Source: a virus (lineage: Duplodnaviria > Caudoviricetes). From it: DNA of 38,935 nt. The notes under the pieces are model-generated. The model saw only the letters and a list, made by a program, of their open reading frames with translations. It made no database searches and had not been told where the DNA came from. The DNA is taken from the IMG/VR virus record IMGVR_UViG_3300023267_000006, positions 1 through 38,935 of that record. One strand, written 5' to 3'. This document shows positions 1-38,935 of this stretch, piece after piece. A program made the translations under genes and the position numbers. Each line of letters opens with the position of its first letter. The stretch's first letter is position 1.

Positions 1-126
1 ACGAACCGATCTGGGCGGAGTAGCCCGACGAACCGATCTTGGCGGAGTAGCCCGACGAACCGATCTGGGCGGAGTAGCCCGACGAACCGATCTTGGCGTA
101 GTTGCCCGACGAACCGATCTGGGCGT
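1..126 (-). repeat. 27-bp coding tandem repeat, left-end part (~4.5 units)
   Basis: Unit GCC[C/A]AGATCGGTTCGTCGGGC[T/A/G]ACT[C/A]C, encoding A[QK]IGSSG[YND][SY]. Confidence 0.97.
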
Positions 127-616
127 TTCGCTTGTCATTGGTGAGATTGTCAGAACCCCGCGAAATGGTGATTACATCAACCTCAAGAATTGAGGTAAGT
201 TCCCGAATGTAATTTGGCAAAAACTCAGCCAGTAATGTTGGTAGCGGCCCGATCTTGACGATTTGAGCCTTTTGTACTTTTACCTTTTCATCGTCAATTG
301 CAATTACCGGACAATCGACGTTTTCAAAAATCACCGCAATCGCGTTAGGATCCCAGTCCAGCAAGCTCCAATTACCAAGGCCGTCTCTTAATCCGTGCAG
401 CCCGCCGCCGCAAACTGGCCTTTCGTCGTAATCGTCGGCAACAAGCACCTTGCCCTCTTCCCATATGAAAGGTTCGCTCTCGACGGTGGATCCATTCTTC
501 AATCGCTGGCCAGAACCCTCCATTTTTGAGCTGCATGTGCGAAGCATCCGGGAAACTTCAAAGGTTTCCTTTGCCGCGGTCGTTGATTTCAGTATTTTTT
601 CTTTCGTTTTTGCCAT
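1..616 (-). CDS. 5' part of a 9-aa-repeat phage protein (continues at 38935..38343)
   Basis: Manual translation from ATG 616: MAKTKEKILK...PVCGGGLHGLRDG...DKRNAQIGSSGNYAKIGSSGYSAQIG..., open to the window edge. It is absent from the ORF track because it is split. Confidence 0.85.
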   Translation of the reverse strand, partial: MAKTKEKILKSTTAAKETFEVSRMLRTCSSKMEGSGQRLKNGSTVESEPFIWEEGKVLVADDYDERPVCGGGLHGLRDGLGNWSLLDWDPNAIAVIFENVDCPVIAIDDEKVKVQKAQIVKIGPLPTLLAEFLPNYIRELTSILEVDVITISRGSDNLTNDKRNAQIGSSGNYAKIGSSGYSAQIGSSGYSAKIGSSGYSAQIGS

Positions 617-647
617 TATTTTTTTTCTCCTGTATTCTCCAAGTGTT

Positions 648-1112
648 TTACTGATTCCCCTTTGTTTTCATAACTTCAATTCGCTCTTGAATTAGCCGAT
701 TCTTTACGATCCGCAATTGCTCTTCGGCCTCAAGCAGCTCTGTCATTTGAATTTCGTAAGACTGCTCAGTGAGCTTTGCCGAAACGAAATCACTGATCTC
801 TTTACCGAGCTTTCCGGTTTCAGCATTAAGACAGTGGACGTTTTCAGTCGACTTACGCTTTTGCGAAAGCTCACGAAATTTGGCCAATGACTGCCAAAAC
901 GCTTCGCCTAAATTCGCGTCGATCTCATCTAATGCACAGACTACCTGGAGCGTTCTAAACGCCGAGGATGCGGTTTCGTCATCCGGATTAAATTGACGCT
1001 TAAGGTAGCTCTCACCGAGCCCAGACACCTTGGCAACCTCACGCCGCTTACCATGTGGCAACTTATCGCTCAATTCTTTTTCGATCTCTTCCTGTGTAAA
1101 TTCGAGTGCCAT
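648..1112 (-). CDS. HTH regulator, phage CII-like
   Basis: N-terminal HTH-like segment RREVAKVSGLGESYLKRQFNPD followed by a helical C-terminus; early-operon position. Confidence 0.55.
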   Translation of the reverse strand: MALEFTQEEIEKELSDKLPHGKRREVAKVSGLGESYLKRQFNPDDETASSAFRTLQVVCALDEIDANLGEAFWQSLAKFRELSQKRKSTENVHCLNAETGKLGKEISDFVSAKLTEQSYEIQMTELLEAEEQLRIVKNRLIQERIEVMKTKGNQ

Positions 1113-1206
1113 TTAGTTGCTGTGTCTTTTCTGCGGAAAACGATAGTTCCAATCTGTTTTCGACCGCTATATGCTCAATTCTGGTTCGGACCTGATCTTT
1201 GAAAAT

Positions 1207-1320
1207 TTACTTTCGGTTTTTCCGCCAAAGATTGATCGCTTCGGCGATGATCAACGGAACTAAAACGATCACCGTTAGCGGCCATACTTTGCTTGCAATT
1301 CGCTGTACGTTCGTTGGCAT
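1207..1320 (-). CDS. 37-aa single-TM peptide with basic tail
   Basis: Manual translation MPTNVQRIASKVWPLTVIVLVPLIIAEAINLWRKNRK; GGAG upstream; starts 2 nt after the upstream stop. Confidence 0.6.
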   Translation of the reverse strand: MPTNVQRIASKVWPLTVIVLVPLIIAEAINLWRKNRK

Positions 1321-1322
1321 CG

Positions 1323-1580
1323 TCATACAAGCTCCGTGATCGCCGAACGCGTTCGAGATCGTCTAGTGAATTTCGTTTTTACTGGCTTACCGTCGGCGAT
1401 GATCGAATCCCGCAGGGCTTCGCATTCCTGACGCGAATAAAGCATTCCGTTCCCTGCCGGAAACCGCGTGAGTTCTTTGGTTCTATAGCTGCCGGCATAG
1501 AGACCGCTAGCGGATACCCATGTCAGAATCTTCAAAGCCTCACGCGGTGTTATTAACTGGTGCGGTTCCGTCGTTACCAT
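1323..1580 (-). CDS. Excisionase-like (MerR/winged HTH) protein
   Basis: LITPREALKIL...LYSRQECEAL pattern typical of Xis/AlpA-like proteins; small and basic. Confidence 0.55.
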   Translation of the reverse strand: MVTTEPHQLITPREALKILTWVSASGLYAGSYRTKELTRFPAGNGMLYSRQECEALRDSIIADGKPVKTKFTRRSRTRSAITELV

Positions 1581-1861
1581 GCCGATTCGACCTCTGCTTT
1601 GCGGGCTTCATAAGTTGCCATCCACGCCTTGTAGCTCTCGGTGCTGCCATTTGCTTCCCCCGACTCCACGGCCGCTTTGTAATTGTTATAACGGGCATCA
1701 CGCTCTTCTTTATTGAGTTCCCAATCGATAAGGTTTTTGGTTCGTTCAATTGCGGTAACAGGGCTTTCATCTTCACCAAGAGCAACCGTGACGCCGAGTT
1801 TTAGGTTTTCGTAGCTGCCAAGATTTTTTGTGCGGTCGATTTTGATCTCTGTGATTCTCAT
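1574..1861 (-). CDS. Hypothetical phage protein (start revised to MRITEIK)
   Basis: TTGGAGAA SD precedes ATG 1861; the upstream extension in the ORF track spans a hairpin. Confidence 0.7.
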   Translation of the reverse strand: MRITEIKIDRTKNLGSYENLKLGVTVALGEDESPVTAIERTKNLIDWELNKEERDARYNNYKAAVESGEANGSTESYKAWMATYEARKAEVESAW

Positions 1862-1885
1862 GTCTTTTTCTCCAAGATTTTTTGT

Positions 1886-1919
1886 GAAAGGCGGCACGTT
1901 CCCCAATGCACCGCCTTTC
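1886..1919. terminator. GC-rich hairpin, possible terminator or processing site in the early operon
   Basis: Intergenic inverted repeat GAAAGGCGG...CCGCCTTTC; only a short U tract. Confidence 0.45.
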
Positions 1920-1954
1920 CTGCGTTGACCGCCCTGGTGGACGATCAAGCTCCT

Positions 1955-2416
1955 TTAACTCGTAAATGATTTAGCGATCGCCGTTGTGAACGTTTCTTTG
2001 ACCGTGACGAAAGCGGGTAAACCGACAACCTCAGCCGTAGCCTCGAAAGCTTTGCGGTTGATCGCCTCGACAACAGCAGCTTTGCAATTCTCCTTTGACC
2101 AGGCGATAGCGTCGGCTTCGGGGTACTCGAGCTTTTGCGACACCCGAACTTGCAGATCTTTGTCGAATGTCTTTTCGCCCGTTTCTTTGTGCCAGTCGAT
2201 CAGCGATTCGCGTAGACCTGATTCAGCGGTCTTTAAGAGGTTATTTGCCTGATTGAATTCGCTTATAAGCTCAGCGTTCGATTGTTCGAATTCCAGACGG
2301 CGGGCCGCAGCTTCGGCAGCGAAAATATCTTCTTTCGCTTTCATTTCCGTCGCGAGGGATTCGATTGCTACGCGTCGGGTTCGGAGTGTGTCCTTGTTGA
2401 TTTCTACGATGTTCAT
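1955..2416 (-). CDS. Coiled-coil early protein, possibly Gam/Gp157-like
   Basis: N-terminal coiled coil plus short alpha/beta C-terminus; start overlaps the upstream stop. Confidence 0.45.
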   Translation of the reverse strand: MNIVEINKDTLRTRRVAIESLATEMKAKEDIFAAEAAARRLEFEQSNAELISEFNQANNLLKTAESGLRESLIDWHKETGEKTFDKDLQVRVSQKLEYPEADAIAWSKENCKAAVVEAINRKAFEATAEVVGLPAFVTVKETFTTAIAKSFTS

Positions 2417-2817
2417 ATTTGCACCTCGGCAATTGTTTTGGCTTCGTTTCGTGAACAGCCAATATCTGTAAGCGTTTCGATACGGTCTTCGATCTTTTCG
2501 GCGGCCAGATATCGGCTGATGATCTTTTTAGCGGCACGGTGCCAGCACACACGTCCATTCATCGCCGCCAAGCATCTGCAGGTTTTATCGCTGCCTATTT
2601 CGTATATCTCATTCGAATCACTCCAGATAAGTAGCCGGTCGGCCTCAGCGTCAAAATCCATAAATGCTCCGGATGACTCAATACGGGCAGTGGCCTTTGC
2701 TAGAACATTTACAAAACTGATCTGTTCACCGGACGTTAGTAAATTGCTGTCTTTTATCGAAGCAACTTCACTGGCGACGATCTTCCCGAATAACTCTGGG
2801 TCTTTAATGTCGATCAT
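2413..2817 (-). CDS. SWIM zinc-finger protein
   Basis: CRC-x7-CWH motif (CxC...CxH); GGAG SD before ATG 2817. Confidence 0.7.
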   Translation of the reverse strand: MIDIKDPELFGKIVASEVASIKDSNLLTSGEQISFVNVLAKATARIESSGAFMDFDAEADRLLIWSDSNEIYEIGSDKTCRCLAAMNGRVCWHRAAKKIISRYLAAEKIEDRIETLTDIGCSRNEAKTIAEVQI

Positions 2818-2906
2818 GATTTTCTCCAACTGTTTGCGTTTGATAGTTGGCTCAGATGGGTTTGTTATTGCTGTTCTCTCAGCGAATCGTTGCTAACTTG
2901 AAAGCA

Positions 2907-2946
2907 AATATAACATTTGATGTTAGGTATGTCAACACTAAATGTT
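2907..2946 (-). promoter_or_regulatory. Strong leftward sigma70 promoter overlapped by two operators
   Basis: Minus strand TTGACA(2935-2930)-N17-TATATT(2912-2907) with extended TG. Palindromic sites AACATTTGATGTT (2912-2924) and AACACTAAATGTT (2934-2946) overlap it. Confidence 0.8.
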
Positions 2947-2949
2947 AGG

Positions 2950-3174
2950 TCAAAGAGCAAAATTTTTATCAGGTGTCGATACCAGGATACTTTTTACGTC
3001 GATACCGATCTCCCGGCATATCTCCGAAAGCAGTTCATATGAAACACTCTCACCCTTTTCGGCCCGGTAGATCGTCATTTTAGTAACGCCCAATGTTTTA
3101 GCCAGTTCCGTCTTGGTTGTCGCTTTCTTTCGAGCGGTAGCTAGCAGCTCTGGATTGTAGTGTTCTGCGTTCAT
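2950..3174 (-). CDS. Cro-like XRE HTH regulator
   Basis: TKTELAKTLGVTKMTIYRAEKG XRE HTH; divergent from the repressor. Confidence 0.85.
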   Translation of the reverse strand: MNAEHYNPELLATARKKATTKTELAKTLGVTKMTIYRAEKGESVSYELLSEICREIGIDVKSILVSTPDKNFAL

Positions 3175-3184
3175 CGTTCTAAAT

Positions 3185-3273
3185 ATTTATCACAAATTAA
3201 AAACAGAGGTCAACATAAAATGTTAGGTAATCTCTCTTGTAATGTTACGTTGGGTTATCCAACAATCAATGTT
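3185..3273. promoter_or_regulatory. Divergent cro/repressor control region with operators
   Basis: AACATAAAATGTT (3212-3224), a half site (3234-3246) and AACAATCAATGTT (3261-3273); minus-strand TTGACC at 3213-3208. Confidence 0.7.
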
Positions 3274-3708
3274 ATGCCGTCATTGCTGCCTAAATCGCAT
3301 TGGGAAGAATTCGGAGCGTGGATCAGAAAGATGCGCCGTGACGCCGAATTAACACAAAAGCAAGTAGCAACGAAAGCCGAAATTCATGAGGTCCAGCTCG
3401 CCCGGATTGAAAAAGGCGAAAGCGGCACAAAGCGCGAAACGGTGATAGCTATCGCCAAGGCGATCGGCATTGACGTGTCACTCACACTAAACAAAGCGGG
3501 CTTTGCTACGGTCGATACTCCCGGGCTCGTAATCCCGCCATATCCTAAGCGGCCTAAAAATGTCGCAGAATTCTTAGATGTACTGAGTACGCTAGGTGAG
3601 TTCGAATTCGCGGGTGATCTCAGCAAATTTACCGAAGACGATTTTGCCGAATTACTTGAAAGGATCCGCGCCGACGTGGAGATAACCGTCAAGAGGAAAA
3701 ATAGATGA
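3274..3708 (+). CDS. CI/ImmR-like XRE repressor without an autocleavage domain
   Basis: LTQKQVATKAEIHEVQLARIEKG HTH; too short for an S24 domain. Start revised to ATG 3274, which has no SD and may be leaderless. Confidence 0.85.
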   Translation: MPSLLPKSHWEEFGAWIRKMRRDAELTQKQVATKAEIHEVQLARIEKGESGTKRETVIAIAKAIGIDVSLTLNKAGFATVDTPGLVIPPYPKRPKNVAEFLDVLSTLGEFEFAGDLSKFTEDDFAELLERIRADVEITVKRKNR

Positions 3709-3938
3709 CGTCGGATAAATTACCCGAACCGCCCGAAAACGCTTTGATAATGAACATTAAAATTACAAAGCCAGAACCTTTTGAATACTCAGCGATCAAC
3801 GACGGTGAAACGTGTCTGGTCTGCAAGAATGCCGACGGGCAAAGATCGGATCATCCGTCTGGATTGCCGACGGCTCCTAATCCTCAATGCACAAGCCCCG
3901 CCGGTTGCCGGTGCATGATAGTTGAAATAAACGACTAG
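3705..3938 (+). CDS. Stand-alone MuF-like Cys-rich domain, paralog of the portal C-terminus
   Basis: ATGA overlap with the repressor gene; 25/52 ungapped identities to the last 52 aa of 24461..26602, with all 5 Cys conserved. Confidence 0.8.
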   Translation: MTSDKLPEPPENALIMNIKITKPEPFEYSAINDGETCLVCKNADGQRSDHPSGLPTAPNPQCTSPAGCRCMIVEIND

Positions 3939-3946
3939 CTAAAAAT

Positions 3947-4351
3947 ATGAAAATACTCTTACCTCTTTTTATTTTATTTTCAACCATCACGGCATTTAGC
4001 CAAACCAACCTGCCGGATAAAGGTTCGCTTGCCGATATAAAAGGCAAAACCAAGATTTACATATCAGCCGACGCCATTAATTCCAAGTACATAGAGTCTG
4101 AAATCGTCAAGCATAAGAGTTTGTCTCTCGCTAAATCTGCCGACACTGCCGATTTCTTTATTGAATACAAATCGATCGAAACCACTTACGCATCTAGCCT
4201 ACATCTACCGATCGAGACCGGGCAGATCGATGTGTATTTCTTTCGCGATAAAAAGAAAGTGATCGTCTGGAGTAAAGGTGATACCAAAGGCAATAAAGGA
4301 CCGGCACCGTCACTGTTAAAGCAGTTCCTCAAAGAATTCGAAAAGAAGTAA
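3947..4351 (+). CDS. Secreted/periplasmic protein, lysogenic conversion candidate
   Basis: Sec signal peptide MKILLPLFILFSTITAFS|Q; located in the lysogeny operon. Confidence 0.7.
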   Translation: MKILLPLFILFSTITAFSQTNLPDKGSLADIKGKTKIYISADAINSKYIESEIVKHKSLSLAKSADTADFFIEYKSIETTYASSLHLPIETGQIDVYFFRDKKKVIVWSKGDTKGNKGPAPSLLKQFLKEFEKK

Positions 4352-4353
4352 CT

Positions 4354-4404
4354 TTGACACCGCAACGGAGCGTATTTTAAGATAAATTCATGAACATTGT
4401 TTCA
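4354..4404 (+). promoter_or_regulatory. Promoter for peptidase-integrase with a downstream palindrome
   Basis: TTGACA(4354)-N18-TAAGAT(4378); TGAACATTGTTTCA at 4391-4404. Confidence 0.5.
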
Positions 4405-4426
4405 CCGATAACACACAACACAATAT

Positions 4427-4903
4427 ATGCACATACTACTAAACAGGATGAAACGCCCTTTTCCCCAGCTAAACTTTCAACCATATACGTTCGAGGACGT
4501 TAAAAGGATCGCCGAAAAAGAACGCATCAATCTGACCATCTGCGATTACGACGACGATGTTCTCGGTTACTACTGCACTCGCAAAACTGAAAAGCAGACC
4601 AAGAAATTTATTGTCATCAATCAAAAGCTTGATGAGATAAATCGTACGTTCGTCGGCCTGCATGAACTCGCTCACCATTTTCTGCACATTCCGGCATCTG
4701 CGCGGCAATGGTTGTACTGCAGTCGCAATGCAAACCGGATCCACGCGAAAAATGACTGTGAAGCCAATTCATTTGCACTGATCGCCATGATACCGCTCTG
4801 GATGATGATCGATCTCGACGCCACTGGTTATCAGGATATCGACCCGGTACTTATGAAGTTCTGTATTCAGCGCAAAAAGCTCTGGGAAAAATTCGCCCTC
4901 TAA
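4427..4903 (+). CDS. ImmA/IrrE-family Zn metallopeptidase
   Basis: FIVIN...RTFVGLHELAHHFLH (HExxH) and a downstream EANSFA motif. Confidence 0.88.
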   Translation: MHILLNRMKRPFPQLNFQPYTFEDVKRIAEKERINLTICDYDDDVLGYYCTRKTEKQTKKFIVINQKLDEINRTFVGLHELAHHFLHIPASARQWLYCSRNANRIHAKNDCEANSFALIAMIPLWMMIDLDATGYQDIDPVLMKFCIQRKKLWEKFAL

Positions 4904-4905
4904 AA

Positions 4906-6099
4906 ATGGCAATCAAGAAATATTTCGTCAATAAGCCAAAAGACGGCTACCAGTACGATCGCAAAGAGAATAAGTATTTCTCCTGGGGATACGACATATG
5001 GCTGAATGGTGAGCGGGTCCAAGAGCGGGGCTTTCTCACTCGCGGCCATACAGAAGAGGCGGTAAAAGCCCTGCGCGAAGATGCTAAGAACGAAAGGCAC
5101 GGTATCACCAGTCGCAAAGACACGCCGTTTTTGATCGAACTCTTTCAACGAAAATTAAATACAATGACGCCCGGACCGGAACGGGCTCGAGCGAAACGTG
5201 TATTTAAAGTCTTTTTGTCATTGCTGCCGGATAAGTTAAAGGTTATAGATCTCAAAACCGCTCACATGAACGATTACAAAGAAAAAAGAGAGGCCGACGG
5301 TGTTAAGCATTCGACCATCAAGCGGGAAATGGTTCCGATCATCGAGACGCTTAACAACGCTGATCAGTATTTCATAGAACTCGACAGCTACCGGCCGCCG
5401 CGCAAACCTAAACTTTCGATCTCTAAAACACGAAAAACTACAACGATCACCATTGATGCACGACGAAAGATCTTGGGTTATCTATTTACGCATCAAAAAG
5501 ACGGTGAAGACAGACGGTTGCCGGCGGCACGAAGACGCGTAGGGCTCTTCCTGCAATTCTGCCTACTCACAGTATCGCGCCCGGGCGAAGTCGCAGCGAT
5601 ACGCCGCTCTGATGTAGATATGGATGCCTGTATCATCCTGATCAAAGGTACTAAGACTCAAAACGAAAAACACTCTACGCGAGAGCTGCCAATTACAGCA
5701 ACCATGCGCGAGATCTTGCTCGAAAGATTCGAAGAGAGCCCGGGCGATTATTTGTTCACAAAATTTGGAAAGGTAACCGCCCGCATGCGTCAACGATTAA
5801 AAGAAGCCTGTGAAGCCTGCGGCATCAAATACGGCAAATTCGACCCTGACGGCATTATCTTTTACACCGCGCGCCATACTGCCACATCTGTTCTCGCTCA
5901 CAGTAACGAAGTCGACACCAAAACTGCTGGGGATTTCACAGGGCATAGTGATGAAACCATGACGCTTTACTACACACATTCAAATGCAAAAACACTTGGA
6001 ATTGCGGGCGACGTATTGGAACGCGAAATGGGCAGAAAATTGCTAGATGGAGAGTTTATGGAGAGCGAACCGGACAAAAAAGAAAGCCGTCATTCGTAA
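4906..6099 (+). CDS. int: Tyrosine recombinase/integrase
   Basis: Catalytic R (SRPGE), K (GTKT), YTARH (HxxR variant), GHS and Y (TLYYTH); adjacent att site. Confidence 0.93.
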   Translation: MAIKKYFVNKPKDGYQYDRKENKYFSWGYDIWLNGERVQERGFLTRGHTEEAVKALREDAKNERHGITSRKDTPFLIELFQRKLNTMTPGPERARAKRVFKVFLSLLPDKLKVIDLKTAHMNDYKEKREADGVKHSTIKREMVPIIETLNNADQYFIELDSYRPPRKPKLSISKTRKTTTITIDARRKILGYLFTHQKDGEDRRLPAARRRVGLFLQFCLLTVSRPGEVAAIRRSDVDMDACIILIKGTKTQNEKHSTRELPITATMREILLERFEESPGDYLFTKFGKVTARMRQRLKEACEACGIKYGKFDPDGIIFYTARHTATSVLAHSNEVDTKTAGDFTGHSDETMTLYYTHSNAKTLGIAGDVLEREMGRKLLDGEFMESEPDKKESRHS

Positions 6100-6294
6100 G
6101 TAATTACAAAACAACGGCTTATTCTAGCTCAAATTTTATGAAGTATGCCCTCGGTAGGCTGTGTTAGTTATTGAAAATCAGCCTCAAACTACTGTGTTTA
6201 TTGGCTTTGGTGATATTTTAGCACTCTCCAATTACTTTCCAAAACCCTTATAAAATTCATATCTCTTTTACAAGTGGAGAGTTTTTGGAGAGCG
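6048..6294. other. attP: arm repeats and tRNA-3'-like core
   Basis: TGGAGAGTTT[A/T]TGGAGAGCG at 6048-6067 and 6275-6294; inverted pair CTCTCCA-N4-CTTTCCA at 6224-6241; core TGCCCTCGGTAGG at 6146-6158. Confidence 0.75.
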
Positions 6295-6302
6295 TGTTTG
6301 AT

Positions 6303-6692
6303 CTAAGGCGTATGTACGGGTAAACGATTAAGGATCTCGACCGTTCGGCTGTCGATTATTCCGACTTGAGTACGTATCGCCCCGGTGCGCTCTTCGAATA
6401 GTTCTTTGGAAACCATTTTATTACCCAGCTCTTCGAATTTCTTATCCACATCGATTTTTCGCTCATCGAGAACCCTTTGCATGTTCTCTTGCTTTCTTTG
6501 CATTTCTGCAAAGCTAACGGTATTTTGAGCGTTCGTATCCCGCTGGCCCTGATACCAAACGAATACAGCCATGATAATGATTATTAGCCATTGGAGCCAG
6601 GGGCGCAGAGCTTCAAAGGTCTTAAATACCGAACCATCACGCCACGATAGTTTTTCTTCGTCGCTGGGAATCATGGAGACAAATAAAGCCAT
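6303..6692 (-). CDS. Single-TM plus coiled-coil lysis-module protein (holin/antiholin or i-spanin-like)
   Basis: TM segment WLQWLIIIIMAVFVWY followed by a coiled coil; last gene of the late operon. Confidence 0.5.
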   Translation of the reverse strand: MALFVSMIPSDEEKLSWRDGSVFKTFEALRPWLQWLIIIIMAVFVWYQGQRDTNAQNTVSFAEMQRKQENMQRVLDERKIDVDKKFEELGNKMVSKELFEERTGAIRTQVGIIDSRTVEILNRLPVHTP

Positions 6693-6729
6693 CTATCGAA
6701 TACCCCTTGTCTGGATCTAATGAGGACGG

Positions 6730-6882
6730 TTACCGTTCCGTTTGCGAATCTTCGTTCTCATGGCCCTCTTTACGAAGAGCTTCGGCATTTGCTTCTACTT
6801 CAAGCCATGTCTTTGCTTCGGCCAGCGTCATATTGCCTGCGACTTTCAGCAGCAGATTTATAAGTTCTAAATATTTTTCCAC
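6730..6882 (-). CDS. 50-aa hypothetical protein in the lysis module
   Basis: AGGAGG SD, GTG start; MEKYLELINLLLKVAGNMTLAEAKTWLEVEANAEALRKEGHENEDSQTER. Confidence 0.65.
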   Translation of the reverse strand: MEKYLELINLLLKVAGNMTLAEAKTWLEVEANAEALRKEGHENEDSQTER

Positions 6883-6884
6883 GT

Positions 6885-7370
6885 CTAACCTCCTGTAACT
6901 GCCGCGATCCGTGTATTTACGTCGCGATAATGCCCGAATACCCGAGCGCCGATCAGAATAGCCGTTCGTAAGCTCTCAATCACAGCGGCATAATTTCCGG
7001 CCCTGTTTGTAAGCTTGAGCAGCGTTAGGATATCGAGAAACTTAGTAACGATCTGTGCATCAAAGACGGCTGATAATCGTTCGATCTCGTTTTGAGGCAC
7101 ATTCGAGCCGTAAGTCGTTTCGGCATTAACAATAGCCTGGTCGAATACTATACCGGCTTTTGCAAGCACGATAAATCCATCAGCGATCTTGTCCTTTTGC
7201 TCGAGCGTGAGGAAGTTCGCGCCGTAGAGTTCGCGAGTCAAGTTCACCCCAGCGTTGGCATAGGTCGCGATCTTACCGCTGGTCGCTTTTGCGTCCTGTA
7301 TCGACTTCGACGGACAGCCTGTCAGAGCCACCGCGTAAATCAATAGTGTTATTAAAAATTTGGTTTTCAT
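6885..7370 (-). CDS. Lipoprotein, possible spanin component
   Basis: Signal peptide with lipobox LTGC; helical body; located in the lysis cassette. Confidence 0.65.
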   Translation of the reverse strand: MKTKFLITLLIYAVALTGCPSKSIQDAKATSGKIATYANAGVNLTRELYGANFLTLEQKDKIADGFIVLAKAGIVFDQAIVNAETTYGSNVPQNEIERLSAVFDAQIVTKFLDILTLLKLTNRAGNYAAVIESLRTAILIGARVFGHYRDVNTRIAAVTGG

Positions 7371-7374
7371 TTTA

Positions 7375-7749
7375 TTATTTCCCCTCTGGTTTTTTGGACG
7401 GTTCGGATGTAACCGTAATTAGCAGAAAGCCAAAGCCGATCCCCAACAGAAACGGCGCGGCAACGTTTTTCGCATCGATGGCGAGTAATGCCAGCGCAGC
7501 GGTAAGCTGCTCAGGCACCACGACCATCGCGAGGGCGAGACTGACAACCATCACACCGCCCGCTACGAATCTCTTGACGTTCTCTCGTATCCAGGGCAAC
7601 GTTGCGACCGGAGTATCTTTTGTTTTGAAAGCATACACACTGAGACAAAGGATCGATCCGAGCAACATTATCCCAATGTTCCACGCGACCGCCCCGAAAT
7701 TAAGGGCTTTTTCCACGTTCGTGGCATCTGTTGTTATCTCTTGCAACAT
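7375..7749 (-). CDS. Holin-like membrane protein
   Basis: About 3 hydrophobic segments and a charged C-terminus; directly after the endolysin. Confidence 0.65.
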   Translation of the reverse strand: MLQEITTDATNVEKALNFGAVAWNIGIMLLGSILCLSVYAFKTKDTPVATLPWIRENVKRFVAGGVMVVSLALAMVVVPEQLTAALALLAIDAKNVAAPFLLGIGFGFLLITVTSEPSKKPEGK

Positions 7750-8423
7750 TATTTAACCCTCAATTTCTGACCGACCACGATCACGTTTGAAGCATCGTTG
7801 ATGCCGTTCAAGCCCTTGATAGTCTCGATACGTGTCTGGAATTGGTTTGCGAGCTTCCAAAGCGTATCCCCAGCAGCAACGATATGGAATATTTGCCCCG
7901 TGTCGCCTGACGTACCATTCACCTCATCAAAGTACGTCCAGAACGAATCGAACGGGAACTTACGCGGATCTGACCGGCTTCCGTCCGTGATAACTTTTGC
8001 ATGAGTCGTAACATCGGCTTTCGTTAACCTGAATTCTTTGCAAAGATACGTACAGAGTTCGGCGACCGCTTTCACTTGTGCCTCTGGATAAAGCGGCGAC
8101 AGGCTCAAGTCTGCTTTTTGAACGATCTCAATGCCAATACAGCCTTTTGTAACCGCGGCATTGCGTAAGCCCTTGAACTGCGTCGCGCGGCCTGCGTGAT
8201 ACGCCCACCCTGCCCGCAGATCGGGAATGAGCTGATGAACAGAACCGTCACGCTCTACGGTGAAATCCACAGACACCTTTCGACCGTCGCCCGGACTTGC
8301 CAGATACTTTGTGTCATTATGCGTTCCGGAGCCCGCCGTGTCGTGCAGAATGATCCCAACCGGCGTCCGGTTGCCTTTGGCGTAGAATTTGGCCGTAAGG
8401 TCTCGTTTGATATCCATTCCCAA
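7749..8423 (-). CDS. Endolysin: N-acetylmuramoyl-L-alanine amidase (Amidase_2) plus LysM
   Basis: IILHDTA, AYHAG, IGIE and TTH...SDP motifs; C-terminal HIVAAGDTLWKLA...GQKLRV LysM. Confidence 0.9.
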   Translation of the reverse strand: MGMDIKRDLTAKFYAKGNRTPVGIILHDTAGSGTHNDTKYLASPGDGRKVSVDFTVERDGSVHQLIPDLRAGWAYHAGRATQFKGLRNAAVTKGCIGIEIVQKADLSLSPLYPEAQVKAVAELCTYLCKEFRLTKADVTTHAKVITDGSRSDPRKFPFDSFWTYFDEVNGTSGDTGQIFHIVAAGDTLWKLANQFQTRIETIKGLNGINDASNVIVVGQKLRVK

Positions 8424-8465
8424 ATAATAAATAGTCGCGGAACTACTTATTTTTGGCGAGAGCGA

Positions 8466-10136
8466 TCACGTTTCGATAATAACGGGTATTTTACGATCCA
8501 CTATCGAATCGTCGTAGAGTGTTGAGGCGTATTTTCGCGCGGTGAAAGAGGCCGTCGGTAGCGATGCGGTAGAGAGATCGAATTCGAGTTCTTCGATACT
8601 GACCGGGAAGTTATAAACACCAGAACCGCGATCGGTGATCGCGACGATATCAAATTCTTGTAAAAGAAGAGCTTCACGCGTGGCTTTCCATTTATAGAAG
8701 AAATCGGCATCGCGGTTTTCGGCTAAAAGACCGGCGGTGATTCTATAAGCCTGATCAGTATTATTTATCGCTTGTCCATTAATTTCGAGATTAGAAACCT
8801 TTTTGGTTTTAGCGATATGTTCATCATCGCGAAGCCGCAGCTCCACCAGGCGGTAGTCCTGAGACGCATCGCGGTACTTAAGATCTACTCGGTTTACGGA
8901 TTTAGAGCGATTGCCAAGCAGCCAGGAGAATGTAGCTTTGATCACGTTTGAACGTGAGGTTGCCGATCGCGGTTCTTCGCGATCACTAAATACTGCCGCA
9001 ACTCTCATCACTTCGGCACCGCTGCGATTTAGGTCCGGTGGTAGCGGCGCCGATAGCAACGGCAAAGCATCGATCGTAAAAGCCGATCCATCATTTTCAG
9101 AAATAAATCTTATCTTTCGTGAATTTGCCTCGGGCGAAATAAACCACTTCACCGAGACGGCGCCTGTCGGTAACGGCGTAATTGCATCAACATCTATTTT
9201 TTCATCTGCCGCAAGTGTGACGGTCTTATACGGCGAAAGAAGTGTCTCATTACCGTTGTCATCGACCAACGAATACGCTACGGCATATTCACCGGCCGCC
9301 TGTGAACCGCTACCGACTGCCGTAAGTGTGGGAGCTGTCGACGGATCGGCGATTGGATCTATGGTTGCAAACTGAACACCCTCATCCAGCGTCAGAACAC
9401 CGATCTTAGCAGTTAGATCAACCACGTTTGCACCTGATACCCAAGACACATCAAAACGACGATATAACGATGGATGAGTGGCTATCATTCCGGCGATATA
9501 TGACGCGATAGATTCGGTCGTTTCCCCGGAGCTGCCAGTTATTGCAGAGAATTCAATGCCCTCTAAAATGATAGAAAAAGTTGTATCAGGTGTGGCAGCA
9601 TCTACGGTGATCGAGGCAGTTGCCGGCGTATTCGCTCCGTCACAACCAGCAAAGCCTGAGATCGTAAATAAACCGCCGGTACTCGAGAGAGAAATACTAT
9701 TTTGATCGATCGAATATGCAGCCTCGATCACACGCCGGATCTCGCTTTGGTCCGTATGCGGTGAGATCAGCAACCAATTATCGACTTTATTGATCCAGTC
9801 AGAAACGGAGTCCACAGGAATCTCTGTGTCATTTATCGCTATGCCGGCGGTCGCAAGGGCCCATGGTGCCGGTTTTTTATTTTTTAAGCTCAATTTTCCG
9901 TTTGCGGCTTGTGTTAAAAACTGCCGTGATGAGACATGTATCACATCATTTAACAGATCAAGAGCGTTCATTTGCTCGGTTACAGCGACGTTCGATGTGT
10001 AACGCTTGCGGAGAAATACACCAAGGCCAGGTAACTGCGTCGGTGGTGGGTCAGTGATAATCGGAACGCATCGACCGCCGATACATTCTTCGCCCTCGGC
10101 ACAATCGGAATCATTGGAACATAGAGCTATCGACAT
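8466..10136 (-). CDS. Tail tip/central fibre protein (gpJ-like, C-terminal part)
   Basis: RYTSNVAV...LDLLNDV, FN3-like segment and NRVDLKYRDASQDY tail-tip motifs. Confidence 0.7.
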   Translation of the reverse strand: MSIALCSNDSDCAEGEECIGGRCVPIITDPPPTQLPGLGVFLRKRYTSNVAVTEQMNALDLLNDVIHVSSRQFLTQAANGKLSLKNKKPAPWALATAGIAINDTEIPVDSVSDWINKVDNWLLISPHTDQSEIRRVIEAAYSIDQNSISLSSTGGLFTISGFAGCDGANTPATASITVDAATPDTTFSIILEGIEFSAITGSSGETTESIASYIAGMIATHPSLYRRFDVSWVSGANVVDLTAKIGVLTLDEGVQFATIDPIADPSTAPTLTAVGSGSQAAGEYAVAYSLVDDNGNETLLSPYKTVTLAADEKIDVDAITPLPTGAVSVKWFISPEANSRKIRFISENDGSAFTIDALPLLSAPLPPDLNRSGAEVMRVAAVFSDREEPRSATSRSNVIKATFSWLLGNRSKSVNRVDLKYRDASQDYRLVELRLRDDEHIAKTKKVSNLEINGQAINNTDQAYRITAGLLAENRDADFFYKWKATREALLLQEFDIVAITDRGSGVYNFPVSIEELEFDLSTASLPTASFTARKYASTLYDDSIVDRKIPVIIET

Positions 10137-10137
10137 T

Positions 10138-11352
10138 TTACCCCTCAGTAATAAAAAGAAAATCCGTTAAGCTACGATCAATTATTAAGCCCGCATTGTA
10201 ATTAAAAGTTTCTGCAAAATCCGACGCTTCGAGCCAATTCTCATCGAGCTTGAAATAATCGTCTGACGTCAATAAAAACCATTCGTGAGCTGCGGCGTTA
10301 TCGCTCCACTCATCATTTAGTATCCAATCGCCCGAATCGTCCGGAATGGTCATCAGCATGGCAATAATCACCGCTGCGATCTCAGGAGCTGGCTCAACCT
10401 CATCAACGGCAGAATTGATAGCCTCACCACGAATATTAGCGGTTCGCGAATAATAACCCGGTGCGGCCCATGTTGGATCGTCACCGTTAGCCGCTCCAAC
10501 AAGTCCGTTGCTTTCCGCGTATGCCAGCATATTCAACGGCATTCGAGCGTCAAGAGAGCGCACATTTTGAAAACCAAATATAGGCCCGTCGCAAAATGCC
10601 GTACGCAGTTTTATATAAGATCCGACATCTTCATAACCGATGTGCGTTCCCAATATCTGCGACATGCCTAAGATCAAAGGAACGCATTTATTGGCGTCGA
10701 GATCCGAGAAACTAGACCACGCAAGTGTTTTTTGAACAGTTTTTTTAAATCCGAAAAACCCCGCGATACCGCCGCGTTTTACGCGTACAGAGTATGAAGT
10801 CGTACCGTATTGCGGGATAAACAAGAATCCCTCGAATTCTGGATCCGTTGACACGCGGCCGTCCTGATCTTCTTTCGTGAACTTGCGCCGTGGTACTTGT
10901 ACATCGAGGCCGCCAAGTATCCAGTCAGCCGTAATGCTCAGGCTCATTTTGCTGCCGGATGCAGGCTTTTGGCACCGTCCGGTAAAAAGGATCTGCGACA
11001 AATCAAGCGAAACGCTTTCGCTTCGTGAGATGAGCCGTATCACTTTGATAAGCCCCTCGAATCCATTATCGAACTCGAAATTTGATATTTGGTTATCGAG
11101 ATTAGCAAACTCAACACTTGCGGTATTCGATTCCGGCCCGAGCTTGCGGTTCACCGTGCCGAATTTCTTTACGAGACGCGTATAGCTCACGCCCTCAAAT
11201 GAAATACCTGAGACCGCTGCAAAGCAGCCGATCGCATCGTTAGGGTCAAACCCATCATCCGACGGCACGGCGTCCGCATCATAGATCTCACAGACAACGC
11301 TTAAGTCCGTAGCCGTTGCGAGAATATTTTCCCATGCAATGTTTTCTATCAC
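10138..11352 (-). CDS. Tail hub/tip protein (N-terminal part)
   Basis: Position after the distal tail gene; VPLILG and WSDNAAAHEWFLLT motifs typical of tip proteins. Confidence 0.65.
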   Translation of the reverse strand: MIENIAWENILATATDLSVVCEIYDADAVPSDDGFDPNDAIGCFAAVSGISFEGVSYTRLVKKFGTVNRKLGPESNTASVEFANLDNQISNFEFDNGFEGLIKVIRLISRSESVSLDLSQILFTGRCQKPASGSKMSLSITADWILGGLDVQVPRRKFTKEDQDGRVSTDPEFEGFLFIPQYGTTSYSVRVKRGGIAGFFGFKKTVQKTLAWSSFSDLDANKCVPLILGMSQILGTHIGYEDVGSYIKLRTAFCDGPIFGFQNVRSLDARMPLNMLAYAESNGLVGAANGDDPTWAAPGYYSRTANIRGEAINSAVDEVEPAPEIAAVIIAMLMTIPDDSGDWILNDEWSDNAAAHEWFLLTSDDYFKLDENWLEASDFAETFNYNAGLIIDRSLTDFLFITEG

Positions 11353-11355
11353 TGG

Positions 11356-12423
11356 TTAATTCGGGTATCTGATCAGACGAAACTTGATCTCCTGTTTCCA
11401 CGATTTATGTGCGTCGTGATCGCGGTCGTAGCTCTCCACGCGAACGTTATCCCAAACCGTGCCGTATTTGTCAGTAAAATAGAACGGTTTCGACAGTCTC
11501 ACGAGATCGTAAAACTCATCGAACAAACGAACCGCTGCCGGATCAGTTGAACCACTCGTATTTACAAGTTTGTAGTTATATTCCCATCGACGCGGAGCAT
11601 TATCAGCGACTTCGTTGAATGTTTTACCGCCGTCTTCAAACTCGATGCTGTCCGTGATCTTCGAATACATCGGCGATTCAGCATAAAACCGCCGGCGCCG
11701 AATACCGATGAAATCATCAGACGGAAAGTAGAGTGGAATTCCAGCTTTATATTGGGCGTATTTGAGATTGAAATAGAACAAAACCCGCATTCGTTCGGCA
11801 TCGGTCAATTCACGATTCCAGATCATGCAGAGCAAAACGGGACCTTTCCATTTTGCAGACGGATCAAACCACCAAGCCCCAAGGCTAATACCCCCGTTAT
11901 AGCTAACACTCGGCGAACTCGACATCTCCACGATAGAAATATTTCCACTCATTGGGGCCTGCATATCGTTGTAGGCGTGAGATACATTTTGTTTTCGGTA
12001 AGAAATACCACTCAGGCCAAATGCGTCAGTAAAACGTGTACCTGATGGGTTACCGAGTATTGCCATATCGGATACCCCACCACCGTTCGAAGAGAGCAAA
12101 CCCATATAATTGCCTGCAAAGTTCGCATCGTCGTACGCGGCTAAAATAAATACATGTTTTCCAACAAACGTGGAGCCAACATAAACTAGCGGGTTATTCG
12201 TTCCGTCAAAAACTATTGCCGGTTTACCGTTAAGTACATTCGTTGTGAATATAGGCTTACTCGAAGAGCAGGCAAGGGTACGACTATTACCCGAAAAATC
12301 CGGTACAGATGAGATCGCATCGCCGTTATTAAGGCCGGTAATACCATCGGCCTCGTGCCAAGTTTGCAGACCAACAGACGGTATTAACCCGGTGTCTTTC
12401 CATTGTTGAATCGTTAGAGACAT
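11356..12423 (-). CDS. Distal tail protein with N-terminal LamG/ConA-like domain
   Basis: WHEADGI...LNGKPAIVFDG...IWNRELTDAER lectin-like motifs; C-terminal Dit-like domain; directly after the tape measure gene. Confidence 0.65.
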   Translation of the reverse strand: MSLTIQQWKDTGLIPSVGLQTWHEADGITGLNNGDAISSVPDFSGNSRTLACSSSKPIFTTNVLNGKPAIVFDGTNNPLVYVGSTFVGKHVFILAAYDDANFAGNYMGLLSSNGGGVSDMAILGNPSGTRFTDAFGLSGISYRKQNVSHAYNDMQAPMSGNISIVEMSSSPSVSYNGGISLGAWWFDPSAKWKGPVLLCMIWNRELTDAERMRVLFYFNLKYAQYKAGIPLYFPSDDFIGIRRRRFYAESPMYSKITDSIEFEDGGKTFNEVADNAPRRWEYNYKLVNTSGSTDPAAVRLFDEFYDLVRLSKPFYFTDKYGTVWDNVRVESYDRDHDAHKSWKQEIKFRLIRYPN

Positions 12424-12426
12424 AAT

Positions 12427-15153
12427 CTATCCCGCGTCCAGTACCGCTTGGCGCACAGCGCCGTTCTTTCTCATTTCGATCTGGAACATCTGAGCGAACC
12501 AGTCTGATTTGTCGTTGATCGTAACTACCACTTCCTGCCGCATCCCCCCGGGTGCATTTCTACTTGAATCGATCACCTGATCTTCATTGCTCGAAAAGAC
12601 TCCCGATTTGCTTCCCGATCCCTGACCACCGCCAGATGAACTAGGAGCGGTACCAAACGCTCCGGAGCTTTCTTGTTTGAACGAATCACCGGCAGTAACG
12701 CGTCCCGCGATCGCAGCTATACCGCCAACTATTCCGTAGATAGCCGCTGCGGTGAAGTGGGCCCCCGCTGAGGCACCGTATTTAGGATTTCCGGTGAACC
12801 AGGAGAGGGCCAGCATCGCGAAGCCCTGAGCGAGTTCCCAAACGGCCTGCACGATCGCCATTTGAGCAATCGATGCTAATACTTCGGCTGCAAATTTCTT
12901 AAACGACCCGCCGGCACTACCTAAAAGGACGAACGATTTTACGGCGTTCCCGACGCCCTGCGCGATCAAATTAAACTGCGAACCGATAATATTGCCGATC
13001 CCTTTAATAGGCTCGACTTTTTTCATCATGTCATCGACAGTTGTACCGAGGCCGTCAATGATTCCGGACATTAAGCCCCCGCCGGCACCCTCTACCTCTT
13101 GAGCTTGTTTTCGCTTTTCCTCTTCGGCCCATGCCTTAGCCTGAGTTTCGGTCCATTTTTCGTACCATTTATCGAATTCTTCGATCTGATCCTGAAGAGC
13201 TTTAGTTTTTTTCTCGGTCTCTTCGCGGCTTTTGGTCTCTATATCGACCAGTTTATTTTGAAGCTGCAGCTCTTCCTGGCGAATCTGATTCCGGATGATC
13301 GCTTGTCTAGTGGCGTCGGTTTCCCCTGCTAATTCCTGATTTAATACAGCGATCCGCTCTTTTGAAGCTTTTTCTTCAAACTGCTTTTCGGTGATCGCCT
13401 TGATCTGCAGCTCATTTTTGAGAACATCGATCTGAGTAGCGGCATTCGACCGGGCTAAAGCAAGTCTTTCTTCGAAACCCTTTTTTGAGACCTGGACCTG
13501 TTTTTTGGTTTCCTTATCGACGGTCTCGGTGATATTCTTTTCGATATCCGCTTGCTCTTTGACAACCTCGCGATTCAAAGCACTGATCGCGTTATCGGCT
13601 ATCGTAGAAACATTCGTGCGGGCAGTTCCCTTTTTACCCTTTAGATCGATCGTTTCTTGCTGAGCGATCAGATCGCCGCGGGTCTTGCTGTAAGCCTGCA
13701 ATGCCGCAAGACTCTCGGACCGGTACTGCTCAGCGGTTTTTTCGCCTTTAATAAACTGATCTTCGCGAAGCTGCTGCTCAGAGGTGAACGCGGCCCGCAG
13801 CTCATTCATTTTGAGCTCGGTTTGTTTCGACTGAGCGGCTATCTCTTCCTGGTATGCTTTTTCACGTTCCCGGCGCCGGTCCTCGATCGCTTTTTTCGCA
13901 TCAGCTTCGGCTTTTTTAGCGTCTTCGGAAACCTTTTTATTGAAATCTCCCAGAAGTGACGGATAACCTTTATCGCCGGGATTGATAAAAGATGGTTCGG
14001 CCTCACCCGCCGAAGTCTTTTTACCCCTATTCATTTCATTTGAATAAGGTCCGTACTGCTCGGGCTCTTTGTTTACGTAAGATCCGACACGGGCCATTAC
14101 CGCCAGTACCGGATTGATGGCGAGTAGTATTCCCTCAGCCCAAACACGGGCTTTCGCTTGAGAATCGGCCATTTTGATGCCTAAAACATCAAAAAAAGTA
14201 GTAACCGGCAGGGCGATAGAATCAAAGGCAACGCCGAGCCCTTTTACGACGTCAGAAACGGCTTTTCCCCAAACAACAGCCACATGCTGATTGTTCGCAA
14301 GAAACTCTGAGATCCGTTGAATAGCTGCAGTTATTTGGGGAGCATACTGCAAAGCAAAACGATCTACGGCAGTTGATACCTGAGACGATAAGACCGTAAA
14401 ACTATCACCAAGATCATCAGCCGCTTTTGCGTCAGCGTCAGTTAGGGTGGTACCAAGGCGTTCGGCCTCTTTTTCAGCGGCGGCCAGATCACCGCTCATT
14501 TGCTTGATGACCGGTATTAGATCGGCCCCGGATTTCCCGAATGCTTTTTGAGCAAGAGTGATCTGTTCGGTACCATCCTGAGCATCGGCGATCGTCTTAA
14601 TGACTTGCTTTAGGCCGTCATCTAAATTCGTGGTGTCGACGTTAAGCTCTTTTAGAGTTGCTTTGGCCTTATCGTTACCGTCGGCAGCCTGGCCTAAAAG
14701 CTTGGTGAATTTCTCAATTCCACCGCCCACTTGCTCGAATGACGAACCGGCGCTATCTGCATTGAGTTTTAAGGTAGAAAGCGTTGTGGCTGCAAGACCG
14801 GTCTTGTCCTGCATGTCCTTGATCTGCGAACCGGCATCTGATGCGGCTTTGGCCATACTGAACAGCCCAGCCACAACCGTAACCGCGATCGCAACCTCAG
14901 CCGTCATCACGGCAACAATGGCACCTAAACCAACGCCCAGAGCCCCAAGTGAAGCCGTTAGCTTCGTGGCTGAGGCATCACTCAACCCCATCGACTGAGC
15001 GAATTCACCAAATTTCGATGAGCCTTTCTGAGCGATCGCATCAACCTCGGTATTGACGTGAGAGCGCAGATCAGAAAACGCCTTTTTCGCGTCATCTGTA
15101 TCGCCCTTGGCTTTGAAGAGAAGTGCTATCGAATCACTGGATAATGCCACCAC
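12427..15153 (-). CDS. Tape measure protein
   Basis: 908 aa, Ala-rich helical; FGKSGADLIP motif; hydrophobic segments; canonical position. Confidence 0.92.
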   Translation of the reverse strand: MVALSSDSIALLFKAKGDTDDAKKAFSDLRSHVNTEVDAIAQKGSSKFGEFAQSMGLSDASATKLTASLGALGVGLGAIVAVMTAEVAIAVTVVAGLFSMAKAASDAGSQIKDMQDKTGLAATTLSTLKLNADSAGSSFEQVGGGIEKFTKLLGQAADGNDKAKATLKELNVDTTNLDDGLKQVIKTIADAQDGTEQITLAQKAFGKSGADLIPVIKQMSGDLAAAEKEAERLGTTLTDADAKAADDLGDSFTVLSSQVSTAVDRFALQYAPQITAAIQRISEFLANNQHVAVVWGKAVSDVVKGLGVAFDSIALPVTTFFDVLGIKMADSQAKARVWAEGILLAINPVLAVMARVGSYVNKEPEQYGPYSNEMNRGKKTSAGEAEPSFINPGDKGYPSLLGDFNKKVSEDAKKAEADAKKAIEDRRREREKAYQEEIAAQSKQTELKMNELRAAFTSEQQLREDQFIKGEKTAEQYRSESLAALQAYSKTRGDLIAQQETIDLKGKKGTARTNVSTIADNAISALNREVVKEQADIEKNITETVDKETKKQVQVSKKGFEERLALARSNAATQIDVLKNELQIKAITEKQFEEKASKERIAVLNQELAGETDATRQAIIRNQIRQEELQLQNKLVDIETKSREETEKKTKALQDQIEEFDKWYEKWTETQAKAWAEEEKRKQAQEVEGAGGGLMSGIIDGLGTTVDDMMKKVEPIKGIGNIIGSQFNLIAQGVGNAVKSFVLLGSAGGSFKKFAAEVLASIAQMAIVQAVWELAQGFAMLALSWFTGNPKYGASAGAHFTAAAIYGIVGGIAAIAGRVTAGDSFKQESSGAFGTAPSSSGGGQGSGSKSGVFSSNEDQVIDSSRNAPGGMRQEVVVTINDKSDWFAQMFQIEMRKNGAVRQAVLDAG

Positions 15154-15233
15154 TCAAATCTAGCGATTTTCGGTGTGTGTTATTTCGAGCGGAAAGGGCC
15201 AGAAAATGCAGGAAATCGGGCGGGTAAAAAATA

Positions 15234-15283
15234 CGAAGTATAATGATATACCCCCTATATAGAGAATATACCTTTATACTTCG
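15234..15283. repeat. 50-bp imperfect palindrome, copy A (CTATATAG centre)
   Basis: CGAAGTATAA...CTATATAG...TTATACTTCG; inverted homolog at 34437-34484. Confidence 0.85.
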
Positions 15284-15356
15284 CTGTAAGTGTAATAAAA
15301 ACAGTAGTTTACAAAATCGAGGAAAATGACGAAATCCGGGCTAATTTGAGACCGAT

Positions 15357-15653
15357 TTACAGCACGTCATCATCATCCATTTCATCTTTTTCGTGTCCGT
15401 TTTCGGTATCATTATCGGGCTCGATCGGCTTAGTTCCAAGGGCCTCAGCAACCGCCTCACGCATGATGATCTTGAACGCTTTCAGCCGGTCGAATTCGCG
15501 TTTGTTTTCGAATCTCAGCAGCCGATACGAACACGTCAAATCAAAATCCAGTGCTGCGGTCCGACTTTCGACACCGATCAAATCAGAGCAACGAACGCCT
15601 GCGTCACGCCCGGTGAGAGCCAGCCAAAGTAAGCTGTTGTCATTCTGAACGAA
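15357..15653 (-). CDS. Tail assembly chaperone extension (gpT-like), probably reached by a +1 frameshift
   Basis: Open +1 frame from TTC at 15653 through the ORF-track ORF 15357..15581; located between chaperone and tape measure genes. Confidence 0.65.
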   Translation of the reverse strand, partial: FVQNDNSLLWLALTGRDAGVRCSDLIGVESRTAALDFDLTCSYRLLRFENKREFDRLKAFKIIMREAVAEALGTKPIEPDNDTENGHEKDEMDDDDVL

Positions 15654-16083
15654 AGGCCGTCAGGTTTTCGCCTGACTTCCCTCCCGAAAAAACCCAGGAC
15701 ATAAGAAAGGTAAAATCGTCAGGGTCGATATCTTCGGGTGAGATCTCAGTTTCGCTTTCAGGGTCGGCGTCGATCACGATCCGCGGCTCAACCGCGCAGT
15801 GCAAAAGCAGATCCCGCCCGAGAGCCAGACATAACATCAAATCTTCGGGGCTCAACGACTCAAGTACTTCCTGCTCTGTTTTCTTGGAGTCACCATTACC
15901 ATTCTTGGCAGCCGCGGCCATTTTAGACGCCAGTGACGCCGGGAGTTTACCGGACAATACGAATTTTTGTATTGGTGGTTCTCTAAGCTTCCACACGGCT
16001 CCTGTGGACGGCAGTGTAACCTCAAACACTTCGGCGTCTACACGCTTTGCAGAGGCCAGCTTCTTATAATCTTTTGCGTTCAT
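15640..16083 (-). CDS. Tail assembly chaperone (gpG-like)
   Basis: Position after the tail tube gene; VTLPS...VEPRI...IDPDDF pattern. Confidence 0.8.
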   Translation of the reverse strand: MNAKDYKKLASAKRVDAEVFEVTLPSTGAVWKLREPPIQKFVLSGKLPASLASKMAAAAKNGNGDSKKTEQEVLESLSPEDLMLCLALGRDLLLHCAVEPRIVIDADPESETEISPEDIDPDDFTFLMSWVFSGGKSGENLTAFRSE

Positions 16084-16120
16084 AATATATTTGTATAAAG
16101 AAAATTAAGATTTAAAAATT

Positions 16121-16160
16121 AAAAAAGGGCCTCGGATAATGGCAATATCTTTGGCCCTTT
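16121..16160 (-). terminator. Intrinsic terminator after the tail tube gene
   Basis: Minus strand GGGCC...GGCCC stem followed by T6. Confidence 0.6.
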
Positions 16161-16191
16161 GTCGCCTTGGAGAGCGGCAGGAAAAAACGAA

Positions 16192-16779
16192 CTAAGTAGT
16201 GATGTAATAGCAGCCGAACGTATCGGTTGTAGCTCGTGTCGGGATCGCCGTACCAATAAACTCAAGCGGCAGTTTTGCACGGTCCACCCGCGACATAGCC
16301 ATATCGAAATCGGCCTTATTGTAAGCCTGGTATAAATGAAAAACAGCAAACTTGGTTATGTCGTTTTTGGTTGGAGCGATCGCAGCAACCGAGGTAAAAC
16401 TTAAAGCCGATTCGCCAAGTGTCCAGGCTTTCTTACCCGTCGGCGTTAAAGGCGTTCCCATGCCGACGGTTGCGATAGATATCAGATCAGGATCCAAAAC
16501 CTGATTGGCTTCGCACTTGATCGAACCGCCAATCTGATCAAGGTTGCGCTCGAGAGCATATTTGACCTCATCATAAAACTCTTCGGTAAAACTGCGCTGC
16601 AGATTCAGCATCGCACCTTTTTCGGTGAGCCCAACCAGTTTAGCGTTCGGGTTCTCGGTTGCGTCCGGGATACCGGTTGCACCGATCGTTAAATACTGCG
16701 ATGCCGCCGGAACCGCCAGGGCAAACCATATTTTGCAGGCGTTCTTTTGGGTTTTAGTAATATCAAGCGTTGTTCCCAT
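16192..16779 (-). CDS. Major tail tube protein
   Basis: 195 aa, beta-rich, VGLTEKGA motif; between the terminator protein and chaperone genes. Confidence 0.8.
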   Translation of the reverse strand: MGTTLDITKTQKNACKIWFALAVPAASQYLTIGATGIPDATENPNAKLVGLTEKGAMLNLQRSFTEEFYDEVKYALERNLDQIGGSIKCEANQVLDPDLISIATVGMGTPLTPTGKKAWTLGESALSFTSVAAIAPTKNDITKFAVFHLYQAYNKADFDMAMSRVDRAKLPLEFIGTAIPTRATTDTFGCYYITT

Positions 16780-16809
16780 TTTGTTTTACTCCGAAATAAG
16801 ATTTCAGCT

Positions 16810-17199
16810 TTATTTTAGGCTGAGATAAAAGGCGTTGATTTCCTCACGAGCCGCAGACGCTTTGTGTTTATTCTCTTCATACTCTTCAAGAGCGGCTTGG
16901 AAATAAAATTCAGCCTCCGGCAAATGAGCAAAATCTTCTTTCTTCGGCACGATCACCTTATCGGGTGACGGCATTGCGAGGCCGCCGAACAAAGGCGATT
17001 TAAAATCAGCCTCGCTAAACAGGCCGTGCCCACCGATCTCTGCGACTTTATGAAGCACGGCGATAGCATTTTCTTTGCCAAAGTTCTGTACCGCCCGCGG
17101 GTACGTGAGCGTACCTATTTGATCGATCAGGGCGACGGTAGGCTCTTTCGGAGCTGCGGCCGGTGTCGGTGTTTCGTCTGCTTTCTTCTCAGTAGCCAT
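16810..17199 (-). CDS. Hypothetical tail-module protein
   Basis: In-operon ORF with tight spacing. Confidence 0.65.
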   Translation of the reverse strand: MATEKKADETPTPAAAPKEPTVALIDQIGTLTYPRAVQNFGKENAIAVLHKVAEIGGHGLFSEADFKSPLFGGLAMPSPDKVIVPKKEDFAHLPEAEFYFQAALEEYEENKHKASAAREEINAFYLSLK

Positions 17200-17204
17200 A
17201 TTAT

Positions 17205-17708
17205 TTACTCGCTAAAGGCAGAGGCTTCAATGTGCCAGCTTGCCCGGGTTTGAAATACCTCAATAAACTGATTTTTGTACTTTCCCTGCACGGCAAACGT
17301 AGTTTCGAGACCCATTCCCGTGCTTGTGATTTCAATTATAGAATCCTGATTAAAGGTTGTTTCCGGCACATTAGAGAGCATTGACTCGAATGCCATTGAG
17401 TATTTAGGCCCGCGATCGGCCAAAGTATCTTTATTTCCGTGGATGATCGCCGTTTCGAATACGATAGAAAAATCGATCTCTAAAATACTTTCGTATTTAG
17501 ATTTATGATCGATTTGTAAAACTGTAGTAGCAGGGAAAACAGTTACCAATCGCGGGGATTTATGAAAGTCTGCGATGGCAGGAAGTCCGGACGCACCGCC
17601 GTTAGACCATTTGAGAGCTTCGACCTGATTCGCATCGATAAAATTCAGCAGATTATCACGTATCTGCGTGGCATCGAGAACATTTATATTTGGCTGCCAC
17701 TCACTCAT
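17205..17708 (-). CDS. Tail terminator/completion protein
   Basis: Size and position; ATGA overlap with the upstream gene. Confidence 0.6.
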   Translation of the reverse strand: MSEWQPNINVLDATQIRDNLLNFIDANQVEALKWSNGGASGLPAIADFHKSPRLVTVFPATTVLQIDHKSKYESILEIDFSIVFETAIIHGNKDTLADRGPKYSMAFESMLSNVPETTFNQDSIIEITSTGMGLETTFAVQGKYKNQFIEVFQTRASWHIEASAFSE

Positions 17709-18214
17709 AATCTGTCTGATACCGGAACGTAGTAATTTCCTCTTCTTAATTCTTTAATTAGCGAACCCTGTATAACCTTTGTCATCGACTTCTTTTGCAC
17801 GTCAGAAAGGCTAATCGGTTCGCGCTTGGGTAAGTTTCCGGAGCCTCTTTGGTGATAAATTCCGTACGGAATAGTCGTGCCGACGGCGATCTCTGTCTTT
17901 GTTGTTTGGTAGTACGATCCCAGAGCGTTGCCAGTGAGCGATTTAACCAAGGCCCCTGAGGCTTCAAGGATGTTCTTACCCGGACCGTAACGCCGTATCT
18001 TTTGAGCTGCGTACCGCTTGCTGAGAGTTTTCCAGGTACCAGAGGCACCTTTACCGCCCTCGCTATCAAATTGTTCACCCTCGATTACCCAGAAAAAATC
18101 CCGTACGTCTGGCCAGATCGGAGTAAGATCGTCAAAAACCGCATCCATTCGCGAAAACGTGCGATTAAACTGATCTTCACCGTCGACGGTGATCTGTATC
18201 TTAGCGCCGGCCAT
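17705..18214 (-). CDS. Neck/virion morphogenesis protein (Mu gpG-like)
   Basis: WKTLS...ILEASGALVKSL...VGTTIPYGIYHQRG...PKR motif. Confidence 0.82.
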   Translation of the reverse strand: MAGAKIQITVDGEDQFNRTFSRMDAVFDDLTPIWPDVRDFFWVIEGEQFDSEGGKGASGTWKTLSKRYAAQKIRRYGPGKNILEASGALVKSLTGNALGSYYQTTKTEIAVGTTIPYGIYHQRGSGNLPKREPISLSDVQKKSMTKVIQGSLIKELRRGNYYVPVSDRL

Positions 18215-18323
18215 CTTTGTCTTTTACTAACAGTTTTTTGCTTTTATAGATCACCTTGCCACATTTCCGGCACGTATAAAGCTGGTCGACCGAACGCTTA
18301 AATTTGTGTTCGCAGTTTTCCAT
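18201..18323 (-). CDS. 40-aa zinc-ribbon microprotein
   Basis: MENCEHKFKRSVDQLYTCRKCGKVIYKSKKLLVKDKDGRR; ATG directly follows the adaptor stop and the ORF fills the gap. Confidence 0.55.
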   Translation of the reverse strand: MENCEHKFKRSVDQLYTCRKCGKVIYKSKKLLVKDKDGRR

Positions 18324-18890
18324 TTACGAGAAATAGGTATTTAGCGAATAGATCTCTCGGTAACGCTTCGTTACGGCTGAAAATGTCGGTGAAAACTCAG
18401 CATTGATCGCCGCGGCTGATACGCCGCTCATATCGGCGAACGCCAGATCTTTCTTTCGCCATTGAAATAACGCCTGCTCGATACACGCCATTTGGATATC
18501 TGACGGAATGGCTGCGAAACCGAATCGAGCGGTTACAGCGATAATTGCAGATGTTGGTAAATTAAAATCGAACACTAGATAGCCATCAGCTTCATGGTAT
18601 TGCCGATCTGACTCATCGGCCTCAAAATACTCAGTTCCGGCGTCATCGATACTGGTAATCGAGTCGGGAATGTAAGGGGAAAGTTTTAGATACTGAGTGG
18701 ATTTACCGCGAAAGCTCTTCGTGGAAACGGCAACTTCTGCAACATTAAAGAACCCGTCCGAGACTTCACACTCACGATCAAACAACCGCGAAACACCATC
18801 GGCAAGCAGCTCCCAAACGTCATCATTATCAGCCTCATTCGCGACGGCTGCGTTCTTGATGGTTTCAACTTCAACGTATAGATTTGGCAT
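18324..18890 (-). CDS. Head-tail adaptor (SPP1 gp15/HK97 gp6-like)
   Basis: YVEVETIK...SRLFDREC...GFAAIPSDIQMACI motifs. Confidence 0.82.
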   Translation of the reverse strand: MPNLYVEVETIKNAAVANEADNDDVWELLADGVSRLFDRECEVSDGFFNVAEVAVSTKSFRGKSTQYLKLSPYIPDSITSIDDAGTEYFEADESDRQYHEADGYLVFDFNLPTSAIIAVTARFGFAAIPSDIQMACIEQALFQWRKKDLAFADMSGVSAAAINAEFSPTFSAVTKRYREIYSLNTYFS

Positions 18891-19048
18891 TTAATAAACT
18901 TTTCAAAAGGCGGACGCTGCACGATTTTTGCAGAGACCGAGAACATATAATTTCAGGTACCGCCCGCAACAATGTTAATTGAGATCTCAAGATCAGCCAT
19001 TTAGTAAAGCCCCACCCTAAACCGTGTACGCTCCTGTTAAAACCTCAT

Positions 19049-20965
19049 TTAATTCGTAACTAAAAACCCTACTGATGTTTCAGCGGTTGCAGGTGCGGAC
19101 AGGTTGATAACAAACGATCCGGCTCCGGGTACTACATTTTTAATCACTGCCGTCGCATCATTTGTACGTATAGTGCAGAAAATTATTGAGTTCGCATTAA
19201 CCATTGCGTCGGTCACTGTGACTGAGGATGCTCCGGCAGCAAAATTAACAGTTCCCGCCATTCTGTCGATCGTTCGAGCGCCTGTAGTACCGCCCGGCGT
19301 GATTGTTCGGTCGAGGAGCAGATCACCCTCTCCCGGATTGTTGGCGGCGAGTATGAGCATCCCGTGAATGGTAGCCCCTCCCACGGCGTTCCCCGCCGTA
19401 TTTGTAGAGAAAGCGGGGAATGTGGCCTGTGCGACCCCGTTCGCCGCTATCCCTAGGGTGTTGGCTGTCGCCCTATAAACACCGGTATCAGGATCAAGGA
19501 GAAAATTAAAGGTGGGGGCGGCGGCCGATCCGTTGACTCCGCCGAATCCCCCCACAGGAGTGCCGTTAGACCGCGTATACTCCACACACCGCACCGCATC
19601 CGAGCCTTCCGATATAAACCTTGCAACATCCCCTGCCGCTACGGTGATATTTGCACCTCCGGGGAGAATAAGCGTCGTCGCATGGTGTGTGAGGGTCAAA
19701 CCAGCACTGTCAAAGATCAGGCCAAACTCACGTCCGGCCTTGTCCGTTGCCGGATCGATGTCAGTGATGCTAGTTCCACCTGTAATGTGAAACCAGCCAC
19801 CCTCACCTATCACAATGGTGGCGGCAGAGGCAATATCTGCCCCCTTATCCCAAAGAGCGGCTAGAGCGGCTGGCGTGACGGCTTTGGCGGTATCTGTTCC
19901 GGTGAGCACCTCCGTTGCCGTCGCCAACTGAGGGATAGCAGCGGCGGCGGCAGCGGCCACAGCATCTATTTCTTGCTCGATACCATCGATACCGCCCGCC
20001 GAAACATCGCCCGAAACGGTAACCGGAGCGGTTGTGTCACCCTCGTACCAAAGCACCTTATCGTTTCCGACCGTACCGGCGACATCGTTTGTGAATTTCA
20101 AGACGTTCGCCGAAGGGTGTGAAAACATCGTGCCGCCGAAATACTGGTCATTCAGATAGAAAACGAGATTGTCGAGCGTATCTGATAATGTCGCTCCGAT
20201 CTGAATTCCGCCGTCATTATCAGCATCGTCATTAAACGTGGCCCAAAAATCGTCAAGAATACCGGCAAGCACCTGCCCGTTTGCTGGATTTGCCCCGAAC
20301 GTGTAGGTGCCGGTCGCTGCAATCCCAAACAATGTTCCGTCTAAGGCAACGTTATCAGTCGGTTCGCCCGTGAGATCTTCAAAGGCAATAGAGACCCCCG
20401 CAACCGCGTCGTCGATCGCGGCCTGCTGTAGGGTCGAGACTGGCTTCGCAGTGTCTGCGGTATTATCGACGTTGCCGAGGCCGACGTCGGATTTTGTCAG
20501 CACGACAACGCCAATTTGGCCGTTCACTGAATCAATCGCTCCAGTTACCTCAAGATCACCGAACCCAAGAACCGAATCTCCATTAATCGTTTTTATATTC
20601 GATCCTGAAACGAGAGTGTTTTGTTTATTCGCTACTGCCTGATCGATATAGCCCGTAATGTTATCGGTAAGACCACCGCTCAGCGCGAGTAATTCACTCA
20701 GGTTAATAGGATCGTCACCCGCCGGCAGATAAATACGGGCCTTAGTTTTCCCGTTGCTGCTTGGGAGTTCAAGATCATAACGAACCGTTCCTTCTGCAAG
20801 TACCGGAAGCTCGATCGTTGCCACACCCTCAGCGTCAGTCGTGACTTCGTATTTCTCTTCGAGCAAAACGCCGTCATCTATCGACGTGAGAGCCGGAAAG
20901 AACCGAAGCCGTCTCGCTTGCGGAACCTGTTCAACCAATTCAATATTTACTGTGCGTTCAGCCAT
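19049..20965 (-). CDS. Mosaic fibre protein encoded in the head module
   Basis: Fibre motifs SVNGQIGVVVLTKSDVGLGNVDNTAD, QLATATEVLTGTDTAKAVTP and DPDTGVYR; Gly/Thr/Ala-rich. Confidence 0.7.
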   Translation of the reverse strand: MAERTVNIELVEQVPQARRLRFFPALTSIDDGVLLEEKYEVTTDAEGVATIELPVLAEGTVRYDLELPSSNGKTKARIYLPAGDDPINLSELLALSGGLTDNITGYIDQAVANKQNTLVSGSNIKTINGDSVLGFGDLEVTGAIDSVNGQIGVVVLTKSDVGLGNVDNTADTAKPVSTLQQAAIDDAVAGVSIAFEDLTGEPTDNVALDGTLFGIAATGTYTFGANPANGQVLAGILDDFWATFNDDADNDGGIQIGATLSDTLDNLVFYLNDQYFGGTMFSHPSANVLKFTNDVAGTVGNDKVLWYEGDTTAPVTVSGDVSAGGIDGIEQEIDAVAAAAAAAIPQLATATEVLTGTDTAKAVTPAALAALWDKGADIASAATIVIGEGGWFHITGGTSITDIDPATDKAGREFGLIFDSAGLTLTHHATTLILPGGANITVAAGDVARFISEGSDAVRCVEYTRSNGTPVGGFGGVNGSAAAPTFNFLLDPDTGVYRATANTLGIAANGVAQATFPAFSTNTAGNAVGGATIHGMLILAANNPGEGDLLLDRTITPGGTTGARTIDRMAGTVNFAAGASSVTVTDAMVNANSIIFCTIRTNDATAVIKNVVPGAGSFVINLSAPATAETSVGFLVTN

Positions 20966-20983
20966 AATTTTCTAATCCTAAAG

Positions 20984-21013
20984 AAAAAAAGACGGTGTTA
21001 TTAATACACCGCC
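20984..21013 (-). terminator. Intrinsic terminator
   Basis: Minus strand GGCGGTGT-loop-ACACCGTC followed by T7. Confidence 0.75.
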
Positions 21014-21036
21014 TTTAGTCTTAATTGTGGATTTGG

Positions 21037-21447
21037 TTAGCTTCGGCGCTGGAATGTAAGCAGCACACGCCCCTCGGTAACAGTATTAGCAAGCGTTCCC
21101 GCCCCTGTGCCGATGAACTTAAGGCGATCACCCTCATTCGTATCTCGATTGGCTATCGTACCGTTTAGAGTTAAGTTTCGCTTTGCGTTCGCGGTCAAAG
21201 CGGACCCGCCGGTTATCGCTGTTGAATTTACCGCTGCCGTGCTAAGCATGTCAGTAATACCGAGGCCGTCTGAACCAAGATTTTTCAACACAAAACTTGC
21301 TTTGTTCGTGTCATGAGCAGCCAACGCGTCAACTGCCGAAAAGACAGCACTGACAAGACGCCCACCCGGTGAAATACCGTACCCGTTAACCGAACCGGCA
21401 GCGGTTGCGATCGTCGGAACGGTGATTGTTATTGTTTTCTTAGCCAT
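21037..21447 (-). CDS. Probable capsid decoration protein
   Basis: Small beta-rich Ala/Thr/Gly protein just after the capsid gene. Confidence 0.5.
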   Translation of the reverse strand: MAKKTITITVPTIATAAGSVNGYGISPGGRLVSAVFSAVDALAAHDTNKASFVLKNLGSDGLGITDMLSTAAVNSTAITGGSALTANAKRNLTLNGTIANRDTNEGDRLKFIGTGAGTLANTVTEGRVLLTFQRRS

Positions 21448-21452
21448 GATAA

Positions 21453-21719
21453 TTATTCGCCGCTTTTGTTTTCAGCCGGCGCCGCTCCTTTTTTGTTATT
21501 GGCCGGTTCTGCGGCTTTCTTGGCATCATCGGCCTTTTCAACCGATGCCGGTTTTGGTGCTTTTACAACGCCCATTTCAACCGCCTCAGTCATCGGAATA
21601 GTGACGCCCTCAGCAACCTTAAGGTAGTTGCGGCCATCCTCAGTTTCGCCGTAATAATCTTTATCGGCAGTGAAGTTACCGCCTGTGCTTACTTGTGTAT
21701 TTTTCTCGATACCCATCAT
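21453..21719 (-). CDS. Hypothetical head-associated protein
   Basis: GGAG SD; Lys/Ala/Pro tail (PANNKK, PAENK) common in post-capsid genes. Confidence 0.7.
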   Translation of the reverse strand: MMGIEKNTQVSTGGNFTADKDYYGETEDGRNYLKVAEGVTIPMTEAVEMGVVKAPKPASVEKADDAKKAAEPANNKKGAAPAENKSGE

Positions 21720-21742
21720 TTGTTTCTCCCGTAAAAGTTTTG

Positions 21743-21779
21743 AAAAAGGCGGCTCTAGTTAATTCAGTAACCGCCTTTC
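21743..21779 (-). terminator. Intrinsic terminator after the major capsid gene
   Basis: Minus strand AAAGGCGG...CCGCCTTTTT. Confidence 0.65.
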
Positions 21780-21795
21780 ATAAATACCAATCAAC

Positions 21796-23052
21796 TTACC
21801 AAGTGATCAGCTCGAAAGCCTTTGGCCGGGTGACTGCAAATGCAGCACGAAGCTCAGCCAAAATAGCGACGGCGTTCTGCAGGAAGAAATTACCCGGCTC
21901 ACCGACACGAATATTCGACTGCTCACGATCCCAAAGCTTGGCACCAAGCTTGTACTGACCGACGATGCAGTATCCGGTTGTCATGGCCTGAGTTTCGACC
22001 ACCTTGACGCGCCAGATACGATTGAGAACGGGATCGTACACCTTGAGGTAGTTACCGTTATCGTCTTTCTCCAGCTCCAGAGTTTCACCCTGTGCCGGAT
22101 TGATCACAATACCGTCCGGCTCGTAATATTCAAGCCTAACGTCGGTGATCGCACGGCGAATAGTGTCAGCCATGTTGTCCGTCGCCAATCCGCGGGCAGC
22201 AACTACCTGGTGAGTACGAGTCTGAATACCAGACGCGTTTTTAATACCCGTAAAATGAGCGCCAGAACCGGAACCGACAAGGACCTCATTTTCGAGAACG
22301 TTCTCGATCTGATACATCAGTTCGTTGTCGATCATGCCGCGCAGATTCGGAGCATCGTTTAAGATCTGACGCGAAGCCGGAATGTATTCTGCGATCGTTT
22401 TCACGGACGCGGTTTTGAGGTCCAAGGTCAGATCACCGGCGGGCTTATTGCCGAACTTCTGCGAATAGTCACCCGCTCCGGGTGTGATTGCCGCATCGTA
22501 CTCTAGTACCACGGCAGCGTTGTTGGTGCGCGAGTCCATGATCACGTATTCGACGGCATCAACCGATGTCTGACCGACGTTGATCAGGTCAAGGACCGAC
22601 GGCGGGCGTTGACGTGCGATATCCAAAATATCGGGCTCACGATCAGGACGTACCGCATACCCGCCCTGGGTATCGGTCGTGTTATAGATCGCTTTCATGA
22701 GTCCGGGAACGTCGACGGCCTGCATTTCACGCCGATCATTGTTCTTGAACTCATTCGACTCGATAACACGCTGGCCAAACGATTTACGCTCATTTTTTCC
22801 GGCATCGGCGGCAGGGTTAGGCTTGCCATCGTCACCGCCTGCGGGCTCAAGTGTATATTCGGCGAATTTATCGAGAGTTTCGAGGTTCTCGATCTCGGTA
22901 CGTAGCGTTTTGCCGGCTTCGATGAAATTCTCGAATTTCTGCCGATTCTCGGGCGTACGTTCGGCCTCAGTGGTTTCCATAGTCGCGATCAATATTTTCG
23001 CGTCGTTCGTGAGCTGTGCAAGCTCCTGTTTTTTCTTTTTGATATCAGACAT
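21796..23052 (-). CDS. HK97-family major capsid protein
   Basis: N-terminal coiled-coil delta domain; GGYAV, SRQILNDA, DDNGNYL and AELRAAFAVTRPKAF motifs. Confidence 0.95.
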   Translation of the reverse strand: MSDIKKKKQELAQLTNDAKILIATMETTEAERTPENRQKFENFIEAGKTLRTEIENLETLDKFAEYTLEPAGGDDGKPNPAADAGKNERKSFGQRVIESNEFKNNDRREMQAVDVPGLMKAIYNTTDTQGGYAVRPDREPDILDIARQRPPSVLDLINVGQTSVDAVEYVIMDSRTNNAAVVLEYDAAITPGAGDYSQKFGNKPAGDLTLDLKTASVKTIAEYIPASRQILNDAPNLRGMIDNELMYQIENVLENEVLVGSGSGAHFTGIKNASGIQTRTHQVVAARGLATDNMADTIRRAITDVRLEYYEPDGIVINPAQGETLELEKDDNGNYLKVYDPVLNRIWRVKVVETQAMTTGYCIVGQYKLGAKLWDREQSNIRVGEPGNFFLQNAVAILAELRAAFAVTRPKAFELITW

Positions 23053-23073
23053 TTGCTTAAATTTCTCCTTAAA

Positions 23074-23880
23074 TTAGTTAGTTAAAGTTTCGATTTCGAG
23101 AGCGTGAAGCTTCAACCAATCGGAAGAAAGTGAAGTGCCTGACTCAGCGGCTTCGGCTTTCGGTTCATCGGTGGAATCATCGTCTTCTTTGGGATTGCAG
23201 ACGGCTCCCAAATCTTTAGCCGCATTGTGAATAAGTTCGATAAGCTTTTGATCGCTGTCGGCGTTACGCCGTCCGGCTTTGATCTGCGCAGAGATCATGC
23301 TCAGATTCGACGCGATAACGCCTAAAGGCAGAGCATCATAGTGCTTGGCACCATCGGCAACCGTGGCCGCATTGCAGCCGTACAGTACATCGCTGGTGTC
23401 GTAGAGCTTGAGTTCTAGTAGCTCTCTGATTTCGTGCGTTTTGTTTGGATCGCCCGGCGTCGGTTCGGTCCGCGTTTGGCTCTGGATAGTGTCGTAAGCA
23501 AACGACATTTCATTGATGTCGCCGGCGTCGATGGCAGCTAGTACCCAATCGGCAAGGTCGATATTTTCGTAATAATTACGTTTAACAAGTAAACCGCCAG
23601 AGGCATCTGGTGATTTTTCTAATACTTCCTGAGGCAGTTCGGCGCGGGAAAGCTCCCGCAGCTCTACGATCGACGCAATCGGCGGATGCTGATAGCTATG
23701 GTTCCAAAGATGTTTGCACCGTTTCGCACCCTCAGACAGCGTTTTTGCGAATGCTCCGGGCATAACTCGATCACCGATGGCGTCGATATTGCCAAAAACC
23801 GCAGCTATTCCGGCCCGAGTACGTCCGGTTGCTTCGCTTTTGAGGTTGGTAAACGGTAAGGATTTATAATCTCGATCCAT
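23074..23880 (-). CDS. HK97-family prohead protease
   Basis: AAVFGNID...GAFAKTL...LWNH...MSFAY...LYDTSDV motifs. Confidence 0.92.
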   Translation of the reverse strand: MDRDYKSLPFTNLKSEATGRTRAGIAAVFGNIDAIGDRVMPGAFAKTLSEGAKRCKHLWNHSYQHPPIASIVELRELSRAELPQEVLEKSPDASGGLLVKRNYYENIDLADWVLAAIDAGDINEMSFAYDTIQSQTRTEPTPGDPNKTHEIRELLELKLYDTSDVLYGCNAATVADGAKHYDALPLGVIASNLSMISAQIKAGRRNADSDQKLIELIHNAAKDLGAVCNPKEDDDSTDEPKAEAAESGTSLSSDWLKLHALEIETLTN

Positions 23881-24041
23881 GAAGATGAGATTAAAGAAAA
23901 AAAATAGTGGTTATTTTTTGACCTTTGGGTAAAATGTTTAACTTTTATTTAAGTATTTTGAATGCGGATATTTAGTTGAGCCTTACACACTCAAGTAACC
24001 TAACAAAGCGGTCACTTTGGTAACTTAAATTGCGCATTTAA

Positions 24042-24071
24042 TAGACTTTTGCCTACATTAAATGTTATAAC
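24042..24071 (+). promoter_or_regulatory. Rightward promoter with overlapping operator-like site
   Basis: TAGACT-N18-TATAAC with extended TG; TACATTAAATGTT (24054-24066) is one mismatch from the operator consensus. Confidence 0.55.
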
Positions 24072-24078
24072 CGTATTA

Positions 24079-24350
24079 CCTTATTCGGGTACTCAGCATT
24101 TCTGATTGTGATTTAGTTGACGACGTATACACGGGCGGACTCAACTAGAGACGTCAGGAGGTGAGTAGGAAAATTGGAAAAAGATAAAGGGAAGAAAAAG
24201 CTTCCCGTTCCCGAGGGTTATAAGTTGGTTTTCACGGCCTATATAACTCTCAAGAACGGAAAGCGGCTATACGCCAGCACCATTGGTAAAAAAGCCTTCC
24301 CGCTTCTGATACCGATCAACTAGTGGCCTAGCCTGAGTACCCGAATAAGG
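24079..24350 (+). ncRNA. Structured RNA enclosing a small ORF, with an 18-bp perfect terminal inverted repeat
   Basis: CCTTATTCGGGTACTCAG (24079-96) and CTGAGTACCCGAATAAGG (24333-50); inner hairpin 24099-24160 whose G-U pairs favour the + strand. Confidence 0.6.
24174..24323 (+). CDS. 49-aa basic small protein
   Basis: AGGAGGTGA SD (24156-64), TTG start; MEKDKGKKKLPVPEGYKLVFTAYITLKNGKRLYASTIGKKAFPLLIPIN. Confidence 0.75.
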   Translation: MEKDKGKKKLPVPEGYKLVFTAYITLKNGKRLYASTIGKKAFPLLIPIN

Positions 24351-24460
24351 CACTCGTTAGAATTAAATTTCGTTGCTTTGCGAACCCTAAAACTAACGTA
24401 GTTGTATAATTTTTCCACAAGTAAAGTCAAGCAGTGTATAGCACCCCACCTTATACAACA

Positions 24461-26602
24461 TCAAACAACTACAGCCACGTGAATACATCGACACCGATCA
24501 CCGCCGTCACAATCGGGATTTGGGGCCGCAGGCAAGTCGGCGGGATCGTCTGCCGTTTCGCCGTCAGCATCGCCGCAAGGATTGCATGTATTGGCGTCCA
24601 AGATCGCCGAATACTCAATGTGATCTAGCTGATCAATATTATCTTTGATCTCATCGTCACGACCTTTAGAAATGGCAGCATTGACGGCACTACCGGCGAT
24701 TTGATCGATATACTTTTCGCTCTGAGCGGTTAGGGTCTCTAACAATTTCTCTAACAAATAATCGTTTAAGAGTTTTAGAGTTAGATACTGATTTACTGCC
24801 CGTGAAGTGATCTCGGTGATCAGTCGAGAAACCATGCCGTCGGTAAGTTCGTCCAGATATTCAATCCAATCAGTGATATCGGCTTTCTGGAATTCGATAA
24901 ACAAATTCCCTTTAGCCGTCTGCTGTACCGTGATCTCTTCGATAATCTGCTGCTTACCGGCTTGATATGCCGAACGCAGGGCTTTAGCCAATTCTTTACG
25001 TAATTTCGGGTCCGGCGTCAGTGTGAGCGTGTGAGCGGTTTCAGATGTGAGATTATCAAGCTTGTTTGCGGCCTGCTGAATGAGATCAAGACGAAAACGC
25101 TTGAGGATCGTGATCGCTTTATCTCTTTCGCTGTCGTAATCGGCAACGATCTTTTTGAGATCGATAATCAATTCGACGCCGCGCGGCTCACGGCCCAAGG
25201 TAAGGCCGTCTAAATCAAAAGTTTTTTTTTCGAGATCTTCGAGCGATTCCGGTAACGCTTTTGGCGGTGTGGGCTCGGGCAATGCCGCAGGCTCTTTACC
25301 CGCCGGCACTTTTTGCGTAGCTTCGATGGCTCGATTCTCAGGAGATAATGAAACCACGTTGATCGGCTGAATGTAATAATCGCCTTTCGGGTCTGCGATC
25401 TGACCGGTAGCCTGGCGAAACTCGTTTAAGGTCCAACCGCCCGCCTTAAAATTCTCCCGGGCCCGCTTATGGATCTCTTCAACATCTTCCTGCAGAAATG
25501 CAACGTGCGATATATCATAAGCCACACGAACACGGTCCGCACGGATGTTTTCTATCTCTTCGAACTCGGGCAATACGAACCAGGTAAGCCATTCGCGCAT
25601 TACCGCAAGCTCACCCGATATTTTGTTATCCCAGAAATTACGCAGATCGGCTTTAGCTGTAGCGTTTGCCGTAACATGCAGTAACCCGACGTATGCACCA
25701 ACTAAATTAGGCGGTACGCCGAAGACAGAGCAAATACGGCTTTCGAAACGTCCTGAAAGCGAATCGGCTGCCAGCTCATCAAGATTACTGCCGATCTTTT
25801 GATAATCGGCGTTCTGATCGAGTACCGCGATGCCTTTTTGGTTCGAGCCGCCGCGCGAGTATTTCTTTCTCCACTTTGCCTGTAGCTCTTCGCGTTTTGT
25901 CTCAGAAAGATTCGAATTCAAGATCTTCAAGATACCTGACGGCGTACCATCGCTCTCAAAAAACGCATCGATATAATCAGAAAGCCCGAGATCGGCATTT
26001 ATAGACTTGAGAGCAGCACTAAGCGGGGCGAACCCGCCGAACTGGTCCATAAGATCAGGCCGCCGCCGAATGATCAGGTCTTCTTTTTTGATCGGTACAC
26101 GTCGACCGTCTTTCTTGATGTATTCATAGCTGACGATCTCGCTATTAGAGCGATCGTACACCGGGCGTACACGCGTCGGCGGTAATACAGTCAGGGTTAC
26201 CGGGATACCCGCACTCGAACGCTCAAGGTGCCCGTAAAATCGTCCGATTCCCTGCTCAGATTGCACCATTAGCTTGCGCACATCCCGGCCGGTCTGATTC
26301 GGATTCGGACGCTTGAATAAAGCCGGTAAAAGATGCCCCTCTTTCTTTTCCCAGACGCCTTTGGCGTTTTTCACCTCAACAATAATCTCAGCATCGTTCA
26401 TCACGTCGGCGATCTTGTTAATGCAAGAGAAAACCAGTTCATGGTTACGATAAGCGGTAAACGCGGAATTTCCGTCGTAGCGGATACGTGAAGACGTGCG
26501 ACTTAAGCCAAATTTCTCCCAGATCGATACATCCGTAAGAGATAGGGCCTCAGAGCTTTTCGTTCCAAATGCAAAGTTTTTGAGATCAAGTAAAAGACCC
26601 AT
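24461..26602 (-). CDS. Portal protein (HK97-type) fused to a MuF-like minor head domain
   Basis: VFSCINKIA, RPNP and ICSVFGVPP portal motifs; Pro-rich linker; C-terminal YSAILDANTCNPC...CRC. Confidence 0.9.
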   Translation of the reverse strand: MGLLLDLKNFAFGTKSSEALSLTDVSIWEKFGLSRTSSRIRYDGNSAFTAYRNHELVFSCINKIADVMNDAEIIVEVKNAKGVWEKKEGHLLPALFKRPNPNQTGRDVRKLMVQSEQGIGRFYGHLERSSAGIPVTLTVLPPTRVRPVYDRSNSEIVSYEYIKKDGRRVPIKKEDLIIRRRPDLMDQFGGFAPLSAALKSINADLGLSDYIDAFFESDGTPSGILKILNSNLSETKREELQAKWRKKYSRGGSNQKGIAVLDQNADYQKIGSNLDELAADSLSGRFESRICSVFGVPPNLVGAYVGLLHVTANATAKADLRNFWDNKISGELAVMREWLTWFVLPEFEEIENIRADRVRVAYDISHVAFLQEDVEEIHKRARENFKAGGWTLNEFRQATGQIADPKGDYYIQPINVVSLSPENRAIEATQKVPAGKEPAALPEPTPPKALPESLEDLEKKTFDLDGLTLGREPRGVELIIDLKKIVADYDSERDKAITILKRFRLDLIQQAANKLDNLTSETAHTLTLTPDPKLRKELAKALRSAYQAGKQQIIEEITVQQTAKGNLFIEFQKADITDWIEYLDELTDGMVSRLITEITSRAVNQYLTLKLLNDYLLEKLLETLTAQSEKYIDQIAGSAVNAAISKGRDDEIKDNIDQLDHIEYSAILDANTCNPCGDADGETADDPADLPAAPNPDCDGGDRCRCIHVAVVV

Positions 26603-26603
26603 T

Positions 26604-28022
26604 TTATATAGTGATTCCCAAAGAGTTATTTACCATCACTCCGTATCTGAAACCGTCGTACGGATCGTCACCGCCGCGGCCTTGATCATCAGTATCGACC
26701 TTGAGAACGTCCTCAGGATCGTTAGGATTGTGCATCATGGACGGCAGGCATTCGATAAGCCCTGTGCATCTTGAACTGATTTTAAGTGATGGCTCTATTC
26801 CTTGTTTTTTATCACCCAGCAATTGCAGGATCTTACCGGCCCCCGCCTTGCGCGATGTGTTGGCACATCTAAGCTCGATGCCGCAGCGTGAAAACTCATC
26901 GGCAAAACTCTCGCCCGAATCGCCTTTCTTTGCGAACACATCGGCACCAGCAACGAAATTAGAAAGCATATCGAGACTGACTCCGTTCGATTCGAGCATC
27001 TGGAGTATCCCGATCGCGTTTGCCGAAATGAGCTGCTTACGAGCCATAAACTCATCGACCACGTAAATAACGCCGTCGTACTCGCAGAGCAAATAGCACG
27101 TCGTATAGTGCTTGAACCCATAATCTAAGGCACACCAGATATTGATATCTGTCTGGAGAATTGGCAATTCATTCGGCTTGATCACGTGATCGTCGTAATT
27201 AAACGTTTCAAAGAACTGCCCGGCGAAAACATCCCAGTCACCATCACGCCAGGCGTCACGCAGCCAACCGGTGAGCGAATTAAGAACGTCGACGTATTCT
27301 TTGTTTACTTTTTTATTATCTTTAACTGTTGAGGGAATGAACTTTGTTTTATTTTCTTTCTCAGTATCTTTTCCCTTTCGAAACGGCAGAATAAACTTCG
27401 CCTTAAACCACGCGTGGCCGATGCCGCCCGGATTGGTGGTGTAGTATCTGCGCGGACGAAAACCTTTTTTAGAGGACCGGTTGCACGTTTTTATCTTTTC
27501 GATTTTGGACTGAGAGAGCTGCGTTGCCTCTTCGATCACAATGATGTCGTACTCGAGGCCCAAATAATTATCGATATCTTTCTCGTGCTGGAAATGCCCG
27601 ATGATGATACGAGATTTATTCGGAAAGACGATCGTTGATTTCTGCTCACGAAATACGTGCGGGGTTTGAAATAGTACTGAGCTGCGTAGATCCTCGATCG
27701 CTTCGTTTGCCGATTTAGAGACCTTACGCAAAAACAGAACCTTAAGCCCTGGTATCCGTTGGCAGTCATCAAGAGCAACCTGGGCGAACGTGCCGTGAGT
27801 TTTGGCACCGCCGCGGGCACCGCCAAAGCCTATTTCATTCGCGCCGTCTATATCATCGGCGGCACGAGCTGCAGCGTGAAATTGAAGCTGTTTCGGCTGT
27901 GGGATATAACCGGCAGCAAGGAACCGTTTCAAGCTATCTGCCGGTACGCCAGCCTCTTTAGCTTGGTTCAGCAGTATCAGCGTCTGAGGTGATACCCGGG
28001 GCTTTATCGTCGCCAGTGCCAT
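26604..28022 (-). CDS. terL: Terminase large subunit
   Basis: Walker A GGARGGAKT, Walker B IIVIEEA, TTNPGG, nuclease motifs LDYG and DDPYDGFRY. Confidence 0.95.
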   Translation of the reverse strand: MALATIKPRVSPQTLILLNQAKEAGVPADSLKRFLAAGYIPQPKQLQFHAAARAADDIDGANEIGFGGARGGAKTHGTFAQVALDDCQRIPGLKVLFLRKVSKSANEAIEDLRSSVLFQTPHVFREQKSTIVFPNKSRIIIGHFQHEKDIDNYLGLEYDIIVIEEATQLSQSKIEKIKTCNRSSKKGFRPRRYYTTNPGGIGHAWFKAKFILPFRKGKDTEKENKTKFIPSTVKDNKKVNKEYVDVLNSLTGWLRDAWRDGDWDVFAGQFFETFNYDDHVIKPNELPILQTDINIWCALDYGFKHYTTCYLLCEYDGVIYVVDEFMARKQLISANAIGILQMLESNGVSLDMLSNFVAGADVFAKKGDSGESFADEFSRCGIELRCANTSRKAGAGKILQLLGDKKQGIEPSLKISSRCTGLIECLPSMMHNPNDPEDVLKVDTDDQGRGGDDPYDGFRYGVMVNNSLGITI

Positions 28023-28428
28023 ATATCTCATTTATGGCCGCTTCGATATTCACATCGAGAGTGCCGGTAACATTTGTATTTACGTCGAAGCGTTCGCGGT
28101 AGACATCCGGACGTTTTGCTTTCAAAGCGAACTCTAATAATCGATCTGAAAACTTACGGACCTTAGCGACCATTTCGCCTTTGAAAAAGACAGGCTCAAG
28201 TACGCCCTTGGTCGAACGCCGGTGAAGCTCTTCTTCCATTGCGTCAACAACGTTATCGATGACGTTCTCCCATGCCTGAGCAAAATCGGCGTCGTTGTTC
28301 TTGTGATCGTATGCGGTATTCCGTGAAATATTGCAGGCTTTAGCCGCTTTTGATACATTTCCGGCGCTCGATTGAAGCTTCGCGAGAAACTTTTGTTTTT
28401 GTTGAATATCAAGAGCTTTTCCCTGCAT
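27958..28428 (-). CDS. terS: Terminase small subunit
   Basis: N-terminal HTH GNVSKAAKACNISRNTAY; FSDRLLEFALKAKRPDVYRE motif; directly upstream of terL. Confidence 0.85.
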   Translation of the reverse strand: MQGKALDIQQKQKFLAKLQSSAGNVSKAAKACNISRNTAYDHKNNDADFAQAWENVIDNVVDAMEEELHRRSTKGVLEPVFFKGEMVAKVRKFSDRLLEFALKAKRPDVYRERFDVNTNVTGTLDVNIEAAINEIYGTGDDKAPGITSDADTAEPS

Positions 28429-28462
28429 TACCTATAATGTCCGATGTGTCAGAAGCACACAC

Positions 28463-28493
28463 AAATAAAAATACCGTGTCATTACGACACGGT
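28463..28493 (-). terminator. Terminator between the early/middle and late regions
   Basis: ACCGTGTC-GTAAT-GACACGGT followed by ATTTTTATTT on the minus strand. Confidence 0.65.
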
Positions 28494-28520
28494 TATTAGT
28501 TTACGGAATGAAATTGAGGG

Positions 28521-28727
28521 TTATTTAAGATTCACGGTGCCGACGACACCAAAGATCGGCTGAGGTAAGGCGTCTGACCTTTCGATATCGCGATCAGCGA
28601 TCTCACGCAGCATTTCGGCTCTACCGATTGCAATACCCATTTGATAATGATGCTCAGCGAAGCCGGCCAGACGGTCAGCATCCCACTGCATAAAATCAGC
28701 CGGTAATTTGTTTGTGCTGTCAGCCAT
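28521..28727 (-). CDS. Hypothetical protein
   Basis: TAATG coupling to the upstream ORF gives start MADSTNK. Confidence 0.6.
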   Translation of the reverse strand: MADSTNKLPADFMQWDADRLAGFAEHHYQMGIAIGRAEMLREIADRDIERSDALPQPIFGVVGTVNLK

Positions 28728-28876
28728 TATTTGCAATTTGGGGCTTGCCCTGTAAAACGAACGCCATCAGAACGCAGATACGTCCAGAGAATATAAACGC
28801 CAACAAAGCACACAGCTTGTTTTGAGCATCCGCAGTGCTTACATTTCAAATTTATCCACCTGTGACGTTTTCGCAT
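28727..28876 (-). CDS. 49-aa Cys-rich protein
   Basis: MRKRHRWINLKCKHCGCSK...APNCK; abuts its neighbours on both sides. Confidence 0.55.
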   Translation of the reverse strand: MRKRHRWINLKCKHCGCSKQAVCFVGVYILWTYLRSDGVRFTGQAPNCK

Positions 28877-29302
28877 TTAATCTGCCTCAGGTAATTTCGC
28901 TCTATTCGATTTGATCGCAAATTGCGGCCGTCCGGAGCCAATGACGGTACGTGAGACTCGGTACAACACTCCCCGATTGATAAGAGCATTTACAAGCTCA
29001 GCAACCACGCATCTATGGAGCCTAGTGTCTTCGGAGATCTCGGTTTCCGTCGTACATCCTGACCGCTCGATAGCGTACAGCACCATTTCTTCGCGTTGGC
29101 TTGGTGTCGCTCTAATGAGGGCTCTGTAGTCTTCGATAAGCTGATTTAGATTATTTAACCCAAACTGCTGTTCGTCTTTAGTGAGCGTTCGGCGCAGCTT
29201 GAGCAGCTTATCGATCAGGGATTTACCTGCAGCTTCGTCAAGAGCAGAAACTCCGGCCGTTTTCACAGGCTCAATATCGAAAAGTGTAGAAGTTTCGTTC
29301 AT
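28877..29302 (-). CDS. Winged-HTH protein, possible late regulator
   Basis: TETEISEDTRLHRCVVAELVNALINRGVL wHTH; lies just before the late operon. Confidence 0.6.
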   Translation of the reverse strand: MNETSTLFDIEPVKTAGVSALDEAAGKSLIDKLLKLRRTLTKDEQQFGLNNLNQLIEDYRALIRATPSQREEMVLYAIERSGCTTETEISEDTRLHRCVVAELVNALINRGVLYRVSRTVIGSGRPQFAIKSNRAKLPEAD

Positions 29303-29303
29303 G

Positions 29304-29843
29304 TTATAGCCTGACGATCCTGTATTCAGCATTGTTTCCCGATCTGATCTCTAAACGTTTGAATAAATATGCTTGTATCGCATTGAAGACGCCGCCCGAA
29401 TCACACTTACCGTTATCCAGTGCGTAGAGCTGCACATCGCGGCCTGTACGCTTCCCGGTGCCAACCTTGAACGATTGCCTGACTCTTCCGTTTATCTCCT
29501 GATAAACAAAACAATGACTATCTAAATATTTTTGGAGATATATCTTTATATTTTCATCTTTTATGTTTCCCAGAGCATGAGACGCGATCGCGTTACAAAG
29601 TTCGATCTCCGCGATCGCTGCATCAACCGTCGGCATCGTCAGAAAGAACTGCTCAGTAACGATATCCGGACGCGAAATACGCTCAAACGATCCATCCGAA
29701 AAATTTACATAGACGTTATGCAGGTGATTTATCACGCGATTTAGGCTCGTCTTATATACTTCGCCCTCGAACAACTCGCGCAGATCCACACACGCCGGGT
29801 ATCCGGCGGTCTTGTGTATCTTTGTCGGTAAAAAGCTAGGCAT
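29304..29843 (-). CDS. Hypothetical protein
   Basis: 179-aa in-operon ORF. Confidence 0.65.
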   Translation of the reverse strand: MPSFLPTKIHKTAGYPACVDLRELFEGEVYKTSLNRVINHLHNVYVNFSDGSFERISRPDIVTEQFFLTMPTVDAAIAEIELCNAIASHALGNIKDENIKIYLQKYLDSHCFVYQEINGRVRQSFKVGTGKRTGRDVQLYALDNGKCDSGGVFNAIQAYLFKRLEIRSGNNAEYRIVRL

Positions 29844-29967
29844 CGTTAATAAAAAACTAATAAGAAGTGTTGCCGATCAACCCTCGACTCCTTGTTAGAC
29901 CGGCAACTCGCGTTTCTGCAGGAAAGCTAGGTCCTTTCCCACCTACAAAGAACATGCCGAGGTGAAA

Positions 29968-30339
29968 TTAAAGAAATTTTAGACGCTCCTGTAAATATGT
30001 AAATGTTCTCGGAGCCCGTTTATCGAGTTCGGCTAGACCGGTTCCAAGGCCATCAGACGGAATAACGACTATGTGACAAGTAAGCGGAATTTTTGCCAAG
30101 GCCCTATCGATCGCGATCACGTTATCTTCGTATTCGTCATCAGTGAAATATTCGCCAAGTGGAGCGTTACCCGGGGCTTTCTTTGTCGGTACGCCGACGG
30201 CGTTAGGTTCGTGTCGCATTTCTCCGGCCTGACCGCCCATTCCGATACCCATCAAGTTATCGCCAAAAAGATACGTGGCGTCTGGATTCGCTTTTAGATC
30301 AGATCGATAGATCCTGTGTTGATAAATTATTTTTCTCAT
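29968..30339 (-). CDS. Conserved phage protein (FGDNLxGxGxGGQA motif)
   Basis: YLFGDNL...GGQA...PNAVGVPTK...DGLGTGLA, a motif set recognised from other phages; function unknown. Confidence 0.7.
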   Translation of the reverse strand: MRKIIYQHRIYRSDLKANPDATYLFGDNLMGIGMGGQAGEMRHEPNAVGVPTKKAPGNAPLGEYFTDDEYEDNVIAIDRALAKIPLTCHIVVIPSDGLGTGLAELDKRAPRTFTYLQERLKFL

Positions 30340-30569
30340 TTGTTTAACCTCAAATATTCCTCAGGCGAAAAGCCGGTAATTCGTTCAAACAACATGTCGC
30401 AAGCGTCAAGGATGTGTCCGGCAGCTTCGATCCTTTCTGATGCAATGGTGAGCGTCGCAAGCGTCTTATCATGTTGATCACGCTCGATCTGTAAATTTTG
30501 CTGTAGACGGAAAATCTCACGATTCGCCGCCGGCAGATTTGGTCTTATGAAATGCAAAACTTTTCCCAT
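30336..30569 (-). CDS. Hypothetical coiled-coil protein
   Basis: ATGA overlap with the downstream gene. Confidence 0.6.
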   Translation of the reverse strand: MGKVLHFIRPNLPAANREIFRLQQNLQIERDQHDKTLATLTIASERIEAAGHILDACDMLFERITGFSPEEYLRLNK

Positions 30570-30570
30570 T

Positions 30571-30845
30571 TCAGTTATTCCCCACTTTCATTAGTTCGGC
30601 CATCGCCTCTTGCATAGCTCCTGGTGCCAGCGCAAAGATCGGTTTTTCATCCTGAGATTCGATAAACCGCCGCGAACACTTTTCACAGAGCGTTTGGATG
30701 CCCGGAACCTCTTTCAATAAATTCACGCTCGACGGAGCCAGCCATACGCCGATTTACAATCGGCACACGTTCCGAGCTGCGACATGGTTGTAGGCCGCTG
30801 CATTACCCGCGTTGATTGGCAAAGAATGATTTTCACTTGCTCCAT
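30571..30845 (-). pseudogene. Frameshifted CxxC...CxxC zinc-ribbon gene
   Basis: Adding one A at 30753-30755 joins MEQVK...CADCK to IGVWLAPSS...LCEKC...GNN*, giving 91 aa that exactly fill the gap. Confidence 0.6.
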
Positions 30846-30847
30846 AT

Positions 30848-31279
30848 TTACCTTGACCCCGATGTGAGCTGCTTTTGCTTTCCCTCTTTGAACATTTGGA
30901 AAAACGTCTGTGTGCCGTCGTAAGCGTAAGGTAAAAAGACCTCAGCAACTTCGCCCTGGTTCGACTGAACGATAGCCATTTGAGCTTCGATGGCGTCTTT
31001 AAGAATTCGCCAGCTCACCTTGAACGCCTGAGCCCCGTTTTTGTAACGCGTCGGTACTTTGTCGCGCCGCATTGCGGCTAGTACGCCCTCCCAATTTGGA
31101 GCAAGGCGAAACCATACAAGATTTTCCAGAAACTCGATCGCGAATTTAATAGCCACCGGATCGCCGTCGTTATCGTATTCAAACGAAACTTCGCGGGCTT
31201 TCGCTTTCGTTAAGATCACCACTATTTCGCCGGTAGTTTTCAAAGCTGAGATCGTCGTTGTGTAATTTAATATCGGCAT
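30848..31279 (-). CDS. Conserved hypothetical phage protein
   Basis: MPILNYTT...WRILKDAIEAQ...EVFLPY; GAGGG SD. Confidence 0.75.
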   Translation of the reverse strand: MPILNYTTTISALKTTGEIVVILTKAKAREVSFEYDNDGDPVAIKFAIEFLENLVWFRLAPNWEGVLAAMRRDKVPTRYKNGAQAFKVSWRILKDAIEAQMAIVQSNQGEVAEVFLPYAYDGTQTFFQMFKEGKQKQLTSGSR

Positions 31280-31289
31280 GTTTCCCTCT

Positions 31290-31871
31290 CTACGCTGCGA
31301 TCAGCTTTGTAAGGTTCTCGGATAAAAGCCCGAGATCCTGAGTTTTATTTACAACAGCGATACCGCCAGTTGCCGCGGCAAGCTTTCGCAGGAAATTACG
31401 CCCAGGCCCGGTTTCATCGCCGACAAAAATAGTGTCGATTTTACTTTTGAATTTCGACGCGACGGAGAGCGTCTTTGATTCGTTATCCGGTTCGCCATCT
31501 GATATCAGGACCAATCGAATATCGGTGTTATCGGCCATCAGCATCATTTGCAAAGCCGCAACCATATCTGTCATACCGCCCATGTGTAGCGGAACGCCCG
31601 ACGGTGAAAACTGAGCGTTGTTTGAAAATGCACCTACTGCGATCTCGCCCGGCATTTCGTTCTGTAATCGCTCGAGCTGTTCACATGCGGCCTTATACCG
31701 CGATTTATTTTCGCCGGCGTCCGGCGTGTCCATACTGCTTGATACGTCGACCATTACGAACGCTTTCACGCCCATAAAACCCATCGCGATCGAAGTGTTA
31801 TTTTTCCGTGCTACCGCGCCAAGGCTGCCCGCCACGATCTGATTATTGCTTCCCGCTTTTCTAGTGTTCAT
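31290..31871 (-). CDS. vWA-domain protein
   Basis: MIDAS DVSSS, GMTDM, LISDGEP and LRKLAAATGG motifs. Confidence 0.88.
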   Translation of the reverse strand: MNTRKAGSNNQIVAGSLGAVARKNNTSIAMGFMGVKAFVMVDVSSSMDTPDAGENKSRYKAACEQLERLQNEMPGEIAVGAFSNNAQFSPSGVPLHMGGMTDMVAALQMMLMADNTDIRLVLISDGEPDNESKTLSVASKFKSKIDTIFVGDETGPGRNFLRKLAAATGGIAVVNKTQDLGLLSENLTKLIAA

Positions 31872-31922
31872 TTCTTTATTTCTCCAAGTTTTATATTTTG
31901 TTTCACAAAAGAAACACGTATC

Positions 31923-32165
31923 ATGTCTATCTCTATGCCGCCAAAAGTTTCCGAACGTGATTGGTTTCTAGCTCACGCCGTCCGTCGAGGAAAATATTGC
32001 GGTGACTGCGGTACCCGCAAATGGAAACCCTGTATTTACTGCGATCGGTGTTTTGATCGTTTGCCGAAAACAATTCAAAGGCATCTTCATGACAAACAAC
32101 TCTGGATCGCGGCTTTTGTCGGCGCTAGTAACTGGTTCCTCAAAAACCCCATAAAGCCTAAATAA
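31923..32165 (+). CDS. Small zinc-finger protein on the opposite strand
   Basis: CGDC-x9-CDRCFDRLP; fills an otherwise empty gap; no clear SD. Confidence 0.55.
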   Translation: MSISMPPKVSERDWFLAHAVRRGKYCGDCGTRKWKPCIYCDRCFDRLPKTIQRHLHDKQLWIAAFVGASNWFLKNPIKPK

Positions 32166-32946
32166 TTCTTATCTTTGCCAACTCAACATATTCCGCACTT
32201 ACTTCACTGCCGATATAATTTCGGCCTAACGCTTTAGCTACTTTTGCCGTTGTGCCGGATCCTAAAAACGGGTCATAGACCAGATCGCCCACATTCGACC
32301 ATGAGAGAATTTGGTCTTTCGCTAACGCCTCAGGAAAAACCGCGGGATGCTTGAAACCCTTAAGATCATTCCCGTTTACGCCAACCGAATAGAAAAATAT
32401 GTTTGAGGCTTTACGTGTCGGCTGCGTCACGATCGGCTGAGGTCCGCGATAATACCGACGCCCAGTACGTTCAAGTCTTGCCTGTGAAAATGCTTTGCCC
32501 GGAGCTGCCGACGCGATCTCAATTGGATTAAAGGTTTGCGGCTGCGTTTTCGTGAAAACAAATATGTACTCGAATACCTGGCGGTATCGCTTTCCACAAT
32601 CGCCCGGGAATGGATTATTTTTTGCAAAAATCATCGTATCCCAGAGCTTAAAACCTACTTTCTTAAAAGTCAGAGCGTGATTAAATGACGTTCCGGTTTC
32701 ATCGCCGTTCTTTGTTCGATCATTAACAATCCAAATGACCACACCGCCAGATTTCATTGCTCGATATAAGCCCTGAGCGGTAGCAAGAACATCGAACGAA
32801 TAACCGTTATAATCACGCAGATCATCATACGGCGGGCTCGTAAGGGTCATATCTATACAGTTTGCGGGCAAGCGAAACATGGTATCTACACAGTTTTCGT
32901 TGTAGATCATGTTTGTTTTTAGTTTTGTTTCGCAATGATCAAGCAT
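32158..32946 (-). CDS. Beta-class N4-C/N6-A DNA methyltransferase (orphan)
   Basis: TSPPY precedes HPAVFP and DPFLGSGTT; start is 32946 or 32910. Confidence 0.92.
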   Translation of the reverse strand: MLDHCETKLKTNMIYNENCVDTMFRLPANCIDMTLTSPPYDDLRDYNGYSFDVLATAQGLYRAMKSGGVVIWIVNDRTKNGDETGTSFNHALTFKKVGFKLWDTMIFAKNNPFPGDCGKRYRQVFEYIFVFTKTQPQTFNPIEIASAAPGKAFSQARLERTGRRYYRGPQPIVTQPTRKASNIFFYSVGVNGNDLKGFKHPAVFPEALAKDQILSWSNVGDLVYDPFLGSGTTAKVAKALGRNYIGSEVSAEYVELAKIRII

Positions 32947-33187
32947 TTTCGTTAATCCATTTTTGAACTTCATTTGCGGCCGCAATATATGCGGGGCTCG
33001 GAGTGCCGTTAATTTCTTGCCCCGGTACATACGAAGACCAAATCTTCGATCTCAATGCTTGCGGCAATGCGAACCAATGCCTTCGGCAGCCCCACATTGT
33101 CGGCGGTACTTGGGCCTTACAATCCGGCCAGTGGCAATGATGATTTCGGGTCTGGCCTTGCGAATGAACGTAATCTGCTTTATTCAT
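32939..33187 (-). CDS. Small zinc-finger protein
   Basis: CHWPDC-x10-CRRHWFALP. Confidence 0.75.
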   Translation of the reverse strand: MNKADYVHSQGQTRNHHCHWPDCKAQVPPTMWGCRRHWFALPQALRSKIWSSYVPGQEINGTPSPAYIAAANEVQKWINENA

Positions 33188-33491
33188 ATATCCATCGCGG
33201 TATTATTAGGCTCAAAAAGCATCGAATTGTCTGCCCCCCCCCATCTGGATTTATTGCCGAATTAAAAAGTTTATGTTTGTAATAGTGCGTTCTAGCCATT
33301 TCCAGTACGGTTGATTGTCTACGGAGGCCTAACGGTTTCTCTTCACCGCACACAACACATTTAACGGTGTCGGCTTCGCCCGCGATCGAACAACGAATAT
33401 GCTGCCAGGACGAACCGAGATTTTTAACCTTGCTCCACAGAATGCGAAACGAAATCTTTTTCGTCTTTGACTTCTTTTTGATTACATCCAT
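33180..33491 (-). CDS. Basic C2H2-like zinc-finger protein
   Basis: CVVC...HYYKH; start revised to the ATG overlapping the end of the upstream gene. Confidence 0.5.
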   Translation of the reverse strand: MDVIKKKSKTKKISFRILWSKVKNLGSSWQHIRCSIAGEADTVKCVVCGEEKPLGLRRQSTVLEMARTHYYKHKLFNSAINPDGGGQTIRCFLSLIIPRWIYE

Positions 33492-34369
33492 GCCATGCTC
33501 CAAGATTCGTCGGCCCAAAAGCTCACCATTATTTGGCCGGTTTCGTTTGTAATATCTTCCCAAGCGAGAATTTCTTCAACGACGATCACGCCCAGTTCAC
33601 GCGTTGCTCGGACGGTAAGCATTCCGCAGCGAAGCGTCGGTATGAACGTCGTGTATTTATGAAGTCTCGCCGGCCCGTTCCCACTGCCCTTAGCCATTGC
33701 TTCGAACATCAGGCCGGCGTTGTATTTGTTTCTCTCGAGCGGACTGCTCAGGATCTGGTACGCGTCCTTTACGCTCTCGAACATTTCGCGGGCCTGAGGC
33801 TCACGGCACACATCCGGGTGCCACTGACGAGCTGCACGTTTGTAAGCTTTCTTAATGTCCAGATCAGACGCGGCTTTATCGACACCCAAGACGCCGTAAA
33901 GCGTAGCCGGAGTTGTCGCGTCGACTTGTTTGAACCACTTTCGCAGCACTTTTTCTGGAATCTTTGCATTCCAACCGCCGTTTGCGTGTACGCTCGACGC
34001 TTCGTTTTTACAGTTCGCGACGTAATCCGCTTGAAAGGTGATCTCGAATACCTTTTCGGCTGCGGCTATCACCGTCGGCATCGTGACGTCACATGAATAA
34101 GCTGCGTCGATCAGTTTCTTAAGAACATCCGCGTACTGCCTTGAAACCAGCCAGCATTTAGAATTTGGATCCCATTTTCGCGAGGTCGACGGTATCGAAT
34201 CTTTGAGCGCCGTAACGAACGTCGCCGAGTACGGAGTGTTAACTTTTAAGCCGCCATTCTCAGCCGTGACCGAGATCGATTTACCGCTAAAGTTTGATGT
34301 GCCGGAACCGCGTGAACAGACGAATAAATTCCCCTGATTCGACCCCTGATATTGTGCGTAAATTGCCAT
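33482..34369 (-). CDS. J-domain (DnaJ-like) protein with N-terminal HARP-like domain
   Basis: LYGVLGV...IKKAYKRAARQWHPD...AYQILS (intact HPD); upstream TPYSATFVTALK...RKWDPNSKCWLV. Confidence 0.85.
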   Translation of the reverse strand: MAIYAQYQGSNQGNLFVCSRGSGTSNFSGKSISVTAENGGLKVNTPYSATFVTALKDSIPSTSRKWDPNSKCWLVSRQYADVLKKLIDAAYSCDVTMPTVIAAAEKVFEITFQADYVANCKNEASSVHANGGWNAKIPEKVLRKWFKQVDATTPATLYGVLGVDKAASDLDIKKAYKRAARQWHPDVCREPQAREMFESVKDAYQILSSPLERNKYNAGLMFEAMAKGSGNGPARLHKYTTFIPTLRCGMLTVRATRELGVIVVEEILAWEDITNETGQIMVSFWADESWSMAWM

Positions 34370-34436
34370 TATTTTCGCCTCATTTCCTGTTTTTCCTAAA
34401 ACTCTCCAAAGCCCCATGTTTACTACGTTTCGCCGC

Positions 34437-34484
34437 AAAGTATAAAGATATACTCTCTATATAGGGGCTATACCTTTATACTTT
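34437..34484. repeat. 48-bp imperfect palindrome, copy B; candidate origin/priming site
   Basis: AAAGTATAAAG...CTATATAG...CTTTATACTTT, one gene downstream of the primase-helicase. Confidence 0.8.
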
Positions 34485-34860
34485 CGTGTTTTAACGCCTC
34501 TCTTCGAACATCCGGTTCTATGAATTTATGCGGGTAATGTTGCTTCTCAATGTCCGGTATTTTGTGTAAGACTTGCTGCACTTCAACCGGACATTCTTCG
34601 CACCACATTCCTACCGTTTCCGCTAACTCTTCGAGCGGCGATAATTTAGCTAAATCCTTGCCGTCTTGAGTGATCATGTGAAACTGCCAAAAGAAATACA
34701 CCCAGGCGATGATTTGGTAAATAACCCAAAATCCCCAGAGAAATAACGGAGCCTTGATGGTCAACAAAATGAAGAAGCCGTACAAAGTAAACCCAACCTG
34801 CATCAATAAAAGCAGACCAAGATATACTGCCCGACGAATGTATTTTTTCTCGTTAGTCAT
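34468..34860 (-). CDS. Two-TM membrane protein
   Basis: Two hydrophobic N-terminal segments. Confidence 0.65.
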   Translation of the reverse strand: MTNEKKYIRRAVYLGLLLLMQVGFTLYGFFILLTIKAPLFLWGFWVIYQIIAWVYFFWQFHMITQDGKDLAKLSPLEELAETVGMWCEECPVEVQQVLHKIPDIEKQHYPHKFIEPDVRREALKHESIKV

Positions 34861-34865
34861 AATCG

Positions 34866-36827
34866 TTAATCCTCATCATCTTTTTCGTAAAAATTCTTCA
34901 CCGGTGGAGCTGCAGGCTGTGCCGGATTCGAGTTCGGCTTATTGCAATACGCTCCATGTTTCGGACGATCTAAAAAGCCATCCTTATAAAGCTCACCAAC
35001 GGCCTTTTTGATAGCGATTTCGCTAAACCGGTCCTCAAATTCAAGGATGATCTCGCCTGTCGTTTTTGTTTCTGGATAGACGATCGTTTCCATGTATTTG
35101 CGGATCGTCTTATAAGCCGTTTGCTTGACCGGTGGTGCAACGATAGTCGTGTGGTGAAACCATCGATCATCTTCGAGCCGGAAAGTCTCAGAGTAATTTT
35201 GCCCGCCGTCGGTCTTTCGCTTTGCGCACTCGATATTTACGGGCTCACCTTTCGAAACGTCACCAAACATATTGATCACGGTCCGGGAAAGAGCCTGGAG
35301 TGCCGACGCCCCGCGTCCTGCATGGACGCCAGCCGTCTCTAATTCGTTTTTGGTCTTACCGTAGTGATGAGCAAACAAAAACGCACAGTCGCCCTTGTAC
35401 GCCATTTTGAGCAGCGGCTTGATGATCTTCTTGGTAACTTCGGCGTTGCTGTTTTCGTCATTGATGTCGTACGCGGCCGAAACATTATCGACAATGATGA
35501 ATTCGACTTTGTTCTGCAATATCAACGCATTCGCCCAGGTCTCATGCCGGTTGAACTGGAAAAGCTCACCATCCATCAAGCCTTTTGGAATAATGATCAG
35601 ATTGTCACGTAAGAATTTAGCCTCAGATGCCCCGAAGACTTTGAACATTTCCCGCATATCGCGTTGAACGTCCTGCGCGTCATTCTCAAAATCGAAGTAC
35701 GCAACCTTTATCGGTCTGTCACCGGCAAAGAACGGCATGAACGGGCGGCCGGCCGCCATGCAGAGCGTGACGTTGCGCAAGAGAGTGGTTTTGCCCGCGT
35801 TCGTCGCGGCCTGAATGATCGCAATATCTCGCTTACCAATGTGAAAACTTAAGATCTCTTTTTCCTCGAACTGAGCATCAAGGAAATCACCAAACAAATA
35901 CGGTATAAGCGTGTTTTCGTAGTCGGCGGGCGTGTCAGCATCGCTTACCGGGTTTAGAACATCCTGCGGAGCATAACGGCTTACCGATCGGGCGATAAGA
36001 TGAAGCTCTTTGTCATCGACCGGCGGTTTGCAGATGCGCTGATTTTCGACTGCAAGAGCTGCGTAGATCGCAGCCTCGGATAAACCTTTCGAGCGCAGGG
36101 CTCCGGCGATCTTTGTCAGCTCGACGTTTCGCTGCCCTTGGTTGATCGAGTCCGGCAAAATAACACCCGGTTGATGTGCCGGAACCACGAATGGCGAAGC
36201 CGGATTAGTCGCACTGTTACCATTTGAGCTTGCTGTCGGCGGCAATGGCTGAGCCAACTTATCGAGCCACACTTGCGGAAAATCGAGAATATCCTCGTTA
36301 TCGGGATTTAGAAGCTCGTAGTTTTTGCCTGAAATGTGTTTTGACGGTGGAGCGATCACATAACCACCATCGCCACGAACGTCGATAAATTTACCTAAAC
36401 GCGAAGCGGAGTTTTTGACAGTAATTCCGGCTGGAAGCCGGTAATAAAAATGAAGTCCGGCCCCCGTTTTCACTTTCGGCGTATTAAAGATCGTCTGATC
36501 GAGGCTACCAATTATCAGGTCGTTTACGTTGGCCCCCTTGCCTTGGTCGACGTCAACCACTACGAGCTGCGATATCTGGCCGGTAGCTATACCGATATTC
36601 GATTCATTCGCACCATCGAACCATGTTTCGATAAGATTTTTATCGGTTGTCGCGTCTAGCGATCCGCGCGACGTTTGCGGGTGCTTTCCCTCAGATTTAC
36701 AGTCCAAATGGCCGCATGTACAAAAGCCGTCGGTAGCTATGCCGTGACAAGGAAACACGGCCCAACCGAATTCGGTTGCGTAATTTAGGGCGTAATCGAG
36801 ATTTGATGGAGATACGATATCTTGCAT
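34866..36827 (-). CDS. Bifunctional primase/polymerase + PriCT + RepA-like (AAA_25) helicase
   Basis: WAVFP, GKHP, NIGIATG, VVDVD, GLHFYY and DVRGDGGYVIAPPS; GQRN PriCT; Walker A ATNAGKTT, IIVD and HHYGK. Confidence 0.92.
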   Translation of the reverse strand: MQDIVSPSNLDYALNYATEFGWAVFPCHGIATDGFCTCGHLDCKSEGKHPQTSRGSLDATTDKNLIETWFDGANESNIGIATGQISQLVVVDVDQGKGANVNDLIIGSLDQTIFNTPKVKTGAGLHFYYRLPAGITVKNSASRLGKFIDVRGDGGYVIAPPSKHISGKNYELLNPDNEDILDFPQVWLDKLAQPLPPTASSNGNSATNPASPFVVPAHQPGVILPDSINQGQRNVELTKIAGALRSKGLSEAAIYAALAVENQRICKPPVDDKELHLIARSVSRYAPQDVLNPVSDADTPADYENTLIPYLFGDFLDAQFEEKEILSFHIGKRDIAIIQAATNAGKTTLLRNVTLCMAAGRPFMPFFAGDRPIKVAYFDFENDAQDVQRDMREMFKVFGASEAKFLRDNLIIIPKGLMDGELFQFNRHETWANALILQNKVEFIIVDNVSAAYDINDENSNAEVTKKIIKPLLKMAYKGDCAFLFAHHYGKTKNELETAGVHAGRGASALQALSRTVINMFGDVSKGEPVNIECAKRKTDGGQNYSETFRLEDDRWFHHTTIVAPPVKQTAYKTIRKYMETIVYPETKTTGEIILEFEDRFSEIAIKKAVGELYKDGFLDRPKHGAYCNKPNSNPAQPAAPPVKNFYEKDDED

Positions 36828-36895
36828 ATTTTGGCACTCGTAATTTGCTCAATACTGCTCTCCGACTTGGCAGAGAGCAGGCGTTCAACAAATTA

Positions 36896-37087
36896 TTAAG
36901 CGATAGTGGAATCGATGATTTCGGCCTCCGAAACCGAAAAAGTCTTATCACCTAACCGCACATCATAAAAAGGCTGAGGTGCTGGATTTTGAAGTGTTTC
37001 CCACATACAACGGGCAACGATACAGGCCCCAGCAACACCGCCGACGGTGCTAACCGTCTGACCCAAACTGAATTTATAAGGTTCCAT
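36896..37087 (-). CDS. Small SH3-like hypothetical protein
   Basis: KFSLGQTV...YDV...VSEAEI; AGGAG SD. Confidence 0.6.
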   Translation of the reverse strand: MEPYKFSLGQTVSTVGGVAGACIVARCMWETLQNPAPQPFYDVRLGDKTFSVSEAEIIDSTIA

Positions 37088-37105
37088 GAATTTTTCTCCT
37101 GTGAA

Positions 37106-37816
37106 TTAAAAAGGAATGACGCACTTATCGCACTGGCAGTTATCGGGATGCCCCGGAACCGGTTGCGATACTTGCGTTCCGGTTGTAGCTGCCGGCTGAG
37201 CTGGTGCCGTTGAACCGGCTGCCGCAGCCGCCGCAACACTTGGTATTGCATCAACCACTGGAGCGGTTTGAGGCTGTCCTGTGAACGTCGGAGCCGCCTG
37301 ACCACTTACCGCTGCTTCGTTTTTAGCTTTTGCGGCCAAAGCAGCTTCTTGCTGAGGCTCGTAATCGAGCGGCTGTATTTCAGCCATACCCTCCATCAGC
37401 GGCATGATCGAACCGATATTGGCGTAGGTCTTATCGCCGACGGTATTATGTACGACCTGGAGCAAGGCGTTTTTGCCTTTAAGGTCCACATCGACGCCTG
37501 GCGGTTTAAGTTCGTCCGGCGTTAGATCGTGTCCGCGCCACTGCAAAAGAAAGGCACGGAGATTTGATTTCTCCGAAAGGATAAGGTTTAACGGCTTTGA
37601 ACGAACGGTAAACCGTTTACCGCTCTCATCGTCAACCTTATTTAGCTGGAAAACATACTGGATCTCGTGAACCGTTTTGGGCTCATCGGCTCCGGTCTGT
37701 TGGTTTTTGTAATTTTTCTGGGAAAAGCCCAGATCTATAACTTCGGCACAAACCCCTTGATATTGCCCTGCCGGAGCTTTCTTAAATTGCGACGTAACTT
37801 CTACATTGATTCCCAT
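37106..37816 (-). CDS. Probable phage ssDNA-binding protein
   Basis: PAGQYQGVC..VIDLG...LSEKSNLRAFL...YANIGSI OB-like core, low-complexity linker, terminal IPF. Confidence 0.7.
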   Translation of the reverse strand: MGINVEVTSQFKKAPAGQYQGVCAEVIDLGFSQKNYKNQQTGADEPKTVHEIQYVFQLNKVDDESGKRFTVRSKPLNLILSEKSNLRAFLLQWRGHDLTPDELKPPGVDVDLKGKNALLQVVHNTVGDKTYANIGSIMPLMEGMAEIQPLDYEPQQEAALAAKAKNEAAVSGQAAPTFTGQPQTAPVVDAIPSVAAAAAAGSTAPAQPAATTGTQVSQPVPGHPDNCQCDKCVIPF

Positions 37817-37927
37817 GATTTTTACTTATTACTCCTTTATTTACTAAAAATACTTCCCTTTCGGGTTCTGAGCTTTACCGCTCAATGAGGCATACCAAGA
37901 GCGATATGCCTAATCAACGGTAAATAT

Positions 37928-38107
37928 TTAGGTCCGGTCTAGCTCGATCGCTCTCAACCATTGCCGGTCGATTTCGTCATATTGTTTTCGCTCCCGAGGC
38001 TTTTCCGCATTCTTTTTGCGTGCTGCCCGGCGTTGTCGTTGGACATTGCCACGGTGATTCCGGCGAAACTGCAAAACAGCCTCAGGATCGATAACATAGA
38101 GCGGCAT
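37928..38107 (-). CDS. 59-aa Arg/Lys-rich protein
   Basis: GGGAG SD; MPLYVIDPEAVLQFRRNHRGNVQRQRRAARKK...ELDRT. Confidence 0.6.
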   Translation of the reverse strand: MPLYVIDPEAVLQFRRNHRGNVQRQRRAARKKNAEKPRERKQYDEIDRQWLRAIELDRT

Positions 38108-38109
38108 AT

Positions 38110-38343
38110 TTACTCCCTGTTTTGCACGATCTCAAAACTCTTAGGCCGAACATCGAGACAAAGATTCCCGTCTTCCATAACGTGAAATGAATCGCACAAA
38201 ATAAGCTGATCACCCACGCGGATCGTGGTTTTAAGGGCTAGTTCCCGCGTACGCGAATCGAGAGCATTCATCTTCAAGGTCTTTCTCGAACAGCCCGCAG
38301 GAACCGCAATAACGATCTTTCCGACTGAATTACGATCCGCCAT
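38110..38343 (-). CDS. Hypothetical protein
   Basis: TAATG coupling to the repeat-protein stop. Confidence 0.6.
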   Translation of the reverse strand: MADRNSVGKIVIAVPAGCSRKTLKMNALDSRTRELALKTTIRVGDQLILCDSFHVMEDGNLCLDVRPKSFEIVQNRE

Positions 38344-38935
38344 TATTCCGGCACCTCGATAAATTCGCCGTTCGAATTAACGGAGTACCAAACACCAGCC
38401 TTTAACCCTTCGCCCTCGTAGCCAACGGCAATGCGGTATCTGTCAGCGGAGTCTGTGTAAGTAAGGGCGATCGCACCGTTTTCACCAATTTTCGCTTTGC
38501 CATTGAGGCCGGCGCTTGCGATTACCGAGTCTTTGCCCGACGAACCGATCTGGGCGTAGTCGCCCGACGAACCGATCTGGGCGTAGTCGCCCGACGAACC
38601 GATCTGGGCGGAGTAGCCCGACGAACCGATCTTGGCGTAGTTGCCCGACGAACCGATCTTGGCGTAGTTGCCCGACGAACCGATCTGGGCGGAGTAGCCC
38701 GACGAACCGATCTTGGCGTAGTTGCCCGACGAACCGATCTGGGCGGAGTTGCCCGACGAACCGATCTGGGCGTAGTCGCCCGACGAACCGATCTTGGCGT
38801 AGTTGCCCGACGAACCGATCTTGGCGGAGTAGCCCGACGAACCGATCTGGGCGGAGTCGCCCGACGAACCGATCTGGGCGTAGTCGCCCGACGAACCGAT
38901 CTGGGCGGAGTAGCCCGACGAACCGATCTTGGCGT
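38343..38935 (-). CDS. 3' part of the 9-aa-repeat protein (begins at 616)
   Basis: Repeats followed by KDSVIASAGLNGKAKIGENGAIAL...GLKAGVWYSVNSNGEFIEVPE*. Confidence 0.85.
   Translation of the reverse strand, partial: AKIGSSGYSAQIGSSGDYAQIGSSGDSAQIGSSGYSAKIGSSGNYAKIGSSGDYAQIGSSGNSAQIGSSGNYAKIGSSGYSAQIGSSGNYAKIGSSGNYAKIGSSGYSAQIGSSGDYAQIGSSGDYAQIGSSGKDSVIASAGLNGKAKIGENGAIALTYTDSADRYRIAVGYEGEGLKAGVWYSVNSNGEFIEVPE
38535..38935 (-). repeat. 27-bp coding tandem repeat, right-end part (14 full + 1 partial units)
   Basis: Units counted by hand; only 3 variable positions. Confidence 0.97.

Follow-up and report, generated by a model that had tools for sequence, protein, structure and literature searches.

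Why would a temperate phage keep, between the repressor and the ImmA-like protease of its lysogeny region, a free-standing copy of a cysteine knob that it already carries at the end of its portal protein? The window, the whole stretch of 38,935 nucleotides analysed here (IMGVR_UViG_3300023267_000006; genome G000), is an entire virus record, 97% complete. The phage is temperate and tailed, and profile matches identified a terminase, a 713-aa portal, a prohead protease and an HK97-type capsid protein. Pyrinomonadaceae and Chloracidobacterium MAGs hold the closest cellular relatives of the gene in question, orf77, and the phage's host was therefore taken to be a member of the Blastocatellia. The lysogeny genes of G000 run in the order cro (minus strand), cI, orf77, a 134-aa protein resembling a signal-peptide protein, an ImmA-like M78 protease and an integrase. 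The original prediction described orf77 as a mimic of the phage's own portal-fused MuF Cys domain. The features concerned are as follows.

2950 to 3174, minus strand: Cro-like HTH gene, divergent from cI (Pfam and PHROG matches)
3274 to 3708, plus strand: cI/ImmR-like HTH repressor, its stop overlapping the orf77 start (Pfam and PHROG matches)
3705 to 3938, plus strand: orf77, free-standing MuF Cys-knob gene, 77 aa (open reading frame, homology, dN/dS)
3705 to 3779, plus strand: Pro-rich leader of orf77, residues 1-25 (structure model, and leader homology to an ORF of genome G632)
3780 to 3935, plus strand: five-Cys knob of orf77, residues 26-77, the C-terminal half of the MuF/gp7 core (alignment, model, profile)
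3947 to 4351, plus strand: 134-aa protein with an N-terminus that looks like a signal peptide by eye (homologs after the slot in G004 and G632)
4427 to 4903, plus strand: ImmA/IrrE-like M78 metallopeptidase (Pfam and PHROG matches)
4906 to 6099, plus strand: tyrosine integrase (Pfam and PHROG matches)
24461 to 26602, minus strand: portal-MuF fusion, 713 aa (Phage_portal match)
24464 to 25213, minus strand: MuF region of the portal, helical bundle plus Cys knob (structure model)
24464 to 24619, minus strand: portal-fused Cys knob, paralog of orf77 residues 26-77 (alignment)

An alternative start for cI is present at an in-frame ATG at 3220. A promoter scan returned four sites where chance alone predicts 5.2, and none of the four would serve cI. 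One sigma70-like site, at 4354-4383, lies just 5' of immA, so immA and int perhaps have a promoter of their own, the site count being not above chance. Positions 1-125 and the last 300 or so bases of the window both fall inside a 27-nt tandem repeat encoding 9-residue Gly/Ser-rich units. Since both ends, and likewise the start of the G632 contig (L129), break in the same repeat gene, the genome is probably circularly permuted and was broken at the repeat. The phage also encodes a DnaJ-domain protein (33482-34438) and a VWA-domain protein (31290-31871), as does MW202444.1.

The relationship of orf77 to the portal was borne out. Residues 26-77 align without gaps to portal residues 662-713, with 25 of 52 positions identical and all five Cys kept (E 2e-14 by tblastn within the window; E 1.7e-14 in a search of the phage's own genome). 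The E-Y-S codons that had been quoted as evidence of selection (GAA TAC TCA versus GAG TAT TCG) are correct, and codons differ at 18 of the 25 residues common to the two knobs. Third positions agree at 14 of 52 codons, and the synonymous sites are saturated (pS 0.82) at a pN of 0.35. The coupling to the repressor was confirmed as well, the ATG of orf77 at 3705 overlapping the TGA of cI in an ATGA. A dN/dS check, proposed at the outset, gave values well below 1: about 0.17 for orf77 against the copy in genome G003, 0.26 for a second phage/island pair (a third pair was saturated), and 0.03-0.14 among three copies on host chromosomes (L098, L099 and L119). Judged from these comparisons of sequence, orf77 is a real, selected, free-standing MuF Cys subdomain.

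Profile searches matched the domain weakly. The portal matched Phage_portal at E 1e-42 and Phage_Mu_F weakly (residues 623-706, E 0.007, under the cut-off), and orf77 had no match in Pfam or PHROG. The match of orf77 to TIGR01641 (gp7) was weak (profile positions 58-106 of 109, E 0.017, 15.5 bits against a cut-off of 39.65); its relatives reached E values down to 3e-6, with weak matches spanning positions 56-106 of 109. When placed on a profile of fused MuF proteins, orf77 covered only positions 191-244 of 246, and the helical N-terminal body was absent. The AlphaFold model of orf77 shows a beta-strand, a short helix and a beta-strand in the knob (pLDDT 84-93), this being the one short helix overall, and a leader of low confidence (pLDDT about 55). 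The top rows of a BFVD search with this model were minor capsid or MuF proteins (probability up to 1.0, E 0.03 or weaker), none reaching E 0.001. The MuF region of the portal was modelled as a single rigid unit of helical bundle and knob (pLDDT 95, pTM 0.91). Searches of solved structures with the orf77 and portal MuF models gave no match (best Z 2.2), and neither did a search of PDB sequences with orf77. From its Cys pattern, the knob likely binds a metal.

A profile search with orf77 returned 636 matches. Among the best 150 of these, 63 proteins were at least 600 aa long and 26 were no longer than 120 aa, most of the short ones looking like pieces of fused proteins. Fifteen proteins, the window copy included, were classed as free-standing; six have genomic context, and for the other nine the class rests on an N-terminus unlike the MuF helix. 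One further protein, P0011, was left unclassed, and all counts of free copies are lower bounds. A 'longer' homolog search returned none at E 0.001, though fused forms exist. Scans of viral contigs with the single protein or a narrow alignment gave no match, and broader scans gave fused or full MuF forms only (80 of 80 listed, with 217 confirmed, then 3 of 3 and 6 of 6). Samples of genomes drawn at the level of class, family, genus and phylum contained 10 of 401, 10 of 401, 2 of 191 and 2 of 401 profile-matching genomes, respectively. Short frames were seen among them only in G003 and G004, both previously found, and in G005, which is new and whose family and order are represented by one genome each. 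The knob is rare among the sampled genomes.

The contexts of the free copies fall into three kinds. The first is a second, distant Blastocatellia prophage, in genome G004 (L101), which sits at a tRNA-Leu and also carries a portal-fused knob. Its genes follow the order cro, cI, knob, exported protein, ImmA, integrase as in the window, and its knob is likewise ATGA-coupled to cI; ImmA and integrase are only 41-42% identical to those of the window. The second is the G003 copy (L100), directly 3' of a tRNA-Arg and followed by a frameshifted signal-peptide gene. Beside this tRNA lies a match to what we take to be the IHF-site consensus, and the site is a decaying island remnant; the stretch after tRNA-Arg(CCT), about 1 kb (L100:9858-10885), consists of the knob gene and the frameshifted gene. 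By eye, the G003 and G004 copies seem to begin much as portals do, but many proteins have amphipathic starts of this sort, and the likeness was not counted as evidence. The third kind comprises L098, L099 and L119/G005, in which a zinc ribbon is fused to the knob and the gene directly follows an ABC-ATPase gene, with host genes around. Nothing homologous to a lysogeny or head gene of the window was present in the stretches fetched around these three. Overall, such a CxxC-CxxC zinc-ribbon fusion is present in 6 of the 15 free proteins. An Atlas feature search additionally returned Chloroflexota zinc-ribbon clusters of 98-104 aa (up to 558 members, scores 0.93-0.94), which may be the same knob fusion, the match being at the level of features.

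We then asked whether orf77 resembles its own portal more than it resembles others. Identity was compared over a 50-column alignment, from which five long proteins whose motif did not parse were left out. The orf77 knob shows 50% identity with the portal knob of its own phage, 52% with the portal knobs of W01 and G090, and 58-66% with four other free copies. For the G004 copy, the figures are 56% with the portal knob of the same prophage and 60% with another. Co-variation of the free copy with the cognate portal-MuF, expected if orf77 mimicked its own phage, was therefore rejected for both the G000 and the G004 copies: other portals are as close as the cognate one.

A tree of 81 different knob rows over 50 columns was poorly resolved. 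It placed 13 of the 15 free copies on one weak branch (62/93), apart from their cognate portals, and placed P0089 within the G090/W01 portal clade (97/92), so that free copies must have arisen at least twice. Fused and free forms alike retain Y28-S-A, D33, the five Cys, P58-N-P and R69. Two positions separate the forms: Gly64 occurs in 66 of 66 fused knobs versus 1 of 15 free ones, and E or D at position 35 in 13 of 15 free versus 2 of 66 fused, the free set including a host quartet and a phage quartet that are not independent and the E35 count being partly query-biased. The idea of a mimic of the phage's own portal domain thus gives way to a separate lineage of free copies with two diagnostic substitutions. 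Many portal-MuF fusions (L017, L020, L025 and L049-L092) carry an extra conserved extension of 170-180 aa after the Cys knob.

The slot between cI and immA is variable. The closest relative of the window, G632 (portal 75%, cI 75% and ImmA 64% identical), has in this slot (L129:3319-3450) a 43-aa acidic, Pro-rich ORF without the knob, the fused knob being present only elsewhere in that genome. This ORF is homologous to the orf77 leader (score 67, reached by 0 of 5000 shuffles), has ATGA overlaps with both cI and the next gene, had no match in NCBIfam, and perhaps functions as a micro-protein or serves to couple translation. Decay of a second copy of the knob's latter half was rejected as the origin of the leader, since 1081 of 5000 shuffles scored as high. 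The knob is thus present in two of three homologous modules (G000 and G004), a pattern typical of accessory cargo. Because G004 and also P0003, P0006 and P0157 carry leader plus knob, its loss in G632 appears from these sequences to be a simpler reading than a gain.

The downstream 134-aa protein had no family match in Pfam, PHROG or PADLOC searches. Proteins of this exported type are 39-66% identical across G000, G004 and G632, with weak relatives in the cI-immA modules L131 and L168, and are candidate superinfection-exclusion proteins. In G089, a gene that looks TIR-like by eye lies downstream of a cI-immA pair (L167:2627-3223, reversed strand), which suggests that the region is a hotspot for defence cargo in Pyrinomonadaceae prophages.

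A search for short MuF-C ORFs beside cI, immA and int had been proposed. The distant immunity region of G004 provides a second case. ImmA gave 69 matches in 62 of 401 genomes, and the cro/cI/M78 protease/integrase layout is common in Pyrinomonadaceae, whereas the knob was absent within 1.5 kb of all 30 other ImmA loci fetched from these matches. Additionally, of 13 phages or prophages that carry a fused knob of portal size, only G000 and G004 have a second knob copy; none was found in G001, the G002 fragment, W01, G632, G043, G090, G113, G310, G421, G475 or G578, many of the 13 being incomplete.

Based on this analysis, the reading that we favour, with confidence somewhat short of even, is that orf77 is an interference protein, acting on related portal-MuF phages by spoiling either the building of their heads or their infectivity. 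It would be translated together with cI, and hence be present in the lysogen and off once Cro takes over at induction. The protein would fold around a metal ion via the conserved Cys and, having kept the YSA-x-x-D, PNP and CRC surface of all portal-fused knobs, could compete for the head-building partner of that surface; the lost Gly64 and Asn35 likely reflect lost packing against the MuF helical body. The progeny of a superinfecting relative would then be poorly infectious, like SPP1 lacking gp7 or TP901-1 lacking MCP1. As a decoy, orf77 would be broad and generic, not matched to its own portal.

Several observations favour interference. Its long-term retention on host chromosomes at one locus, after the ABC-ATPase gene (L098, L099, L119), points to a benefit for the cell, and only a role that benefits the cell accounts for its being kept in prophages and on host chromosomes alike. 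Loss of MuF proteins cuts infectivity: the available text of PMC6316719 gives about 25% of gp7-less SPP1 virions as infectious, and that of PMC4493119 gives about 3e2 lysogens for TP901-1 MCP1 mutants versus 8e6. Furthermore, assembly blockers encoded by prophages exist (PMC10884400 and PMC11364771, in the parts available). The G004 prophage keeps gene order and ATGA coupling despite its divergent ImmA and integrase. Interference is also supported by purifying selection among the free copies (dN/dS 0.03-0.26), by the cargo-like presence of the knob in two of three homologous modules together with the TIR-like gene of the L167 module, by a model fold that matches MuF minor capsid proteins with core residues common to fused and free forms, and by the at least two origins that the tree forces.

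Other results argue against it. The free copy does not co-vary with the cognate portal, the second copy is limited to 2 of the 13 fused-knob phages and prophages, and SPP1 gp7 is dispensable for assembly according to the same part of PMC6316719. The two systematic substitutions (G64, E/D35) would equally fit exaptation to an unrelated job. In the portal model (pTM 0.91) the native knob packs tightly against the helical body of the same protein, so that a free copy would have either to outcompete an intramolecular partner or to bind elsewhere. No match to orf77 was found in PADLOC. A wider proposal, to which we give clearly limited credence, is that on more than one occasion prophages and their Blastocatellia hosts excised the knob from portal-MuF proteins and made of it a broad anti-phage protein, poisoning the heads of related phages and later domesticated by the host, possibly with the larger Chloroflexota zinc-ribbon family included.

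The alternative that survives best, although we consider it rather unlikely, is that orf77 is an exapted small zinc or redox module with a role in cellular or lysogen physiology apart from virion assembly, its MuF ancestry being mere history. A separate lineage (13 of 15 on the weak 62/93 branch) with diagnostic substitutions, the zinc ribbon fused in 6 of 15 copies and the position of host copies among housekeeping genes would all suit such a role. However, the YSA-x-x-D/PNP/CRC signature is as strictly kept as in virion copies, and the knob travels as cargo in two prophages and one tRNA island; host copies, moreover, are rare (one new genome, G005, in the genome samples), unlike a housekeeping gene.

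Improbable, in our judgement, is a counter-defence decoy that titrates a host sensor or protease of the portal-MuF knob and so shields the phage at infection or induction. Portal-sensing immunity does exist (Avs; PMC11364771, available part), and an operon expressed early would be a fitting place for a small free mimic. Such a decoy should track the cognate portal, which orf77 does not, and the strong selection on host-chromosome copies would be left unexplained.

A still smaller likelihood attaches to orf77 as an accessory regulator of the cI/ImmA switch, through a zinc or redox input or as a decoy ImmA substrate. The knob is translationally coupled to cI in both prophages, and ImmA-type enzymes (family M78) are zinc proteases. 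Genome G632, however, with its cI 75% and ImmA 64% identical, has the leader peptide only, so orf77 is dispensable for the switch; the knob does not regularly accompany cI and ImmA, being missing from G632 and from 30 of 30 other ImmA loci. Host and island copies have no cI or ImmA homologs nearby. The original suggestion of a sensor or titrator linked to ImmA is weakened by the same results. Lastly, we regard a neutral relic of an old portal duplication as very improbable: the knob is missing from the closest relative and the G003 copy adjoins a frameshifted gene in a decaying island, but synonymous sites are saturated, all Cys are kept, the frames are open and dN/dS is well below 1 in every measured pair.

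Whatever its role, the MuF Cys subdomain had no matching solved structure here, and a naturally excised, selected version of 50 residues offers a probe for its study. Residues common to fused and free knobs would predict the partner face, and the two lost in free copies the face packed on the helical body. If interference as we propose it is true, head assembly or infectivity would join the tail-blocking defences already known, a route would be traced by which a virion gene becomes prophage cargo and then a host gene, and the target of orf77 would show what the MuF domain binds. Taken together, the arrangement appears recurrent and selected, and decoy-type interference is plausible.

In comparison with MuF and SPP1 gp7 proteins (PF04233, TIGR01641), orf77 resembles the C-terminal half of the gp7 core and has a homologous Cys subdomain, but has no helical N-terminal body and falls under the profile cut-off. 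According to the available part of PMC5576092, muf genes occur in about a third of tailed phages, about 85-87% of them close to the portal or terminase gene, and a phage hardly ever has more than one; orf77 lies instead between cI and immA, about 20 kb from the head module. Some muf genes at a distance from portals are listed in the supplements to that paper, which may be relevant to the novelty of the arrangement. The literature covered, mostly the main text of open articles, described no free-standing MuF Cys knob, whether within a lysogeny operon or as a host-chromosomal gene. The 'MuF-C' of PMC5512222, in the part available, is a different, PBECR-type domain, and orf77 is not PBECR. Relative to ImmR/ImmA lysogeny modules, the window has the same cro/cI/M78 protease/integrase layout, likewise flanked by variable genes; what differs is the cargo, a domain of virion origin that none of the 30 other ImmA loci examined had.

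The mode of action that we propose for orf77 is that of Tab (of a Pseudomonas prophage) and Tai (of PICI, P4 and prophage elements), small proteins of resident elements that spoil the progeny of an invader. No match to orf77 was found in PADLOC, Pfam, PHROG or PDB-sequence searches, and Tab and Tai are perhaps absent from those libraries. By location alone, orf77 is likewise in a prophage accessory or lysogeny slot, coupled to cI in G000 and G004. In the portions of PMC10884400 and PMC11364771 available, Tab and Tai target tail assembly and have counter-defence partners, whereas the proposed target of orf77 is the head; and they are not described there as fragments of the virion protein they target, whereas orf77 is itself virion-derived.
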